A stretch of DNA of 64,000 nucleotides from Candidatus Thorarchaeota archaeon. GTDB taxonomy: Archaea; Asgardarchaeota; Thorarchaeia; Thorarchaeales; Thorarchaeaceae. Shown here one piece after another: positions 1 through 64,000 of the stretch. The position numbers were made by a program, and so were the translations under genes. Position 1 is the stretch's first letter; each line of letters starts with the position of its first letter. The DNA lies in assembly GCA_004524445.1 (NCBI GenBank), contig SDNP01000014.1:1-64000 (forward strand), in the 5' to 3' direction. Below the pieces are notes generated by a model. That model made no database searches. It saw only the letters and a list, made by a program, of their open reading frames with translations, and was not told where the DNA came from.

Positions 1-468
1 CAATAGGTAGACCGCCTGAAACAGGAAACGCGGCGTTTATTCATGAAATGAGAAAAGAAATAAACAGCATTTCTAGTCGATCTAGCAGGAGCTCTATTGT
101 TAGGCATTGGTGCACCTTTTCTTGTTGAACCTCTTTATCTGATTATATGCCATACAGTGAGAGAACTGGATAGAAACCATTCCTTGCAATCGGAGATAGA
201 GAAATGAAAATAGTCTTTGGGTTCTTTGGGTCCGCCTTTCTGGTTGGAGTTGGTTTAGTCATAATCCTCCTTAATACGACGATTATGAGAGAATGATTTG
301 TCAACCCAAGGTAGTCCATTTGGACTCATTTCTATCTCATCTTGGTGTTGTTTTTGCTGAACATATGTCGAGTTGATATTCAGATTCCGAACTAGTTAAT
401 CATAAAAGATAATTGAGAAGAGAGGCTAGTTCTTCTCTTCTCTTTCTAATACCAACAGATTGTAAGAA

Positions 469-1023
469 CTACTCCGGTAGGAATTTGCGAACGAAGGGAG
501 AAGTTTCTCCTTTCCGCATGAAGTGTCCAGAGGGTCCTTCGCCAAGAAACTCTGAGAACCACGCTTCATGTTCGATCTCTTCATTAAGGATAGCCTGTGA
601 CAGGAGATAGGTTCTATGGTCCTTTCCTGCTGTCATGTTACATATCTCAGTGTATCCTCTGACTGCACATCTCTCAGCGCCTACCAAGACTTTGAGGATG
701 GCCTGAACATCTGTAGGATCGTCGGGTATTTTGGCAGGGGGACATGCTGAAATGTTATGGAAGTCAACCATGTCTTCTGGTAGTCCTCCGCCAAGCTCGT
801 AGATTCGTGGGACTAACGCTTCAAAGTGATTTCTGTCCTCAATGCGAGCCGCCTCTGCAATCTCTTTGATGCCCTCGCCTTCGAGGCCTATTAGGTTAGC
901 ACGAAGGATTGTGTAATAGTAATATGTTGTTAATTCCGCGGCTGCATTCTTGATTAGAAGATCGAGCAATTTGTCAACATCGACTCCAGCCTTCTCGACC
1001 ATCTCTCTTGCTACTCTTGCCAT
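469..1023 (-). CDS. dpsL: DPS-like (DPSL) ferritin-superfamily protein
   Basis: Di-iron motifs (NAAAELTTYYYY, EDRNHFE, EEIEHEAW) and thioferritin Cys pair (SACPP, AERCAV); start refined to ATG 1023 after a GGTGA RBS. Confidence 0.93.
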   Translation of the reverse strand: MARVAREMVEKAGVDVDKLLDLLIKNAAAELTTYYYYTILRANLIGLEGEGIKEIAEAARIEDRNHFEALVPRIYELGGGLPEDMVDFHNISACPPAKIPDDPTDVQAILKVLVGAERCAVRGYTEICNMTAGKDHRTYLLSQAILNEEIEHEAWFSEFLGEGPSGHFMRKGETSPFVRKFLPE

Positions 1024-1050
1024 AAATAATTTCACCTTTCTTCTATATAG

Positions 1051-1076
1051 AAGTAACTTCTATTTAAATGTTACTT
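1051..1076. promoter_or_regulatory. Inverted repeat AAGTAAC-N12-GTTACTT enclosing a TTTAAAT TATA-like box; probable PerR/Fur operator
   Basis: Perfect 7-bp arms in the short divergent dpsL-perR intergenic region. Confidence 0.6.
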
Positions 1077-1114
1077 TAGATAAACTTATTATACATTATC
1101 CAGCAGGATTACCT

Positions 1115-1501
1115 GTGACCGGCCGTTTAAAGAACAATGGACTTCGAGTTACGCCACAACGCGTTGAATTGCTAAGCGTGCTAGAGCAACAGGGCAAATA
1201 TCACCCGTCCTTCTCTCAGGTATACGAGGCAGTGAAAGCCAACCTTCCAAGCGTAAGTCAGTCCACAATACTCAAGAATTTGGATACCTTCGAGGAGCTG
1301 GGGATAGTCCGAAGCTTCTCATATAGAGGGGAGACTAGGTATGAGCTGAATCCCTCTCCACATGTTAATCTTGCAAACGCAAACGGAAAAATAGTGGATG
1401 TCAAAGGAAAAAGGATTGAGAAGATTTTGGATGAATTGATTGAAGCCATAGAAGAAGAGGCAGGTATTGATGCCAAGAATCTGCTTGTCGTAATCGAGTA
1501 A
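1115..1501 (+). CDS. Fur/PerR-family transcriptional repressor
   Basis: GLRVTPQR, HPS, SQSTILKNL..FEELGIV, ETRYELN..PHVN motifs; divergent from dpsL; start refined to GTG 1115. Confidence 0.88.
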   Translation: MTGRLKNNGLRVTPQRVELLSVLEQQGKYHPSFSQVYEAVKANLPSVSQSTILKNLDTFEELGIVRSFSYRGETRYELNPSPHVNLANANGKIVDVKGKRIEKILDELIEAIEEEAGIDAKNLLVVIE

Positions 1502-1687
1502 ATGGACTATTTTTGTTAGCTCATAATACCATTAATACTGTCCTTCTGATTTTCTACAATCTTGCTTTTCAACAGCTTATCATGCAGCATCCTGCCCCAA
1601 AGACGAAGATCGATTGATTGGCGGGACATGCTACTCATTCTTATCATAGGACAATGCTTTTATCGTAATCATCGCGAGCCAGCATGA

Positions 1688-1829
1688 TTAAAGGCGTTGT
1701 ATGTGGAATGCCGTCTTCCTCCACGCTGTGATTTTAAAGACAAAGAGGATGGGGAGATGGATTTATAGGCAGCGCAAAAGGCGAAAGACCAAACTGAAGC
1801 CACACGATAGAAATGGTTTAGGTGTATAG
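1688..1829 (+). pseudogene. rpl39e: Decayed ribosomal protein L39e remnant
   Basis: One frame reads LKALYVECRLPP, the +1 frame continues VILKTKRMGRWIYRQRKRRKTKLK (cf. L39e KALKQNRRVPVWVIVKT..RRHWRRTKLK); canonical position upstream of rpl31e; no intact N-terminus. Confidence 0.55.
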
Positions 1830-1833
1830 AAAA

Positions 1834-2310
1834 ATGTCCCCCGATGAGGAACAAGCAGAAGAAGAGGTTTCCGAGGAGGAACCCCAGTTAGAAGAACTCG
1901 AGGAGCTTGAAGAAGAACCTGAGCTCGAGGTAGTAGAGGAGCCTGGACTCGAGGATATCGATGAGTTGGGAGACCTTGAAGATTTCGTTGAAGAAGAGGA
2001 GGAGGACCTTGAGGAAGAGGAACTCGTCGAAGAGGCCCTTCCTGAGGAAGAAATCATCGACGAGCGCATCTATACAGTACCATTAAGGAAGGTCTATTGG
2101 ACAGGAAATAGACTTCGCAGAGCCAAACGAGCAATGAGAGAGCTCCAGAAGTTCGTGGACAGACATATGAAACCTGAATTTCTAGTCATTCAACCAGAGG
2201 TCAACGAAAAAATCTGGTCTCGAGGCATGCAGAAACCACCTCGAAGAATCAGGATACGAGCAACAAAGAATGACGAAGACCTCGTGCGCGTATACCTGGC
2301 GGAGGGCTAG
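1834..2310 (+). CDS. rpl31e: 50S ribosomal protein L31e with long acidic N-terminal extension
   Basis: ERIYTVPLR, RAKRAM, EVNEKIWSRGMQKPPRRIRIR. Confidence 0.95.
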   Translation: MSPDEEQAEEEVSEEEPQLEELEELEEEPELEVVEEPGLEDIDELGDLEDFVEEEEEDLEEEELVEEALPEEEIIDERIYTVPLRKVYWTGNRLRRAKRAMRELQKFVDRHMKPEFLVIQPEVNEKIWSRGMQKPPRRIRIRATKNDEDLVRVYLAEG

Positions 2311-2316
2311 TCAACC

Positions 2317-2982
2317 ATGATCGCCCGTACGAACTTTGAGGGCGATTCCAATGTCGGAGCCTACGGAGTTGCGACAGACCGTTTCGTGTTTGTCAGCCCA
2401 AACGTGTCAGAGAAGGACCTCAATATAATCGAGAGAGCATTCAATCTTCCGTTTATTCAATCAACCGTAGCGACTTTGGACGCGGTGGGACTTGTAGCAG
2501 TAGCAAATTCAAATGGCATTCTCCTGCCCTATACAACAAGAGATGGAGAGCTTGAAACTCTCAAGAACATGTCTGAGGCGCCAATAGATTGGATAGACAG
2601 CAACATGACGGCACTTGGAAATATCGTATTGGCAAATGACCATGGAGCAATGTGCCATCCTGACTTTGATAAGAGCGCAAGGCAAAAGATGGAAGATATC
2701 CTGGATGTGGAAGTAATCCCGGGAACAATAGCAAGACTACCTATTGTTGGTTCTAACGCCATCGTCACCAATAAGGGTGCGGTTGTCCACCCCTTAGCGA
2801 CAACAGAAGAAATGGATGAACTATCAGAGCTGTTAAAAGTACATGTGGAAGTTGGAACTGTCAACAGAGGAAGCCCATATACACACCTTGGCGCGATTGC
2901 CAATTCAGATGGCATGATTACGGGGTCACAGACAACCGGTGTAGAAATGGCTCATATCTCACAGGTTCTAGGATTGGTATAA
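2317..2982 (+). CDS. eif6: Translation initiation factor 6 (aIF6/eIF6)
   Basis: NVGAYG, ALGNIVLANDHGA, GTVNRGSPY, TTGVE; synteny. Confidence 0.96.
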   Translation: MIARTNFEGDSNVGAYGVATDRFVFVSPNVSEKDLNIIERAFNLPFIQSTVATLDAVGLVAVANSNGILLPYTTRDGELETLKNMSEAPIDWIDSNMTALGNIVLANDHGAMCHPDFDKSARQKMEDILDVEVIPGTIARLPIVGSNAIVTNKGAVVHPLATTEEMDELSELLKVHVEVGTVNRGSPYTHLGAIANSDGMITGSQTTGVEMAHISQVLGLV

Positions 2983-2998
2983 TATAATTGAGTGGTTT

Positions 2999-3247
2999 AT
3001 GATGAGTGACAAAATCTGGAGAGCAACTGGCGAATTTAGGAAGAAAAGACGAACCTTCAGTTTCGATGTAGAGCTGATAGCTGATAAAGAGAAACATGTT
3101 CGAGAGAAGATTTACTCGGAAATCGGCAGCAGACACAAGGTCAAGAGAAGGGATCTAACTTTTCATAAGATTGTTGAGTTAAAGCCTGAAGAGGTTACAG
3201 ATTTAGACCTCAGGAAAATACTTGGCCTGGAGAGCGAGTTTGAATGA
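2999..3247 (+). CDS. rpl18a: 50S ribosomal protein L18a (LX/eL20)
   Basis: EKIYSEIGSRHKVKR motif; synteny. Confidence 0.93.
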   Translation: MMSDKIWRATGEFRKKRRTFSFDVELIADKEKHVREKIYSEIGSRHKVKRRDLTFHKIVELKPEEVTDLDLRKILGLESEFE

Positions 3248-3699
3248 CTCAAGATCCCAATGCACTGTTACAGAGACTGTATGCTGAACAACAGATGCTG
3301 GAATCGAATATTCAAGTCATGCAAGAGAGCATCCAGTTGGTTCAATCCTCCCTCAACTCATATAGGACTGGTCTAGAGGTCCTCAATGAGATCGAGAAGA
3401 GAAAAGAAGACGAAGTCATGCTGATTAATATCGGTGGAGCCGTTTTTGTTGAAGCAAAACTAGTGAATATTGACAAAGTCACTAGGGGCATTGGAAGCGG
3501 TGTTAGGATTGAACAATCACTAAGTGAAGCACAAGAACACATCAGCGATAGAGTTGAAATTTTGGAAAATCGTCTGTCCGAGCTTCGTGATGATTACGAG
3601 GATACCTTGACCCGTGCTCAAGCAATAAATAATCAAATGCAACAACTTGCAGCACAGGCTCAAATGCAGCAGCAACAGCCCCAACAACAGGAGGAGTAA
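3244..3699 (+). CDS. pfdA: Prefoldin subunit alpha
   Basis: Coiled coils flanking LINIGGAVFVEA and GIGSGVRIE hairpins; synteny. Confidence 0.93.
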   Translation: MTQDPNALLQRLYAEQQMLESNIQVMQESIQLVQSSLNSYRTGLEVLNEIEKRKEDEVMLINIGGAVFVEAKLVNIDKVTRGIGSGVRIEQSLSEAQEHISDRVEILENRLSELRDDYEDTLTRAQAINNQMQQLAAQAQMQQQQPQQQEE

Positions 3700-3703
3700 C
3701 TGC

Positions 3704-4615
3704 TTGTTCGAGAAGCTCCGTGGAGCCCTGGACACAGCTATTACCAAGGCTACCACCAAGGAGCTGAATGAGCAAAACCTTTCAGATGCGGTTTGGGAAT
3801 TGCAGCTTGTTCTCATCCAGAACGACGTTGCCGTGGAGGTAGCAGAGCATATCTGCGAACTCACCAAGGAAAAGCTGCTGGGTACACGTACAGGTAGGCT
3901 TCAGAATGCAAAAGAGCTTTTTGAGGAAGCACTTTATGAATCGATTTTGGAAGTGCTCACTCCAGAGGAGCAATTAGACCCAATCGAGTACGTTAAGGAA
4001 AATGCTGCAAAGGGAAACTCAACATCAGTTCTATTTGTAGGAGTGAACGGCACGGGAAAAACGACCACCCTGGCAAAAATGGCGTACCTATTCAAGAAAG
4101 AGGGGTACAGTGTTGTGGCTGCAGCGGGGGACACCTTTAGAGCTGGTAGTATTGAACAATTACAGAAACACGCCCAAAACATCGGAATTCGAGTAATTAG
4201 ACAGGACTATGGTTCGGATGCTGCGGCTGTGGCATATGATGCCGTCGCACATGCAAAATCGAAGAAAATTGATGTGGTCCTGATTGACACTGCGGGAAGA
4301 ATGCAAAGCAACAAGAATCTAATCAATGAGATGAAAAAGATAGCACGAGTTGCTGAACCGGATATGACACTCTTTGTAGGTGATGCACTAGCTGGCAACG
4401 ATGCCCTTTCTCAAGCGAGGGAGTTTCATGATGCCATCGGGATAGATGGTGCCATTCTGACAAAGGTGGACGCGGATCCTTCTGGAGGAGCAGCATTATC
4501 GATTTCGCATATCACAGGACGACCTATTGTGTATGTAGGGGTCGGGCAATCATATGAGGACTTGCGAAAATTTGACCCCAAGTGGTTCACTGAGCGGCTA
4601 ATCGAGGGAAGATGA
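3704..4615 (+). CDS. ftsY: SRP receptor GTPase FtsY
   Basis: GVNGTGKTTT, DTFRAG, DTAGR, TKVD, GVGQSYEDL; start refined to TTG 3704. Confidence 0.96.
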   Translation: MFEKLRGALDTAITKATTKELNEQNLSDAVWELQLVLIQNDVAVEVAEHICELTKEKLLGTRTGRLQNAKELFEEALYESILEVLTPEEQLDPIEYVKENAAKGNSTSVLFVGVNGTGKTTTLAKMAYLFKKEGYSVVAAAGDTFRAGSIEQLQKHAQNIGIRVIRQDYGSDAAAVAYDAVAHAKSKKIDVVLIDTAGRMQSNKNLINEMKKIARVAEPDMTLFVGDALAGNDALSQAREFHDAIGIDGAILTKVDADPSGGAALSISHITGRPIVYVGVGQSYEDLRKFDPKWFTERLIEGR

Positions 4616-4680
4616 CCCAACGTCAGTCTTATTACGACAAGGTTTCTGATTTAGAATACATCAGGTTAGAGGTGAACTGA

Positions 4681-5604
4681 TTGACTCTAAAGGGTAGAAA
4701 TTTTATAGACCTGTCAGAATTTGATAGATTAGAATTGCGAAAAATCTTGGACACAGCTCATGACTTGAAAAGAAAGCAGAAGATGGGAGAGCCTCATTCA
4801 CTCTTGAAGGGCAAGTCACTCGCCATGATTTTTATGAAGTCCTCCACTCGAACAAGAGTGTCATTTGAGGTAGGAATGACACAGCTGGGAGGACATGCAC
4901 TATACCTATCGCCAAGCGGGACACAACTTGGTAGAGGCGAAACAATCGGTGACACAGCCCAAGTACTCAGTCGTTACTGTGACGCAATCATGGCCCGAGT
5001 GTACGCTCATAGTGAAGTGGCAGATCTCGCCAAGTATGCAGATGTGCCCGTAGTAAATGGTCTATCGGACTTCCTGCATCCATGTCAAATCATGGCGGAC
5101 ATGTTGACTATCGAGGAACATAAGGGCATCCTTGAGGGGACAAAAATAGCCTATGTTGGAGATTCAAACAACGTGAGCAATTCGATAATGCAGGGTTGCA
5201 CTATAATGGGAATGGATGTCACAATCGGTTCGCCAGAGGGCTATACGCCAGATTCTAAGATAATGAAGAGAGCGGATATTCTCAGCAAGAAGTTCGATAC
5301 TACACTCGAAGTGGTTAATGACCCCAAGCAGGCTGTCAAGGACGCAGATATTATCTACACAGACACCTTCTTCAGTATGGGGCAGGAAGAGTCCAAAGAA
5401 AAAGAGAAGGCATTGATGCCCTTCCAAGTGAATAGGGATTTAGTTAAAGCAGCAAAGAAGGATGTCAGTGTCATGCACTGTCTTCCTGCACATAGAGATG
5501 AGGAACTGACTTCGGAAGTGATGGATGGTCCTCATTCTATTGTCTTTGACCAAGCAGAGAATAGATTGCATGCACAGAAGGCGATTCTTGCCTTACTTAT
5601 CTAG
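4681..5604 (+). CDS. argF: Ornithine carbamoyltransferase
   Basis: STRTR, HPCQ, HCLP, DQAENRLH motifs. Confidence 0.96.
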   Translation: MTLKGRNFIDLSEFDRLELRKILDTAHDLKRKQKMGEPHSLLKGKSLAMIFMKSSTRTRVSFEVGMTQLGGHALYLSPSGTQLGRGETIGDTAQVLSRYCDAIMARVYAHSEVADLAKYADVPVVNGLSDFLHPCQIMADMLTIEEHKGILEGTKIAYVGDSNNVSNSIMQGCTIMGMDVTIGSPEGYTPDSKIMKRADILSKKFDTTLEVVNDPKQAVKDADIIYTDTFFSMGQEESKEKEKALMPFQVNRDLVKAAKKDVSVMHCLPAHRDEELTSEVMDGPHSIVFDQAENRLHAQKAILALLI

Positions 5605-6582
5605 GTGGTCGTATTGTCAATTGAGGTCGCCGCCATAGGAAGAATCAATGTGGATTTATCCTTGAATGTTGAATCGCTGCCTGCACCAGGCGATCACATT
5701 TTCAGCACACATTCTTCCGTTTCATTTGGTGGTTCAGCAGCCAACTTCTCAAGGCAACTTGCCAAACTCGGCGTTGAAGTGGCACTCTATGCATATGTTG
5801 GTGACGATATGTTTGGGAAAGCAGCTGCGAAGAGCCTCTCTGATAGTGGGGTAGATACTGAGGGTGTATTGATTCTCGAAAACCAGCCAACAGGTTTATT
5901 CTGCAATATCAAAGGACAAAATGGCCAGCAAATCATCATAGCCAATCAGGGGGCAAATCGCTTATTGGAGAAGCATGTTTTGGATGAAGACTATCTTACA
6001 CAGGCAAAGACAGTACATGTAGCCGGGGGGTTTCCTATGATAGCCAAGAGAGCTACAGAGTTGGCGACAACAGAGGGGATGATATTCTCTTTTGACCCGG
6101 GTAGAGCTGCATCAGATATAGATTTCTCAACCATCCTCCGGAGTACTGACTTGCTCTTCTTGAATCGCAGAGAATTAAAACAATATTTTGGTATCAAGCC
6201 ATCAGAGAGAGAGCTACGAAAAATTGCGAAAACCTTTCCCGGTATTGTTGTAGTTAAGATGGGAGAGGAGGGTGCAATTGCGACTGATGGTTTTCAATAC
6301 TGTACTTCACGTATCTTCGAGGTCACTGTTGCAGACACCCTAGGTGCTGGAGATGCTTTTGCTGCAGGCTTCGTGACGGCGTGGACGCGTTCTGAGGATA
6401 TAGAACAGGCACTCCACTTTGCGAACGCAGTAGCTGCACAGGCAATCGCAGAGGACGGAGCGCAGAATGGGCAACCGACTCTGGATGAAACAGCTCAATT
6501 TTTGCGAGACTATGGGATATACATTGATGATATCCTTCGCACCTTCAAGGGAAAAGGACGAAGACGTCGTTCACGTAAGTAA
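5605..6582 (+). CDS. PfkB/ribokinase-family carbohydrate kinase
   Basis: GGSAAN, VGDDMFG, DTLGAGDAF. Confidence 0.92.
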   Translation: MVVLSIEVAAIGRINVDLSLNVESLPAPGDHIFSTHSSVSFGGSAANFSRQLAKLGVEVALYAYVGDDMFGKAAAKSLSDSGVDTEGVLILENQPTGLFCNIKGQNGQQIIIANQGANRLLEKHVLDEDYLTQAKTVHVAGGFPMIAKRATELATTEGMIFSFDPGRAASDIDFSTILRSTDLLFLNRRELKQYFGIKPSERELRKIAKTFPGIVVVKMGEEGAIATDGFQYCTSRIFEVTVADTLGAGDAFAAGFVTAWTRSEDIEQALHFANAVAAQAIAEDGAQNGQPTLDETAQFLRDYGIYIDDILRTFKGKGRRRRSRK

Positions 6583-6648
6583 TACCTAGGTAGTATTGCA
6601 GTTTTTGTTAGTATAATACACTGCAGGGTTGACAAGTGTACAGAGAAG

Positions 6649-7791
6649 GTGCCAATAATACATCCGCTTCTTGAAGAGGTCTTGAATGGACCCTCTACCG
6701 CACGGGATTCCCGCTCAGGCCAAACCAATACTCGCGTAAATAACGGAGAAACAACCGATGAGGAACTAGCAGAGCTGCTTGAAACTGTCAGTGCCAGAAT
6801 TCTGGTGGCTGGAGTAGGAGGAGCAGGAAACAATGCGATTACACGCCTTATGGAGGTAGGCGTTCAGGGAGCCGAAACATTGGCAGTCAATACTGATGCC
6901 CAAGACCTGTATTTCTGCAATTCACATCATAAACTCCTTCTTGGGAAAGAGTGTTGTGGAGGGCTTGGGGCGGGAAACAATCCTGACTTAGGTGAAACCG
7001 CGGCATTGGAAACCTATGATGTGATCAAGGATGTGATACGTGGAGATTTGGTATTTGTCGCTGCAGGCATGGGAGGAGGAACAGGTACCGGTGCGGCTCC
7101 GCATATCGCCAAGGCAGCTAAGGAAAACGGTGCCCTTACAGTTGCGATAGTATGCCTTCCCTTTGAAGTGGAAGGGATTACACGGAGAAAAAATGCACGA
7201 CGAGGATTAAATGCATTAATGGAACATGTGGATACGCTGATTGCGATACCAAACGAAAAACTGCTGGAAATTGCGCCCGATTTATCATTACCCGAAGCAT
7301 TCATGGTGGCTGACGAAGTCCTAGTCCGCGCAGTAAAGGGCATAGCAGAGTTAATTTCAAAACCAGGATTAGTTAATCTGGACTTTGCTGACGTACGGAC
7401 CACAATGAAGAATGGTGGAGTTTCAATCATTGCTCTGGGAGAAGGGCAAGGGGAAGAAAGAGCAGAAGAGGCAGTCTATAATGCACTCAAGAATCCACTT
7501 ATTGATGTTTCAATTGAGAATGCCCGGAACATACTGGTGAATGTAAGTGGAAGTGCTGATCTTCAGCTCATGGAAGCCAAGCGTGTTGTGGAACTGGTTA
7601 CTGAACAAGTGAATCCTGATGCAGAGGTCATCTATGGCGCACTCATTGTGCCCGAGTTGGAAGATAAGCTTCGTGTAACGATTATTGCCTCCGGAGTTAG
7701 TTCTCCTTATGTCTTCGATGCGGGTTCTGAGCCAGTTACACCCCTTGCGGAAGATTTGAAATCTGACCTTGGAATACAAAAACTCGAATAA
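6649..7791 (+). CDS. ftsZ: Cell division protein FtsZ (FtsZ1-type locus)
   Basis: GVGGAGNNA, GMGGGTGTG, NLDFAD; upstream of secE-spt5. Confidence 0.96.
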   Translation: MPIIHPLLEEVLNGPSTARDSRSGQTNTRVNNGETTDEELAELLETVSARILVAGVGGAGNNAITRLMEVGVQGAETLAVNTDAQDLYFCNSHHKLLLGKECCGGLGAGNNPDLGETAALETYDVIKDVIRGDLVFVAAGMGGGTGTGAAPHIAKAAKENGALTVAIVCLPFEVEGITRRKNARRGLNALMEHVDTLIAIPNEKLLEIAPDLSLPEAFMVADEVLVRAVKGIAELISKPGLVNLDFADVRTTMKNGGVSIIALGEGQGEERAEEAVYNALKNPLIDVSIENARNILVNVSGSADLQLMEAKRVVELVTEQVNPDAEVIYGALIVPELEDKLRVTIIASGVSSPYVFDAGSEPVTPLAEDLKSDLGIQKLE

Positions 7792-7889
7792 AAATGAACG
7801 GTGCTCAGCAAGGGTTAAAAGCGTACCTTCTTTGATTCCATCTGGTTCCAGTGACTGTGTATGCAGTCCTATAAAGGAAGTGGAACAAT

Positions 7890-8066
7890 ATGGGTGTCGG
7901 TGATTTCATCAACGAGAGCAGAAGAATCTTGAAGCTGTCTACAAAGCCATCGAGAGAAGAGATATGGCTTAGTACAAAAGTCAGCCTGTTAGCAATGGTA
8001 CTTGTTGGGATGCTCAGTTTCATTATTCAAGTCTTGATGACACTGCTTACGGCAAACTGGGGCTAA
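7890..8066 (+). CDS. secE: Protein translocase SecE/Sec61-gamma (58 aa, below ORF-track cutoff)
   Basis: Translated by hand: MGVGDFINESRRILKLSTKPSREEIWLSTKVSLLAMVLVGMLSFIIQV..; KP.REE motif plus TM; synteny. Confidence 0.93.
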   Translation: MGVGDFINESRRILKLSTKPSREEIWLSTKVSLLAMVLVGMLSFIIQVLMTLLTANWG

Positions 8067-8089
8067 CACCGGGTTCTTAGACCTTAGGG

Positions 8090-8764
8090 GTGTATCTTTT
8101 GCAGCAGAAAACGAGCATATACGCAGTTAGAACAACTATTGGACAGGAAAAGGGAGTGACTGATTTAATCACTACCGCAGTCATCGGAGAAACCGATGTA
8201 TGGGGTTGTCCCTTTTGTTCAGAGGAGTTTCCATCTAAGGAAGCGACACGAATTCATATGCAGAGCTGTGACAAGGCAAAAGGTAGCGATAAGGAACCCA
8301 AGTTAATATCACAGAATCAGCTTCTTGGACGTGTAAAGGCGATTCTTGTTCCTGAAACCCTTAGAGGTTACGTATTTCTTGAAACACTCGAGTTTAGAGA
8401 TGTCGAGATTGCCATTTCTGGTGTCCCTCATGTGAGAGGAAGAGTAAGTGGCAAGGTGACCTTCGAGGAAATTGATAAATTTCTGGTACCAAAGCCAGCA
8501 GCAGAGGGAATTTCAACAGACGATGTTGTGGAACTCACTTCGGGGCCATTCAAAGGAGAACGAGCAAGAGTTGTTCGTGTTGATGCAGCAAAAGAGGAAC
8601 TAGTTGTTGAGCTTCTTGATAGCCCACATACTATTCCGTTGCGAACCCATGCTGACTTTGCTAAGATAGTGCAAAAGGCAAAGAAGGAAGACGAAGAGGC
8701 GGAAGAGACCGAGGAAGAAGAGGAAGAGGAGCTAGAAGAGGACTCTTTCTGGTCTAGAGGATAA
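8090..8764 (+). CDS. spt5: Transcription elongation factor Spt5/NusG with Zn-finger-like insertion
   Basis: IYAVRTTIGQE, LRGYVFLE, KOW motif GPFKGERARV. Confidence 0.94.
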   Translation: MYLLQQKTSIYAVRTTIGQEKGVTDLITTAVIGETDVWGCPFCSEEFPSKEATRIHMQSCDKAKGSDKEPKLISQNQLLGRVKAILVPETLRGYVFLETLEFRDVEIAISGVPHVRGRVSGKVTFEEIDKFLVPKPAAEGISTDDVVELTSGPFKGERARVVRVDAAKEELVVELLDSPHTIPLRTHADFAKIVQKAKKEDEEAEETEEEEEEELEEDSFWSRG

Positions 8765-9007
8765 ATCGAAGCCGTTTTACTTCATGACAGATGGTGTGCT
8801 AGTCCATAATGTTTTTAACAATTCACTAAGGCGACGATGTATACCTCCTTAATCTGACATGGTACACGATATCATGTCTGGGGTGATGAAAAGTGACAAG
8901 AGATGCAGTAGACTACAAAGGATTCTATTCTAGTTTTATCCTTAATGTCGGCTCTAACGATACTAATCGATATGTATCCAACCACTGCATCAGGAGAAGT
9001 GAATAAA

Positions 9008-9511
9008 TTGAGTGAACAACTAATTACAGTAGATGCCATGGTTGAAGGTGGCAAGGCTTCGGGAGGACCACCAATCGGTCCGGCACTAGGCCCTACTGGC
9101 GTGAACATTTTTCAAGTGGTCACAAAGATCAACGAGATTACTGAACCTTTTGCGGGATTGAAAGTACCAGTCACCATCACGGTGAATCCCCAGACCAAGG
9201 AATTTGAAGTTGAGGTAGGTACACCTCCAACCAGCGCGCTCATCTTGAAAGAGATCGGAGCACCCAAGGGTTCAGGAGAACCAGATGAGAATATCATTGG
9301 AAACATGACAATTGACCAAGTGAAGAATGTCGCCAAGGGGAAGGCAGCGGACCTTACCGCTCTGACAATGAAGACTGCTGCCATGATTGTCGCAGGCACC
9401 TGTGTTTCAATGGGTGTTACGATAGAAGGGAAGCCTCCGAAGGAGTTCCAGCAGGAAGTCCGGGAAGGAAAATGGGATGAGCAGTTAGACGAACCTTTGA
9501 AGGAGGACTAG
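9008..9511 (+). CDS. rpl11: 50S ribosomal protein L11
   Basis: VEGGKASGGPPIGPALGP, PPTSALI, GTCVSMGV; start refined to TTG 9008. Confidence 0.96.
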   Translation: MSEQLITVDAMVEGGKASGGPPIGPALGPTGVNIFQVVTKINEITEPFAGLKVPVTITVNPQTKEFEVEVGTPPTSALILKEIGAPKGSGEPDENIIGNMTIDQVKNVAKGKAADLTALTMKTAAMIVAGTCVSMGVTIEGKPPKEFQQEVREGKWDEQLDEPLKED

Positions 9512-9515
9512 CCAA

Positions 9516-10178
9516 ATGTCATATGACTATGATATGGAAGCAGTCGAGAAGGCTGTGGCCGAGGCGAGAGAGAAAGGACAAGAAAGAGGCATCAATTTCG
9601 AACAAAGCATTGATGTCGCAGTCAATTTCAGAAGCAAAGAGCTTGATATGTCGGACTCAGAAAATAGAATCAACCAAGAGGTAGTTTTGCCTAACCATCT
9701 GGTTCCGCCGCCTACGATATGTGCAATTGGTGACGGTGAATTTGCTGAAAATGCAGAGGCGGCTGGTGTCGATAGAGTCATTGCGAAGGATGATATCGCT
9801 ACTATCGCTGAAGACAAGAAAGCTCGGAAAACTCTTGCAAAAGAGTTTGATTTCTTTGTATCTGTCACTGACGCAATGCCCCTGGTGGGAAGATATCTAG
9901 GTCAGGCGCTTGGCCCGAGAGGGAAGATGCCTAGACCATATCCACCCCAAGCAGATCTTGAACCAGTGGTAGAGCAATATCGTCGCACAGTACGAATCAG
10001 AATGAGAAACACGCCAACCTTCCACACAAAAGTGGGACATGTGAACATGAGTGACAGGAAGATTGCTGAGAACATTGCAGCAATCCTCAACTTCGTTCAA
10101 CGAAAGGAGCTCATTCAACGAGTTGGAAGTGTTCTTGTCAAGACTACCATGGGACCCCCAGTGGAGGTACCCTACTAA
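9516..10178 (+). CDS. rpl1: 50S ribosomal protein L1
   Basis: LGQALGPRGKMP, VKTTMGP. Confidence 0.96.
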   Translation: MSYDYDMEAVEKAVAEAREKGQERGINFEQSIDVAVNFRSKELDMSDSENRINQEVVLPNHLVPPPTICAIGDGEFAENAEAAGVDRVIAKDDIATIAEDKKARKTLAKEFDFFVSVTDAMPLVGRYLGQALGPRGKMPRPYPPQADLEPVVEQYRRTVRIRMRNTPTFHTKVGHVNMSDRKIAENIAAILNFVQRKELIQRVGSVLVKTTMGPPVEVPY

Positions 10179-10190
10179 AGGTGAAACACA

Positions 10191-11213
10191 TTGAGCGTTT
10201 ATGAAAAGAAAATCCCTCAATGGAAAATTGACTTGGTAGATAAGCTGGCTGAAACCATCAAGAATAGCAAGATGGTTGGCCTAGTCAACGTAGAGGGCGT
10301 TGGTGCCAAGCAGCTCCAAGGAATCCGGGATAGTTTGAGAGGCTCTGCCAAAATCAAAATGGCCCGGAATACACTGATGAAGAGAGCAATCGATGAGTCA
10401 GAACAAGAAGGTATTGAGGACTTAGCAGCCCATCTCAAGGGACCTGTTTCGTTCATCTTCAGTGATGAAGACCCCTTCTTGTTGAGCAAGTTTCTCAGTG
10501 AAAACAAGGCAGCTGCACCTGCAAAGGGAGGCCAAGTGTCGCCCAAGGACATCATAGTACCTGCTATGAACACGGGTGTCGCACCCGGCCCGTTCATCAG
10601 TGAACTTGCAGCGCTGGATATTCCATCTCGAGTAAAGGGTGGAGTCATCCATGTGACTGAAGACACTGTTGCTGTAGAAGCTGGAGAAGTGATCTCCAAT
10701 GCAATGGCACAGATGCTCGGGAGACTGGGTATCGAGCCAATGGAGCTTCAGCTCAAGCTCGTTGCGGCATATGCTGATGGCACGGTGCTCACAACTGAGG
10801 ACCTAGAGATAGACCTCGAAGCATTATTCGGGAACGTCTTACTCGGTCATCAGTACGCAGTCAATCTGTCAGTCAATACTGGATACCCAACCTCGGAAAC
10901 AATACCACTGATTATCGCCAAGGCCAATATGGAGGCAAAGAACCTGGCACTGACTATTGGATTCTTTACTCCCGAACTCTTGAACGAATTCTTGGCAAAG
11001 GCGAATTCAGAGGCAGCCATGCTGGCTGGTTTGATAGCCGATAAGGATCCAGATGCAATACCCTCAGACCTCGTTAATCAGATTCAAGCTGCAGCAGCAG
11101 CACCTCCCGAGGCACCCTCAGCAGAGGAGAGCCCCGATGAGGAGGAAGAAGCTGAAGAAGAGGAAGATGAGGAGGAAGAAGCTGTAGCAGGCCTAGGCGG
11201 CCTGTTTGGTTAA
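10191..11213 (+). CDS. rpl10: 50S ribosomal protein L10 (P0)
   Basis: IPQWK, MARNTLM, AKGGQVSP, acidic tail ending GLGGLFG. Confidence 0.96.
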   Translation: MSVYEKKIPQWKIDLVDKLAETIKNSKMVGLVNVEGVGAKQLQGIRDSLRGSAKIKMARNTLMKRAIDESEQEGIEDLAAHLKGPVSFIFSDEDPFLLSKFLSENKAAAPAKGGQVSPKDIIVPAMNTGVAPGPFISELAALDIPSRVKGGVIHVTEDTVAVEAGEVISNAMAQMLGRLGIEPMELQLKLVAAYADGTVLTTEDLEIDLEALFGNVLLGHQYAVNLSVNTGYPTSETIPLIIAKANMEAKNLALTIGFFTPELLNEFLAKANSEAAMLAGLIADKDPDAIPSDLVNQIQAAAAAPPEAPSAEESPDEEEEAEEEEDEEEEAVAGLGGLFG

Positions 11214-11234
11214 ATAATAAAGAGGTAATAAAAA

Positions 11235-11537
11235 ATGGAGTACGTATACACAGCACTTCTGCTTCACAAAGCAGGCCAAGATCTTACCGATGCCAATATG
11301 GAGTCTGTTCTCAGCGCCGCAGGCGTTAAGCCAGATAAAGGTAGGATAAAGGCCATGCTTGCAGCACTCGAGGGTGTCGACATTGAAGATGCCCTGAAAT
11401 CGGCCGCAGCGGTTCCGACCGCCGCCGCACCAGCAGTAACTGGTGGAGAGGCTGCCGCAGCAGAAGAAGAGAAGGAAGAGGAAGAAGAGGAAGAGGAAGA
11501 AGAGTTCACTGCTGGACTTGGAAGCCTGTTTGGTTAG
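11235..11537 (+). CDS. rpl12: 50S ribosomal protein L12 (aP1)
   Basis: [11 protein letters not shown], Ala/Glu hinge, GLGSLFG. Confidence 0.97.
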
Positions 11538-11580
11538 AGTATAAGCTTTGCCCTCCAAATCCTAGCCTTCATTCAGTTTA

Positions 11581-11627
11581 GACGGGCCAGCGGGCCGCAA
11601 GCCTGCTCGCCCATCAACGTCTTTTTC
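11581..11627. terminator. GC-rich hairpin plus T-tract between convergent genes
   Basis: GACGGGCCAGCGGGC-CGCAA-GCCTGCTCGCCCATC stem followed by TTTTT. Confidence 0.55.
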
Positions 11628-11643
11628 GTTCAAAACACATGAA

Positions 11644-12453
11644 CTACCGCTTTTTATGAAGATGAAATACCACTATAGCAATCATAACTAATGAGACTCC
11701 GAAAACCACATACAACAGAAGTATTGGGGGAAAGTTGGTTTTTCCTCGCAACGTGGCTCGAAATGATGTCCAATCACTATCAAACTCTGAGGCGTTGAAG
11801 TCCCAAATTCCCCGTGCATTGGCACCATCATAAGTTGACGTGAAATAATCCTCAGGATAGAAGCTGTGTTCGATAAACTGAGAATACCCACGAATCTCCA
11901 TATCAACAGTTTCATGACTGTCACTAGCCCATGTGGAGGCGGATCCTACATAATATCGAATATTTATGGCATTGCCAAACCAATTCGGAGTGAATTTCAC
12001 GAACGAGTCAATAATGCGAACCTGAGTTTCAAAAAAGCTCACATTGAAAATGGCGAACATGAGCTCATGGGTGGGAACATAGAGGGTAAGGTCGGATATA
12101 CTGATGCTTGATCCATTTACAAGGTCATAACCAACCTCTGTGCCATCAACCAGTATCTCCAACTCCAGTCCATCGTCATCACCGGTGACAGGTTGCCAAT
12201 CGTATGTAGGAAATAAAAACGCGACCCGAAGACCTTCTTCAGAAGGAGACTCCAGTCTGAAGGTGGAATTGAAAGTAACCGAGCCATAGGCATCAATTGA
12301 CACATTCACCTCTGCAAGTGGCATGGATACTGTAGTGTTCAGACCGAAACAACCGCCCGCACTAATGTCTTCAAGAACCATCACGTCGGCGGCGACTGGA
12401 GAGAGAAACTGGATGCTTGCTGCAAGTAGAAGGATGACTAGTATGGATTTCAT
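11644..12453 (-). CDS. Exported beta-rich protein with signal peptide and C-terminal membrane anchor
   Basis: MKSILVILLLAASIQFLSPVAA signal; C-terminal TM followed by KKR; start refined to ATG 12453. Confidence 0.75.
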   Translation of the reverse strand: MKSILVILLLAASIQFLSPVAADVMVLEDISAGGCFGLNTTVSMPLAEVNVSIDAYGSVTFNSTFRLESPSEEGLRVAFLFPTYDWQPVTGDDDGLELEILVDGTEVGYDLVNGSSISISDLTLYVPTHELMFAIFNVSFFETQVRIIDSFVKFTPNWFGNAINIRYYVGSASTWASDSHETVDMEIRGYSQFIEHSFYPEDYFTSTYDGANARGIWDFNASEFDSDWTSFRATLRGKTNFPPILLLYVVFGVSLVMIAIVVFHLHKKR

Positions 12454-12577
12454 CTGAACACTGTTTACTTCCATCATACTACTAACTATATCAAAAAAGG
12501 AATTAAGGATTGACCTCGGCTGACTTCTGAACCAAGTGACCCACAGAATCATATTCTCTGACGCATATTTTCCAATC

Positions 12578-13360
12578 ATGAAGATTGTCTTCCACCCGAA
12601 GATGAGAGAGAGTTATGACCACACCCCGGCAGGAGCTCCAAACCGATTAAACTCAGCGGTGGAGATACTCAGTAGGCACCCAGACTATGAGTTTGTTGAG
12701 GCGAGACAAGCCACAGAAGAAGAGATCTATCGTGCCCATGTACAAGGTCATATTGAGAAAATCAAAGAGGAGAGAAACTCTAGGATTGGGGGGCGGCTCT
12801 ATGAAATGGCAATGCTTGCAGCTGGAGGATCCGTCATGACCGCAGAAATTGCAGCAGAGGGAGAGCCCGCATTTGGGCTCATACGTCCACCAGGACATCA
12901 TGCCTCATATTCATCATATTGGGGATTCTGTTACTTCAACAACATGGCAATCGCCATCTTAGCCTTGAGGGCACAGGGGCTGATTCAATCAGCATACATT
13001 TTGGACTTCGACCTTCATACTGGCGACGGCAATATCAACATTCTTGGAGATGACCCTGATATTGTGATTCACAACCCGAGTGGATTTGGGGAAGAGGAAT
13101 ACCTTGAGAATGTGAGAAGGGGTCTGGACAGATCACCTGAGGTAGACATCATCGCTGCATCTGCAGGGTTTGATCAATACATAGACGACTGGGGAGGAAA
13201 GCTCTCGACTGAGGCTTTTGCCACGATTGGAGCCATATTGAATGAGTTTGCTGAAGAAAACTGCAAGGGGCGCCGTTTCGGGCTGCTTGAGGGCGGATAC
13301 AACTTTGAGGACCTTGGTAAGAATGTCTTAGCCTTCTGTGAAGGATTAAGGGGAAAGTAG
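12578..13360 (+). CDS. Histone deacetylase (AcuC/HDAC)-family protein
   Basis: RPPGHHA, GFCYFNN, DFDLHTGDG, SAGFD, LEGGY. Confidence 0.92.
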   Translation: MKIVFHPKMRESYDHTPAGAPNRLNSAVEILSRHPDYEFVEARQATEEEIYRAHVQGHIEKIKEERNSRIGGRLYEMAMLAAGGSVMTAEIAAEGEPAFGLIRPPGHHASYSSYWGFCYFNNMAIAILALRAQGLIQSAYILDFDLHTGDGNINILGDDPDIVIHNPSGFGEEEYLENVRRGLDRSPEVDIIAASAGFDQYIDDWGGKLSTEAFATIGAILNEFAEENCKGRRFGLLEGGYNFEDLGKNVLAFCEGLRGK

Positions 13361-13391
13361 GTTCTATCGCAGAAACTGGAGGGCAAATCTG

Positions 13392-14252
13392 ATGAGATGT
13401 ATCGAATTTCTCGCAGAAGACGCACCAGTGTTTTTGGACGCACATAATGCATGCATACTCCTTAAAGCACGACAGAAGGAACTAGCCTCGGTCGAAGTTT
13501 CACTAGACCTTGGTCTCTCAACCCAGAGTGTTGATTTCTCAGAGTGGGATTGCGATGCTCAGGAACTGGATAAAATTGTAAAAAAACCGAATTCTGCTTA
13601 CATCATACGAGATGGAACTGCAAATGAGATTGCAATTCGTAATTCTATTGAGTACAGACTCCGTCCTACAGAGAAGGGACAGGCTCCGGCACTTGTAATA
13701 GACGAAGAATTGATGCATCAGATTGCCCCCCTTGGACCAATGGAATACGCAAGGAGGAGGGCTGAACTCGCTGTAAATCCCGGATGGCGGGTCCTAGATA
13801 TCGGTACAGGACTTGGCTACTCAGCAATTGCCTCTCTTGACAGAGATGCACATGAAGTTGTATCAATCGAGAAGCACCCTGAAGTCATTGAACTTTCACG
13901 GATGAATCCCTGGTCTCAAAGGCTTCATGAAGATGAAAGAGTAAGCATAGTCATTGGTGATGCATTCGAAGTGGTCAGCACGTTGCGAGTCGATAGCTTT
14001 GATTCTGTGTTTCACGACCCGCCTCAGATCCAGCTCACCCCCAAACTCTACTCTACCAAAATGTATCGTTTGATTGGTCAGGTTTTGGTACCAGATGGAC
14101 AATTATGTCACTATGTTGGACCAGAGGGATTCTCCTACAGGGGGCAAGAGGTTGCAAAGTTGGTCGAAAATAGATTACGAGGGAATGGATTTCACAGCAT
14201 TGAGTTCATTCCAAAGCTTCAGAGTATTCTTGCTACGTATGGGGACAAGTAG
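13392..14252 (+). CDS. Class I SAM-dependent methyltransferase (COG2521-like)
   Basis: VSLDLG N-region, VLDIGTGLGYSA, SRMNPWS, HDPP. Confidence 0.85.
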   Translation: MRCIEFLAEDAPVFLDAHNACILLKARQKELASVEVSLDLGLSTQSVDFSEWDCDAQELDKIVKKPNSAYIIRDGTANEIAIRNSIEYRLRPTEKGQAPALVIDEELMHQIAPLGPMEYARRRAELAVNPGWRVLDIGTGLGYSAIASLDRDAHEVVSIEKHPEVIELSRMNPWSQRLHEDERVSIVIGDAFEVVSTLRVDSFDSVFHDPPQIQLTPKLYSTKMYRLIGQVLVPDGQLCHYVGPEGFSYRGQEVAKLVENRLRGNGFHSIEFIPKLQSILATYGDK

Positions 14253-14312
14253 AGCTCTCAAGTTTCTAAGGTGCTTAAATCACTCCGGTATGAATAAGAA
14301 GTGGTGCATCCA

Positions 14313-14564
14313 ATGAGATTCTTGACTCTGCTAAGCCCGCTCTCTAACTTTGCTCAGATGATCTCCGTTTATTTTGCAGAGATTTGGGAGTTCTTGATTT
14401 TTATCGGAAGGGTCTCTGGAATCATTATTGTACTGGCAGGCGCAATAATCTGGTTCACCGATGCAAATCCTAAGCGTGGAAAGGGCCTAGTATTTGGCGG
14501 TATTGTGCTATCCATTGTTGTCCAATATTTCGTTATCTATCCACCTGCTTTCGTCGTTATTTGA
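14313..14564 (+). CDS. Small two-TM membrane protein (VirB2/TrbC pilin-like pattern)
   Basis: Two hydrophobic helices joined by a KRGKG basic loop. Confidence 0.65.
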   Translation: MRFLTLLSPLSNFAQMISVYFAEIWEFLIFIGRVSGIIIVLAGAIIWFTDANPKRGKGLVFGGIVLSIVVQYFVIYPPAFVVI

Positions 14565-14643
14565 GGTGCCTAGAATCCCAACGCCCGTCATGTCATGCGG
14601 AAAGGTTTATGTCTACATCCCTCAGGTCATTCCAGTGATGCTC

Positions 14644-14751
14644 GGGCCCGTTGCCTAGCCCGGATAGGGCGCTACCCTTCTATATTGCCTGACTTGCTCC
14701 GGCTTGTAGGACAGGTAGATCTCGAGCGTTCGAATCGCTCCGGGCCCGCCA
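14644..14751 (+). tRNA. tRNA-Arg(TCT) with 30-nt intron at 37/38 (14683-14712), encoded CCA
   Basis: Acceptor GGGCCCG/CGGGCCC, anticodon stem CTACC/GGTAG with CT-TCT-A, T-arm GAGCG-TTCGAAT-CGCTC. Confidence 0.92.
14740..14751 (+). repeat. att-like core CCGGGCCCGCCA, copy 1 (tRNA-Arg 3' end)
   Basis: Identical 12-mer at 21202-21213. Confidence 0.65.
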
Positions 14752-14990
14752 CCAACCATTCCAATCTGTTTTGGGTCATCAAAATTCGTTCTTCAGAAAA
14801 TGACAAAAAGTCGGAAGTCGTTGTGCCGGTTGCGATGAAGGAAGTGCGAAATGGAGGTTATGAGGACACTGCAATAGAAACGGGGCATTAATAGCGCTAT
14901 TTCAATTCGTCAATCGGTTCTTCACACCATTTAATGCATGGTGAGAGCTTTTTCGTTCTCTTGCGGATGCAAATGAAATTTGGATTCCGC

Positions 14991-17900
14991 TTATTGCCGC
15001 TGAAGAAGAGCCGCCTTTAGTTTCTCCCGTAGATGCCATGATAGATTTGCCTTCTCAATCACCATCAAACACTCTTTTCGTTCGAGTTGGAGTTCTCCGC
15101 AATAGCCGAGGAATAGCTTCAATATGTCCATGTTTCGAATTCCCTCTGGTGGTGTATGGCACACCTCTAGCTGATTTGCAAAGAGGGCAATCTTCTGATG
15201 TTTAGGAATATCTAGCTGCATTACTTTGGAAAAGAGGTCAAGCAACCCAGACCAGACCCCAATTGACCAGACCTGATTGCACTGCTTTCTCCAGGCTGAT
15301 TCCGCTGTTTCCCGTATTCTTACCATCGGATTTGCTGGTGCATAGTAGCCAGAGGAACCAGACGTCAGGGCTTTAAATCTAGGATCACCTATGAGTTTTG
15401 CCATAAGATTGTCAAATGCTGGACCGTTGAGTAGCCGTTTGACAACTTGATTGATTTGGTTGAAGGACTGCGCTTTCCGTGCTGCATTTAGTACTCTCAT
15501 TGCCACAGTAGGATTTTCGATAGGCGTCTGGCCTGCAACCTTTGAGCCCAAAACAGCAGTACATGCCTTAAGAGCCAACTCATTGTCTGGCATAATGGGA
15601 ACTTCCAAGAAGAAATCCTTGGTTTGATTCAGGATATGTGTCCATAGCGCTCGTTCCAATCTGTCGAGTTCATCACGAATCAGTCCACCACCGATATCAG
15701 TGGCCGTAGGAAGAGCTATTCGCATTGCTTGAGAAGCCTTTGCTATCTCCGTGATATTGCCCTGAGAGTTATCAGATAGATTTGGCAGACTCCTTAGAAT
15801 TCGCTCCATTACCATCGAGGCAGTCATCGTATCTTTCGATTCAGCCACGAATTTCACCAGTAATTCCAAAGCTACCGGCCCTGCCGAATCTGCATCTTCC
15901 TCATTCAGAAATGTGATAACTTCAAAGGTACTTTTGATTCGCGACTTCGTACTTGGCCCGGCGTTTTGAGCTATGGTCTTGAGCAATCCTTCGATTTTTT
16001 CATCTTTGGGATATTCAAAATAGCTTTCCACAATGGGCGAGATTACAGTCAGCATTGCATCGTCATCCAATTCAATCTTTTTGAGTAATCCTTTGAGACG
16101 CCGAAATCTTGATTCTTGGAGCAAAATCCCTACAACCTCTAGGGCAACAACAGAATAGTGAGTCTTTTCTAACATGCCGAGTAACTCTAACGCCTTGGCT
16201 TGGGTTTTTGCGTATGCAATCTCTTGTGCCACTATTTCAAGTCGACCAACCTGAAGCAATAGATTGATACGAAGATTGGAATCCTCCAAAGACTGAGCCA
16301 ACTGGCTCAGCTCTCTTGCAGCTTCAGTATCCTTTGCAATGCTGAATAGCCCAAATGAAAGGTCAGGCATAGCATTAATCAACTTCCTTGCATCTTCATC
16401 TTGGTTATTGGTCATCAGCAACACAAGAAGGTTAACTGCTTCACGTCTATAGCTCTGCAATATCATATTTCTAAACTGAGTAATCGCCAAGTCTAAATTG
16501 CCCTCTTTGAGGGAGGAAACTACTGCAACACGATATGCATCCTCCTGAAGACTCAACGCAGTAAATATACGATAGGTTTCTTCCCAATGTGATGCCTCTA
16601 ATACGTTGGCTAGTTCAAGCAACTGATTTCTACACGGGGATATTCCTGCCAAGGTTGATAGCATATTTTCTGGACAGTTGTTCTTCTGAGCAAGTCGGAC
16701 AGCAGACTCAAACATGTTATTCTTCAAGTATATCAAAAGCGCTTGTTCCTGATTGGATTCTGAATTAGATTCGATTTCAACAGCCTTTGTGATTTCATCA
16801 TATCGGGAAACCCACGATTTTCGTTTGTATATTGCAGCGCCCACAGCCACTAAGAGTGCAGGTATCATGAAATAAAGCGCATAAGTCTGCCAAATAGTTG
16901 TCATGGCGTAAGACTCAGAGCTCAAATCCACCAGTATCTCTGCTGTACCAACCAAGATCTCTGCAGAGATGTCAACATTTCCGCCCATAAGAGATAGATC
17001 TAGCATTTCGAATTGAAATGAATATGTGTTTATTCCAGGTTCGATTACAACGAATCTTGAGTCTATGATCGCTCCATTCCTCAGTATTTTGATTGTCGCA
17101 GGAAATGACGAGTCTTCAGTATTAGATACAATAACATCAATATGCCATACGCCGACCTGTTTGGTTTCGGGTATACGTATTTCCGATACCCATATTCTAG
17201 GCGCCCTTGAAGTCACAATTTGAGTGAACTCATAGACGCTTCCTTCAGGGAAAAAGTGAATCTCATAGTCTCCATTTATCGCCTCTATTGGCAAATCTAA
17301 TTCAATCTCAGATTGATATCCATCATCGCAAACAGCTTGTCCTGTGAATAACAGAGACTCATCTGGTGCAATTATGAAATAGTCGAAGTATGCAACGGGA
17401 ATCGGGTAGCCTTCAGATGTTTCGAGTCCTAGTGTATACGCTGTTGATGCACCCAATACGGCATATGTAACAGAAATGGATTTCGCAATTGGTGCCTGTA
17501 CTTCTATAGGCAAAGTGTAGTGGCGGTCACTATCGGGAATCCCGTACACAAGAGTGTAGTTACCGATAGAATCACAGAAAGAGAATGAGAGTGATAATTC
17601 CGCAATCGAATTTTCACTACATCTTAGAATCCCAGAGCAGAACACAGTGCCATTCGGACAAAATACTTGATATTCAAATGAGTGTGAAGGCACTCTATTA
17701 CCGTTCAAATCCTCCAAACCGAGGGTGATGTTGATGCGCAAACCCAGTGTAGTTGAAATGTTCGGAATGAGTGTCGTAGGAGGGATAAAATCAATTGTTG
17801 TAGAAAAGGTAAGCATTGTATCAGGATCTATCAAATCAAACCGCCATCTTCCATCAGCATCATCATCAGACAGAGCCAAATCATAGCTACCCGTGTATCC

Positions 17901-20774
17901 ATTTGTGAGAAGCGTCACATTTTCAAACAGAGAACCGTGCGGACTATAGAGATTCACGAGCAGTGTATCTGCGGCAACGGTTCTGTTGAAGTGGTCACGG
18001 AGCCCCAACTCCACTACTAAACTGGTACCCAAGGTCATCTTAGACGGGACATCGTATACACAATCAGTCCGCTTTATTATGGGTAGTGGATTGGCTTGAT
18101 AATCAGAGAACTTTGCAGTGGGGTTTCCAAACAGGACAAACTGGTTAGAGGTAGCTGCTATGACTCGAATGTACGACCCAGAAATGTAGTAATTGCCGCC
18201 CTCTTGATTAATTGCGTAGATGTGGGAGTTAACCATAAAGGAATCGTTCATTGCTTGGGAAATGGTCTTATCTTCCTCGACAAGCCCCTTGAGTACGTTC
18301 TTCTCCAACAAATCAGAAGGCCCAAACAGCGAATCAAGCCAGCATGCAGCAATCGAATCAGCTCCACTCTCCAACATTCTAGCCGGCCCATAGCTCGAAC
18401 CTAATTGACAAGTGTCCCAGTATGCGATGACACCTCCCAAGTCAGAACCGTTTATAATCTGAGATATATTCCACGAATCTATGAGGGAGCTCTCTGGATT
18501 AACGATATTGTCTCCATTTCTATCAGGATTACTACAGGACCCTCCTTCTTCATATCCCCATGCTGCAGTGATATTGAAGAGTATGGCCACTCCATCGTCT
18601 GAATACATTTCCTTTCCCATGCCCCCGTGACTTGAGAATTGCCACCATACCTTTGATGACGAAAGCAGATTTACAATATCAGGGCCCGCCTGTTGTACAT
18701 AGTTGATATCAGTGGCATCCATAGTTGTTGAAAATGCCACAGGCGTATCTACAATTGTCCATGAATGGGAATTATCAGGTACCCCAAGCCCGTCAGCATA
18801 TGCGACATGACTAGCAAGTGCAGGAATATCATAGGATGTACTGGGTACAAGAATGGGCCGGAGGTGTGCCCGCATAATTTGTGCATACGTGGAAATAGAA
18901 CTGGAAGAGGGATATCGTCCGTTTTGAGCCATGCCGGCGATAGCCCTATCAAAGGAGGGAGGAAGAGTTTCACCTGGCCCTCTAAATGGTGCGATATTTA
19001 CAATCACTGATGGATTCGTTATTCCAGTGGTGTATGATAGCCAATTCTGGAATTCATCATAGATGCGATACATGGAACTGAATGAAGGATGAAGATATGA
19101 GAGGTAGAAACTGTTTCTCCAATAGTTGTAGTAATGGTAGCCTCCACCAAAGGGGAACTGATAGTCCCCATGGTAGGCCATCTGTTCGCATACCAGAGCC
19201 TTTGTCGTATAATTTTGCCCCCCGTAGCAGGAAGGGAGAGCTATTCCCCTTCTAGAAGCGGCTGAAAGTCCCGCAGCCCCAAAGAAGCCACCTAAGGGGT
19301 CAAATAGAGTCACGTTTGTTGTGTTCAGAGTTGCGCCACTAGCAGATACATGATATGCCCAAATGCTAGATGAAGAATCCAAGTGAGTTACAGTCCCATA
19401 CATCTCCAAATCGGCAATGAGAGATCCTGCAAAGGTGTTTCCAGAATCAAGGATGATGATCTTAGAGGGGGATATCGCATCGAGGGCGGATATTGTATCT
19501 GAATGAAGAGTTAGCCCGTCGCAATACAGCAGTGGTGCATCACATAGGGAGGCTATGCTAAGACCGTTCGAAGTGGAGATGGCGGTATTAATAAGATCCT
19601 CTCCAATCTGCCGTTTCGTTACCGTAAGATTATATGATGCTCCTGTAGCCTCGTGGGTTGTTAAGTACGCGCGATACGTTCCTGGGCCGGGATAGGAAAG
19701 GCGTGCATGTAATCGAGTTTTTTCCATCTCATCAGAAACAAGAGCATATCGATTTGCATCAAGTATCAACTCACCACTAGGGTCTAGAACATAGAGGCCC
19801 ACGGATGTTTCGAGATTGGCGACCGACAAGTCGAAATCTACTACAGACATCTCTCCAGGAGCCACATCAAAGGAGTATGTGTTCTTAGGCAATGTGTGAA
19901 CATTCAAAGTGAAGGAGGTCGTTCTGTCATAGGGATACATATCTATGAAATTAAAGTGCCAAGTATCGCCATAACCTTCAAAATAGGGATATGCCATTAC
20001 ATGGTCCCCATACCACGGATAATCCAAACCATATCGACGCCCGTCTTTGTAACAGCCCATCTGTGCTAATTGGTAGTTCAGCACGGAGGAAGATCCGGTC
20101 ACCCATGCATATATACCTCCGCCTGACCGGGGTATGTCATAGTGACGCTCCCAGTAGTTTGAGCTTGAGGTAGAGAGTGAGTAGGTGCTCAATGTCGGAG
20201 CTGGAAGAGTACCACTCACATTGTACAGCGTTGTCACTTCATCAAATTTGGACACGCTTTCAGGGGCGTATGATAGAACGACGGTGTCACTCAATGGGAA
20301 AAACTCCTCAGCCAGCATTCCTGAAAGTTCGTAGACATTCTCGCCACCTATCCTCATCACGGTCCGCGCATCACCGATTATTGATGGATAATTGATTTCC
20401 TTTACATCTCCCACCAGATTGAGTTCATCTGTTTGCCCCCCCAACAAGTTTATCCATTCATCAAGTGGAGTTTCTAGTTCCGTGCCAGACAAATCGGGAA
20501 CAACAAGACTGTCAACCTGAAGAGGTCCGGATCGACGAATAGCCAAGGCAGAGCTGGATAAGAGATTCAGTGAGTCGGTATAATCATCGCCACTCATCCC
20601 CACAATAGTTGTCATATTCAAAGCAGCCCTGTTTCCAGTAATTCCTGATTCAATGTAGTCGGCACCCTCAGGCGAAGTATCTGTGACCGAGTCCCTAGAA
20701 TAGGGAATGACCGCAGATGGAAAGCTCAGGAATAAAATGGAAACCAGTATTAGTAAAGAACCACGCCATTTCAT
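14991..20774 (-). CDS. Giant single-pass membrane protein: signal peptide, CWB2-like repeats, gingipain/C25-like (clan CD) peptidase, Ig/MG-like repeats, TM, ~600-aa cytoplasmic helical domain
   Basis: FSSHGG (His716), WDTCQLG (Cys789), KTISQAM, FVLFGNP; repeated LGL.D/E...Y/F.P.G/E beta units; TM YALYFMIPALLVAVGAAIYKRK. Confidence 0.75.
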   Translation of the reverse strand: MKWRGSLLILVSILFLSFPSAVIPYSRDSVTDTSPEGADYIESGITGNRAALNMTTIVGMSGDDYTDSLNLLSSSALAIRRSGPLQVDSLVVPDLSGTELETPLDEWINLLGGQTDELNLVGDVKEINYPSIIGDARTVMRIGGENVYELSGMLAEEFFPLSDTVVLSYAPESVSKFDEVTTLYNVSGTLPAPTLSTYSLSTSSSNYWERHYDIPRSGGGIYAWVTGSSSVLNYQLAQMGCYKDGRRYGLDYPWYGDHVMAYPYFEGYGDTWHFNFIDMYPYDRTTSFTLNVHTLPKNTYSFDVAPGEMSVVDFDLSVANLETSVGLYVLDPSGELILDANRYALVSDEMEKTRLHARLSYPGPGTYRAYLTTHEATGASYNLTVTKRQIGEDLINTAISTSNGLSIASLCDAPLLYCDGLTLHSDTISALDAISPSKIIILDSGNTFAGSLIADLEMYGTVTHLDSSSSIWAYHVSASGATLNTTNVTLFDPLGGFFGAAGLSAASRRGIALPSCYGGQNYTTKALVCEQMAYHGDYQFPFGGGYHYYNYWRNSFYLSYLHPSFSSMYRIYDEFQNWLSYTTGITNPSVIVNIAPFRGPGETLPPSFDRAIAGMAQNGRYPSSSSISTYAQIMRAHLRPILVPSTSYDIPALASHVAYADGLGVPDNSHSWTIVDTPVAFSTTMDATDINYVQQAGPDIVNLLSSSKVWWQFSSHGGMGKEMYSDDGVAILFNITAAWGYEEGGSCSNPDRNGDNIVNPESSLIDSWNISQIINGSDLGGVIAYWDTCQLGSSYGPARMLESGADSIAACWLDSLFGPSDLLEKNVLKGLVEEDKTISQAMNDSFMVNSHIYAINQEGGNYYISGSYIRVIAATSNQFVLFGNPTAKFSDYQANPLPIIKRTDCVYDVPSKMTLGTSLVVELGLRDHFNRTVAADTLLVNLYSPHGSLFENVTLLTNGYTGSYDLALSDDDADGRWRFDLIDPDTMLTFSTTIDFIPPTTLIPNISTTLGLRINITLGLEDLNGNRVPSHSFEYQVFCPNGTVFCSGILRCSENSIAELSLSFSFCDSIGNYTLVYGIPDSDRHYTLPIEVQAPIAKSISVTYAVLGASTAYTLGLETSEGYPIPVAYFDYFIIAPDESLLFTGQAVCDDGYQSEIELDLPIEAINGDYEIHFFPEGSVYEFTQIVTSRAPRIWVSEIRIPETKQVGVWHIDVIVSNTEDSSFPATIKILRNGAIIDSRFVVIEPGINTYSFQFEMLDLSLMGGNVDISAEILVGTAEILVDLSSESYAMTTIWQTYALYFMIPALLVAVGAAIYKRKSWVSRYDEITKAVEIESNSESNQEQALLIYLKNNMFESAVRLAQKNNCPENMLSTLAGISPCRNQLLELANVLEASHWEETYRIFTALSLQEDAYRVAVVSSLKEGNLDLAITQFRNMILQSYRREAVNLLVLLMTNNQDEDARKLINAMPDLSFGLFSIAKDTEAARELSQLAQSLEDSNLRINLLLQVGRLEIVAQEIAYAKTQAKALELLGMLEKTHYSVVALEVVGILLQESRFRRLKGLLKKIELDDDAMLTVISPIVESYFEYPKDEKIEGLLKTIAQNAGPSTKSRIKSTFEVITFLNEEDADSAGPVALELLVKFVAESKDTMTASMVMERILRSLPNLSDNSQGNITEIAKASQAMRIALPTATDIGGGLIRDELDRLERALWTHILNQTKDFFLEVPIMPDNELALKACTAVLGSKVAGQTPIENPTVAMRVLNAARKAQSFNQINQVVKRLLNGPAFDNLMAKLIGDPRFKALTSGSSGYYAPANPMVRIRETAESAWRKQCNQVWSIGVWSGLLDLFSKVMQLDIPKHQKIALFANQLEVCHTPPEGIRNMDILKLFLGYCGELQLERKECLMVIEKANLSWHLREKLKAALLQRQ

Positions 20775-20935
20775 TCTCTTCCCTCCATGATTGAACGACT
20801 CTCGTTTCTCTTGATAGTTTCACTGATATTCTCTGAGTATCTTCTAATGCCTTTGAGTGCCCAAAGGAAACTAGCTGATAACATAAAAATCGCAATCGCC
20901 ACTCCTAGAGCTAAGATTAATTCGATGCTTTGCAT
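20771..20935 (-). CDS. 54-aa single-TM protein translationally coupled to the giant gene
   Basis: Translated by hand: MQSIELILALGVAIAIFMLSASFLWALKGIRRYSENISETIKRNESRSIMEGRE; GAGGTG RBS; ATGA overlap with the start at 20774. Confidence 0.8.
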   Translation of the reverse strand: MQSIELILALGVAIAIFMLSASFLWALKGIRRYSENISETIKRNESRSIMEGRE

Positions 20936-21187
20936 CGCTTACACCTCTCGCAATATGTACAACTTAGAAGCAGCATTTATTCAAAGCCATAGAACTAATG
21001 CCACTCATTAACCCCAATAGAAAGCACACCAACCAACTTATTAATGTTCTCCTAAAAAGCCAAAATTACCTACTGACGATTTCCTGAATGTGCACTAGTC
21101 ACTGCTAGCACATTCAAGACCCGCTCGTTCATGGGACATTTAAGTGCAATCAGCTATCAGGAACCTAATACAAAGATACTGAATAAA

Positions 21188-21213
21188 CAGTTCAAATCTG
21201 GCCGGGCCCGCCA
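21188..21213 (+). repeat. tRNA 3'-half remnant (T-loop, acceptor strand, CCA); att-like scar
   Basis: CAG-TTCAAAT-CTGGC-CGGGCCC-G-CCA with no 5' half upstream. Confidence 0.75.
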
Positions 21214-21380
21214 TTTTCATCATTATTGTTCTGACACGGACTACTTCCTCTATTGGATTTCATTTGTCCACGAAATGAAGATCTTGTTCCTTTCTGATGT
21301 GATTCCAGTGTCAAGCTTGAAACCGCCCTATCCAGAAGAAATATGTTATTGATGTGATGTTCTACAAATCGGTAATTCAT

Positions 21381-22418
21381 ATGTCCGATGAGCTTACTAT
21401 TGGGACTGCAACTGCAAAAAAGGGTGAACTTGCAAAGGGAGTAATCCCTGGTATTGAATTGAACACGGGTACAAAGATAGACATTCCAGTGCTGGTGTTG
21501 AATGGAAAGCAGGATGGCCCTGTTCTGCTCCTAGTTTCGACACAACACGGGATTGAGATACAGGGCATCGAGGTTATACATAGAGTCATGAGAAAGCTGG
21601 TGAATCCGGATGACCTACGAGGATCAATAATCGGAATCCCAGTGGAGAACCCTCTTGCATACATGCATCACCAATATCTCTCATGGATAGATAATCTTGA
21701 TTTGGGTGGTGGGGGTAGCGGTAGTCTTCTTACTGCCGACAATCCTGACGGCACTGCAACAGAGAGGCTGGCCAATATGCTCTGGCAAGAGGCATGGAGC
21801 AAGGCTGACATGGTGATCAATATTCACTGCAATGTCCGTCCTGATGACCTCATATTCCAAGAGATTCTTACAGGCAATCCCAAGACAAAGCCGGCATTAG
21901 AGAAAATGGCAGAGGCCTTTGGCGTTACCACGATAGTAGATGATACTCCTATCGACCCGAATGCGCCTCCAACTCTTGGAAATCTAGCCGATCAAAATGG
22001 AGTGCCCGTATTGCTGATGGAGCTTATAGACGGCAGATGGATCTCTGAACCATCAACGAGTGCTGGCGTAAGGGGGGTCCTGAATATCATGAAGGCATTC
22101 GATATGCTTGATGGTGAACTCGAGCAACAGACAGGCTTTCCAATCATCCCAGGAAAATGCAAATTTCAGGGGATTGTACGTGCCAACAAGGGAGGTCTCA
22201 TTCGGTTCCTGAAGAAGCCTGGTGAATATCTCAAACAAGGCGAAGTCTATGCGGAGATTTTCAACCTGCATGGAGATGTCGTTGAAGAGGTGAAGATGCC
22301 TGTGGATGGCTATATCTGGGCATATCCCTGTGGAGATATTCTGGGGACTCCAGGAAGCATGCAGGCGGTTCAGACCGGAGCCAATATTGGATATACATTT
22401 TCACAGGTTGAAGACTAA
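21381..22418 (+). CDS. Succinylglutamate desuccinylase/aspartoacylase (M14-like) family protein
   Basis: GPVLLLVSTQHGIE (HxxE), IPVENP, NIHC, C-terminal barrel-sandwich (NKGGL..KPG..E..MPVDG). Confidence 0.88.
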   Translation: MSDELTIGTATAKKGELAKGVIPGIELNTGTKIDIPVLVLNGKQDGPVLLLVSTQHGIEIQGIEVIHRVMRKLVNPDDLRGSIIGIPVENPLAYMHHQYLSWIDNLDLGGGGSGSLLTADNPDGTATERLANMLWQEAWSKADMVINIHCNVRPDDLIFQEILTGNPKTKPALEKMAEAFGVTTIVDDTPIDPNAPPTLGNLADQNGVPVLLMELIDGRWISEPSTSAGVRGVLNIMKAFDMLDGELEQQTGFPIIPGKCKFQGIVRANKGGLIRFLKKPGEYLKQGEVYAEIFNLHGDVVEEVKMPVDGYIWAYPCGDILGTPGSMQAVQTGANIGYTFSQVED

Positions 22419-22447
22419 CAAGTTTCTAGTAAAATCATCCGCGGATT
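22336..22447 (+). repeat. Imperfect ~110-bp direct repeat, copy 1 (3' end of the desuccinylase-like gene)
   Basis: Matches 25728-25840, including identical TTCTAGTAAAATCATCCGCGGATT. Confidence 0.88.
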
Positions 22448-22525
22448 GCCTTCACTAGGAAGACCATTCTATGTTATAGTAGAAACTGTTCATAGAAGGG
22501 GTAAATCAGTGCCAATAAGTGATGC

Positions 22526-23179
22526 CTACCCATAGATTCTACCCGACTCCATTTCCTTGAGGAATCCCTCTCTATTGTCCTCTGGAACGCAATTCAAGGC
22601 ACACCCAAAATTGGGACAGGATGAACAAGCCCAATGACGCAGGGTTGCAAGGAATGTGAATGCTATGAGCAGATAGGCGACCAACCAGTCAAGGCGATCC
22701 CAGAGATAGAGTGTTTGAAACAAGAAACTGAATCCGATGCCCCAAGCCAAAAACACGACCCTTCCTGCCATGCTGACTGAAGAAGGTTCATACTGGAAGA
22801 GCTTTGGACTGCCCCAATTTGCAAGGCAGTAGAATTTGTCTTTATTTCCGTGTTCCTTTCCTGAGTACTCATAGCATGGGCAATGTCTACAGAGAACATA
22901 CCACTCTACACCCGCAAAGAAGATCATTGCAATGAAGAAGTGGAGGGGTATCATAATCATGGACTCTGAAACAATGATTGAGGGCAACGAGAGAAAGCTT
23001 CCGATATCGAAGGAAAAACCGAAGTACCTGATTGATGAATTAATCATTCCAATGTAGCTTATGAGCATCGTGGCTAGAGAAACTATGGCAAACCATCTTG
23101 CATCTTTGCTATGGTATCTTGCATGGATGCCATGTAACACATCAGATTCAGAGCAATTATTCATTCTATCGCTTGGCAA
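22526..23179 (-). CDS. Four-TM membrane protein with two Cys clusters
   Basis: Hydrophobic helices; CRHCPCY..FYC and CSSCPNFGC motifs. Confidence 0.75.
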   Translation of the reverse strand: MPSDRMNNCSESDVLHGIHARYHSKDARWFAIVSLATMLISYIGMINSSIRYFGFSFDIGSFLSLPSIIVSESMIMIPLHFFIAMIFFAGVEWYVLCRHCPCYEYSGKEHGNKDKFYCLANWGSPKLFQYEPSSVSMAGRVVFLAWGIGFSFLFQTLYLWDRLDWLVAYLLIAFTFLATLRHWACSSCPNFGCALNCVPEDNREGFLKEMESGRIYG

Positions 23180-23363
23180 TTCGACACTTCCTCAGTTCAG
23201 TAACTTCATAGACTTAGTTTCAGCAGCTCATTAGCGGAGGTTCTACCATAAAAATTCCCGGCAGGAGATAAGAAATGCAGTCTGCTCCTATTGACAAAAT
23301 CGGATAGAAGCTTTATTACCATTAGTGAAGAAATGTTTCACGAACTTATGATAACGGAACTGG

Positions 23364-25604
23364 ATGGGGCCAATTATGGGTAGAAGATTGGTGGCAGATT
23401 TGCTTCTGGTTTCATTTCTCGTGCTATTGGTTTATTCATGTCCGATAGCCAATGAATCACAACCAAGGGGAATTAATCAGTTTGCATATTCGGTTGATGC
23501 GTTCCATGAGCCGATTCTAATCGTATCTGATAACGACTTTGAAACTCAGGAATGGCCAGGAAGTGGAAGTCCTTCAGATCCATATGTGATTGCAAACCTA
23601 ACCTTTGGTGACAGCGATCTGCCGTACATCAACATAAGCAATGTGGAAAGCGTTTTTGTCATTGAGAATTGCACCATGCTGGAACCAGCGGAGGATGCTG
23701 AGTCACATGTTGGTATTGCTTTATCATTCTTTTCAGACTGCCGCGTTCAGAATAATGACATGTCAAGGATGGAAAATAGGCTATATTTAAGGAACGCAAC
23801 AAGTTGTATAATCGAAGGCAATGAATTCGGCGAAAGTGTTGGGGTTTCGCCATTCGGGGTTCAGAAGGTTCTGGTCATCAATAATGTCTTTCAAGGAGCT
23901 GGTTATCCCATCGATTGTGCTTCAGCTGATGAGCTTGTGGTCAATGACAATGATATCAGTCAACCAGGTTCAGCTCACATATCTTTGTTCTCATATGTAC
24001 CCCCTTATTTTGAGTTCACTCACAATAATGTAATTGGTAATATTCATTTTAGTATCGGAGTTGGAAGTCTAAATATCTCATGTAACAATTTCAGGCAGCT
24101 GTCTAAGCCCCTATTAGTTGGTGATTTTCACCATGAAAACACACTGCCTTCGCCCTATATTTTCGCGAATAACAGATTTGAATCTCACGGAATTGAATTT
24201 CATAATCCGGCAGACTTGAGATTACTAGAAAGTGCTGTGTTTCAAAATAACAGTATCCAAGATGTTGAGATTCCGGTGATTTCTGGACTGGTGGACGAAA
24301 TAATCGATTGTTCAGAATACCCGCAGGTTATAGCCTACAATTGCACAGAAGTTTCATTTATCAATGCGGACTTTACCCAAATTGGTACAGCTCTCTCGCT
24401 TTTCTTATGCACGGACTCCCAAGTTCCCGATCTCTCAGCTGTCAATTGCAGTGATGCCGTTCATCTCTATCGCTGTAAGGCGACCTTCATTGATAACCTG
24501 CATGTAGAGTCCTGTTCTGAGGGGATATCTGTCAGTCTATGCAACGATACAAGAATAATCAATAGCTCATTCATAGAAGGCGGTAGGGCTATCGAACTTG
24601 TACACACGTTTAACGTCACCATAATTGACAATCGGTTTGAAAATAATCATTATGGAATGGTTCTGCAAGGAACGGCCAATAGCTACATCGTTGGTAACTC
24701 ATTTGTACAGAACAATCATCATGTATACTACCGTCATTACCTGGGACACCCAATTGATAGGTGGGACGACGGTCACGGAAATGGAAACTACTGGGATGAC
24801 TACATTGGATTTGGGTCATATATCCTCAATATTGAAGACTATACGATTGCCGATCATTATCCCACTCCGTTATTGCCATGGTACTACAGTCCTGCAGGAA
24901 TTCTTCTTTCTGGCATCATAGTTGTATCTGCGATTGCCATTCTTCTAATCATGATTGGTTTCCTTTTGAGCCGACGGAAGGATGGACAGCTTGCTTTAGC
25001 ACTGACAAATAAAAACAACTGGCTTCTTCTTGTTTCTTTGCTTGTGATTCTTTTTACACCCCAACTATACGCCTGGGAGATATTGGGTTGGTACGAACCT
25101 CGGGTGTGGATTGCTAGCTATAGCTACGTGATATGGAGCGAGCTTGACTGGACATACCTTCAAGCAACATTGCCTTTCTTCGGTCATGGACAATCGCTTA
25201 TCAGTTCCGGCATTATAATTCTGCTCCTTATTGGGGCGTGGAACTCGGCAGGAAAGGAAGCAGGTAATAGATCAATAGCCAAGTACTTGTTAGGCTTGAT
25301 GATAGCAATGGCGATTTCTGCCATGTTGTTTCCCATTTCGCCTTCAGGCCGTGCGTATGGATACCGGTCAGTAGTCGTTCCCCTTCCACTTGCACCACTG
25401 CTTATCTATCCCCTACTCCGAGCGGTTGAAAGAGAGAAAGTGTCCGAGAAGATAGATACCTACTCTATGGAGGGCGGCAAGAGATACACATGTCCGAATT
25501 GTGGGGCATCCTACATTTACAAGGAAGATACTCTTTACGAACCTGGACGGATAGTCTGCCAGAATTGCAGCAAGAAGTTCAGAGCACAAGCTGTGCCGGA
25601 CTGA
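23364..25604 (+). CDS. NosD/parallel beta-helix surface protein with multi-TM region and C-terminal Zn ribbon
   Basis: HEPILIVSDNDF..WPGSGS.SDPYVI N-cap, Asn-ladder repeats, WDDG..GNYWDDY, several TMs, CPNC..CQNC. Confidence 0.85.
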   Translation: MGPIMGRRLVADLLLVSFLVLLVYSCPIANESQPRGINQFAYSVDAFHEPILIVSDNDFETQEWPGSGSPSDPYVIANLTFGDSDLPYINISNVESVFVIENCTMLEPAEDAESHVGIALSFFSDCRVQNNDMSRMENRLYLRNATSCIIEGNEFGESVGVSPFGVQKVLVINNVFQGAGYPIDCASADELVVNDNDISQPGSAHISLFSYVPPYFEFTHNNVIGNIHFSIGVGSLNISCNNFRQLSKPLLVGDFHHENTLPSPYIFANNRFESHGIEFHNPADLRLLESAVFQNNSIQDVEIPVISGLVDEIIDCSEYPQVIAYNCTEVSFINADFTQIGTALSLFLCTDSQVPDLSAVNCSDAVHLYRCKATFIDNLHVESCSEGISVSLCNDTRIINSSFIEGGRAIELVHTFNVTIIDNRFENNHYGMVLQGTANSYIVGNSFVQNNHHVYYRHYLGHPIDRWDDGHGNGNYWDDYIGFGSYILNIEDYTIADHYPTPLLPWYYSPAGILLSGIIVVSAIAILLIMIGFLLSRRKDGQLALALTNKNNWLLLVSLLVILFTPQLYAWEILGWYEPRVWIASYSYVIWSELDWTYLQATLPFFGHGQSLISSGIIILLLIGAWNSAGKEAGNRSIAKYLLGLMIAMAISAMLFPISPSGRAYGYRSVVVPLPLAPLLIYPLLRAVEREKVSEKIDTYSMEGGKRYTCPNCGASYIYKEDTLYEPGRIVCQNCSKKFRAQAVPD

Positions 25605-25727
25605 TATCCAAAGGCAATTCAATCAATCTCCGCTCAAGAGCATCATTCAGATAAGACTTGATGAAGACCAATTTGTGCGTGCTATAGTCCCACTTAATTA
25701 TCCGCAATTCTATCGATAACAGACAAT

Positions 25728-25840
25728 ATACTTCTAGGCACTCCGGAAAGCGTGCAGACGGTCCAAACTGGAGCTAATATTGGATATACCTTCTCATCGA
25801 TTGAGGACTGGCAGGCTTCTAGTAAAATCATCCGCGGATT
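25728..25840 (+). pseudogene. Orphan duplicated 3' end of the desuccinylase-like gene (direct repeat copy 2)
   Basis: Encodes LGTPESVQTVQTGANIGYTFSSIED vs LGTPGSMQAVQTGANIGYTFSQVED. Confidence 0.85.
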
Positions 25841-26003
25841 TATTACCATGAGGGGAACCACCGTAGCTGGCTACTCCATCAGAGAACACAATTGCGAACC
25901 AGAACGTGACAAGAGTTTGGCAACTGGTTGTTTGGCCACAGAATACTTGGAAATGCGGTTCCACAAGCAAAGATTATATTAATCAGCAATTTTCTCAACA
26001 GAT

Positions 26004-27323
26004 ATGTCAGTTATCGAAGAAAAAGTGTTTAACAGGGATATTGGCGTCTTTGGACTTACAATGCTTGGTGTTGGCGCAACCATAGGTGCTGGTGTTTTCG
26101 TTTTGCTTGGTGACGCAACTGCAATAACCGGACCTTCGGTCATCATTGCGTTCATTTTCAATTTCTTCCTAGCTCTAGCAATTGCTATGCATTATGGCGA
26201 GATGGCCGCTATGTTCCCTGTTGAAGGCGGCGGGTTCTCTTTTGTTGAAGAGGCATTTGGAGGGTCTGCATACTATGTGGGTTGGCTCATCTGGATGGGA
26301 AACATGGCCTATGCGTCTTTTAGCGCTTCGGCTTTTGCCTTGTACATGACTAGTGGTACAATCATTCCAGCACTCCCGGTTGCTGTGATAACATTCCTGA
26401 TTTTCACAGCTGTGAACTTCTCAGGGATAACCAGAGTTGTTAAAGTTGAGAAGCTGGTCACCGCCCTATTGATCGGTATGCTTGTCATATTCATCTTCAG
26501 AGGGGCGATTATAACTGACGTATCAACTTATCAAAATATGTTTCCAAATGGTGTGCTGGCACTGCTGCCTGCGACAAGCCTTGTATTTCTGTGCTACATT
26601 GGATTTGAAACGATAACAACAATCTCTGCTGAGGTCAAAGAACCCAAGATTACTATTCCAAAGGCATTGATAGGGGCAGTTATCATATCTGGCATCCTTT
26701 ACACATCTTTCGCCTTCGTCTTTGCAGGAGCTGTAAGTGTTGGAGACATATCAAATCCAGAGACTGCTCTACTTCAGTTCTTCGCAACTGACATCATGAG
26801 AGAGCTGCTCCTCTTTGCGGCTGCTCTTGCAACGCTTTCGACCTTGAACATAGCGCTCATGGCAGCCTCTAGGAACGCCTATGCCCTCGCACGAGATAGC
26901 TTCTTGCCAAAGACGTTTTCCAAGGTGTCGAAGAAGGATGTGCCAATTAATGCCATCATTCTCACCGCAGTCATCTGTTTGGTTCTCATTTTGTCTGAAG
27001 GTGCTACAGCAATCGCAGAGCTCTCGAACTTCGCTTATATGCTGGTGGTTTCGATGGTGTGCCTATCAGTCTTAGCGCTTAGAAAGAGATGTGCCGACAG
27101 AGAGAGAGCCTACGCGGTTCCGCTGTTTCCCTATATCACATACTTTGGGATAATCACACCATTAATCCTCATACCATTCCTTGGCACACATGCGTTGCTC
27201 ATTGGCGCCGGATGGCTCATAATCGGGTTCCTTTTCTATAACATCTGGAGATCCCAAGCATTTCGAGAATCTTGGAATAATCATATTGGAAATATCGACC
27301 CACGACTGAGATGTGAGGAGTGA
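26004..27323 (+). CDS. APC-family amino acid permease
   Basis: GATIGAGVF, GPSVI, YIGFE, EVKEP; ~12 TMs. Confidence 0.93.
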   Translation: MSVIEEKVFNRDIGVFGLTMLGVGATIGAGVFVLLGDATAITGPSVIIAFIFNFFLALAIAMHYGEMAAMFPVEGGGFSFVEEAFGGSAYYVGWLIWMGNMAYASFSASAFALYMTSGTIIPALPVAVITFLIFTAVNFSGITRVVKVEKLVTALLIGMLVIFIFRGAIITDVSTYQNMFPNGVLALLPATSLVFLCYIGFETITTISAEVKEPKITIPKALIGAVIISGILYTSFAFVFAGAVSVGDISNPETALLQFFATDIMRELLLFAAALATLSTLNIALMAASRNAYALARDSFLPKTFSKVSKKDVPINAIILTAVICLVLILSEGATAIAELSNFAYMLVVSMVCLSVLALRKRCADRERAYAVPLFPYITYFGIITPLILIPFLGTHALLIGAGWLIIGFLFYNIWRSQAFRESWNNHIGNIDPRLRCEE

Positions 27324-27533
27324 CAGAATTCCTGCTAACCGGATGGATATTGCTGCAATCTAAATGAGGGTGCTAGAGTTCGTTCAGAAACCAGATGAGG
27401 GGCAAGTTAGTAAGAATTGCAGGATGGCTATTCATGAGATATACAATTCCCTATTACGGAGAAGAATACGACTACACCTAGAATCTCCAAAGCCTCATAT
27501 GGATTGAGGGACCATACTCTGGTTTTCATAAGT

Positions 27534-27813
27534 TTAGCCGCGAGAGCCATTCGCCTTGAGTCCACATCTCTTTGCTTCGTCACGAACATGTACGACACGA
27601 GTTTCGTCCGTGTCTATTCCGATGGCCTCATCTGTGGGACCTATTCTACGCACTGCGGCAAGAAGTGTAGAGCCACCTCCTGATCCAATGTCAAGGACTC
27701 TTGAGCAGGCAGTTATGCCCATTAGAGAAACAAGTCTATTGGCAAGGAGGTCCCAGATTCTACTCCAAGTATGGAAATTGCTTCTTGAATTAGTTATCTT
27801 TTCGCCTGCCCAT
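27534..27813 (-). pseudogene. Truncated, frameshifted class I methyltransferase
   Basis: RVLDIGSGGG..IGP...AIGID motif I; ATG at 27813 is one base out of frame; homology ends after ~90 codons. Confidence 0.7.
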
Positions 27814-27814
27814 T

Positions 27815-29224
27815 CTAGACAACATCCTCTGTTATCTCATCCTCAGCGCGTACAATTTCTATCTTACTTTCTTTGCCCAGTTCGTTTTCCAACTCCTCTA
27901 CGCTGACTCGAGGTTCTATATCCATCCTTACTAGGACGATTAAAATCCCAATGTTTATGATGAGGGTGATGAGAAGGAGAGGTAGTCCCTGCCAATTAGT
28001 GTAAATCCACCCAGCAGGTATTGGGCCCAGAGATACAAAGGCCATAACGAGGACATTTGTCAGGCTGAAGAGTTTCCCGAGATCCTGCCGAGGCAGTGAT
28101 TTCTGAATATAGGTACCAAGAACCGACCACCAGAGTGTATCATTTATTGATTTCATGGCGGTTGCCAAGAATGCTAACGTAAACAATACGCCGAGTCCAG
28201 GATAAATCGAATCAAGGAAATATCGCCAATCAGGAGGAGTGTAATAAGGAAAGAATCGCGCAATGATGAGAAGGCTGATAGAAACAGGCATGACGGAATA
28301 GACAGCGATGGTAAGTTTCCTCCCTCCGTGCTTATCGAAGAAGCGACCGAGATAGAGTGTTAGAGGGACTGAGATTATGAGCGTGATGAGGAACATGAGA
28401 TTGATGTCGCCAAGCCCATACTGCAGAGTTTCATTGAGATAGTACGTATTGGCAAACTGGTAGAAGCTATCGCTCAACGCATCGATGCAAATCAGCCCCA
28501 CAAACACAGGGAATACCCGAATGAGAAGCTTGAGTCCTCTGATGTTTTCTTTCAAAAAGTGACGTATGATACCTTCGTCAGAATGCTCCCGCCTTGGTTG
28601 AGGAATGGATTCGAGGGCAAATGCCCGAATACCTGCGGCAATGAAGTAAAGAATGGCGGCTAGGAGAAGCAAGAGACGCATTACATAGACAAATCCCAGG
28701 CCTGCACCAAGAAGGATGCTGATCATATACAAGGGGAGTAGGCCTAGTGATGTGCCCAGTTGAAAGAGGCTCTGTGCCACTCCACCGAATCTTCGATCCA
28801 CTTGCTGCATCTGATATGCAATGCCCGCTGTACCGGTGAATGATGCAAGCCCCATAATCAAAAGCCCTATAGCAACAAGTGCGATACCATCGGCAAATAC
28901 CAGGGTGAAGTAGCCTAGTGCACTAGCAACCATTGTGAAGACGGAAAGCTTTCTTCTATCATAGTTGTCTGTCAGATACCCGGACACGAAGTTTCCTAGC
29001 AGCCTCACAGCAAGCATGGCTGAAAATAGAACCCCAATCGCAATATACGAGATTCCAATATCTCTAAAGAAGAGATTGAAGTACTGATACAGGACATTTA
29101 GTGCACTGTATATCCAGACGGTTAGGAGGTACAGAGTCCAGTTTTTGTTTCTTGTGACCATCCAAACAGACTGAAACCAGCTGAGTTCTGATGCATGGGT
29201 ATCTTGGGTCATCTCTTGAGGCAC
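27815..29224 (-). CDS. MFS transporter
   Basis: GYLTDNYDRRK and GRFFDKHGGRK loop motifs; ~12 TMs. Confidence 0.92.
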   Translation of the reverse strand: MPQEMTQDTHASELSWFQSVWMVTRNKNWTLYLLTVWIYSALNVLYQYFNLFFRDIGISYIAIGVLFSAMLAVRLLGNFVSGYLTDNYDRRKLSVFTMVASALGYFTLVFADGIALVAIGLLIMGLASFTGTAGIAYQMQQVDRRFGGVAQSLFQLGTSLGLLPLYMISILLGAGLGFVYVMRLLLLLAAILYFIAAGIRAFALESIPQPRREHSDEGIIRHFLKENIRGLKLLIRVFPVFVGLICIDALSDSFYQFANTYYLNETLQYGLGDINLMFLITLIISVPLTLYLGRFFDKHGGRKLTIAVYSVMPVSISLLIIARFFPYYTPPDWRYFLDSIYPGLGVLFTLAFLATAMKSINDTLWWSVLGTYIQKSLPRQDLGKLFSLTNVLVMAFVSLGPIPAGWIYTNWQGLPLLLITLIINIGILIVLVRMDIEPRVSVEELENELGKESKIEIVRAEDEITEDVV

Positions 29225-29352
29225 ATCTACACACTCGTGGCTAATACTTCAACATTCTATGAATTTGGGTAGAATTGGTTCACCAATTGAATCATATAAC
29301 TGCAATTAAATGCGCCAATGTTTGTTTATAGAAAAGGTTGAGCGCGCGCAAG

Positions 29353-29808
29353 TCAGAATTCTCTGCGTTCAGCTCGCATATGGTGCCCACAATAAGGGCA
29401 TTCGAAAGTCAATGGACCGACCCAATTCAATTGCTCGTAACTGAGTTCTGAATCACAGTGTCGACATTTCTCCGGGATGTCAATTGTGGGGACAGGTCTG
29501 TAGCCCGATGTTCGAGTAGATGTATACTCATCAAAAGATGAATCGGCGACTGAAGTGATCCGAATATCTTCGGGTGTGGATCCATCATCCTTTACATACC
29601 CCCAGATTGAGCCAAAGATGCAGACTATACCGAGTGCGCCAAAGGCGAACGGAATCCAACTGAAAAGATAGGGACTAGGTCCAAAGTCAGTGGGCCATGT
29701 GGCCGCGAAATCAAGCATGAACATTCCCATTGTAAATGCCATTCCCGTCCAGATAAGACCAAAAATCACGGTTGCGATAGTTCCACCTTTACTTCCCTTT
29801 TGTGGCAT
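29353..29808 (-). CDS. Two-TM protein with C-terminal Zn ribbon
   Basis: Two hydrophobic segments; CRHC..VGP..ECPYCG. Confidence 0.8.
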   Translation of the reverse strand: MPQKGSKGGTIATVIFGLIWTGMAFTMGMFMLDFAATWPTDFGPSPYLFSWIPFAFGALGIVCIFGSIWGYVKDDGSTPEDIRITSVADSSFDEYTSTRTSGYRPVPTIDIPEKCRHCDSELSYEQLNWVGPLTFECPYCGHHMRAERREF

Positions 29809-29916
29809 GGCACAAACTCCTCAGGTTTCCTGAGTCGAGAAATGGTTTTATGACTTATAGGTGATTCCCTCTAATTTGGCGCTTGTTCGATTGAGCCGTA
29901 ATACAGAGCACCATGG

Positions 29917-30276
29917 TTGATTTGGGCGCCATATGTTTCGAACATCGAGTCAACCATTTTCGGATTATTCACTGAAGACAACCTTGTGGAGATTGACAGG
30001 ATAGCGAGAAGAATCAGAAAACAAGATTTCATTAGAGGCGTAAAGGTCATGATAGCTACACATCACAAGTATTTCACGTCAAAGAGGATTCTCTGGTTAG
30101 TTGACAGAATTCGCGAAACGGGTTATGATGTTCCAGACAGATGGAAATCATTGGGAAATAAGCCAGCTGTAAGAATCAATGAGCGTCGTTCTTTTGCTCC
30201 AAGATTTTGTTTGAGAGAGTCCTGTATGGAAAAAATGTCCAGAGGCAGGAATCCTAGGATACTCATGAGCCACTGA
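29917..30276 (+). pseudogene. Possible C-terminal fragment of an Lrp/AsnC-like regulator
   Basis: Ferredoxin-like RAM pattern (..EIDRIARRIRKQDFIRGVKVMI); no HTH and no convincing start. Confidence 0.35.
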
Positions 30277-31984
30277 AGTCAATCGATTCTCTTAACCAAT
30301 CAGGAATTTCAAACTCCATAACATTCTCTAATTCTATAATGTTTGAGAGAGGCGAATTTATTTTGATTCTTGCTGCGCGTTTCGAGCCCATACCAGGGAT
30401 TGATTCTAACTGTGACAGGGACGCGTTATTGATTTGAAACGGATGTGGTACAACACTCACAGAGCGAGGGCCATGGTCAACCACCATGACGTCTATACGA
30501 TCCAGAGGCTTGATTCCATTGCTCATGTGACAGAGAAGAGGATATGTTCCAAGTGGCCTGTAGAGTAAGGATTTGCCTTGATATTTATCTAGGTAAACTG
30601 ACTCTATCACCGTACCGCGGGGAGCCACCTTTTCGAGTATCTTAATATCAACAAGGTTTCGAACCTGTTTCTTATGTCTGAAGAATTGATTTCTCTTGAC
30701 TCTTCCTTTGGTTGCATCACTAGCTCTAGTATCCTCAAAACCAATCATTTGCCTGATGTTTATTCTTCGGACAAGAAGATTCTCTTCAAGAATATCTAGG
30801 AGAAATTCTAAGTTGTGTTCTAGAGTTTGTGCACTTTCACCAGGCAGACCGTAAACTAGATTGATGCCAGGAAGCAAATGGGGTAGTGAACGACCCTCCC
30901 TCTTGGAGCCCACTTCATTAAGTAGCCTTATTGCATCAAGAACCTGGTCTGGTGTTGCTTTGAGATTATTCTTCCTGATAACAACAGGATCAAGCGACTC
31001 GACACCAAAGGCAGCCACATCTCCAACCGTATGATACTTCATTATCTCCTTGGCGACTAATCTGCTCTCGGTGGGGTGCCGAGCTAGTGTTCCTGGATTC
31101 ACGTTATCGATATGAAGAGTTTCAATCTCCGGGGCAACCTCACGAATCTTGGAGAACAAGACAGCCACCGCCGATGGGTTGGGAGTGGGAAATTCCTCTT
31201 CGCCCATTTCAGGAGATCCATAAACAAATAGGTCAGCTTGCTTCCCGATACGGAAAGCTCTTACTCCTTGAGCATATAGAGCCTCAATTTCTCTCACAAT
31301 CTGCTCAGCCGGCCTTTGATTCGGTTCACCGTATAATGGTTCTGTACAGAAACTACACCCACCTGTGAGATAGCGGGGACATCCTCGATACGTTTCGATT
31401 TCACATATTATATGACCACGCTCAAATCCGGGTGCCTGTTTCACGACCTGCGCCCCTCTCAATATCAACTCCCCAGTATTAGCGATGGCGTCTTTCATTG
31501 TGAAGTCCGTGTCCGAAAACCTCCATCCAGAACGTGCAAGGGTGGCAATAACAAGCCCTGTATCGCCTTTCACGAGATAGTCAAAAGGAGGTGATAATTC
31601 CGCAGGACTGACTGCAACGCGCCCTCCTTCGATACCACACCCATATTTTGCCCAAGGTCCAGCCAGCAACTTAGGTATGCCTGCCAGCACTTGGTGAGAG
31701 AAAAGTTCCTTCGTTTCTCGAACAGAGATTGGAGTACCGCCAATATACTTGCCCGGTACCACCATGCCTGCAACCAGAATCAGCATATCTGAGTTAGACC
31801 ACAGTTCTATTGCATCTGCAAAGCTCTCTCGTACAGCGTCAATAGTCTGGTAGATTATATTGGTCTTCGGCGAGTGCTGCCAGATGGCTCCTGCAATGTA
31901 TCGTGGGTAGGTACTGAGATAGGGGGGTACCCCCAGACATGTTGGTTCATCCACATATCCATCCACGATTACAACTCTTTGCAG
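30263..31984 (-). CDS. Radical SAM protein with C-terminal helix-hairpin-helix (COG1031-like)
   Basis: DGYVDEP..LGVPPY, ETYRGCPR...GGCSFCTEP, INNAS..L.SIPGMG; N-terminus extends in frame to CTG 31984. Confidence 0.88.
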   Translation of the reverse strand: MQRVVIVDGYVDEPTCLGVPPYLSTYPRYIAGAIWQHSPKTNIIYQTIDAVRESFADAIELWSNSDMLILVAGMVVPGKYIGGTPISVRETKELFSHQVLAGIPKLLAGPWAKYGCGIEGGRVAVSPAELSPPFDYLVKGDTGLVIATLARSGWRFSDTDFTMKDAIANTGELILRGAQVVKQAPGFERGHIICEIETYRGCPRYLTGGCSFCTEPLYGEPNQRPAEQIVREIEALYAQGVRAFRIGKQADLFVYGSPEMGEEEFPTPNPSAVAVLFSKIREVAPEIETLHIDNVNPGTLARHPTESRLVAKEIMKYHTVGDVAAFGVESLDPVVIRKNNLKATPDQVLDAIRLLNEVGSKREGRSLPHLLPGINLVYGLPGESAQTLEHNLEFLLDILEENLLVRRINIRQMIGFEDTRASDATKGRVKRNQFFRHKKQVRNLVDIKILEKVAPRGTVIESVYLDKYQGKSLLYRPLGTYPLLCHMSNGIKPLDRIDVMVVDHGPRSVSVVPHPFQINNASLSQLESIPGMGSKRAARIKINSPLSNIIELENVMEFEIPDWLRESIDFSGS

Positions 31985-32977
31985 CTAAGTCCACTCCCTA
32001 AAGGTATCGTAACCCAAAAATCCAATCTCGTGGCTTCTGTCGCCATCGTTCCATTCCACAGGACCTTCAGGGGTTATTTTCCCGATAGCATGTAATGGTA
32101 TGTTCAGTTTTCTAGCGTTGGTTCTAGCAGTCTCCCATTTGCCGGATGGAACCGTTAGAACTACGATAAACTCCTCACCACCGCCCATTATCAGCTCAAT
32201 TATATCTAGGTCGTTTTCCTCGGCAACTTCCGTTATGCCAGAGGCAATTGGCAGGTTGTCTATCACAATGCCCTTCCCGTTGAGTTCTGCCATTGTGTTC
32301 AGTGTTATCCCAAGACCATCACTACTATCCATAGCTGATGTGACCGCCCCTTTCTCAGCAAGCGCTTTGACTATTCCAAATGGAATCGATGGTTTGTATA
32401 CTGCTTGAAGTGCTCTTCTTTGAAGGGCATCGGGAACATCGAGCCCTTCAAGTAGAATCTTGAAGCCTATTGATGTCAAGCCGAACTTGCCGGTCACAGC
32501 GACTATGTTGCCTGTAGTCGCTCCCCGACGTGTAATAATATCATCTGGGCTTGCAAAACCAAAAGCGACACCCGTTAGAATGACACTATTGGTTGCTCCC
32601 AAATCACCTCCCAAGAATGGGATTTTGTGCTTTAGACCGTATTGAGAGAACCCACGAATAATTTCTGAAGCGTCCTCTGTCTGATAGTCTTCAGGAACAC
32701 ACATGGATAGCAGTGTTGACTGTGGTTGGACACCCTTCGCAACTAAATCGCTTAAGGTCATTACTGCTGTCTTCCGACCCACTTGAGCTGGAGTCATATT
32801 AGGAAGCCAATCGGTATCACCGACGAAGGTGTCCACATTCAGAACCAGATTCTTTCCTTCATGTATAGGAAAGTCTGAGGCATCATCATCAAATCCCAGT
32901 TTCGTTCCAGGGACCTGATTTATCATATGACTGATACTCTTGAGAAAAGGACGTTCTCCAAGCTCTTTAGTCTTCAT
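31985..32977 (-). CDS. thiL: Thiamine-monophosphate kinase
   Basis: LGE, DDAS, LSDLVAKG, GGD, AMDSSDGL, GGEEF. Confidence 0.93.
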   Translation of the reverse strand: MKTKELGERPFLKSISHMINQVPGTKLGFDDDASDFPIHEGKNLVLNVDTFVGDTDWLPNMTPAQVGRKTAVMTLSDLVAKGVQPQSTLLSMCVPEDYQTEDASEIIRGFSQYGLKHKIPFLGGDLGATNSVILTGVAFGFASPDDIITRRGATTGNIVAVTGKFGLTSIGFKILLEGLDVPDALQRRALQAVYKPSIPFGIVKALAEKGAVTSAMDSSDGLGITLNTMAELNGKGIVIDNLPIASGITEVAEENDLDIIELIMGGGEEFIVVLTVPSGKWETARTNARKLNIPLHAIGKITPEGPVEWNDGDRSHEIGFLGYDTFREWT

Positions 32978-33092
32978 TCTACGGCCTCTCTACTTGTTGA
33001 ATTTCCAACTCTGTTAAGTGTTTATTCAAACACGAAATACTAACCGCACGTATATGTTTATTAGAGAAATCTGAGGCATCAGCCCTAGTTTT

Positions 33093-33198
33093 GCCTCGGT
33101 GGCTAAGTGGCTAAGGCGTCTGCCTCGTAAGCAGAAAAACACGGGTTGCTTGCCAGCCCATGGTCGAATCGCGGGTTCAAATCCCGCCCGGGGCTCCA
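33093..33198 (+). tRNA. tRNA-Thr(CGT) with ~30-nt insert in the variable loop, encoded CCA
   Basis: Acceptor GCCTCGG/CCGGGGC, anticodon arm TCTGC-CTCGTAA-GCAGA, 35-nt variable region, T-arm GCGGG-TTCAAAT-CCCGC. Confidence 0.88.
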
Positions 33199-33299
33199 TT
33201 CTCAATTACAATCCGTTGATTGACTGTATTTTATTGTGCAGATTCCCAAGAGATTATATGAGTACTTTGGTAAATGGAATATCCGAGAGGTGAGAGTTA

Positions 33300-33386
33300 A
33301 TGAGTGAAAAACAGTCTAAGAAAGAAAAAGAGCAGAGAAAACGAAAACTGCCACCATTTGAATGGTTCGTCGCCGCAACAAGATAA
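33300..33386 (+). CDS. 28-aa basic micro-protein
   Basis: MSEKQSKKEKEQRKRKLPPFEWFVAATR; GAGGTGA RBS 6 nt upstream; hairpins downstream. Confidence 0.55.
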   Translation: MSEKQSKKEKEQRKRKLPPFEWFVAATR

Positions 33387-33557
33387 CAGTTCTGTGGCAA
33401 TGACAGCCATCTTGTGGCAGACGGGTGTATTCCCGACTCTGCTTCTATAGTATAATGCTTGTTTAAAATTCGTGCTACTTTTGATTATCACTGCTGTCCC
33501 GAAAAGGTAAAAAGAGTCACTTGTTCCGCTACCCCTGCGACCCAATAGCTTGCAAAT

Positions 33558-33677
33558 GCGGAGGTTGCCAAGCCAGGCCAAAGGCGCTAGGTTGAGGGCC
33601 TAGTCCTGTAGGGGTTCGCGAGACTCCGAGGACGTCACAGACTCGGGGCGTGAATTCAAATCTCGCCCTCCGCACCA
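33558..33677 (+). tRNA. tRNA-Leu(GAG) with 32-nt non-canonical intron at 53/54 (33623-33654), encoded CCA
   Basis: Acceptor GCGGAGG/CCTCCGC, anticodon arm CTAGG-TTGAGGG-CCTAG, long V-arm; removing the insert restores GCGAG-TTCAAAT-CTCGC. Confidence 0.9.
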
Positions 33678-33768
33678 TCTCTTGTTATATTATTGCTTTA
33701 CTGGTACAACGCTTACCTGGACATAATAGATTATTATGTAGTATGTCAGAGATTGATTGTATTAGTTA

Positions 33769-34281
33769 ATGGATGCGATAACCCTGCGAGTGTTTGCCGT
33801 TTCCGGATTTTCTGGCACTGGGAAGACATCGTTGATTGAGGACCTGATTAAGGAGCTTAAGTCGCGAGGTTACTCAGTTTCGGTGGTAAAAAGTTCGAGA
33901 GAGGACATTGAACCTCCAAAGGGTACAGATACATATCGACACCTCACAGCATCAGCGAGTCCCGTTGTCCTTCTCGGACCAAATACCACAACTATCAGAT
34001 ATCAGCACAGATTGAATTCAGGGGCGATATTCTCGCAAGTTGATGCAGACATAGTTTTGCTAGAAGGCTTCAAATCAGCTCTTATTCCGCGCGTGTTCTG
34101 CGTGGGCAAACGCGGCCTCAATGAAGACACTATCCCAGAACAAACACATGCCATAGTAACTTGGAATAGGACAGATATGAAAAAACATAGTGAAATTCCA
34201 ATCCTCTATACAAGAGAGACTGACAGGATCGCGGATTTAATCCTACAGAATGCGGTCCAACCGAATCAAGTAGATTTCTAA
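33769..34281 (+). CDS. mobB: Molybdopterin-guanine dinucleotide biosynthesis protein B
   Basis: SGFSGTGKTSLIE, GTDTYRH, DIVLLEGFK. Confidence 0.9.
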   Translation: MDAITLRVFAVSGFSGTGKTSLIEDLIKELKSRGYSVSVVKSSREDIEPPKGTDTYRHLTASASPVVLLGPNTTTIRYQHRLNSGAIFSQVDADIVLLEGFKSALIPRVFCVGKRGLNEDTIPEQTHAIVTWNRTDMKKHSEIPILYTRETDRIADLILQNAVQPNQVDF

Positions 34282-34307
34282 TGTGTTCTGGGAAATACTA
34301 AGGGTGG

Positions 34308-34445
34308 GTCGAATTGGGAGATAGGTTGACTAGAAGGTGGACCCGCCCAAAGACGGGAGGGAGGCAGGTTTAAGGCAAGAGGGGCGGGTCCGTTTTGTGG
34401 AAGCCTTGTGGGAGGCGTGAGTCAGGACATTGGCATCCACGGTTG
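34308..34445. ncRNA. Putative three-hairpin small RNA (strand uncertain, minus favoured)
   Basis: GGACCCGCCC/GGGCGGGTCC, GTGGAAGCC/GGCATCCAC and GTCGA/TTGAC stems, each enclosing GGGAG(G). Confidence 0.5.
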
Positions 34446-34635
34446 TTTTTGTTCAATCATTATTTGGTACTGACCGTCCCATTTAAGAAGCACATACAAA
34501 GAGTTGCTGTTTTCACTGATACTTTTCAGGCAAATTACCATCCGTGTTGGTTGAATATATATCCGAAATAGAAGAATAACAAGATATTAAGGCAATATGT
34601 AGGGCCTTGAAATCACAAGAGCAGGATGATTTGTT

Positions 34636-35628
34636 ATGTTAACCGCCAAAATCGGAATAATTGGGATTGGCAACATGGGCCGGATTCATGCGCGAATACT
34701 GAGTAGTCTTGATTCTCTTGCAGGTGTAACGGATATAGACTTTGAAAATGCAAAGACAGTCGCAGAGAATTACGATGTGATGGCATACGAGGATTATAAT
34801 CACATGCTTGATGAGCTAGCGCTTGACGGGGTGATAGTTTCCACCCCTACTTCAACTCATGCAGACATAGCTACTGAAGTTGTGAACAATCATAACCTGA
34901 AGGGGATAATGATTGAGAAACCCTTGGCTAGTACTCTTATCGAAGGAGAGCAATTAATGAAATCCATCAGGAAGAAGGGGATGGGAGGAGTTGTTTGCCA
35001 TTCTGAAATATACAATCCAGTTGTTGATCGTGCCTTGGCAATGATTGGAGAAGGCGCCATTGGAGAAACCAAAGTGGCAATTCACGATCGTCGAGGATTT
35101 GTGCACCCGTCAAGGATTCCATCGCTAGGCGACGTATTCGAGGACTTGGGAGTACATGATTTCGATATTATGGCAAGGATGAACACGGGTCCTGCAAAAG
35201 TCTATGCACAAGGCAATCTAAGCGAGGGGGTATACAATTCAGGAACGGTCCTAGTGAAATTCAAGGATGGCGTACAGCATTCATTTCATCTCTCTAGAGA
35301 ATACGCGGGCAGAAGCCGATCTATGGATGTTTCTGGAACGAAGGGAGCATTGGTGTTAGATTTATTGGGCCAAATAATCAAGGTGAAGGACTTGGATCAA
35401 GAACCTTCGGCAGGCGATAGAACAATAAGATTGCCAGAGCGCGGTGCCACCATCAAGGTGTATGGAGAGCCAATTCTTGAAGCAATCAAAGATTTCATTC
35501 GTGTCATAAAGACAGGTTCGGAACCGATTGTAGGTTTAGAAGATGGGATTAATGCCCTTAGAGTAGTTGAGGCGGCACGAGAAAGTGCTAAGACTGGCGA
35601 TGTGATTGACCTCAAGATACACGGCTAG
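34636..35628 (+). CDS. Gfo/Idh/MocA-family oxidoreductase
   Basis: GIGNMG, STPTSTH, IEKP, DLGVHDFD. Confidence 0.92.
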   Translation: MLTAKIGIIGIGNMGRIHARILSSLDSLAGVTDIDFENAKTVAENYDVMAYEDYNHMLDELALDGVIVSTPTSTHADIATEVVNNHNLKGIMIEKPLASTLIEGEQLMKSIRKKGMGGVVCHSEIYNPVVDRALAMIGEGAIGETKVAIHDRRGFVHPSRIPSLGDVFEDLGVHDFDIMARMNTGPAKVYAQGNLSEGVYNSGTVLVKFKDGVQHSFHLSREYAGRSRSMDVSGTKGALVLDLLGQIIKVKDLDQEPSAGDRTIRLPERGATIKVYGEPILEAIKDFIRVIKTGSEPIVGLEDGINALRVVEAARESAKTGDVIDLKIHG

Positions 35629-37201
35629 TCCGCTCGCTCAAGAGATGGGATTTGGTGGCAGAAATAATCCTAACATCTAGCTTTGTGCCAATGGGAATCT
35701 CAGATTTTAGGATGATGGGTTTGTAAGAAAAATTGCGGGCCATCATACCACCTGTAGATCCCTTCTCAGTCACGATTGCCTGTCCTTCCCATCCGACCCA
35801 ATCCTTGTTTATTGATGCTGTCAATCGGTTTACGTATTTTGACAACTTCCTGCTTCTGTTTTTTTTCACTGTTGTGTCTGTTTTCTGGTCAGATTTAGAA
35901 GCCAATGTACCTGGTCGGTCGCCATACTTGGATATATTCACCAGGGTTGGCCGTGTTTCTTTAATCAACTCCATGGTCTTATCAAAGTCTTTGTCTGATT
36001 CTCCCGGAAAGCCAACTATGATATCAGTTGCAATAGTCGCCATGGGAAACCTGTTGCGAATGCTTTCAATCACTTTCACCCAATCTTCAACCACATAGCG
36101 CCTGCGCATAAGCCGTAGAATGTCATTGCTTCCTGATTGAATTGGAATATGGAAGAACTGGAAGAAGTGGCTTGATGTCATTGTATCTAGCAGGTCTGGT
36201 AGATATCCCTTGACCGCATTGGGGTTGAACATGCCCAATCTGAATCGATGTGTCCCTTGTATTTCATCTAGTGCACTAAGAAGCTGGGGAAGCGTTTCAG
36301 AAGTATCAAATCCATAAACACCGGTGTCTTGACCTGTCAATCGAATCTCCTTATAGCCAAGATGAACACATCTCTTTGCAATATCCATTATTTCGGAGAT
36401 TGGATAACTGTTCAACTCCTCGCGGGCAAATTTCACTGCACAATAGGCACACTCACCGATACAACCCTCAGCTATCGGGATTGTACAAATGACTGACTGA
36501 GGTGGGCCCTCAAAGTATTGGAGTTTAGATTCCGAATCCGATGATAGATGTTCTATACCTCTCTCACCCCTCAGGATTCTATTGAGAATTTCAGGTAGAG
36601 TAGTGATACACTGAGGCCCAACAATGGCCCCGAAATTAGGTATTGCACGTCGTACTCTATTCAAGGAGATTTTTGGAAGACATCCCGCTACTACAACAGG
36701 AAGAGAAAGCTCGGCTAATTCACTTAGGCGATAGATGATACGGTCCTCAGTCGGTTCCTTGACTCCGCATGTATTCACAATCATGATATCAGCGAGTTCG
36801 GGGTCCGAGACCCTTTTTGCACCCAATCGATTCAGATGGCCGGCTATTAGGTCGGAGTCAGCAGTATTTAAGGCACAGCCGTAGGTTTCCAAATAATACT
36901 TGATATCCACTGGAATCGCACTCCCCCCCTGGATGTGAGGGAGAATTGTGATGGTGTCCCCCTCATTCACCGGCGTATTCCATCCATCTAGTCGACCAAT
37001 TTCTTTTCTATTCAACAGAATAATGAGATTGCCACTAATGCCGTCTGAATTCATAATTAGACGACGAACTCTCTTACCGTATCGCTTTGCCATGTCATGA
37101 ATAACATAACCAACAGAAGATTCGGGTGGTACATCCACCGCTATGGTCTTCGAACCTATCTCTCGCCTGATAGGACCGAAGAATTTGATATTCACTTTCA
37201 T
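35612..37201 (-). CDS. mtaB: MoaD/SAMP ubiquitin-like domain fused to an archaeal MtaB/CDKAL1-type tRNA methylthiotransferase
   Basis: aa 1-93 beta-grasp (VNIKFFG..R, LNRKEI..LDG..TPV.EGD.ITILP.IQGG), then ETYGC, NTC, AGC, CxxxCxxC (CIGECAYC), IPIQSGSN, TDIIVGFPGE, TRAM tail. Confidence 0.9.
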   Translation of the reverse strand: MKVNIKFFGPIRREIGSKTIAVDVPPESSVGYVIHDMAKRYGKRVRRLIMNSDGISGNLIILLNRKEIGRLDGWNTPVNEGDTITILPHIQGGSAIPVDIKYYLETYGCALNTADSDLIAGHLNRLGAKRVSDPELADIMIVNTCGVKEPTEDRIIYRLSELAELSLPVVVAGCLPKISLNRVRRAIPNFGAIVGPQCITTLPEILNRILRGERGIEHLSSDSESKLQYFEGPPQSVICTIPIAEGCIGECAYCAVKFAREELNSYPISEIMDIAKRCVHLGYKEIRLTGQDTGVYGFDTSETLPQLLSALDEIQGTHRFRLGMFNPNAVKGYLPDLLDTMTSSHFFQFFHIPIQSGSNDILRLMRRRYVVEDWVKVIESIRNRFPMATIATDIIVGFPGESDKDFDKTMELIKETRPTLVNISKYGDRPGTLASKSDQKTDTTVKKNRSRKLSKYVNRLTASINKDWVGWEGQAIVTEKGSTGGMMARNFSYKPIILKSEIPIGTKLDVRIISATKSHLLSERTSRVS

Positions 37202-37232
37202 AATGGTACCCGGATGTTATCATGCATTCGTT

Positions 37233-37613
37233 CTATTCGGATTCTTGATACTTCTCGATTAGCTCGTCAACCATTGATTCTACAATGGAAATAATCTTCT
37301 CGATAAGCTCCCAGGAGGCATCTTCTACATGAATACCAACGGCAACGACAACAGTTACTTCAAGTGCTTCGGATAGTTTCTCTGCAGCAGAATTTGCCAG
37401 TACATAGTCTTTGTGACCCGGGGACGTTATGGTATTCACGCTTATTGTGGTAGCGTCTCTATAATGGCTTTTTGTGGGGTAGGCCAGGGCGACACCGCCA
37501 ATATGAGATTCATCGCCGCCATAGATTCGAACAAGTATGTCTTTGCCCACCCTTTCACTCTGGAGTATCATCTCATGCGAGTTGGCATTTCTACGAATCA
37601 CAATTGGATTCAT
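37233..37613 (-). CDS. LpdD/PAC4-like small protein
   Basis: VGKD....YGG...HIGGVALA, PGHKD, VVVAVGIHVEDA; start refined to ATG 37613. Confidence 0.7.
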   Translation of the reverse strand: MNPIVIRRNANSHEMILQSERVGKDILVRIYGGDESHIGGVALAYPTKSHYRDATTISVNTITSPGHKDYVLANSAAEKLSEALEVTVVVAVGIHVEDASWELIEKIISIVESMVDELIEKYQESE

Positions 37614-37614
37614 A

Positions 37615-39171
37615 TCAGTCTTCATCCTCCTGTTGCTGATGCATACGCCAAGACAGGGTTAAGGTCTTCGGATGAGCTGCCCGATATTCGTCAAGTAATC
37701 CAATGGCTGTGGAATGAGGTGCTACCTTTACCTTTTCGGGTTCATCATATGCCTCATCCGAGATTTTTTGATACACCGCAATCATATCATCGAGACTATC
37801 TTTCGTTTCAACTTCAGTAGGCTCTATCATTAGCGCTTCATCAACAATGAGAGGGAAGTAGACAGTGGGGGCATGTATGCCATAATCCAGCAATCTTTTG
37901 GCGATATGCTTTGCAGTTACCTCAGTTTCATCCTTCATTTCCTCAGCTGAGATTACGCACTCATGCATCCGTGGAGCGTTTTGGGAGTAAGGCAGTGTAA
38001 AACCGCGTATTTTGCTGATATGTCTCGCAACATAATTGGCATTGAGAACAGCTGCCTTAGAGGTTGCAAAAAGGCCATCTTTCCCTAGAGCATAAATGTA
38101 TGAATAAGCCCTGACAAGTACACCGAAGTTTCCGTAGAAGCCGTGTACCTTGCCAATCGAGTTTGGAAGATCGTAATCAAGAGTGAAAATACCATTCTCA
38201 TCTCGCCGTATTCTAGGTACAGGAAGGTATTCTGCAAGTTTTTCTTTGACGCCAACCGGTCCTGCCCCGGGGCCTCCACCACCATGCGGAGTTGAAAAGG
38301 TCTTGTGCAAATTGAGATGTACTACATCAAAGCCCATATCTCCCGGACGTACAACACCCATAATTGCGTTGAAGTTTGCACCATCATAGTAAAGCAAGCC
38401 ACCTGCATCATGAACAATTCCCGCTATTTCAGCGATATCCTTCTCAAAAACACCGATGGTATTGGGATTGGTAAGCATCAAACCAGCAGTCTTTGGGCCA
38501 GCAACCTCCTTCAGGGCTTCAATATCAACTCTTCCTTCATCATTAGATGGAATGACGACAACCTCATAACCAGCCATGGAGGCAGATGCTGGATTAGTTC
38601 CATGCGCAGAATCTGGAATCAGCATCTCATTTCTCTGGTCGCATTCATCGGACACACATTTGTGGTATTCTCGAATTACGAGGACGCCAGTAAGCTCACC
38701 TTGAGCGCCTGCGGGAGGCTGAAGAGTAACTGCATCCATGCCAGTTATTGCACCTAACCATTTCTCGAGTTCCCACATCAGTTCAAGGGCACCCTGTGTT
38801 GTAGATGTGTCCTGATATGGATGTAACCTTGCAAAGCCCGGAAGGGACGCAGCCCAATCATTCTCAGCAGGATTATACTTCATGGTACAGCTTCCCAGAG
38901 GGTAAGTACCTTGACTCACTGAGAAGTTCATCTGGGATAGCCTAGTGAAGTGGCGGACAATGGTGGGTTCAGATACTTCAGGAATGCTCGGAGGGCTTTT
39001 TCGTTTCATCACAGATGGAATCACTGAATCGAGATTGCCGACCACATCTTGAATTGCTGGTGGGATTGCTGGAAATTGATGTCCAATAACTCCTGGACTC
39101 GTCTTCTCAAAGATAATAGGCTCGCTCCATTTGGCTTGCCGATACTTTTCAGAACTCGGTTTGTTTGACAT
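37615..39171 (-). CDS. gcvPB: Glycine dehydrogenase subunit 2
   Basis: YPLGSCTMKYNP, SAHGTNPASA, HLNLHKTFSTPHGGGGPG. Confidence 0.96.
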   Translation of the reverse strand: MSNKPSSEKYRQAKWSEPIIFEKTSPGVIGHQFPAIPPAIQDVVGNLDSVIPSVMKRKSPPSIPEVSEPTIVRHFTRLSQMNFSVSQGTYPLGSCTMKYNPAENDWAASLPGFARLHPYQDTSTTQGALELMWELEKWLGAITGMDAVTLQPPAGAQGELTGVLVIREYHKCVSDECDQRNEMLIPDSAHGTNPASASMAGYEVVVIPSNDEGRVDIEALKEVAGPKTAGLMLTNPNTIGVFEKDIAEIAGIVHDAGGLLYYDGANFNAIMGVVRPGDMGFDVVHLNLHKTFSTPHGGGGPGAGPVGVKEKLAEYLPVPRIRRDENGIFTLDYDLPNSIGKVHGFYGNFGVLVRAYSYIYALGKDGLFATSKAAVLNANYVARHISKIRGFTLPYSQNAPRMHECVISAEEMKDETEVTAKHIAKRLLDYGIHAPTVYFPLIVDEALMIEPTEVETKDSLDDMIAVYQKISDEAYDEPEKVKVAPHSTAIGLLDEYRAAHPKTLTLSWRMHQQQEDED

Positions 39172-40568
39172 TAGTCTATACCTCCGGGTTGAAGAATTTC
39201 TTCAATGATTTTCGCTAGTTCATCAATTGTTTCTTTATTATGCATCTCAGTGACACTCAGCAACATTGACTCGCCTAAATGTGGAAAGTCTTCAGACAAT
39301 AAACGCCCACCATGGAATCCCTCAGAGAGGAGCTTCTTGTGAACTTCTGTCGCCTGAGCATTTTCAAATCGAATAACGAAATCCTGCCAGATGCTACTGC
39401 CAATAGCCGGAGCCGTCACACCTGAGATATCATTCAGTATCTTTGCGGCGTAATGAGATTGGTAGGCAATGTTTTTACTTAATTCCTGAATCCCATTTCG
39501 GCCAAGTAACGATGTGTATATCGCCGCTGTGACAGCCATGAGAGCTTGATTGGTGCAAATATTGCTGGTCGCCTTTTCGCGCCGAATATGTTGCTCTCGA
39601 GCACTCAAGGTGAGAGTATAACCCTGTTCATAAGGCTCTTCTTCTGTTCTTGTAAGGCCTACAAGGCGGCCAGGCATTTGGTAGACCAGTTTTCTCTCCA
39701 TTTTACATCCAAAGACGCCCAATAGAGGACCTCCATAACTCATGTCGATCCCAAGAGGCTGTCCCTCCGCAATCACAATATCAGCATCGTAATCCCCTGG
39801 CGGACGAAGCAGACCCAGTGATAGAACGTTAACACCAACCACCAAGAGGGCACCCGCTTCATGTACTAGTTTGGATATGTCATCCACTTGTGTTTCTATG
39901 AATCCAAGGTATGACGGATTTTCAAGATACACTCCTGCAACATCTTCATCCAATTTGGCATCCAAATCAGATAGTGACAGTAGGCCCGTGCCTTTGTCAT
40001 AATCAATTTTCTCAAGAGTGATATCTGCAGGTTCCGCGTATGTCTTGGCGACTTGGTAGTGCTCCGGTTTTATTGTTCCGGGAACCAAGAATTTTGATGA
40101 CCTCTTGACTCGCGATGCCATCCTTAATGCTTCACCTAGACTCGTAGCCATGTCATACATGCTACTATTTACAACATCCAAATCCAGAATTTCTGCCAAC
40201 AGACTCTGATACTCAAAAAGAGTCTGGAGCATGCCCTGACTTATTTCGGCTTGATATGAGGTATAGGATGTAACAAACTCTGATCGAGATGCTAGAGACT
40301 TCACTACTGCCGGGACATAGTGTATTCCGGCACCGGCGCCGAGGAATGATCTCCCATCCTCCGTTAGTGCATTCTTTGAGGCTAGTTCTTTGAGCCGCTT
40401 TGTAACCTCCATCTCTGAATGGGGGCGTGGAAGGTCTACCTCCTTGTGCAGCCTAAGTTTCTCAGGTACATCTCTGAATAGCTCGTCGATATCGTCCAAT
40501 CCAATCGAGTTCAAAATATCTTCTTGGGAGTCATCTGTCATTGGAATCCAGGGGTGTTTATAGCTCAT
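39171..40568 (-). CDS. gcvPA: Glycine dehydrogenase subunit 1
   Basis: TSYTSYQAEISQG, REQHIRREKATSNICTNQ. Confidence 0.96.
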   Translation of the reverse strand: MSYKHPWIPMTDDSQEDILNSIGLDDIDELFRDVPEKLRLHKEVDLPRPHSEMEVTKRLKELASKNALTEDGRSFLGAGAGIHYVPAVVKSLASRSEFVTSYTSYQAEISQGMLQTLFEYQSLLAEILDLDVVNSSMYDMATSLGEALRMASRVKRSSKFLVPGTIKPEHYQVAKTYAEPADITLEKIDYDKGTGLLSLSDLDAKLDEDVAGVYLENPSYLGFIETQVDDISKLVHEAGALLVVGVNVLSLGLLRPPGDYDADIVIAEGQPLGIDMSYGGPLLGVFGCKMERKLVYQMPGRLVGLTRTEEEPYEQGYTLTLSAREQHIRREKATSNICTNQALMAVTAAIYTSLLGRNGIQELSKNIAYQSHYAAKILNDISGVTAPAIGSSIWQDFVIRFENAQATEVHKKLLSEGFHGGRLLSEDFPHLGESMLLSVTEMHNKETIDELAKIIEEILQPGGID

Positions 40569-40717
40569 GTTGGGTATCACCAGGTTGATTAGCTACTTGT
40601 GGATGCGAGAGGCCATCCCAATAGGCTTTTTGATTTGTAGCTTCATTGAACAGTCGGGCTTGGAATTGTTTTTAAGTGCTAAGAAGATGACCCGAACGAC
40701 TGGAGGTTGCGTACAAG

Positions 40718-41038
40718 ATGAAACGCTGGTTGATGGATATTCTTGCTTGCCCCGCAAAAGATTGTAGAAGTGAGCTGGGCTTGGAGGTGTTCGAGTCTCA
40801 TGACATCGAAACAGGAGACGGAACTGTTGAAGAAATCGATGCGGCACTGATAACTTGCCCAAAATGCGGAAGATGGTATCCAGTCATTGATGGCATAGCA
40901 TGTATGCTACCGGATGACCTCCGAATGGAAGGAAAACAACGCAGAGAAGAAACTGCCTTTCTTGAGAATTGGAAAGGAAAGATAGACGACGATATCCTTG
41001 AAAATGGCATGCCTTTTGGTCTGCAACCTGAAAGCTAA
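40718..41038 (+). CDS. Trm112-like methyltransferase activator
   Basis: LMDILACP..C, CPKCGRWYPVIDGI..ML. Confidence 0.88.
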   Translation: MKRWLMDILACPAKDCRSELGLEVFESHDIETGDGTVEEIDAALITCPKCGRWYPVIDGIACMLPDDLRMEGKQRREETAFLENWKGKIDDDILENGMPFGLQPES

Positions 41039-41069
41039 AATGTAATTCTCCTTTCGCATGTAGTAACTT

Positions 41070-41145
41070 AGCCCCGTAGTGTAGTGGTCCAGCATAAGGG
41101 GTTTTGGTCCCCTCGACCCAGGTTCAAATCCTGGCGGGGCTACCA
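41070..41145 (+). tRNA. tRNA-Gln(TTG), intronless, encoded CCA
   Basis: AGCCCCG/CGGGGCT acceptor (A1-U72), AGGGG-TTTTGGT-CCCCT, CCAGG-TTCAAAT-CCTGG. Confidence 0.95.
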
Positions 41146-41155
41146 CTTTCTTCTG

Positions 41156-42019
41156 TCATTCACCGTCTGACCGACTCACAGGCGGCTCGGGCATATCACC
41201 ATGATGATCCACATGAAGCCGCGTGATTTGGGATAGCACCAACCGATCCCCATTGACAAGAACTTCAATATTGATGTGGTCATCAAGGCCACTAGTGGAT
41301 AGCTTCTTGACAAGGACAGCTTCAACTTGGAAGACGCCCGCTGGATTATCCATTGCAACTGTTATTCGCAAAGGCTTGTCGTCACCCTTCTCAAGGATTA
41401 CATTATTGATAGCCATTGCGCTGACACTATGTATGTCAACCTTCCCTTGGTGGAAGGGGACCATCGTTCTGCCCTTGGTCATGTCACATCCATCACCGAT
41501 TTTCGTTATTCCTGCTTCAAAGGTAAGACAGGGAGTGTCATCATCGTGGGCATAGATTCCGTGAAGAATTGCAGACAGGATGTCCGTCGCTTTTGCAGAG
41601 TCATCATAGATTTGCTCCAATTTCGGTTCTAGAATAGGAGCAGAGAGCTGAATGGCTGCTTGGTAATGTTCCTTTCGATGAATAACCATTCCTAGATCAT
41701 GTAGGTATGTAGATGCCAATACAACAAGGCGAGCATCATCTGTATCGCCAATACCTTCAGCAACAACATTGGGCATGAAGGCTTCGTCCAAAATCGTGAA
41801 GGCTTGAAGTGCATTCCAAGTAGCAACTTCTGCATGAATGGGTCCGTGGTCAGTATACCCTAGTCTTGAAACGGCCATTCTATTAGCAGTTCGTAGATAG
41901 GACTGAACTTTGGGTGAACCCGTTAGATATTGATACATCTCCAGTGCTTTCGTTCCGGTTTCGAGCAAGTCTCTTGCCTTTACCTTATCTCTATCCAAAA
42001 CAGATTGAGTTTCAGTCAT
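41156..42019 (-). CDS. HD-superfamily phosphohydrolase (COG3294-like)
   Basis: YTDHGPIHA, YLHDLG, DGCDMTKGR, IHSVSA. Confidence 0.88.
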   Translation of the reverse strand: MTETQSVLDRDKVKARDLLETGTKALEMYQYLTGSPKVQSYLRTANRMAVSRLGYTDHGPIHAEVATWNALQAFTILDEAFMPNVVAEGIGDTDDARLVVLASTYLHDLGMVIHRKEHYQAAIQLSAPILEPKLEQIYDDSAKATDILSAILHGIYAHDDDTPCLTFEAGITKIGDGCDMTKGRTMVPFHQGKVDIHSVSAMAINNVILEKGDDKPLRITVAMDNPAGVFQVEAVLVKKLSTSGLDDHINIEVLVNGDRLVLSQITRLHVDHHGDMPEPPVSRSDGE

Positions 42020-42094
42020 GTAATCAGTCCCCGAAGGGACAATTAGGTGTTACAGTGACTGTGATAAGGATTGCGAAGGAGGAAGGGAGGCTAG

Positions 42095-45043
42095 TTATAG
42101 CTCTCCAGCTTCCTCTTGCAGGGATAGGAGAATTCTATCTGTTGCACTAGTGGCTTTTTTGATTGTGTTCAAGTAGTCCTGTCGCGATTTCTCGAATGCA
42201 ACCCGACTAATCCTCTGCTTTTTCCTACGAAGCAATAGTTGACGAAGGCCAGCTTTGGCTCCTTCGATTTTCTCGTTCTGGAGCTCGAGCTGAGAAACAA
42301 TGTCACGGTATTTAGTACCATACTCAATCAATTTGTCCTTGAGTTCTGGTAGTTTATCATCAATTTCCTCTAGCTGACCCTTTATCTCTCGCTCTCTTAT
42401 CATATACTCCTTTTTGCTGACTTTACCTCTTCTTCGCGATGCCTCCAGCTTCTCAAGATCCATATTCAGTGAGATACGCTTAGAATATGCATTGGCGAAC
42501 TCAATCAAGAGGCCAGGCGGGGCCCCCGTCTGCACCCTTTGTTGCTCCTTTTCTTCGACTTCTGAAGGAGGAGTTCCTCCCGGCTCAATTACAGATCTCC
42601 GTGATAAGATGTAGGCTATTCCAATAAAGCCAAACAGAAGAGCAAACACGAAGGGTCGAGCGGCGATTCCAATGGAGAGTTGATATATCAGGTTGATTTC
42701 CGCAGGATTCTTTTCAGTAGTGTTGTATATCTCATAACGCAAACGTGTATCAAATATCCCAAATAGAAGTCTATAATCACCTTCAGCCTCTATTGCATTG
42801 ACTGAGGGCGGCATTGCAATGTCTACGATATGCTTTGTTATCAGTATATCACCAAGAGTTACAAAGGGGAATTTTATGCGGTTTCCAGAAGAGACACCAC
42901 TCTGATATTCAGAGAGTTGAATTGTGTAATCCATCTGGAAGGTGTAAGTGAATCCCTTGAAGAAGCCCTCTGGACCGAATCTGTCCTTTCTTAAATCAAG
43001 GCCGATAGGTATTGTTTCATTAGATGCCCATAGCTTAGGCTGTGAATCTGCCAGAATTCCTACCTCATCGTAGATGGAAATTGTGTCGACATATGCTGGT
43101 GCTTCAAGATCAAATTCATTCTGTTTTGCCGGTCCAAGATTGCGAAAAGTGATTGTTTCCTCATAGGAAAGCCAACCCCATGGATCCATTGTAATCTTGG
43201 TATAGCGATCAGCGACTATGAACGGAGTAAATGATCTAATCTCCATTGTAAATTCTTCAATCGTCATGGGAGATATGGTTTTCCAGTTTCCGGATGGTGA
43301 TTTTCCACTCAACGAATCGCCACTTCTGAACTCGATTGACAACTGAGCGCTTCGTAATGGATATGGTAGCACAGGATATTTGAGAAAAGTGATCTCGTAG
43401 AGGTTATCATCGAATACCGTCAACTCATGCAATGAATGCAAAAAGGTGGTCATTGTGAATCTATAGGTTCCACCAAATCCAACAGGTGATGGTAAATAGA
43501 CTCTCCACCGTAGCATAGTATTTGTATCACTAAGTCGAATGACTTTAACCTCTTCTTCTTCCGAATCTGTTGCAGAGGTGGAGAGAAGGTAGGTTTCCCA
43601 TTTCAGAGGCAATACTACATCAAAAGCGGTAATGGGCGCAGAACCGTTGTTAGTAACAGTATAATCATCTTGGATCTCGGTAGTATGATACTCTCGAGTG
43701 TACAGAGTTCGAGATACATCCAATCTCATTCCCTGAAGGGGGATGAAAGGCCAAACTACAGTGATATTGACGTGGGTCGTTGTATTGTAGTTGGAGGCAT
43801 CAGTTGCTTTGAACCAGATTGTATAATTGCCCGCCTCATAATCGGTAAGGTCTAATCGGTATTCCCACAGGTCTGTTTGAAAATTATGTGATATATCAGT
43901 CCAGTTCTCATCATCCACTTTATAGTAGGTTCGTCTGACGAAACTATTGTCAGTGACATTTACTTCGAGTTCAACAGACCAAGATACCTCTTGATTCGGA
44001 GCAGGGGATAGGATGTCAATATGTGGTGCTGTGTTTGTTTCTATCGTTGCCTGGGGAGAATCAACCCAACTTGAATGCTGAACTGGCAAATCTCGAATAT
44101 CTTCAGTATTGGCGAACAAGACTGTAAGTGGATACTGCAGGTCAGTTGCATTGAGAAGGGGGATGCCTTCTGTACTATTCATATTAATGGCGTATTCGAC
44201 TTGTGTACGTATTCCGTCATCGCGTGCATTAGCGGACAGAATTCTTCCTTGATCCGTATAAGGAAGGTGCTGGTATGTGCTGATACCATAATCATATCTA
44301 TAGTCGATTTCATTTGCATCTGCAGGATTGTCATAATTGTCTTCAATGCGCTGGAGAGTGATTTCGTACTCTAAGTCATAACCGTAAAGAGGATGGTCCT
44401 CTTGATTATATGCATCCTCAGCAGGGATGATGAAGTGTCTTACCTCGCCAATACGCATCCCAATTATTTGATTCTTGTACTCTTCAAGAAGCTGTTCCTC
44501 TGATATCGGAGTATCGGATGAGTCATCAGGTACTTCTCCTTCCTCAAGTATCGTGCCATTTCTTGTCTTCAGTACATAGTGCACCGTGACTGCTTCAGAA
44601 CCCGTCACTCTCACAATATCCTCATGAGGTGTGCCAGGGGCATAGCCGTAAATTAGGTCACTACGGTTAAGTCCGTCTATACCGAATGAGTCCGTGTAGT
44701 TTTTCCAACCAAAACCAATCCAGCCATTTGTGGAGGCTGACAGTCCGACATAGAGAATGGATGAATTATGTTCTAGATACACTTCTACACCTGTTATGGG
44801 ATCAGTGTAGGATGCTGCATATTCTGTGGGGTCTATTATGCCATCAGCAAAACCATAATGGGCATCGACATACGGAATGGTAACGTTTGTGAATGTCTGG
44901 GCCAGAGATGGTTGTCGCTGATCTATATTGTTGACTGTATTGGGTTCAGTAGTAACATTACTGGAATCAAGCGCCACGAAGCAGCTTGTTAGCATCAGTA
45001 CTACCAGAGCCATTGTTGCTATTCTTCTGTGCAGCATACTCAA
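42095..45043 (-). CDS. Ribophorin I (Ost1)-like protein with N-terminal DOMON-like, FKBP PPIase and Ig domains; TM and cytosolic helical bundle
   Basis: Signal peptide; LYVGL..GWIGFGW (DOMON); VTVHY..GMRIGEVRHFIIPAEDAY..HPLYG..L.YEI (FKBP); Big-type Ig; RTL..DDYTV.N and KITMDPWGWLSYEETI.FRN (ribophorin I-like); TM; coiled coil. Confidence 0.8.
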   Translation of the reverse strand: MSMLHRRIATMALVVLMLTSCFVALDSSNVTTEPNTVNNIDQRQPSLAQTFTNVTIPYVDAHYGFADGIIDPTEYAASYTDPITGVEVYLEHNSSILYVGLSASTNGWIGFGWKNYTDSFGIDGLNRSDLIYGYAPGTPHEDIVRVTGSEAVTVHYVLKTRNGTILEEGEVPDDSSDTPISEEQLLEEYKNQIIGMRIGEVRHFIIPAEDAYNQEDHPLYGYDLEYEITLQRIEDNYDNPADANEIDYRYDYGISTYQHLPYTDQGRILSANARDDGIRTQVEYAINMNSTEGIPLLNATDLQYPLTVLFANTEDIRDLPVQHSSWVDSPQATIETNTAPHIDILSPAPNQEVSWSVELEVNVTDNSFVRRTYYKVDDENWTDISHNFQTDLWEYRLDLTDYEAGNYTIWFKATDASNYNTTTHVNITVVWPFIPLQGMRLDVSRTLYTREYHTTEIQDDYTVTNNGSAPITAFDVVLPLKWETYLLSTSATDSEEEEVKVIRLSDTNTMLRWRVYLPSPVGFGGTYRFTMTTFLHSLHELTVFDDNLYEITFLKYPVLPYPLRSAQLSIEFRSGDSLSGKSPSGNWKTISPMTIEEFTMEIRSFTPFIVADRYTKITMDPWGWLSYEETITFRNLGPAKQNEFDLEAPAYVDTISIYDEVGILADSQPKLWASNETIPIGLDLRKDRFGPEGFFKGFTYTFQMDYTIQLSEYQSGVSSGNRIKFPFVTLGDILITKHIVDIAMPPSVNAIEAEGDYRLLFGIFDTRLRYEIYNTTEKNPAEINLIYQLSIGIAARPFVFALLFGFIGIAYILSRRSVIEPGGTPPSEVEEKEQQRVQTGAPPGLLIEFANAYSKRISLNMDLEKLEASRRRGKVSKKEYMIREREIKGQLEEIDDKLPELKDKLIEYGTKYRDIVSQLELQNEKIEGAKAGLRQLLLRRKKQRISRVAFEKSRQDYLNTIKKATSATDRILLSLQEEAGEL

Positions 45044-45234
45044 TATTAATCACCGATTGCCATCTAGGGTGCTAGCTCACGTAGGCGTGACACCTAGAAC
45101 GATGCGCTCCAGCTTCGGGTCGGTTAAAATAGTTTCTGTTAGACTAGTTGATGTACAACAGGAAAGAACGTCTTTCGTCCCGAAAAGTGTAAATTGGATA
45201 TGGAAGACGAGGATGTAATGAGGAGAAACACATC

Positions 45235-46272
45235 TTGCTGAATATCATACTGGCATTTGCTCTATCGTCACTTGTCGTCATTGGCGCAATGCCGACAATT
45301 ATTAAGATGCTTGAAGAGAAGAAAATGTGTGGAATAGACGTACACAAACCCGAAAAACCTGAAGTGCCCAAAGGAGCTGGGTTCATACTCCTCTTCGCAA
45401 TAGTAGGATCGCTCTTATTCTGGATAGGGATTACAACATTTCAAGCCCAGCAGGTTGTTAATCCGGGGCTTCTAGCGGCACTTGTATCGATTCTTATGGC
45501 AGGAATGATTGGGCTTCTTGATGATAACTTCGATTTCAGGAATAGAACGAAGGTTCTGCTTCCGCTAATAGCATCCATACCCATGATGGCCATGCAAGTA
45601 GGGGTTTCTAAAATGACTATTCCATTTATCGGCACTCTTGATCTTGGACTTGTCTATCCTCTCATCATTGTTCCCCTCATGATGACCTTCATCATCGATT
45701 CCACGAATATGTACGGTGGGATGAATGGGCTCGAAGTAGGATTGGCTGTTGTGAATTCGTCAGCCATTGTTGTGTTCATGTTGTTGTCGCCCAGCTTTAC
45801 AGGAGTGCCTTTGAACCAAGGACAGACTGATGCGGTCACCATTGCTGCCGCTCTTCTCGGTGGATCCATTGCATTCTATATTTATAATCGATATCCAGCG
45901 AAGGTGCTCCCAGGAGATGTCGGAAGACTGCCTCTTGGAGCAACAATGGCTGCAGCACTCATACTTGGAAACATGGATAGATTGGCAGTTTTCCTTTACA
46001 TCACATTCATGGTTAATTTCTTAATGTACCTCGGCTATCGAATATATGTTAAGAGGAAAAATAGCGAGTGGGCGAAATTTGCGGATGTGCAGGAGGATGG
46101 CTCTCTGGAAGTAGTGGGGCCGTTCACGATGTACTGGCTCTTTCCTTGGCTGCTGGGTGGTATAGACGAAAAGAAAAACGTCATCATTCTCATAACGCTA
46201 CAAGCAATCATAGCATATTCAGCAGTTGTCCTACTACTGGTCGGTATTCCGTTGGGCATAGGATGGATTTGA
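45235..46272 (+). CDS. aglH: UDP-GlcNAc:dolichyl-phosphate GlcNAc-1-phosphate transferase (AglH/Alg7/DPAGT1 type)
   Basis: GIDVHKP..PEVP..AG, GLLDD, NMYGGMNGLE, YNRYPAKVLPGDVG. Confidence 0.88.
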   Translation: MLNIILAFALSSLVVIGAMPTIIKMLEEKKMCGIDVHKPEKPEVPKGAGFILLFAIVGSLLFWIGITTFQAQQVVNPGLLAALVSILMAGMIGLLDDNFDFRNRTKVLLPLIASIPMMAMQVGVSKMTIPFIGTLDLGLVYPLIIVPLMMTFIIDSTNMYGGMNGLEVGLAVVNSSAIVVFMLLSPSFTGVPLNQGQTDAVTIAAALLGGSIAFYIYNRYPAKVLPGDVGRLPLGATMAAALILGNMDRLAVFLYITFMVNFLMYLGYRIYVKRKNSEWAKFADVQEDGSLEVVGPFTMYWLFPWLLGGIDEKKNVIILITLQAIIAYSAVVLLLVGIPLGIGWI

Positions 46273-46294
46273 CTCGGGACCTGGGTTTGGTATT

Positions 46295-47347
46295 TCAAAT
46301 GATTTTAGCTGGTAGATACGAGTCAACAACAAAGTCCATGCCATGACGACTAAAGGCCTGTTGTTCAGCCTTCTTTCGAATATCCTTGAATTTCAGTATA
46401 TGATTCTGCCAATATGCTGTCTGGTATCGAGGGTCAAGAGATAGCTCATCTAACCGTTTGAGATCGGAATCACTCATTTTCTCAGTAGGCAAATCATATT
46501 CTTCTATATCTCTCGCGGTAACTCCAATCCATTCAGCATCAGGAACAGCCAAGTCAGAAATGTGTGCTGCATTTGCGCTCCCCGCCATGATTACTCTAGC
46601 AATATGAAGACCCCACGGATCTCCATCAGTGAATATATAGACGGGCAGATTCAAATCACAATGAAGGCGTTTCAGGAGATTACGGGTTGATCGGGGAGCC
46701 TGCCCGCCAAGGTGTACAAGTACTGCTCCAAATTTTTCCCAACAGCGGGTTTCAATCAAGCGGGAGAATATTCCTCCTGATTCCACCGCTAGAACTAGGT
46801 CAGCCTCTGTTTCGACCAGTTCTGCAGTCATTAGAGCAGCTCCAATTGGAAGCCCATCAGGACTGGTGGTCAATTCTATCTCCTTGCCCTCGTAGCCTGG
46901 TACTGTATACTGCATTGTAACTTGCCCAAAAATCGATGAGTGCTCTTCGGGAAAAATGCCCAAATCCTCTCTGGAAAGACCGGTAAGACATTCCAAGTCA
47001 GATACTATTCGATCTGATTCTGATTGGTCCCTAAATTCGACCCCAAAGGCCTCGCTGGAGTAGTAGAGGTCTCTAAGAGAACTAGTTCTGCCTGTTTCAA
47101 GCAGCCGTTTTGTATAGGATGCAACCCAGAGTAGTTTCGAGAAACTACTTACATGTCGCAAATTCCCCGAGTCTCTAACAACCTTTGATTTTCCTAGTCT
47201 GAAGCGTTTTGAAACTGGATCATAGCTCATGTTGTCAGTACTTCGATCGCTAAGCTCCAATGTTGGGAATTGATGATTTCTAACAGAGGTGATTATATCT
47301 TCGCCGATATTCCTAAGAAGTGTGATTCTGGGGTCAGTTTCAGTCAA
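46295..47347 (-). CDS. top6A: DNA topoisomerase VI subunit A
   Basis: LRDLYY catalytic Tyr, TOPRIM VE and TDGDPWG, KKAEQQA; start refined to TTG 47347. Confidence 0.93.
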   Translation of the reverse strand: MTETDPRITLLRNIGEDIITSVRNHQFPTLELSDRSTDNMSYDPVSKRFRLGKSKVVRDSGNLRHVSSFSKLLWVASYTKRLLETGRTSSLRDLYYSSEAFGVEFRDQSESDRIVSDLECLTGLSREDLGIFPEEHSSIFGQVTMQYTVPGYEGKEIELTTSPDGLPIGAALMTAELVETEADLVLAVESGGIFSRLIETRCWEKFGAVLVHLGGQAPRSTRNLLKRLHCDLNLPVYIFTDGDPWGLHIARVIMAGSANAAHISDLAVPDAEWIGVTARDIEEYDLPTEKMSDSDLKRLDELSLDPRYQTAYWQNHILKFKDIRKKAEQQAFSRHGMDFVVDSYLPAKII

Positions 47348-47348
47348 T

Positions 47349-48866
47349 TTATTCCACCTCAAAGAGTGACTTGACCATGTGGGCAGAGTCTGGGAAATGG
47401 TCAATATCTGCAAGGGAGGCGGCGGACTCGATGATAGTTTCAAAATATGATTCGAATTTCCTCATTCTTCGTTCAGCGCGACCAGCATTTCTTTTGGTCC
47501 TAACCCTTTTCCTTAATGAACGCCCTAGATAGCGTAACAGAGTGAGAGCTTCTTCAGAAATATTGCAGGCCGATGCAATTGACTGCTTGCCTGCCGCTTT
47601 GTAAGGCACCCTAGTTGAGCAGAAATGGAGATAAACAGCAACTCTCATTCCTGAGTCCAGTCCATAACGCGTCCAGTTTAGTTGGCGTATTACTTTAGAG
47701 AAGACATCCTCAGTTGGGTCGTAGAGAAGAGGCACCCTATTTGCGAATCTATAGAGACTTGGGACTTTTCCTGTTGGAAACATTTCACCTGTTGCAAGAA
47801 CAGCTTCTATTATGAATGGAAATCCATCACAATCTGAAGGATCCGTACATGCATAATCAATGATTTCACTATTGGTAGAAGCCTGTACTGATTTTACGAA
47901 GGATTCCTTGCCAATTGGACTTAGGCAACTGCTGTCAGGTCGCCCAAAACCATCAAATTTGCGCAACCCATCACTCAGGAGGGCTACTTCTTTCCTGCTC
48001 AAATTGGAAACATTGGTTCTACTGCTGAAATTCAGGAAGTTAAGGATTTTTGAGGCTCTCTTTCTGCCTAGCTGCTGAAAGGAGTTCACAAGCAGTTCCT
48101 CCAATGATTTGGTGGGGCTGGATTTGATAATCCGTCGCAAGAGCTCGACATCTGCTGATCGCGGATGTGGCTTGTTATCCTGTGGAAGAGGAGGGAGCAG
48201 TTCGTCATAGGGACCGAATGAATCTTTGAAATCATCTGTGATGTTGACCAGAATTTGAGCATGGGGAGTACCTACAGCACTAAGTCTAAGATATTCAATA
48301 ATCCGCTCCCTTGAGCGTAGGCTATCTCCACGCATATGGATTGTGACTGTTGTACCAGGGGTTTCCCGTGGTTTGGCCTGAACGGAATCTACAATTGGTT
48401 CGTTCTTTTGGACATCTATAAGGACTCTATATTCTCTCCCCTCATTATTAGTTGGCCGAGTGTGGATAAGTGCAGCACTATCAGTTGTAATTTGGCCGTA
48501 AAGTACTGCCATTGTCACGCCAAGACCAAAAGTGCCTCTTCTCTGTCGCGAACTATACTTACTCCCGTACAAGATTCTGCCAAAAGCATCAGGAACCTGT
48601 TCATGAGGAACACCTGTTCCGTTGTCTGAAACAGTGATTACCACCTCATCCGATACAGGATTTGAAACACTAACCTGTACATCAGGAAATTGCCTTGCAG
48701 TATCACAGGCATCTAAGCTGTTTTCTACTAGCTCTCGAACTACCGTATAGACAGCCTGGGTTGGATTACTGAACCCAGCCATCTGCTTATTCCGGTAAAA
48801 GAACTCTGCAGGCGAGATGCTACTGAATGTTTCCTCAAGAACAGACTCTGCTGTCATATTATCCAC
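47349..48866 (-). CDS. top6B: DNA topoisomerase VI subunit B
   Basis: ISPAEFF, RELVENSLDA, DNGTG, GTFGLG, RFANRVPLLY. Confidence 0.94.
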   Translation of the reverse strand: MDNMTAESVLEETFSSISPAEFFYRNKQMAGFSNPTQAVYTVVRELVENSLDACDTARQFPDVQVSVSNPVSDEVVITVSDNGTGVPHEQVPDAFGRILYGSKYSSRQRRGTFGLGVTMAVLYGQITTDSAALIHTRPTNNEGREYRVLIDVQKNEPIVDSVQAKPRETPGTTVTIHMRGDSLRSRERIIEYLRLSAVGTPHAQILVNITDDFKDSFGPYDELLPPLPQDNKPHPRSADVELLRRIIKSSPTKSLEELLVNSFQQLGRKRASKILNFLNFSSRTNVSNLSRKEVALLSDGLRKFDGFGRPDSSCLSPIGKESFVKSVQASTNSEIIDYACTDPSDCDGFPFIIEAVLATGEMFPTGKVPSLYRFANRVPLLYDPTEDVFSKVIRQLNWTRYGLDSGMRVAVYLHFCSTRVPYKAAGKQSIASACNISEEALTLLRYLGRSLRKRVRTKRNAGRAERRMRKFESYFETIIESAASLADIDHFPDSAHMVKSLFEVE

Positions 48867-48911
48867 TGAAGATTGTGGATTAAGCTATTTTCAGACCAAG
48901 TATTACATATC

Positions 48912-49484
48912 TTAGAGCGGTTGTTCCCATAATTCGGCTTCGTATCGATTGATTGCTCTTCTTGCCCGCTCAAGGTACTTGTAGACAGAGGAGTGAGGAG
49001 CGCCATCAATCAACATAGTGACCGCACGTCGAGCGTAATCTAGACCGGGATTTGGGCCGATAAGAGATACTGTCTTTCCATAGACGGAAACAAGAACATC
49101 GGTGGTCTGTTCAATGAATTTGCGTGTCCGTCCGTTTTCTCCAATAATACGACCTGCTACTCTCTTTATTTGGCTTGGCGAAGTCCCCACCAAATCGCGT
49201 AGTGATATGATAATCAGTCTGTAGTCCTCTTCTATCAACGACAAAGCTTTCTTGGGGCTGAATCCTCGAGCCATAGCTCGTATAATGTCGCGTGCTTTCC
49301 AAGCCAAGATTGGACTCGCATTCTCTTCATCAGGCGGAGTTGTAATCGTCACAGCCCCTTCTTGAGAAGAAACATCTATCTTTGTATTAGTCAGCTTTTC
49401 AACTCTCTTCCTCACGCGACCATTCTTGCCAACTATGACACCTATTCGTTCGCTAGGTACTCGAATTGTTTCGTGGAAATACAT
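48912..49484 (-). CDS. KH-domain pre-rRNA processing protein Dim2/Pno1
   Basis: RIGVIVGKNG, RGFSP, GRIIGENGRTR, GAPHSSVY. Confidence 0.92.
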   Translation of the reverse strand: MYFHETIRVPSERIGVIVGKNGRVRKRVEKLTNTKIDVSSQEGAVTITTPPDEENASPILAWKARDIIRAMARGFSPKKALSLIEEDYRLIIISLRDLVGTSPSQIKRVAGRIIGENGRTRKFIEQTTDVLVSVYGKTVSLIGPNPGLDYARRAVTMLIDGAPHSSVYKYLERARRAINRYEAELWEQPL

Positions 49485-49485
49485 T

Positions 49486-50271
49486 TTATTCCTCATCCGA
49501 TGATAATATGTAGTCAGTAATGTCTTGGGTATCTGCGGTTTCTACTTCTAGCTTGTTGAAGTAAGATGTGATGTTTTGAATATCTCTATAGAGGTATTTC
49601 TCTGCGTAGTCATGGGCTTTGAGAACAGCTTGAGAAACGTCTATGAAATAGGGCTTCTCTAGCCAGAGTATATTGAATTCGCTAAGATCAGCGTGGACCA
49701 ATTGTGCTTCCGTGTAACCAATTTCTATCATACCAATTATCTCATTAAAGGCTTCTACTGGTGACTCCAGCTCGACATCCTTAAGCAGCGGTGCCGGTAA
49801 TTTTGATTCATCATCACCTATGAACTCCATGACTAATACATTCTTGTCTACTGCAATGGGTTCCGGTACACTCACGCCCGCCTCATGATATCTCTTTAGA
49901 TTCTTGAACTCTTTTGCAGCCCATTGTGGAATTAGTGTTCGGCTTCGTCTGCTCACTCTAGAAAATCGAGGGTCGCTTATCATGTACTCTCGCATATAGT
50001 GAGTTTCAGCAGTTGAAACGCGATATATCTTGACGGCAAGTGGTTTGCCATCGGGATCCGCTCCCCTGTAGACACCAGCCTCCTTACCTGTGCTTATCGC
50101 CCCATAAACTGCATCCAACACGCCTTTGTTCAACAGGCGATACAATACCTTTAGGGTTGGCGGGTCTATTACACCCTCAACAACCTTGAACTCGTCCGAG
50201 TCCTTCCTTTTGGACTTCTGGCGATCCAACTCATCTTGAATGGATTGCCACTCTTGTTCAGCATCTTTCAA
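49486..50271 (-). CDS. rio1: RIO1-family Ser/Thr kinase
   Basis: ISTGKEAGVY, AVKIY, LVHADLSEFNIL, IDVSQAV. Confidence 0.94.
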   Translation of the reverse strand: MKDAEQEWQSIQDELDRQKSKRKDSDEFKVVEGVIDPPTLKVLYRLLNKGVLDAVYGAISTGKEAGVYRGADPDGKPLAVKIYRVSTAETHYMREYMISDPRFSRVSRRSRTLIPQWAAKEFKNLKRYHEAGVSVPEPIAVDKNVLVMEFIGDDESKLPAPLLKDVELESPVEAFNEIIGMIEIGYTEAQLVHADLSEFNILWLEKPYFIDVSQAVLKAHDYAEKYLYRDIQNITSYFNKLEVETADTQDITDYILSSDEE

Positions 50272-50352
50272 TTCCTGATTTCACCTGAGACACTAATTAC
50301 AAGCTCTCTATCAGCCTTGGATGTTCAGAGAGAAAAAGTTTGGGCATGGAAC

Positions 50353-50670
50353 TCAGAACATCTTCAGGATGCCCTTTCTCTTAAGCCAATCCACTTCATT
50401 TCCACGATATCGCCAGACAACATCGCATTTCTCATCGCTCTGGAAAGCCCACGGTACTACTAGTACTGTATCCCCCATTCGCATCCATATCCTCTTCTTC
50501 ATTCTACCGGGGATACGGCCGATTCTCATTTCGCCATCTTCGCATCTTACTCTGACACGATCATGGCCAAGCATCTGCACAATGATACCAAACATTTCGC
50601 CTTCATCTCGATGTGGAGTCCTTACTCTAAAGGTTGCTTCATCAGATGAGTCGTTATTTCTTGGTGACAA
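50353..50670 (-). CDS. eif1a: Translation initiation factor 1A
   Basis: MLG..R.RVRCEDG..R.GRIPGRMKKRIW, PW.FQ. Confidence 0.95.
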   Translation of the reverse strand: MSPRNNDSSDEATFRVRTPHRDEGEMFGIIVQMLGHDRVRVRCEDGEMRIGRIPGRMKKRIWMRMGDTVLVVPWAFQSDEKCDVVWRYRGNEVDWLKRKGILKMF

Positions 50671-50801
50671 AATAATCCTCCAATATGCCGCAGGCTTAGA
50701 ATCCGCGGTGTGTAAATTTGATGGTGAAAAGTGGGCATTTAAGAGTACCGAAACATCATTGGCAAGTTCACTAATTGAGGGTCAAAATTCATGAAGCAGC
50801 A

Positions 50802-51911
50802 TTATGAGTCATTTGTTTCTTCTGTGGAGGACGGCAAAATATGGATGTCACCCTCATATTCGATTCCTTTGACTATGGCGCCTGGTTGAATATCCTCTGA
50901 CTTGAGGACAGCCGATTCAACTTCCACAACTTGGAAGGATTCTTGGTCCATAAGCTGAATTGGTTGATCATAGGCATTAGCAACCACCATGAACTCTTTT
51001 GCAGCTGAATTGGGTGCAATGAATTGTATTGACTGCCAGCGAGAGCTTTTTGGATTAATAGTGAAGTGTTCGCGAGTGACCAAGTCATAGCATGCCAGTC
51101 CGCCTCGACCCATATCTAGAACTTGACATAAGTTTCCCGACACTTGGATGAAGTCGTCTCTTGAGAAGCGAGGAAGGCGTAGCAAGATTGTAATCCTGAA
51201 TTTCTCTTTGCCATCTTTTTCTTGACCAATCAGTTTGTAATTCTCTTTGCGTTCAGCTAAGTATCGTGCCTCGACCTCATCTGCAATACGGCGGGCTAGG
51301 TGTTCTGAACCAATATAGAAGTCCAATCCAAATTTCGTATCATCTACTTCTATTATGAAAGCTCTTTCATCCCTGCCATATTCAGAGACCGTAAGGTCAG
51401 TTGCGAGGTCAGCAATGCTCTCTTCTTCGCTTTCAGAAACGGGTCGTTCATCTGCTCTAATCTGGATGATGGCTTCATGATAGCCACCGCTCATCATTCC
51501 ACAGGTGTCACAAGTTCCATAGTCAAACCGAATTTCAACTGGGTATTCCTCAGTGTGAGGGGCGAGGTCATCATGGGATTTGCCTCGGGCTACGAGATTT
51601 ATGTGGAGAACTCTATCTAGTTTATTCGTTTCAACAATAGTAACTTCGAGGTCGTTTCCAAGTGCCTCTATTTCTCTATCAAGAACAATCGACACATGTT
51701 CTTCTCTTGTTGTCACCTTATCCTCCGGTGATGATTTTATGGTCTGCCAGCCCCCAGGTACTTTGACTGCCCCACATCTCTTACATACAACTAGTCTGAC
51801 AAGTGGGTCTACTTTCATGAGTGGATGTTCTTCGTTGTAGCAGTCAGCGCATAGACCGTCAACTACTGAAGGGGCTCCACATAGATAACATGGCGCTGGC
51901 AAAGTATTCAC
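50802..51911 (-). CDS. nmd3: NMD3-family 60S biogenesis protein
   Basis: Four CxxC pairs, GGYHEAIIQIR, C-terminal SH3/OB-like region. Confidence 0.88.
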   Translation of the reverse strand: MNTLPAPCYLCGAPSVVDGLCADCYNEEHPLMKVDPLVRLVVCKRCGAVKVPGGWQTIKSSPEDKVTTREEHVSIVLDREIEALGNDLEVTIVETNKLDRVLHINLVARGKSHDDLAPHTEEYPVEIRFDYGTCDTCGMMSGGYHEAIIQIRADERPVSESEEESIADLATDLTVSEYGRDERAFIIEVDDTKFGLDFYIGSEHLARRIADEVEARYLAERKENYKLIGQEKDGKEKFRITILLRLPRFSRDDFIQVSGNLCQVLDMGRGGLACYDLVTREHFTINPKSSRWQSIQFIAPNSAAKEFMVVANAYDQPIQLMDQESFQVVEVESAVLKSEDIQPGAIVKGIEYEGDIHILPSSTEETNDS

Positions 51912-52033
51912 ACATCCGGGTCTTTCACGAGGACTTATGAGAGTGATTCAATAAGCACTTTGAAAACTTCTTGTAAAAGTGATAAGGACATTGATAACGG
52001 ATATTATTTATGATTTAGTAGCTAGTAAGGCCC

Positions 52034-52495
52034 ATGCCTCGAAGAAAGACAAGAAGACGAGTTTCCAAGGAACCGATTATTTCAGTGTACAAACCAGCTG
52101 GAATACCTGCCAATGAGTTAGAAGAGATACTTCTATCCGTAGATGAATTTGAGGCGATTCGCCTTGCGGACTTGGAGGGGATTAATCAGCGAAAAGCGTC
52201 ACAAAGAATGCATGTGAGCCAGCCTACTTTTAATAGAATCTTGTCTTCAGCACGCACAAAAGTAGCACGGGGACTAGTAGAAGGAAATGTGCTTCGAATT
52301 GAGGGAGGAAATTACATCTTGGCAGATGGTACAGGGTTCCTGAAATGCTTGGATTGTGGTGCTGCTATTTCCACTAATTTGGAACAGGTAAGAAATTGTC
52401 CTGAGTGTGAATCTTCCAAACTAAGATGGCGTCGAATGAAACCCAAAGAGGACAATAAGGGGAAGGACCCGATTACAAAAGAAACTGTGTTATAA
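52034..52495 (+). CDS. DUF134 HTH protein with Zn ribbon
   Basis: DEFEAIRLAD.EG.NQ..AS..M.VSQPTF.RIL; CLDC..CPEC. Confidence 0.88.
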   Translation: MPRRKTRRRVSKEPIISVYKPAGIPANELEEILLSVDEFEAIRLADLEGINQRKASQRMHVSQPTFNRILSSARTKVARGLVEGNVLRIEGGNYILADGTGFLKCLDCGAAISTNLEQVRNCPECESSKLRWRRMKPKEDNKGKDPITKETVL

Positions 52496-52789
52496 TTTGA
52501 CCCATTGAGCGTGAGGGTGACCTTCAATGTATATGACTGCGTTCTTATGAACATAACCAGCTTCAATTGCAGCCTCAACGCTATCCGTACCTACCATGTT
52601 GGCAATAGTCGCATTTTTCAGATGTCGTAGGCAGGTATCAACATCAACGAGGTCACCGCCATAAAATTCCTCGTTCACGTTGAATTTTATCTTGCCTTCG
52701 GAGAGGGTTCTACCCAATAGTTTCTCATCACAGACAGAGACCACAACATGATCAAGACGTTCTCGAACTCTGATATATACAGACGGCAT
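52490..52789 (-). CDS. DUF424 family protein
   Basis: VCDEKLLG, FYGG, ATIANMVG, IEGHPHAQ; next to aIF2beta. Confidence 0.88.
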   Translation of the reverse strand: MPSVYIRVRERLDHVVVSVCDEKLLGRTLSEGKIKFNVNEEFYGGDLVDVDTCLRHLKNATIANMVGTDSVEAAIEAGYVHKNAVIYIEGHPHAQWVKL

Positions 52790-52804
52790 TCGTCCCTTCA
52801 CCTC

Positions 52805-53221
52805 TTAAACGGGTCTGATTGATGTCGATGCTCCACATGCAGTACACTTGAGATAATATGCGTTACCTTGCTTCTCCATATGGGTATCAGGACGGCCACA
52901 AACTGGACAAGTAACATATGCTGCAATATAACCGTTCAAAACATCTTCAATCAGCTCAGCGTTGAATTTGCCCTGGAAAACTGCTCCTCCACCTTCGATA
53001 TTGCCCGCGGTAGCCAGTTGACCTGACACATATTTCAGGACCTCTTTCCCAGGTCTATTGAGTACAGTTAGAACCTCCTGAAAGTTTTGCCAAATTGTCC
53101 GATTCCCTTGAATAATTGCTTGAACATCTGGCACTTGAAACCGCTCACCAGACTTCTCGAAAGCGTCCTGCGGCACGTTTGACCGGGCTCGATCTAATAG
53201 GTTCTCGTAGTCTTCGTCCAT
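52805..53221 (-). CDS. eif2b: Translation initiation factor 2 subunit beta
   Basis: YENLLDRA, GNRTI..NF, CPVCGRPDT, CTACGA. Confidence 0.94.
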   Translation of the reverse strand: MDEDYENLLDRARSNVPQDAFEKSGERFQVPDVQAIIQGNRTIWQNFQEVLTVLNRPGKEVLKYVSGQLATAGNIEGGGAVFQGKFNAELIEDVLNGYIAAYVTCPVCGRPDTHMEKQGNAYYLKCTACGASTSIRPV

Positions 53222-53272
53222 ATCAACTTTGACTCCTTGTTGCTACTTGAAGCTTCTGATTAAGTACTCAAC

Positions 53273-53962
53273 CTATCTATCGGTTGGTCGATAAACCCCG
53301 ACACTTTGCTCTGCTATTGTCCCGTTTGCGCCCAGCTCGATAATCTCGCGATTGACCGCAGTCTTACTCACACCTTGTTCTTGGAAATGGTCGGCTATTT
53401 TCTGTATCGGAACTCCCTCAGGCGAATCATTCTCCCGGATAAACTCAAGGATTTCTCCCTTGAGCCCTCTGAGAGTGATAGTCTGTTGAGCAGGCTGCGA
53501 AGGTTCCTGTTTACGAGGCCCCTGTTCAATCTCCTCCATATCAATTGACTTCTTGCTTGAGTCATCACCCATAAGGAGAATGGACCTGTAACGTTCTAAA
53601 TGATGTAAAGTCATCAGATTAGGGTCATCGATTTCTTTGATAATCTCTGGAACTATGTAAATTTCATCATTATAGTTTCTAACCTTCCCTATAACCATTG
53701 CATAGATATCCTGACTCACTTTTTCAAGAGCTTCTGCTTCAGCGCCCCAGGCTTTTGCGCGAATGGTTTCAGTCCCGTCATCGATAGTAATGCTGGCGAA
53801 ATTGTCTTTTCCCGATATTTTATCCACAATTTGACCCTGAATCTTCACCCTTCGCAACTCAACACCCTGTGGTGATAGGACTTTCGGACCATCTTCATCG
53901 CCATATTGTCCATTTACAATATCCGAAATCCATGCGCGGATGGCCGTTAATCTTTCTCTCAT
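53273..53962 (-). CDS. RPA32/RPA2-like OB-fold protein with C-terminal winged helix
   Basis: RVKIQGQIV, IDDGTETIRAKAW, VIGKVR.Y; C-terminal wH. Confidence 0.85.
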   Translation of the reverse strand: MRERLTAIRAWISDIVNGQYGDEDGPKVLSPQGVELRRVKIQGQIVDKISGKDNFASITIDDGTETIRAKAWGAEAEALEKVSQDIYAMVIGKVRNYNDEIYIVPEIIKEIDDPNLMTLHHLERYRSILLMGDDSSKKSIDMEEIEQGPRKQEPSQPAQQTITLRGLKGEILEFIRENDSPEGVPIQKIADHFQEQGVSKTAVNREIIELGANGTIAEQSVGVYRPTDR

Positions 53963-54067
53963 CTCACAAAATCACCTTGCTTCATTAATCTTTCAAGTTG
54001 CCCATATTTAGAGTTCTCGGAACCGCTTTTGATTATATCTCTTCATCATCTTGATTTGGAGTGTATG

Positions 54068-55102
54068 CTACAAAAAGTCAGCTAGTGAGCTCTGTTGACC
54101 GCTTTCTTCTATTTCACGTAGCGCTTTCTCTAAACGACCAAGTGTACTATTCACTCGGTTCCTGCTAAAATCGTGTACATCACACAATAATCCCCTCACC
54201 GCATCTGGATCTGGGTCAGTCCATTCCAATTTTTCAATATGTGATTCAGGAGGATGAAGAAAGATTTCTCTAATTCTCTCATATGGAAAATCTACCTCCA
54301 AGTCCTTGGTTTCCACTGCGGTCTCTAAATCACCGTATTCTTGGATTAGTTTTAGAGCAGTCTTTGCACCGACACCAGGAATATTGTCGTTATAGTCTGT
54401 TCCAACCATGATGGCAATGTCGATTAGTTGTGGCCTAGTAACTTCAAGCAGTTTTAAATTCATATCAAGGTCGATTATCTCGGGGTGTACAGTTTTGTAC
54501 CGTTTAGATCTTGCCACTCGTCTTCTTCCAGTAATGGATAGATTTCGAACCATGAGAGGACAATCGTACAACAGGGAGTCATAGTCTTGACTTGCACTCG
54601 CCCAAACCATGTTGTTTCTTGCAATCTGCGCGGCCAGTGCCTCTCCTTCTGATGGTGCCTGAATGACGGGAATGCCAAGGGCTCGAAGAAGTGATTTGCT
54701 CCCTTCAATCATATTGGTAGTGAGGCGAGAACTTGCTTGCGCAGCCTTTCTGGCATCTTCGATACGACCCTCTGCCTTGGCTTTTTTCCATTCTTTCTCG
54801 GCATCCGTCCGTATCTCGCGTCTACGTTCCACCTCTTCAGATTTCAACGAGGGGGCTTCGCCATCGTACACGTATGCTGGCAGAATACCATGTTCCAGAA
54901 GTCGCACATTGCGATAAAACAGTCCACTGAGATGACTGGTAATTCGCCCTTGTCGATCTTTCAAAGGAGTTCCATCTGGCTGACGGATAATGGAAAGGAA
55001 TTGATACAAGGTGTTGAATGCATCGATTGCAATCCTTCGCCCAGAAAGAGCTTCGAGTGAGCTCTCGTCAGCTCGAATGATATCTCCGATGTTCGTTCCC
55101 AT
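54068..55102 (-). CDS. fen1: Flap endonuclease 1
   Basis: IDAFNTLYQFL, TSHLSGLFYR, EGEA, SQDYDSLL, GTDYN, PIP box QSSLADFL. Confidence 0.97.
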   Translation of the reverse strand: MGTNIGDIIRADESSLEALSGRRIAIDAFNTLYQFLSIIRQPDGTPLKDRQGRITSHLSGLFYRNVRLLEHGILPAYVYDGEAPSLKSEEVERRREIRTDAEKEWKKAKAEGRIEDARKAAQASSRLTTNMIEGSKSLLRALGIPVIQAPSEGEALAAQIARNNMVWASASQDYDSLLYDCPLMVRNLSITGRRRVARSKRYKTVHPEIIDLDMNLKLLEVTRPQLIDIAIMVGTDYNDNIPGVGAKTALKLIQEYGDLETAVETKDLEVDFPYERIREIFLHPPESHIEKLEWTDPDPDAVRGLLCDVHDFSRNRVNSTLGRLEKALREIEESGQQSSLADFL

Positions 55103-55239
55103 GGTATGCATCCTCTGAAGTTATGCTATCTGAAGTTGGCATGGCAATATATCAGTTGAGTTTTTAGAAGGAATGTTTTGATGGTTTGGAGAGGGCATCA
55201 ACAACGAGCTCTTCGGTAGGTTTATAATCTGTTCAAAAA

Positions 55240-55461
55240 TTGGCCCCACGAACTCGGACTAAGTCAGTTCAACTTGGTGATAGCTTGTCAAAAATTAAGG
55301 TCATTCGATGCACTTCATGTCACGGTTCCGTTTCGCCTAAAGAGGATAGTGTGAAGTTTCAGTGTCCATCCTGTGGTGAGTTCACCATATGGCGCTGTGA
55401 GGACTGTAGAAGATTTTCAAATCGATACACCTGCCCAAATTGCGGGTTTGAGGGGCCGTAG
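55240..55461 (+). CDS. Small Zn-ribbon protein (DUF1610/HVO_2753-like)
   Basis: CTSC, F.CPSCGE..I.RC..CR, YTCPNCGFEGP; precedes EF-1beta; true start may be TTG 55285. Confidence 0.88.
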   Translation: MAPRTRTKSVQLGDSLSKIKVIRCTSCHGSVSPKEDSVKFQCPSCGEFTIWRCEDCRRFSNRYTCPNCGFEGP

Positions 55462-55483
55462 TCTATTGAGAGATGGATAAGAA

Positions 55484-55750
55484 ATGGCACGAGTAATCAT
55501 AACACTTAGAGTGATGCCAGAGGATGTAGACGTCGATTTAGACGACCTACTTGAGAGAATAAAGAAGGCCATTCCAGAAGGAACTGATGTACGAGCTACT
55601 GAGATTGTTCCCATTGCATTTGGCCTCAAGGCGCTGAGGATGAATGTCGCTCGTGATGAATCAATGGGTGGCACTGATGATATAGAAGAGGCCATTGGTG
55701 CTCAGGATGGGGTTTCACAAGTAGAGGTAGAAATGGTTTCTAGAATGTAG
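55484..55750 (+). CDS. ef1b: Elongation factor 1-beta
   Basis: RVMPED, PIAFGLKAL, GGTD.IEE. Confidence 0.95.
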   Translation: MARVIITLRVMPEDVDVDLDDLLERIKKAIPEGTDVRATEIVPIAFGLKALRMNVARDESMGGTDDIEEAIGAQDGVSQVEVEMVSRM

Positions 55751-55841
55751 AAAAGGAATCCTTATGGTAGAAAAATATCATCTGGCGCTAATAACATCTG
55801 CAAACTCATAGTTTAAATTAACAGTTTCCTCGCGTTTCAAG

Positions 55842-55859
55842 ACTACCAACTTTGGTAGT
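55842..55859. promoter_or_regulatory. Perfect palindrome ACTACCAA-CT-TTGGTAGT, candidate cdc48 operator
   Basis: About 25 nt downstream of a TTTAAATT box (55812-55819). Confidence 0.5.
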
Positions 55860-55920
55860 TGGTTAAATGCATTGAATGAATACTCATTAGCAGTTCACCA
55901 GATCCACTAACGGGCGGTAA

Positions 55921-58179
<2,259 letters not shown>

Positions 58180-58196
58180 AGGAGCAGTGAATTGAT

Positions 58197-58457
58197 TTGG
58201 CACCATGGAATGCTATTCCGTTACGTAATCTAATAATGAACATCCTAGACAAGCGGAAAGGCGTCATCCTAGATGACGAATTAGAGCGCGCTCTGAAGAA
58301 GGAGATGGGAAGCGAGCCTAGCGCGGCAGAACTTAATCATGCTCTTATGCAACTAGAGATAAATGGTCTGATTCATGTCAATCAGATTACAAAGACAAAA
58401 CGGCATATTGAAGTTGCAGCTGAAGGCACTGAATTCCTAGCAGTAGACGAGGATTGA
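58197..58457 (+). CDS. Small winged-helix protein downstream of cdc48
   Basis: DDEL..AL..S.AELNHALMQLEINGLIHV wH pattern; operonic spacing. Confidence 0.75.
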   Translation: MAPWNAIPLRNLIMNILDKRKGVILDDELERALKKEMGSEPSAAELNHALMQLEINGLIHVNQITKTKRHIEVAAEGTEFLAVDED

Positions 58458-58487
58458 TTCACACCTCAATCTTGAGGATGAAGGGCA

Positions 58488-58949
58488 ATGAGTAATCAAA
58501 GAGTACTAGCTGCAGGAAAATTCGATATATTGCATTTGGGTCACATCGCCTACCTGAAACAAGCCAAAGAGCTAGTTGGAAAAGAGGGGGAGCTAGTAGT
58601 GATTATTGCACGGGATGATACTATTGAACGCGAGAGGGGTGCACCTCCGGTATTCCCCCAAGAACAACGCAGAGCAATTGTAGAATCTCTGGAAATGGTC
58701 GACACAGCAGTGATCGGCTATAAAACAAGAGACCATTGTAGGATAGTTGTTGACGTGAATCCAGATATCCTAGCTTTGGGTTATGACCAAGAAGCAGACA
58801 CAGATTCATTGCAGAAATGCTTCGAAACAAACAATATGACAACAGAGATTGTTCGTCTGGAAAAAAGGGAAGCAGACGGTCTATGTTCCTCAACCCAAAT
58901 ACGGAAACGGATACTTGATTATTATCGAGAAAATGGAAAAGTCCGTTAA
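58488..58949 (+). CDS. ribL: Archaeal FAD synthase
   Basis: GKFDILHLGH (HxGH), VIIARD, PDILALGYDQ, SSTQIR. Confidence 0.88.
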   Translation: MSNQRVLAAGKFDILHLGHIAYLKQAKELVGKEGELVVIIARDDTIERERGAPPVFPQEQRRAIVESLEMVDTAVIGYKTRDHCRIVVDVNPDILALGYDQEADTDSLQKCFETNNMTTEIVRLEKREADGLCSSTQIRKRILDYYRENGKVR

Positions 58950-58953
58950 CATC

Positions 58954-60309
58954 CTAGATGACTATTTCTCCTCTTGCCTTTGCCTTTCGAATATCCCTTT
59001 CTCTTTGCTCCCTTCTATTGAATGTCCATCTCCAAAGTACAAATGCCGCCGCTGAGCCTGCAAACATCCCAGCTAAGCCCAGAAGAGTCCACCACCCAAA
59101 GGGGAAGTGTCCACTAAAATCAATTATAGGGCCAGAGAGGAAGTATGGGGCATTGAGTAGAGAACCAAATGCATACAGGAATCCAACGATGGTTAGCTCC
59201 TTGAGATAGCCAACGGCGTGTTCATCCTCGTCAAAGAAGAATATCATCCCGCCCATCCAGAAGAGATACCAAGGCATAACCCATCTGAAGACAAATAGAA
59301 TAGCAGGTAGTAGATATACATACAAAGGAATCAACTTCCGCAACCTTTCCATCAAAGTGCCTTTCTTGAGCTCTGATAATTCTGGGAGATATTGAGGCAA
59401 AGTGTACAGCATAAATCCGATGTAAATGATGAGCGGGATTATAGCTGGCGGCCATACATACGTTCCACCGTTTGAGGAGAATAAATCCGGAGTCGCCCAT
59501 GAGAGACCGGGATACATGGGATTGACTATGACCTCACTGTAGTTTGATGTATTCAAGAAGTGAGAGATCAACGAATCAAAGCTTGCTCCTAAGAATAGGA
59601 ATGGTATGACTGTGAGTAAGGACGAAATAAGAAACCAGATTATGCTGGTAGGAGCAGAGATGAACAACAGTGGAAAGGCTACAGCAGAATATATCTTCGT
59701 TTGAACTGAGAGACCTAATGTTAGCATTGCTTTTCCGTACTGTTTTTCTTGCCTCAGAAGAAGTGCCATTAGAAGTAAACAATCAACAATAGGCTCAAGC
59801 TTCCCTCCTCCGGCAGACATGATAAGACCATAAACAAAGTACCCTGCAAAGAAAAACCTCGCCCACTGTACCTCGTAAAGCTTCTCTTTCAACAGACAAG
59901 CAATAAGAACCAAGTTAAGATTGAAGACTAACACCAACAGAAAATTCAACCAGAGGTGCTGCATCATGCCTACTCCCGGATATAACCAAGTCGCAATCGC
60001 AAAGAAGATGAGCCCGAAGACAGGATACTCATACGTGATGTTACCCAAATATGATGGAAGAGTATGGTAACCATCTGTGAATGGAGGCCCCAAAGCCTCT
60101 GCCACTTCGGTATCGGTCATATCATAGACGCCAAATCCAAACACCCAGAAGGCTTCTCCATACATTTCATTTCTATTTCTATCTCTTTGAATAACTAAGG
60201 TGTTGGCAATGGGAATTGCAATCAATGAGATTGCAAGACTCAAAACCAGATACTTGCGCATCTCGTAAATCTTGAATGAGATTGCACTTAGCACTTCGAC
60301 GTCAACCAT
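58954..60309 (-). CDS. Polytopic GT-C-fold (GT87/PIG-M-like) glycosyltransferase candidate
   Basis: YEYP after the first loop, LGLSVQTKIYS, PWYLFW; many TMs. Confidence 0.6.
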   Translation of the reverse strand: MVDVEVLSAISFKIYEMRKYLVLSLAISLIAIPIANTLVIQRDRNRNEMYGEAFWVFGFGVYDMTDTEVAEALGPPFTDGYHTLPSYLGNITYEYPVFGLIFFAIATWLYPGVGMMQHLWLNFLLVLVFNLNLVLIACLLKEKLYEVQWARFFFAGYFVYGLIMSAGGGKLEPIVDCLLLMALLLRQEKQYGKAMLTLGLSVQTKIYSAVAFPLLFISAPTSIIWFLISSLLTVIPFLFLGASFDSLISHFLNTSNYSEVIVNPMYPGLSWATPDLFSSNGGTYVWPPAIIPLIIYIGFMLYTLPQYLPELSELKKGTLMERLRKLIPLYVYLLPAILFVFRWVMPWYLFWMGGMIFFFDEDEHAVGYLKELTIVGFLYAFGSLLNAPYFLSGPIIDFSGHFPFGWWTLLGLAGMFAGSAAAFVLWRWTFNRREQRERDIRKAKARGEIVI

Positions 60310-60424
60310 CCTGTTATACTATAATGGGGTTAGGCTCTTGCATGGGGGTTCTGCCGTATCAATTAACTCTTTTGCAAAGCTGTGAGGTCCTTCGAGTGGC
60401 TAGATTTCCATTTCGTTGAAAATC

Positions 60425-62383
60425 TCATGCTAAGTAAGTGGGGCAAGGCCAGTTATCACATTGTAGACAATTGACACACTTTTCTTCATCGACAACAATT
60501 CCATCATCGGTCAAAATCAATGCCGCATGTTCGCATTGTGCTACACAGGTTCCGCATCTTTGACAAAAAATAGCTCGTTTGACCGCCCTGTTCATCATCT
60601 CTGTTAGTTTGCTGATACTATCTTCGCCGTCTCCTCTCACAATCACAGATCCAGAGGTGAATAGGTTAATTGTACCATTTTCGGACTTAGTTCGCAATGC
60701 ACCTATTTCTTCACTAGTTTTGGTAGGCCCAAAGATGGGAAATACCTTGGAAACCCGAGTAATATCAACGCCTCCCGAAAACTGCCCCTCAAGGCTATAT
60801 GGAGCTGCAACGCAGGGAGAGATTCCCTTGGTGATGCTGAGGTTTAGAGTATCAGATGGAGAGGGACGCTCAGATTTGATTGAAAGATTCATTCGTTTTG
60901 CTAACTTCCTTTGCCCACTGGGCAAGCTCTTCCAGCGCCAAAAGCCATGGGTGACCCATTCTTCTGGATAATCTAACCTCTTTGACCAATCATGAAGAGT
61001 TTCCATTAACTGTTTGAATTCTTCTGGATGGGTTTCTTCCAAGCTGTTTAACTCCTCTAGTGGCGAAGAGGGGCAAAGGTAGCAGCCAATCCTATGATAC
61101 CCCATATTATAGAGCGCGTTGAACGGTGCCTGTTCCCGAAAGATGTAAAGCCATACTTCTAGCGCATTCCAATTCTGTATTGGGTTGGCACCAGTCTGTC
61201 CGGGTACCCAGGGATTTGAGGTGACACGTGGTTCCTTTGATCGTTGAAAGGATTCAAGTTTTCTCTGACCCATGAATGAGAGACTCTCTCCACCGAGTTC
61301 TTCCGAAATGGTGGTTGCTGCAGGCCCAAGTTTCAGAATCTTACAACACCAGCGAAAGTCCCTAGCGGGAGGACCAAAAACCTCTACAGATTCCCAAAAA
61401 TGATCGCGAGCCTTGGCACCAAGAACTTCAACCCCCCGGTCTTTCGCAAACTCCCTCACATATCGTACCGTTTCAGGGAATTCAAGACCGGTGTCTACAA
61501 AGAACAACGGGGGACTATAATCAAGAGCCTTCTCTACAACAAGATATGTTGCAAGAGAATCTTTGCCACCGCTGAAACCGACTACTGGAGTTGCTTCTGT
61601 TCGATGGACTATACGTTTGATAAAGGAGATGGCTTCTTCTTCAATCGATTCCAAGTCAGTCTGATTTGCTGCAACAGCCTTATCCCATGAAGAGGACACT
61701 GAGTTGACGCGTGGTGGTTCTGGATCTGCTGCCTCTCTTATCTTAATTGCATAACCTTTCTCAGCCTTGGCCATCTCATCGCCTGACATTCTGGCTGTAC
61801 CGACTGCTATAACTTCTCCATCTGGATTCAGAATCCAGACTTCATCCCCAACCTCTATTTCTGAGTCACAACCTATAATCCCAGGCATCAGCAAGTTTGC
61901 ACCATCCTTGAGAAACTTCAAAATGCCATCATGGCTCGAAACCCATTTCTGCTTACTGACTGGTGCTAACCGACGGGCACCCTCCAGAGTCAGAAGTAGA
62001 GAATAATCTAGTTCCGGGATATCAAAACGAAGACGAGCGATAACCAACCCATCTACAATAATCTCATACATCGAATCAAGGCCTGAGATTTTGCTCATAA
62101 CTACAGTCTTATCGGGCGGAAGTAGTTTTTCAGCCACGCCCTCGCCAAATTGCCTGTCAATTACCCGTTTGGCTCGCCTTAGATGGCCTTCCATTGCTGG
62201 AAAGGGGTCTCCTGGAGGAGAGATTTGAACGCGTCTAGACTCTTCTCCACACAAGGAACATTCTGTTTCGGATATCCTCGGAACATTGCAGTTATCACAC
62301 CAGAATAACCTTATCTCAGCTAAGAAGGGGGCATGGCCTCCTCTATGCTTACTACCTCTGGATTTCCGAGCCAGCCAAATCAA
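60425..62383 (-). CDS. PAPS-reductase-family protein with PUA and ferredoxin domains
   Basis: N-terminal CxxC pairs, PUA (GANLLMPG), FSGGKDS, RWCC, RIGCYLCP, C-terminal CxxCxxC. Confidence 0.9.
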   Translation of the reverse strand: MIWLARKSRGSKHRGGHAPFLAEIRLFWCDNCNVPRISETECSLCGEESRRVQISPPGDPFPAMEGHLRRAKRVIDRQFGEGVAEKLLPPDKTVVMSKISGLDSMYEIIVDGLVIARLRFDIPELDYSLLLTLEGARRLAPVSKQKWVSSHDGILKFLKDGANLLMPGIIGCDSEIEVGDEVWILNPDGEVIAVGTARMSGDEMAKAEKGYAIKIREAADPEPPRVNSVSSSWDKAVAANQTDLESIEEEAISFIKRIVHRTEATPVVGFSGGKDSLATYLVVEKALDYSPPLFFVDTGLEFPETVRYVREFAKDRGVEVLGAKARDHFWESVEVFGPPARDFRWCCKILKLGPAATTISEELGGESLSFMGQRKLESFQRSKEPRVTSNPWVPGQTGANPIQNWNALEVWLYIFREQAPFNALYNMGYHRIGCYLCPSSPLEELNSLEETHPEEFKQLMETLHDWSKRLDYPEEWVTHGFWRWKSLPSGQRKLAKRMNLSIKSERPSPSDTLNLSITKGISPCVAAPYSLEGQFSGGVDITRVSKVFPIFGPTKTSEEIGALRTKSENGTINLFTSGSVIVRGDGEDSISKLTEMMNRAVKRAIFCQRCGTCVAQCEHAALILTDDGIVVDEEKCVNCLQCDNWPCPTYLA

Positions 62384-62395
62384 TCCTCACTAAAT

Positions 62396-63061
62396 CTATT
62401 TCTTTGCACCTTTAATTATGTCAATGCCTCTGCTTGCGCCAATCCTAGTAGCACCGGCATCAATCATCGAGATTGCATCTTCATAGGTTCCAATTCCGCC
62501 AGCGGCCTTGATGCCGAGGGCATCACCGACTGTGTCTTGCATGATTCTAACGTCCTCAATGGAAGCGCCACGTGGACCAAATCCTGTTGATGTCTTTACA
62601 AAATGAGCCCCGGCTTTCTTCACCGTTTTACAGGCAGTTACAATCTCATCCTCTGTTAGGTACCCAGTTTCGAGGATTACTTTTACCGTATTGCTTTTTG
62701 CGGCTTTGACAACGGCAGCTATGTCTTTTTCCACCCCTTTCAGATTTCCAGATTTCAACATACCGAGGTTCATCACCATGTCAATCTCTGTGGCTCCCTT
62801 CTCCACGGCTGATTTCGTTTCAAAGGCCTTGGCATCCGTCAACATAGCACCAAGAGGAAACCCCACAACACTGCAGACCTCAACATCACTATCCTTGAGT
62901 TCTTCCAAGGCGATTTCAACACAGCAGCTATTTACGCATACTGTTCCAAATTCATTTTCAACCGCCTCATGACAGAGCTCCCGAATCCTGTCCTCAGTGG
63001 CAATAGGCTTCAATTCCGTATGGTCAATCATCTTGGCGAGTTTCTTCGCTGAGAGTTCCAA
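62396..63061 (-). CDS. deoC: Deoxyribose-phosphate aldolase
   Basis: IDHT.LKP, VGFPLG, EIDMV, KVILET, FVKTSTGF, KAAGGI, RIGAS. Confidence 0.96.
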   Translation of the reverse strand: MELSAKKLAKMIDHTELKPIATEDRIRELCHEAVENEFGTVCVNSCCVEIALEELKDSDVEVCSVVGFPLGAMLTDAKAFETKSAVEKGATEIDMVMNLGMLKSGNLKGVEKDIAAVVKAAKSNTVKVILETGYLTEDEIVTACKTVKKAGAHFVKTSTGFGPRGASIEDVRIMQDTVGDALGIKAAGGIGTYEDAISMIDAGATRIGASRGIDIIKGAKK

Positions 63062-63129
63062 TCATATCAGCTCCGAAATTGAAGCACGTTTTGGAAGGCT
63101 ATTAATCCCTTCGAAAGCACAATTTCCTA

Positions 63130-63465
63130 CTATCTTCCACCAAGATAACTACGAATATCATCAAGAACTTCTTTCTGGAGCCGTATCACATCATGTACCT
63201 CGATCTCTTCCGCATCTTTGACTACAGAATTTAGTTGTACAACGGTTCCAACCGCTTCGACTTTGGCAAAATCAACAGGGAACTCAACTTCTGCTCCCTT
63301 CACAATAAGCTCAGATCTAGTAGGATGGAGAGCAATTCTGATACTTCTGACAATACCAATGCGACGAGCATTACTATCTAAGACCTCTTTCCCGAGAATA
63401 CGTCCGGGCATACTGAGCTCGTAAAGCTCTGCTTCAATACTTGGCATGGCCTCCTTGGTTGTCAT
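63130..63465 (-). CDS. PRC-barrel domain protein
   Basis: ILGKEVLDSNARRIGIV, VEAVGTVVQL; start refined to ATG 63465. Confidence 0.8.
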   Translation of the reverse strand: MTTKEAMPSIEAELYELSMPGRILGKEVLDSNARRIGIVRSIRIALHPTRSELIVKGAEVEFPVDFAKVEAVGTVVQLNSVVKDAEEIEVHDVIRLQKEVLDDIRSYLGGR

Positions 63466-63565
63466 ATATTGTTGGCTCCTTATACTATGATAAACGTGTA
63501 GGAGTCTTTTTAGACTGAGTATTATCAAGAATATTGGAAGCAATCAATACAAGCGTGCGTGTTTG

Positions 63566-64000
63566 ATGTTGTCAAGAATAGAACCTGCAGTCGAATGGCC
63601 CCTCATCAAAAAGGGAGCAATAGAATACAGAGAGTACCAATTCAACTTGGCGGAAATTGCCTCAAAGGAGAGTACATTGGTTGTATTGAGCACTGGTCTA
63701 GGAAAGACAATAATTGCAGTTCTAGTAGCTGCAAAGGTTCTTTCAAAGGATTCCGATGCTAAGGTGTTATTCTTAGCTCCATCGCGGCCTCTTGCAGATC
63801 AACAGGCACGGTTTCTGAAGAGGACACTGGATATTGACAACGACCAAATCGCATGCCTCACTGGACAGGACGGCCCCGAGGCAAGAGCCGATGCCTGGAA
63901 CGGCCTTAGAGCTATTGCTATGACTCCGCAATCACTACAAAACGATATAGTACAAAGAAGCTATGATTTGAGCGATGTCGCATTAATCGTATATGATGAG
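63566..64000 (+). CDS. hef: Hef/FANCM (ERCC4-like) helicase, 5' part, runs off the window end
   Basis: Translated by hand: IEYREYQ, TLVVLSTGLGKT, LFLAPSRPLADQ, MTPQ.LQND, LIVYDE. Confidence 0.92.
   Translation, partial: MLSRIEPAVEWPLIKKGAIEYREYQFNLAEIASKESTLVVLSTGLGKTIIAVLVAAKVLSKDSDAKVLFLAPSRPLADQQARFLKRTLDIDNDQIACLTGQDGPEARADAWNGLRAIAMTPQSLQNDIVQRSYDLSDVALIVYDE

Follow-up and report, generated by a model that had tools for sequence, protein, structure and literature searches.

Gene organization and domain architecture

The window (the whole stretch of DNA analysed: 64,000 nucleotides, positions 1 to 64,000 of contig SDNP01000014.1, assembly GCA_004524445.1, Candidatus Thorarchaeota archaeon) contains an open reading frame in which a ubiquitin-like protein (Ubl) of the MoaD type, here called the carrier, is joined in frame to an e-MtaB methylthiotransferase (MTTase). 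The features of this locus are the following:

34636-35628, + strand: GFO/IDH/MocA oxidoreductase gene, convergent with the fusion and overlapping its 3' end by 17 nt; a conserved neighbour
35612-37201, - strand: fused ORF (P0001), 529 aa, MoaD-type Ubl, linker and e-MtaB methylthiotransferase
36923-37201, - strand: Ubl (ThiS/MoaD beta-grasp), residues 1-93, C-terminal LPHIQGG (Pfam ThiS, TIGR01687, PDB profiles, AF2)
36923-36929, - strand: G7 run with the Gly codons 92-93 (nt 36923-36928) and the Shine-Dalgarno (SD)-like GGGGAGTG
36902-36922, - strand: linker, residues 94-100, SAIPVDI (junction comparison, AF2, dN/dS)
36617-36901, - strand: UPF0004 (MTTase N-terminal) domain, residues 101-195, with auxiliary-cluster cysteines C109, C145 and C174 (Pfam, alignment)
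35963-36481, - strand: radical SAM core, residues 241-413, with C247-x3-C251-x2-C254 (Pfam Radical_SAM; MiaB 7mjv, E 1.2e-44)
35642-35779, - strand: TRAM-like C-terminal beta domain, residues 475-520 (TIGR01578 coverage, AF2 strands at 472-524)
37233-37625, - strand: LpdD/PAC_bac-like gene, 31 nt upstream of the fusion; a neighbour of the carrier conserved across the family
37615-40580, - strand: glycine dehydrogenase P-protein subunit genes gcvPB (37615-39171) and gcvPA (39171-40580), part of the conserved upstream cluster

The two gcvP genes were named from the ORFs found here together with the Pfam GDC-P assignment of the syntenic genes in the relatives L008, L011 and L012.

The carrier domain is matched by Pfam ThiS on residues 5-93 (31.8 bits, cut-off 22.5) and by TIGR01687 (moaD_arch) on residues 1-93 (57.1 bits, cut-off 49.5), and the PDB profiles of 2m19, Ta0895 (2g1e) and the M. 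acetivorans SAMP1 homologue (2l52) match it with E-values of 3e-16 to 1e-12. It shares with these archaeal MoaD/SAMP1 proteins the beta-grasp fold, a length of about 93 residues and the GG motif. It differs from them in that its GG is internal, in that its score against the SAMP1 equivalog model NF041918 is 48.8 bits, under the cut-off of 60, and in forming a subfamily of its own that is tied to mtaB and marked by the motifs SGNLI..LN and LPH[VI]QGG.

The rest of the protein matches TIGR01578, the e-MtaB type, on residues 101-521 with 384.7 bits (cut-off 314.7), covering model positions 1-417 of 421; by this family match, the MtaB half is an archaeal/eukaryotic-type tRNA ms2t6A methylthiotransferase. 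As in e-MtaB/CDKAL1 proteins, the match is full-length, the layout is that of UPF0004, radical SAM and TRAM-like domains, and six cysteines are conserved (C109, C145, C174, C247, C251 and C254), all of them on invariant columns of an alignment of 41 MtaB sequences. The Pfam TRAM match on residues 475-520 is weak (16.3 bits, under the cut-off of 21). Unlike the other e-MtaB/CDKAL1 proteins, this one has an N-terminal Ubl, which was found only in this genus among the matches examined. The fused ORF is the sole UPF0004/MTTase gene found in the genome.

The AF2 model of the fusion has a mean pLDDT of 93.8, with values below 50 at residues 91-95 only; it gives the carrier domain as a confident beta-grasp and predicts flexibility for the GG tail and the first residues of the linker. 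A first-pass annotation, made from the sequence alone, had described a single ORF with a 93-residue beta-grasp ending in ILPHIQGG, a SAIP linker and a full MtaB with six cysteines, and the family models and the alignment agree with it. ILPHIQGG is followed by SAIPVDIK, with a linker of about 8 residues. In the encoded protein a peptide bond joins G93 to S94, and the carboxylate of the carrier is not free without proteolysis.

Reality of the fusion

The junction sits in the G7 homopolymer, which would fit an assembly or sequencing error, and a fused gene might also be a decaying pseudogene. The same fusion was found, however, in a sister species (P0002), where it has 529 residues, 84% amino acid identity and the same architecture, and it is present in three independent assemblies (GCA_964648855.1, Logan SRR7048227 and Logan SRR7048220). 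The junction of the sister species, CAGGGAGGCAAT, contains no homopolymer and has GGAGGC where the window has the G7 run. Since the sister species carries the same fusion without this run, the fusion is not an assembly artefact. The first-pass annotation had placed the run at 36923-36929 and an in-frame GTG at 36910 (36910-36908), both of which are present, and had stated that a change of one G creates no stop directly after GG; this was borne out on recomputation, which gave stops 17 and 21 residues past GG for one G less and one G more, respectively. A homopolymer error was rejected on the grounds of the sister junction and of these frames, in neither of which a GG-stop is restored. Purifying selection on both halves (see below) and the lack of another MTTase gene among those found in the genome also speak against an artefact or a pseudogene, which can be considered extremely improbable. 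The sister species keeps both the fusion and GG, with no stop codon in between the two halves; LPHIQGG is identical at 7/7 positions in the two fused species, compared with only 3/8 in the linker block 94-101.

The earlier proposal to look for the fused architecture with its GG in related genomes bore fruit in the sister species, where GG is kept; among the matches examined, the architecture was seen in this genus only. No other genus with the fusion was recovered when residues 1-100 were searched against proteins of 290-926 aa, when the carrier profile was searched against longer proteins, or among the best 150 of 466 matches of an exhaustive phmmer search with residues 1-135 against 1.84 billion representatives. 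One protein, P0139, appeared to align past GG and was rejected as a fusion; it is a carrier with an unrelated tail.

The carrier-mtaB gene pair in Asgard relatives

In all 18 sampled genomes of the family, which represent 16 genera, the carrier gene lies directly upstream of mtaB, and in six of these genera the two genes are in frame with one or two stop codons between them. A search for related loci, run with an alignment of 13 closer carrier sequences, gave 60 Thorarchaeota species loci with the carrier subfamily; mtaB was 7-20 nt downstream in 57 and fused in one. The pair is not confined to this family: at least three further Asgard families have it, with occurrences in f7 (5/5), f19 (6/6), f16 and f10, and many Asgard families in the sample are without it. 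The carrier ends precisely at GG in 51 of the 57 paired species and has a tail past GG in the other six. Tails of 9-14 aa after GG are also present in 6/6 genomes of another genus (g38), and a carrier paralogue in the genome studied here is tailed as well (GG followed by MQHESR).

Few genomic hints at a joint function of two proteins are as strong as the fusion of their genes. The first-pass annotation had raised a Rosetta-stone link between Ubl sulfur relay and ms2t6A synthesis, and at the genomic level this link finds strong support, the pair being near-universal in Thorarchaeota and recurring elsewhere. Functional coupling of the carrier and MtaB is probable. The same annotation had set the Rosetta-stone link against a ubiquitin-style polyprotein; both ideas fit the findings, but they are better taken as one story than as alternatives.

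Origin and selection

The two fused sequences form one clade with a support of 100 in a quick tree search of MtaB. The fusion has a single origin, which lies on the stem branch of the genus. Comparison with the unfused pair shows how it originated: the stop codon was lost and the spacer changed in length, which brought both genes in frame. The linker corresponds to the former stop codon and intergenic spacer, and it includes the position of the ancestral mtaB start (GTG 36910-36908). It is almost certain that the fusion is real and derived from the conserved pair.

Between the two fused species, dN/dS comes to 0.119 in the carrier domain (residues 1-93), 0.106 in MtaB and 0.67 in the linker (94-101), with a dS of about 0.76. 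On this comparison, the carrier domain is still functional and has been under purifying selection since the fusion. The columns of G92 and G93 are invariant in 24 orthologues and conservation stops exactly at GG; because only two fused sequences exist, a single comparison underlies the statement that GG has been kept since the fusion.

The position of the ancestral start also bears on how the fused gene is expressed. In the relatives, the GG codons and the stop codon of the carrier form an SD-like sequence for mtaB, and in the window GTG 36910 lies 8 nt past the SD-like GGGGAGTG, where the ancestral start stood. The G-rich run may let this codon yield some free MtaB in the window. The earlier suggestion that the run acts as a ribosome-binding site for an internal GTG finds support here in the ancestral start position, but it does not extend to the sister species, which has TTA at this position and, ahead of the first beta strand, lacks any canonical start codon. 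Since the sister species lacks a canonical internal start, dual expression is not a general solution.

Proposed processing and sulfur transfer

The sources of sulfur for MiaB, MtaB, RimO and human CDKAL1, and for the reloading of their auxiliary cluster after turnover, are unsettled. The literature likewise treats the auxiliary-cluster sulfur of the MiaB family as unsettled, and it considers an intermediate of the [4Fe-5S] type both for this family and for TtuA/Ncs6 (PMC8584467). A possible reading of the fusion is that it points to the carrier as the sulfur supplier for MtaB. The best explanation that we can offer is a precursor that is cut at GG and releases a carrier which feeds sulfur to the auxiliary cluster of MtaB; we infer both steps, and our confidence in the whole is evenly divided.

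According to this explanation, a metalloprotease resembling PfJAMM1 would cut the precursor after Gly93, as in natural MoaD-MoaE fusions, and would release carrier and MtaB in equal amounts. One Prok-JAB gene was found in the genome (62.9 bits); its product is a homologue of PfJAMM1 (5lda, E 4e-13) in which the JAMM metal-binding motif HSHPGKPRPSGRD (HSH...PSGRD) is present. There are two ThiF-family E1 genes (249 and 221 bits), so that the search for JAMM and E1 genes proposed in the first-pass annotation was successful on both counts. The JAMM and E1 genes lie on contigs other than that of the fusion. JAMM is present in 17/18 genomes of the family, whether the carrier is fused or not, and its presence does not discriminate between the readings considered here. 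With a flexible junction, JAMM and E1 genes in the genome and tails past GG in orthologues and the paralogue, cleavage is plausible, and the balance tips slightly in favour of its taking place after GG.

Natural MoaD-MoaE fusions are reported to be cut by JAMM proteases, which exposes the C-terminal Gly (PMC8832034; PMC4443979). The cited paper on such JAMM-cleaved fusions also refers to Narrandes et al. 2015. Like the fusions of Deinococcus (DR2607/DR0402) and Haloferax (SAMP1-MoaE/HvJAMM1), the one described here has a MoaD-family Ubl that is joined through GG to the enzyme of the adjacent gene and is N-terminal to it, the genome encodes a stand-alone JAMM, and the carboxylate would become available to E1 only through a cut. 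It differs from them in that its partner is a radical-SAM methylthiotransferase, that it is confined to one genus and that its cleavage is a proposal. The Ubl of a molybdopterin synthase was considered as well, i.e. MoaD serving Moco; this was set aside, as the genome, at 90% completeness, yielded no MoaE.

Once freed, the carrier would be adenylated and thiocarboxylated by one of the two E1 enzymes (ThiF/UbaA-like), and its flexible GG-COSH tail would pass sulfur on to the unique iron in MtaB's auxiliary [4Fe-4S] cluster, as TtuB does for TtuA. SAM would then methylate this sulfur, and the methylthio group would go to C2 of t6A37. This chemistry is plausible in view of the unsettled sulfur source and of the [4Fe-5S]-type intermediate mentioned above. 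As in TtuB/TtuA and Urm1/Ncs6, a Ubl has a genetic link to an enzyme that inserts sulfur into tRNA and has a cluster with a free iron site, and transfer from thiocarboxylate to cluster is proposed. Unlike in those systems, the enzyme is a radical SAM MTTase and not a PP-loop ATPase, the product is ms2t6A37 and not s2U, and for MtaB the transfer is only a proposal. Prediction of a complex of carrier 1-93, MtaB 99-529 and two 4Fe-4S clusters gave a score of 0.00, which is neither for nor against binding. In Thermococcus kodakarensis, neither ms2t6A nor ms2hn6A changed when the three Ubls were all deleted (PMC11323500), which excludes a universal Ubl requirement of archaeal MtaB. Taken by itself, the role of the carrier as sulfur donor to MtaB falls somewhat short of an even prospect. 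That Thorarchaeota and some other Asgard archaea use a dedicated MoaD-type Ubl as sulfur donor of a CDKAL1-type MTTase, made in this genus as a JAMM-cut precursor, is put forward more tentatively still.

Alternative roles of the carrier

The fusion might also work uncleaved, the Ubl being an accessory or regulatory module of MtaB, such as a docking site, an autoinhibitory lid or an aid to folding or stability, and not a thiocarboxylate donor. This would agree with purifying selection on a carrier that is peptide-bonded, with the sister species having no internal start and with the Ubl-independent ms2t6A of T. kodakarensis, and covalent SAMP1-MoaE linkage is reported to inhibit MPT synthase (PMC4443979), so that such linkage can be regulatory. 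It is harder to reconcile with LPH[VI]QGG being kept in both fusions, with a drop in conservation at GG that fits a tail needing exposure, with the exact end at GG in 51/57 paired species and with the predicted flexibility of the GG tail and linker start; overall, an uncleaved module seems rather unlikely. If the carrier were only regulatory, the finding would still reveal a new partner of a Ubl.

Another role for a released carrier would be that of a protein modifier (SAMPylation or urmylation), conjugated to MtaB or to other proteins, possibly for turnover and together with the LpdD/PAC-like protein. Archaeal Ubls of the MoaD/SAMP1 type are described as dual-function in PMC2948915, where a ThiS-PAC2 link in Thermoplasma is also given, and the PAC-like gene is a conserved upstream neighbour of the carrier; pairs in other families, however, are without this gene, the locus is not linked to any conjugation machinery, and sulfur chemistry explains translational coupling to a sulfur-inserting enzyme more simply. 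We regard a modifier role as distinctly unlikely. It is slightly less likely again that the relevant product is free MtaB from GTG 36910, with a largely irrelevant read-through fusion beside it. The place of this codon at the ancestral start, 8 nt after GGGGAGTG, and the SD-like sequence made by GG and stop codons in the relatives would favour such a product, but in the sister species the codon is TTA and the stretch up to the first beta strand offers no canonical start, the carrier domain has a dN/dS of 0.12, and no free carrier would arise without cleavage.

Significance and relation to earlier work

In the preferred reading, that of a cleaved precursor with the carrier as sulfur donor, a fusion on top of a gene pair that is conserved across the family and seen in several other families names a concrete candidate for the sulfur donor. 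If true, this would be the first protein sulfur donor identified for any MiaB-family enzyme, and it would come from the archaea most closely related to eukaryotes. In eukaryotes, ubiquitin itself is made as fusions. The fusion would join MoaD-MoaE as a second natural type of Ubl-enzyme precursor, in archaea near the eukaryotic lineage.

In a literature search, no ThiS/MoaD-MtaB pair or fusion was found; its coverage was incomplete, making this a weak sign of novelty. A role of Ubls in tRNA thiolation was predicted from gene neighbourhoods and fusions by Makarova and Koonin in 2010 (PMC2948915). That paper gives links of ThiS with TRAM in Pyrococci and with PAC2 in Thermoplasma, and methylthioadenine synthetase is mentioned in the same connection; a term search of the paper found no ThiS-MtaB adjacency or fusion. 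The paper predates the Asgard genomes.

Domain organisation and junction

The fused gene encodes a ThiS/MoaD-type ubiquitin-like (Ubl) carrier followed by an MtaB methylthiotransferase, arranged as follows:

35612-37201 (-), fused ORF, 529 aa, single frame
residues 5-93, ThiS domain (Pfam)
residues 101-195, UPF0004 domain (Pfam)
residues 241-413, Radical_SAM domain (Pfam)
residues 475-520, TRAM (Pfam, sub-threshold score)

Among NCBIfam models, residues 1-93 match the archaeal MoaD family TIGR01687 (57.1 bits; cut-off 49.5), the SAMP1 equivalog model staying below its cut-off (48.8 vs 60), and residues 101-521 match TIGR01578 of the archaeal/eukaryotic e-MtaB/CDKAL1 type (384.7 bits; cut-off 314.7). 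The nearest solved structures for the enzyme half are MiaB 7mjv (E 1e-44) and RimO, and those for the carrier half are 2m19, Ta0895 (2g1e; ranked second) and a Methanosarcina SAMP1 homologue. All six Fe-S cysteines claimed for the MtaB half in the first-pass annotation are present (C109, C145, C174; C247, C251, C254), each at an invariant position when 41 MtaB sequences are aligned. No other methylthiotransferase gene was found in the genome, which is 90% complete.

At the junction, the carrier end LPHIQGG is followed by SAIPVDIK and the first MtaB strand. The run of seven G (36923-36929) and, in frame, the GTG at 36910 lie where they had been placed, and it also holds that adding or removing one G creates no stop right after Gly-Gly, the stops falling 21 (added) or 17 (removed) residues downstream.

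Reality and single origin of the fusion

A stop codon after Gly-Gly in a close relative, which would speak for a fusion private to this assembly, was absent; the sister species keeps the fusion in P0002, a protein of equal length and architecture that is 84% identical to that of the window. P0002 was found in one NCBI MAG and two independent Logan assemblies, with a gene neighbourhood shared with the window. Since its junction codons are CAG GGA GGC AAT, no homopolymer is needed for the fusion. Judged from these sequences, the fusion is confirmed as real. The fusion arose once: a quick MtaB tree unites both fused sequences in a clade with support 100, borne on a long stem.

With dS between the two fused species at about 0.76, dN/dS was 0.119 for the carrier domain, 0.106 for MtaB and 0.67 for the eight linker residues; both halves are under selection. 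LPHIQGG is unchanged and the linker retains 3/8 residues; together with the linker dN/dS, this indicates that conservation ends exactly at Gly-Gly.

Word searches of 5.8 billion proteins gave no further carrier-methylthiotransferase fusion outside the window's genus, and an exhaustive search of 1.84 billion representatives with a junction-spanning query found the fusion in that genus only among the best 150 of 466 matches. The sole other long proteins related to the carrier profile were P0121 and P0122 (~485 aa), which are ThiS-ThiF-rhodanese triple fusions.

Derivation from a conserved gene pair

By source names, the relatives belong to Thorarchaeota (Asgard). In the more distant ones, a ThiS-family gene of 91-94 aa lies 8 nt upstream of an mtaB of 429-431 aa, in the cluster Trm112 / gcvPA-gcvPB-LpdD(PAC_bac)-carrier-mtaB / GFO oxidoreductase. 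The carrier was directly upstream of mtaB in all 18 sampled genomes of the window's family (16 genera), the fused state occurring only in the window's genus; in six genera of the family the two genes share one frame, with 1-2 stop codons between them. Among 60 carrier-subfamily loci at species level, mtaB was 7-20 nt downstream in 57, fused in one (the sister species) and not nearby in two. In two species (loci L065 and L085) the subfamily's carrier ends in GG+T and the 2-3 kb downstream hold no mtaB; either the pair has been rearranged or this carrier is a paralogue. Outside the family, the pair was present in other Asgard families (f7, 5/5 sampled genomes; f19, 6/6; f16, at least one; f10, nearby), and many further Asgard families in the sample were without it. 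The fusion derives from this conserved pair, which was probably translationally coupled.

In relatives, the GG codons and the stop (GGAGGATAG, GGCGGTTAGGTG and similar) form a Shine-Dalgarno-like sequence for mtaB. The proposal that an internal GTG behind the G-rich run could yield free MtaB stands in part: GTG 36910 occupies the exact place of the ancestral mtaB start codon, but the sister species has TTA there and no canonical start before the first beta strand, so that its MtaB can arise only as the fusion or its cleavage product.

The fusion would belong to a known kind, the Ubl-enzyme precursor; what is new is the partner, MtaB. No ThiS-MtaB pair or fusion was reported in the literature searched. 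Makarova and Koonin (2010) predicted a Ubl role in tRNA modification from gene context and noted ThiS-TRAM and ThiS-PAC2 links, the latter in Thermoplasma; a term search of that paper gave neither a pair nor a fusion of ThiS with MtaB.

Possible processing after Gly-Gly

An AlphaFold2 model built with a 61-row alignment was confident (mean pLDDT 93.8, pTM 0.79), with pLDDT below 50 only at residues 91-95 (QGGSA), which is consistent with a flexible tail and linker. The genome holds both E1 and JAMM genes: two E1 genes, one adjoining another Ubl, and a single Prok-JAB gene whose product has HSHPGKPRPSGRD and shows homology to JAMM1 of Pyrococcus (5lda, E 4e-13). JAMM was found in 17/18 family genomes, fused or not; its presence is compatible with cleavage and does not single that model out. 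JAMM proteases are reported to cut SAMP linear fusions as well as naturally occurring MoaD-MoaE fusions, exposing the terminal Gly (PMC8832034; PMC4443979).

Extensions past Gly-Gly recur across the carrier orthologue group. Thorarchaeota tails are R, GG, EW, RW, GR, V, GVSDA, GGDYSWM and one of 11 residues. This last, at L049:646-918 in one assembly, overlaps the mtaB start through the apparent loss of an A before the stop (GGGGGATAG in relatives, GGGGGTAG here) and could be genuine or a homopolymer error. In genus g38 of family f19 (L107-L111 and L117), 9-14 residues follow GG in 6/6 carriers adjoining mtaB (for example GG-SLHTLHLFF and GG-TDSNPFAGMLR), and a carrier propeptide is thus a conserved state there. 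A ThiS-family paralogue in the window's genome (G000:C5:17417-17644 (+), locus L003) ends ...FPPVGGG followed by MQHESR and a stop, and would also require C-terminal processing. MoaD-like proteins of other organisms (P0165, P0240, P0170) run 45-130 residues past the first GG to a second at the end (...RAGG/...RTGG) and may be tandem or precursor forms.

Proposed sulfur transfer

In the proposed mechanism, JAMM would cleave after Gly93, E1 would adenylate and thiocarboxylate the freed carrier, and the thiocarboxylate would pass sulfur on to the auxiliary cluster of MtaB at its free iron site. SAM would then methylate the cluster-bound sulfur, and radical chemistry would place the methylthio group on t6A37, these last steps being drawn from the two current MiaB-family models and from a [4Fe-5S] state that has been discussed for the TtuA/Ncs6 and MiaB families alike (PMC8584467; PMC10702137). 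Among known systems, the JAMM-cut MoaD-MoaE fusion comes nearest in form, and TtuB/TtuA or Urm1/Ncs6 in proposed chemistry. The earlier reading, which tied Ubl sulfur relay to ms2t6A synthesis, is supported in part: the genomes link carrier and MtaB strongly, and the biochemical steps are hypothetical. The main counter-evidence to Ubl dependence is a Thermococcus kodakarensis strain without all three Ubls, in which ms2t6A and ms2hn6A are normal (PMC11323500); MtaB could therefore depend on a Ubl only in particular lineages. A search of the 90% complete genome gave no MoaE, which speaks against a role for the carrier as an ordinary subunit of molybdopterin synthase. The same genome holds seven ThiS-family genes, none obviously such a subunit. 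How methylthiotransferases are supplied with sulfur is unsettled, and the carrier is a concrete candidate donor that can be tested.

Neighbouring genes

Further genes near the fused gene or the pair are:

37233-37625 (-), LpdD/PAC_bac-like gene (fold family resembling proteasome assembly chaperones), the immediate upstream neighbour of the carrier throughout the family
33769-34281, MobB-like P-loop gene
L107:2344-3000; L109:2302-2985; L113:1549-2238, CobW/HypB/UreG-type GTPase

A convergent GFO/IDH/MocA oxidoreductase gene and the fused gene overlap at their 3' ends by 17 nt (35612-35628), and this arrangement recurs in relatives. In families f19 and f7, the GTPase (a metallochaperone family) is divergent from the carrier-mtaB pair.

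Follow-up and report, generated by a model that had tools for sequence, protein, structure and literature searches.

A ribophorin I homologue with a DOMON(FKBP)-Ig head, encoded head-to-head with an AglH/Alg7-type transferase in Thorarchaeota

The locus described here lies in a 64,000-nucleotide window, the whole stretch of DNA that was analysed, from contig SDNP01000014.1 of a Candidatus Thorarchaeota archaeon. Its central gene encodes a 982-residue protein whose C-terminal body is OST1/ribophorin I, flanked by a divergent sugar-1-phosphate transferase gene and by an HD-domain gene on its own strand (Table 1). The reading frame has the coordinates given in the initial annotation, and a GGTGAT Shine-Dalgarno sequence, kept across orthologous loci, precedes its TTG start by 5 nt. 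Profiles, orthologues and structure comparison all bear out the domain order proposed there, a DOMON domain with a nested FKBP, an Ig domain, ribophorin I luminal domains, a transmembrane helix and an RPN1-like bundle; the FKBP domain, first placed at ~44345-44620, is put by Pfam FKBP_C at about 44333-44623. The fusion is thus confirmed, and the gene is no assembly artefact, because intact full-length orthologues are present in 74 of 76 genomes of the family. AF2 models residues 1-50 with pLDDT below 50; the hydrophobic N-terminus gives way to a low-confidence linker that reaches residue ~50. All 16 N-x-S/T sequons stand before the transmembrane helix and none after it (shuffles give 6.8 +/- 2.3), 11 of them are kept in at least 29 of 36 orthologues, and the topology reads from the sequence as N-out, C-in.

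Table 1. Features at the locus, numbered from the first nucleotide of the window.
Feature	Position	Strand	Basis or remark
HD-domain phosphohydrolase-like protein, 287 aa	41156..42019	-	Downstream of OST1, 75-bp gap, same strand
OST1 fusion, whole gene, 982 aa	42095..45043	-	TTG start at 45043; stop codon 42095-42097
Cytosolic four-helix bundle, residues 843-982	42098..42517	-	Homologous to OST1/RPN1 ribosome-binding domain (8whn_A)
Transmembrane helix, residues 791-816	42596..42673	-	AF2 helix 791-816; hydropathy
OST1 membrane-proximal luminal domain 2, residues 607-790	42674..43225	-	Orthologues' Pfam Ribophorin_I matches, profile positions 250-367
OST1 luminal beta-sandwich domain 1, residues 436-606	43226..43738	-	RPN1/Ost1 alignment start; canonical Asgard OST1 alignments
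Ig-like domain, residues 339-432	43748..44029	-	Pfam Big_7; VIA Z 13.6 to 6tn6 Ig-like module
DOMON-superfamily beta-sandwich, C-terminal half, residues 238-338	44030..44332	-	VIA aligned ranges reach model residue 287-289
FKBP-fold domain nested in DOMON, residues 141-237	44333..44623	-	Pfam FKBP_C; VIA
DOMON-superfamily beta-sandwich, N-terminal half, residues 52-140	44624..44890	-	VIA-align matches; Atlas DOMON cluster TM 0.52
Candidate signal peptide or anchor, hydrophobic N-terminus, residues ~4-27	44963..45034	-	AF2 helix 4-19; hydropathy window 7-25
Divergent intergenic region, 191 bp	45044..45234	.	Alignment of 27 orthologous intergenic regions
Shine-Dalgarno sequence for OST1	45049-45054		Conserved block in intergenic alignment
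GAACGATGCGC	45097-45107		Conserved block in intergenic alignment
TAAAATAG, candidate TATA box for OST1	45125-45132		Read on minus strand; conserved block
CCGAAAAGTGTAAAT, candidate BRE/TATA for GT4 gene	45180-45194		Conserved block
GT4 polyprenyl-phosphate sugar-1-phosphate transferase, AglH/Alg7 (DPAGT1) type, 345 aa	45235..46272	+	Pfam PF00953

The divergent neighbour had been called an Alg7/AglH-type enzyme across a 191-bp gap, and both calls hold: it matches Pfam Glycos_transf_4 (4.9e-29), and its best solved relative is human DPAGT1 (1.6e-16) over MraY (1.4e-8). It is also the sole PF00953 match in the genome. Co-regulation of the pair, as proposed in the initial annotation, is a conjecture. 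In the gap, each gene has a conserved promoter-like block of its own, the two lying about 55 nt from each other; we infer them to be candidate promoter elements, and a search for Rfam families there returned none. The head-to-head pair is present in 27 of 27 family loci that have the flank and in the sister-family locus, giving 28 of 28 at the level of the order, so that the conservation of synteny predicted at the outset is seen alongside that of the architecture. In other Asgard families, 12 of 19 loci have a GT4 gene no more than 6 kb from OST1, and the linkage recurs across six of these families. The HD-domain neighbour is likewise kept (identity is 70-84% across all 30 loci of the family and 45% at that of the sister family); its own Pfam HD match is weak (0.012), and Atlas HD clusters give 0.98. 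Apart from the transferase, no secreted or membrane partner is conserved around OST1. AglB and an OST3/6-like gene, the OST subunits searched for in addition to OST1, were both found in the genome, on a different contig from OST1, and there is therefore no operon-level link between them and OST1.

Residues 436-982 form a complete OST1/ribophorin I, with two luminal beta-sandwiches, one transmembrane helix and a cytosolic four-helix bundle, and we have little doubt that the gene is the Thorarchaeal orthologue. Among the Pfam families expected from the initial annotation, FKBP_C was matched by the protein itself, whereas Ribophorin_I and DOMON found no match when the protein was searched alone and were matched by 11 and 3 of 36 orthologues, respectively; the ribophorin I and DOMON calls therefore rest on orthologues, profiles and structure. 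Ribophorin_I was also matched by 16 of 23 members of a mixed set of Thorarchaeal orthologues and canonical Asgard OST1 proteins. The mixed profile, built from Thorarchaeal C-terminal halves plus canonical Asgard OST1, matched human RPN1 at 2.4e-39 over profile positions 34-571, in a chain named 'Dolichyl-diphosphooligosaccharide--protein glycosyltransferase subunit 1', and yeast Ost1 at 8.8e-17. Structure comparison agreed: eight RPN1/Ost1 chains lead the Foldseek ranking at 2.3e-29 to 5.8e-17, ahead of any other fold (2e-11 at best), and VIA aligned model residues 432-975 with human RPN1 and yeast Ost1 at Z 27-32, the alignments beginning at model residue 432-437. The bundle, the most conserved part of the family, superposes on the cytosolic domain of MK-D1 OST1 (8WHN) at Z 17.2 and 2.2 A rmsd over 141 of 142 residues, while the best unrelated structure reaches Z 13.6; the 8WHN chain was matched by the Thorarchaeal orthologue profile at 1.2e-8 and by the mixed profile at 2.7e-35. 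A search of the genome with the fusion as query gave no further OST1.

For the head, the N-terminal part was folded separately (pLDDT 91). Six DOMON-superfamily structures match across residues 1-289 of this model, and FKBPs match the inserted stretch, model residues 92-188. Z scores for the sandwich were 15.8 (2ivf_C), 14.7 (7b04_C), 13.1 (4zel, the DBH DOMON), 12.7 (1i82, CBM9), 12.4 (1d7c) and 11.5 (4jpq, a putative carbohydrate-binding protein), and those for the insert were 12.1 (SlyD), 11.3 (FKBP2) and 10.3 (FKBP11), at about 2.1 A rmsd over 84-92 residues. In the protein itself, FKBP_C covers residues 149-230 (1.3e-7, 32.2 bits against a cut-off of 21.1) and Big_7 residues 340-409 (4.6e-9), and the 6tn6 Ig-like module aligns over model residues 338-432. 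The foldase suggested by the initial annotation is plausible, since the aromatic pocket is maintained, with Y156, L186, Y189, Y212 and Y226 kept in 35-36 of 36 orthologues. Three FKBP12 pocket positions are altered, F36 to L/I, F46 to S/T and D37 to Q in 28 of 36 orthologues (E in this protein), so that prolyl isomerase activity may be reduced or absent. Across the 36 orthologues the DOMON part has many conserved Asp, Glu, Tyr, Trp and His residues and no conserved Met or Lys; a haem-binding, cytochrome-type DOMON, which would call for a conserved Met/His or Met/Lys pair, is accordingly unlikely, whereas for sugar binding this pattern is no firm guide. Among 1.84 billion representative proteins, 11 reached E <= 1e-30 with the nested DOMON-FKBP module, and 8 match nearly the whole of it in one stretch. 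Some relatives encode head-only paralogues with a plain C-terminal transmembrane anchor, and the head can therefore work without the OST1 body.

The full architecture is confined to one order, being found in the 74 family genomes and in one genome of a sister family. Other Asgard families have the OST1 body only, in reading frames of ~580-630 codons that match query residues ~441-981 (E 1e-20 to 1.8e-47). The DOMON(FKBP)-Ig fusion is thus a lineage-specific addition, neither Asgard-wide nor ancestral to eukaryotes. Our literature search found no paper describing the ribophorin I fusion.

The complex with AglB that had been suggested was predicted from the genome's own proteins with an ipSAE of 0.65, against 0.00 for the best control. 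The ipSAE mark is reached by 58 of 80 solved complexes and 2 of 110 mismatched pairs, the runs shared at least 80% of contacts, partner pLDDT was at least 74, and alignments prepared for this analysis served as input. The predicted contact involves OST1 residues 618-701 and 764, in luminal domain 2; the transmembrane helix is not among the confident contacts. Since solved eukaryotic OST complexes exist, this result may reflect likeness to, or memory of, those complexes. On neither side did conservation of the interface significantly exceed that of the remainder of the domain (permutation p 0.12 for OST1 and 0.26 for AglB).

Taken as a whole, the protein is probably best explained as an OST1 orthologue whose order-specific head gives folding help at the glycosylation site; for the folding-helper role by itself, we would put the chances at about even. 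OST1 would be the non-catalytic subunit that couples the AglB/STT3 oligosaccharyltransferase to ribosomes translating at the Sec translocon. Its C-terminal bundle would lie in the cytoplasm, where homologues bind ribosomes and where this one may do the same, and the two beta-sandwiches would stand outside the membrane, the membrane-proximal one packing against AglB as predicted. In this order the protein would reach outward by a further ~400 residues, through an Ig spacer to a DOMON with an FKBP in one of its loops. Such a head could hold an FKBP-type peptide-binding site, a chaperone and possibly a prolyl isomerase, near secreted chains as they emerge and are glycosylated, so that folding help is wired into the translocon and OST in cis. 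The DOMON sandwich is most likely a scaffold or a non-haem ligand binder, perhaps of glycan or Ca2+, and the transferase encoded back to back would start the lipid-linked glycan. The coupling of folding to glycosylation as in ER quality control, drawn in the initial annotation, is no more than an analogy.

It is possible, if unlikely, that the FKBP serves instead for docking without catalysis, its pocket being permanently occupied by a proline-containing segment of another surface or translocon protein, so that the head acts as an adaptor or scaffold and not as a foldase. The pocket of human translocon FKBP11 is buried by CCDC134, and that protein appears to be an adaptor rather than an isomerase (PMC12804085). 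The substitutions at the F36, D37 and F46 equivalents point the same way, and the high conservation of the rest of the pocket would fit a fixed partner as well as catalysis; however, no candidate partner was found, and the neighbourhood offers no conserved secreted or membrane protein besides the transferase. We give still less weight to the DOMON sandwich as the functional centre, in line with the possible lectin of the initial annotation: it would bind glycan, metal or another small ligand and so sense or capture N-glycans or cell-envelope sugars at the glycosylation site, with the FKBP as a structural insertion only. Its fold matches CBM9, solved with cellobiose, and the putative carbohydrate-binding 4jpq, and its conserved residues (Asp, Glu, Tyr, Trp, Gln, Arg) lack the Met or Lys expected for haem. 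Yet the best fold matches, 2ivf_C and 7b04_C, are haem-binding subunits, so that the ligand cannot be told from the fold by itself, and conservation is no lower in the FKBP pocket than on the DOMON surface.

A departure from the OST complex altogether, to become a stand-alone ribosome-tethered or membrane-anchored surface chaperone that keeps the ribophorin fold as a stalk, seems very improbable. The anchored head-only paralogues, the unlinked AglB and OST3/6-like genes and the ordinary conservation of the predicted AglB interface would fit it, but the genome search gave no other OST1 homologue, conservation in the family is highest in the cytosolic bundle, and the head-to-head arrangement with the AglH-type gene is maintained, with OST1-transferase linkage in six other Asgard families.

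As an OST1 orthologue with an added head, the protein can be set beside several known systems. Human RPN1 (8B6L chain O, 6S7O chain E) and yeast Ost1 (6EZN chain A) share its two luminal beta-sandwiches and single transmembrane helix, and human RPN1 its cytosolic four-helix bundle, at 13-16% identity; the matched eukaryotic chains have no N-terminal extension, and their alignments begin at chain residue 25-29. Asgard OST1 proteins, such as that of MK-D1 ('Ca. Prometheoarchaeum syntrophicum'), resemble residues 436-982 over the full body, including the bundle, but lack the ~400-residue head, and identity over the shared body is 20-30%. The cytosolic domain of the MK-D1 protein binds ribosomes (PMC11417166; PDB 8WHN).

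The head has relatives of its own. Its DOMON shares a common beta-sandwich fold with DBH (4ZEL), the cellobiose dehydrogenase cytochrome (1D7C), the ethylbenzene dehydrogenase gamma subunit (2IVF_C) and CBM9 (1I82), at Z 12.4-15.8 over 139-171 aligned residues. Its own features are the lack of a conserved haem pair and the presence of an entire FKBP domain within a loop. In the mammalian ER, malectin forms a complex with ribophorin I, so that a carbohydrate-binding module is physically associated with this subunit; malectin is a separate protein of a different fold, whereas the Thorarchaeal DOMON head is only a putative sugar binder. The insert itself is closest in sequence and fold to ER-luminal FKBP2 (FKBP13) and to SlyD/SlpA-type FKBPs (2pbc: 3.4e-6, Z 11.3; 3cgm SlyD: Z 12.1, 29% identity). 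SlyD-type proteins have an 'IF' chaperone domain inserted in the FKBP, whereas the Thorarchaeal FKBP has no IF and is itself the insert. Human FKBP11 is membrane-anchored and is recruited to the ribosome-Sec61-OST-A translocon (PDB 9YGY/9N9J; PMC12804085), and thus offers an analogy, rather than an orthologue, for a membrane-tethered FKBP facing the lumen or exterior at an OST-containing translocon. FKBP11 acts in trans as a separate protein with its own transmembrane helix, whereas the Thorarchaeal FKBP is covalently part of OST1, nested in its DOMON.

The C-terminal 547 residues of the 982-aa fusion protein are a complete OST1/ribophorin I. In a Foldseek search of the PDB the eight best-ranked chains were all RPN1/Ost1, running from 8b6l_O (2.3e-29) down to 6c26_1 (5.8e-17), ahead of the next-ranked fold, the integrins, at 2e-11. 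VIA-align gave Z 27-32 for model residues 432/436-975 against RPN1 residues 28-607, the best unrelated match to the model being Z 13.6. The luminal sandwiches and single TM helix align to Ost1/RPN1 at Z 27-31 over model residues 432-825, where the AF2 pLDDT is 85-93. The cytosolic four-helix bundle is of the ribosome-binding-domain type of RPN1 and Asgard OST1, and it superposes on 8WHN, the crystal structure of the OST1 cytosolic domain of 'Ca. Prometheoarchaeum syntrophicum' MK-D1, with VIA Z 17.2, an rmsd of 2.2 A and 141/142 residues aligned. The MK-D1 domain binds human ribosomes (PMC11417166).

Profile comparisons agree with the structural ones. A profile of 36 Thorarchaeal orthologues matches 8WHN at 1.2e-8. 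A mixed profile, made from Thorarchaeal C-terminal halves and canonical Asgard OST1, matches 8WHN at 2.7e-35; with it, yeast Ost1 scores 8.8e-17, and human RPN1 ('Dolichyl-diphosphooligosaccharide--protein glycosyltransferase subunit 1') scores 2.4e-39 along nearly the full chain. With the fusion protein as query, the best match to a canonical Asgard OST1 is 1.8e-47. The Pfam Ribophorin_I model (PF04597) is passed by 11/36 orthologues, up to 5.5e-8 and at or just above the 25-bit cut-off, and by 16 of the 23 sequences of the mixed set. A single-sequence Pfam/NCBIfam scan of the fusion protein returned neither Ribophorin_I nor DOMON, and our sequence-based assignment to the OST1 family comes from profile and transitive homology instead. 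The genome-wide PF04597 search was also blank, which says little because the same model was silent in 14/14 control genomes. No second, canonical OST1 was found in this genome with the fusion protein as query; the other matches were to the Ig domain only. Homologues, labelled Thorarchaeota or 'Promethearchaeota' by their sources, are publicly called 'FKBP-type peptidyl-prolyl cis-trans isomerase' or 'Ig-like domain-containing protein', names that miss their OST1 identity.

The two ORFs, the gap of exactly 191 bp between them and the domain order described in the initial annotation were all recovered. The coordinates are collected in the table, with domain boundaries taken from a full-length AlphaFold2 model built from 36 orthologues (mean pLDDT 80.7). 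The OST1 start codon is preceded at 5 nt by a Shine-Dalgarno match, GGTGAT, that is kept in orthologous loci. The only domains that Pfam recognizes in the protein are FKBP_C (residues 149-230, 1.3e-7) and the Ig-like Big_7 (residues 340-409, 4.6e-9). The assembly comprises 64 contigs totalling 2.79 Mb, with a completeness of about 90%; an assembly chimera or a pseudogene is ruled out by stop-free, intact orthologues in 74/76 genomes of the family Thorarchaeaceae.

Features of the OST1-GT4 region (nucleotide positions in the window) and of the fusion protein (residues, AlphaFold2 model)
Feature	Position	Strand	Remarks
tRNA gene (RF00005, 62.8 bits)	41070-41142	+	Rfam; between HD-domain gene and next ORFs
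HD-domain phosphohydrolase-like gene, 287 aa	41156-42019	-	Directly downstream of OST1, same strand, 75-bp gap
OST1 fusion ORF, 982 aa	42095-45043	-	TTG start
GAACGATGCGC..C.A.C.TTC.GG block, ~25 nt	45097-45119		Conserved; putative OST1 5' UTR, between putative TATA box and Shine-Dalgarno
TAAAATAG	45125-45132	-	Conserved block; TATA-like, for OST1
CCGAAAAGTGTAAAT	45180-45194		Conserved block; BRE/TATA-like, for GT4 gene
GT4 ORF, 345 aa	45235-46272	+	
N-terminal hydrophobic helix and disordered linker	to residue ~50		
Beta-rich region	residues 53-335		
Ig domain	residues 340-430		
Two beta-sandwich domains	residues ~436-606 and ~607-790		
TM helix	residues 791-816		Followed by disordered linker
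Four-helix bundle	residues 843-979		

The region ahead of the Ig domain is a DOMON sandwich with an FKBP nested in it. Residues 50-338 modelled alone reached pLDDT 91.3 and pTM 0.88, and in an exhaustive comparison with 48,161 PDB representatives DOMON-superfamily structures ranked first: ethylbenzene dehydrogenase gamma subunit (Z 15.8), NxrC (14.7), the dopamine beta-hydroxylase DOMON domain (13.1), the pyranose dehydrogenase cytochrome domain (12.8), CBM9 (12.7) and the cellobiose dehydrogenase cytochrome domain (12.4). Each of these six covers model residues ~1-289 with 139-171 positions aligned, whereas FKBPs (SlyD, Z 12.1; FKBP2, 11.3; FKBP11, 10.3) match only model residues ~92-188, or 141-237 of the protein, with an rmsd of about 2.1 A for the matches at Z 11-12. 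The DOMON matches thus span the insert, and the proposal that an FKBP sits inside a DOMON-like domain was correct. An ESM Atlas search of the head also found a cluster that is 100% PF03351, at TM 0.52. Among Pfam models, FKBP_C scores 32.2 bits on the fusion protein (cut-off 21.1) and matches 32/36 orthologues; DOMON matches three of the 36, at best 3.2e-4, and not the fusion protein itself.

Conserved residues bear on what each part of the head might do. Placed by alignment to FKBP2 and numbered as in FKBP12, the pocket residues Y26, I56, W59, Y82 and F99 correspond to Y156, L186, Y189, Y212 and Y226, conserved in 35-36 of the 36 orthologues. FKBP12 V55/I56 correspond to L185/L186, with L185 outside that level of conservation. 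The F36 equivalent is L or I and that of F46 is S or T; D37 is replaced by Q in 28 orthologues and by E in eight, including this one, next to a conserved E168. For the DOMON part, the relevant precedent is that haem-binding DOMONs use axial ligation by Met/His or Met/Lys. Across residues 50-140 and 236-338, four His (His62, His92, His259 and His323) reach a conservation of at least 85%, as against not a single Met or Lys, and many Asp, Glu, Tyr and Trp are conserved. Read with ligand positions from the literature, this residue conservation argues against a cytochrome-type (haem b) domain and is compatible with a role in binding glycan or Ca2+, or with a purely structural one.

Ribophorin I/OST1 is a 'eukaryotic signature' translocon protein of Asgard archaea, and Asgard OST1 is already known; the head is an order-specific addition to this otherwise Asgard-wide protein. 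Among 301 genomes from the phylum, full-length matches occur in 74/76 genomes of the family; a sister family within the order, represented by one genome, has one as well (1018-aa ORF, 34% identity). The head is order-specific because in all other families the ORFs are 580-630 aa long and match only query residues ~441-981. Being restricted to one order, the fusion has no direct bearing on the eukaryotic ancestor. A 291-position profile of the nested DOMON(FKBP) module, searched against 1.84 billion representative proteins, reached E <= 1e-30 for just 11, eight of which match nearly the whole module in one stretch. The matches comprise OST1-type proteins (~975-986 aa), fragments, and three protein clusters with lengths of 567-586 aa. 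Members of these clusters lack the OST1 body and consist of a signal peptide, a DOMON(FKBP)-Ig head like that of the fusion, an extra Ig/PKD-like domain and a C-terminal TM anchor. A quick tree places the standalone heads together, nested within the family's OST1 heads with modest support (SH-aLRT 60-93), which hints that they are secondary duplicates of the OST1 head. Standalone-head paralogues of 586-595 aa with a Ser/Thr-rich linker before the anchor were also seen in two relatives' genomes (L054:1839-3596, G299 contig 125; L055:1833-3617, G182 contig 23); none was found in the genome studied here. The literature searched contained no description of a DOMON(FKBP)-Ig extension of OST1, which does not prove that none exists.

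The distribution of glycosylation sites fits an N-out, C-in, N-glycosylated surface protein. The protein has 16 N-x-S/T sequons, every one of them N-terminal to the TM helix, and its tail is free of them; shuffling the ectodomain sequence yields 6.8 +/- 2.3. Of the 16, 11 are conserved in at least 29 of the 36 orthologues and three in all 36. The ectodomain is acidic and free of cysteine.

The genome encodes one STT3/AglB (925 aa, WWDYG motif, contig 30), with an OST3/6-like match 3.6 kb away, both unlinked to OST1. Complex prediction for AglB residues 30-780 with OST1 residues 605-835, from separate alignments of the two proteins, gave ipSAE values of 0.65, 0.65 and 0.64. The best of three controls scored 0.00, and the mark used is reached by 58/80 solved complexes and 2/110 mismatched pairs. 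The runs share at least 80% of contacts, with partner pLDDT of at least 74. OST1 residues 618-701 and 764, in the membrane-proximal domain, are predicted to contact AglB residues 62-64, 125, 129, 519-543, 563-565 and 726-729. Conservation is not significantly higher at the interface than elsewhere in the domains (p 0.12 for OST1, 0.26-0.63 for AglB). The AglB partnership suggested in the initial annotation has in-silico support only, in a prediction that passed its controls and may only reflect likeness to, or memory of, known structures because eukaryotic OST complexes are solved.

The divergent neighbour is, by sequence, a GT4 transferase of AglH/Alg7/DPAGT1 type, nearer to GPT than to MraY, as had been proposed. 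Its protein matches PF00953 at 4.9e-29 (101.8 bits, cut-off 27), the sole such match in the genome, and its closest solved relative is human DPAGT1 (63.5 bits, 1.6e-16), ahead of MraY (37.4 bits, 1.4e-8). Yeast alg7 complementation has been done for other AglH proteins (PMC8993221). The expected synteny was borne out: the head-to-head pair is present in 27/27 family loci with flank available, where 173-211 bp separate the two genes, as well as at the sister-family locus. Because the genomes are kin, these 28 loci count as one conserved arrangement and not as 28 independent events. More independent support for the linkage comes from six other Asgard families, where a GT4 homologue lies within about 6 kb of canonical OST1 in 12/19 loci, with layouts outside the order varying from head to head to same strand to convergent. 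Nearby genes there, encoding DUF354 (GT-B-like), a hexapeptide acyltransferase and a GFO/IDH/MocA oxidoreductase, look like sugar-modifying functions. A role for archaeal OST1 in N-glycosylation has been questioned (PMC8993221); the recurrent linkage to AglH-type genes across Asgard families supports a real one.

Several neighbouring genes deserve mention in their own right. DUF354 (PF04007, whose GT-B signal is LpxB-like and weak) adjoins GT4 near OST1 in three families (L034, L037 and L045) and may be a second glycosyltransferase in the synthesis of the lipid-linked glycan; no match was found in the 90%-complete genome studied here. An equation of DUF354 with the Agl24 family was dropped, as the Agl24 paper does not contain the term. 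The HD-domain gene is present in 30/30 family loci at 70-84% identity, above OST1's own conservation, and in the sister family too; a role in glycosylation is not evident. In two loci of another Asgard family a Trm112p-like gene lies directly downstream of canonical OST1, its 208-216-aa product carrying a large insert between the zinc-ribbon halves (L045:7148-7771, L046:5294-5941). Pfam found no match for the window ORF at 40593-40862(-). The glycine-cleavage genes gcvPA/gcvPB (window 37615-40580) are two genes and a tRNA away from OST1, and AglB adjoins a gcvT (aminomethyltransferase-like) ORF on contig 30 (L051:15-725 and L051:1390-4164). Each half of the glycine-cleavage system neighbours one half of the OST machinery, an arrangement that may be accidental or a vestige of a single locus that was split.

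Within the intergenic region the conserved sequence falls into two separate blocks about 55 nt apart, and the simplest reading of this alignment is two putative promoters rather than one shared element. Co-regulation of the two genes, proposed in the initial annotation, stays a conjecture. Rfam, run on 40500-46500, found no family in the gap and returned only the tRNA and two sub-threshold matches. Counts from a sigma-70 style promoter and terminator scan equalled the shuffle expectation; that type of scan does not apply to archaea.

Our preferred reading is that the head may be a built-in folding helper, a chaperone and possibly a PPIase. By homology with the MK-D1 domain, the cytosolic bundle would dock the ribosome; the OST1 body would sit beside AglB at the Sec translocon, and the head, with DOMON and Ig as its stalk, would hold the FKBP pocket over the point at which the chain emerges and is glycosylated. 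Human cells recruit the membrane-anchored FKBP11 to the ribosome-Sec61-OST-A translocon (PMC12804085). That the FKBP is an adaptor rather than an isomerase is a serious alternative, because the pocket of FKBP11 is buried there and its authors doubt an isomerase role (PMC12804085). A more ambitious version, in which the DOMON binds the fresh N-glycan while the FKBP acts on the adjacent polypeptide, one chain serving as lectin and foldase, strikes us as improbable; if true, it would place glycan-dependent folding help of calnexin/malectin logic in an archaeon, built into a ribosome-docking OST subunit. Of the interpretation in the initial annotation, the FKBP-in-DOMON architecture, the OST1 identity and the GT4 pairing are supported, and the lectin idea and the analogy to ER quality control remain speculation.

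In summary, the fusion offers an experimentally tractable soluble portion, residues ~50-435, on which PPIase, chaperone and glycan-binding activity could be assayed. Even for eukaryotes, little is understood of what OST1 does apart from docking ribosomes. By Rosetta-stone logic, a natural OST1-FKBP fusion hints that the OST/Sec exit site is where folding helpers belong; in human cells, structures have shown this theme only recently, in the case of FKBP11 and the OST-A translocon. The proposed folding-helper head is analogous to FKBP11, with the difference that FKBP11 is a separate, membrane-anchored protein that must be recruited, whereas the thorarchaeal FKBP is carried by OST1 on the same chain.
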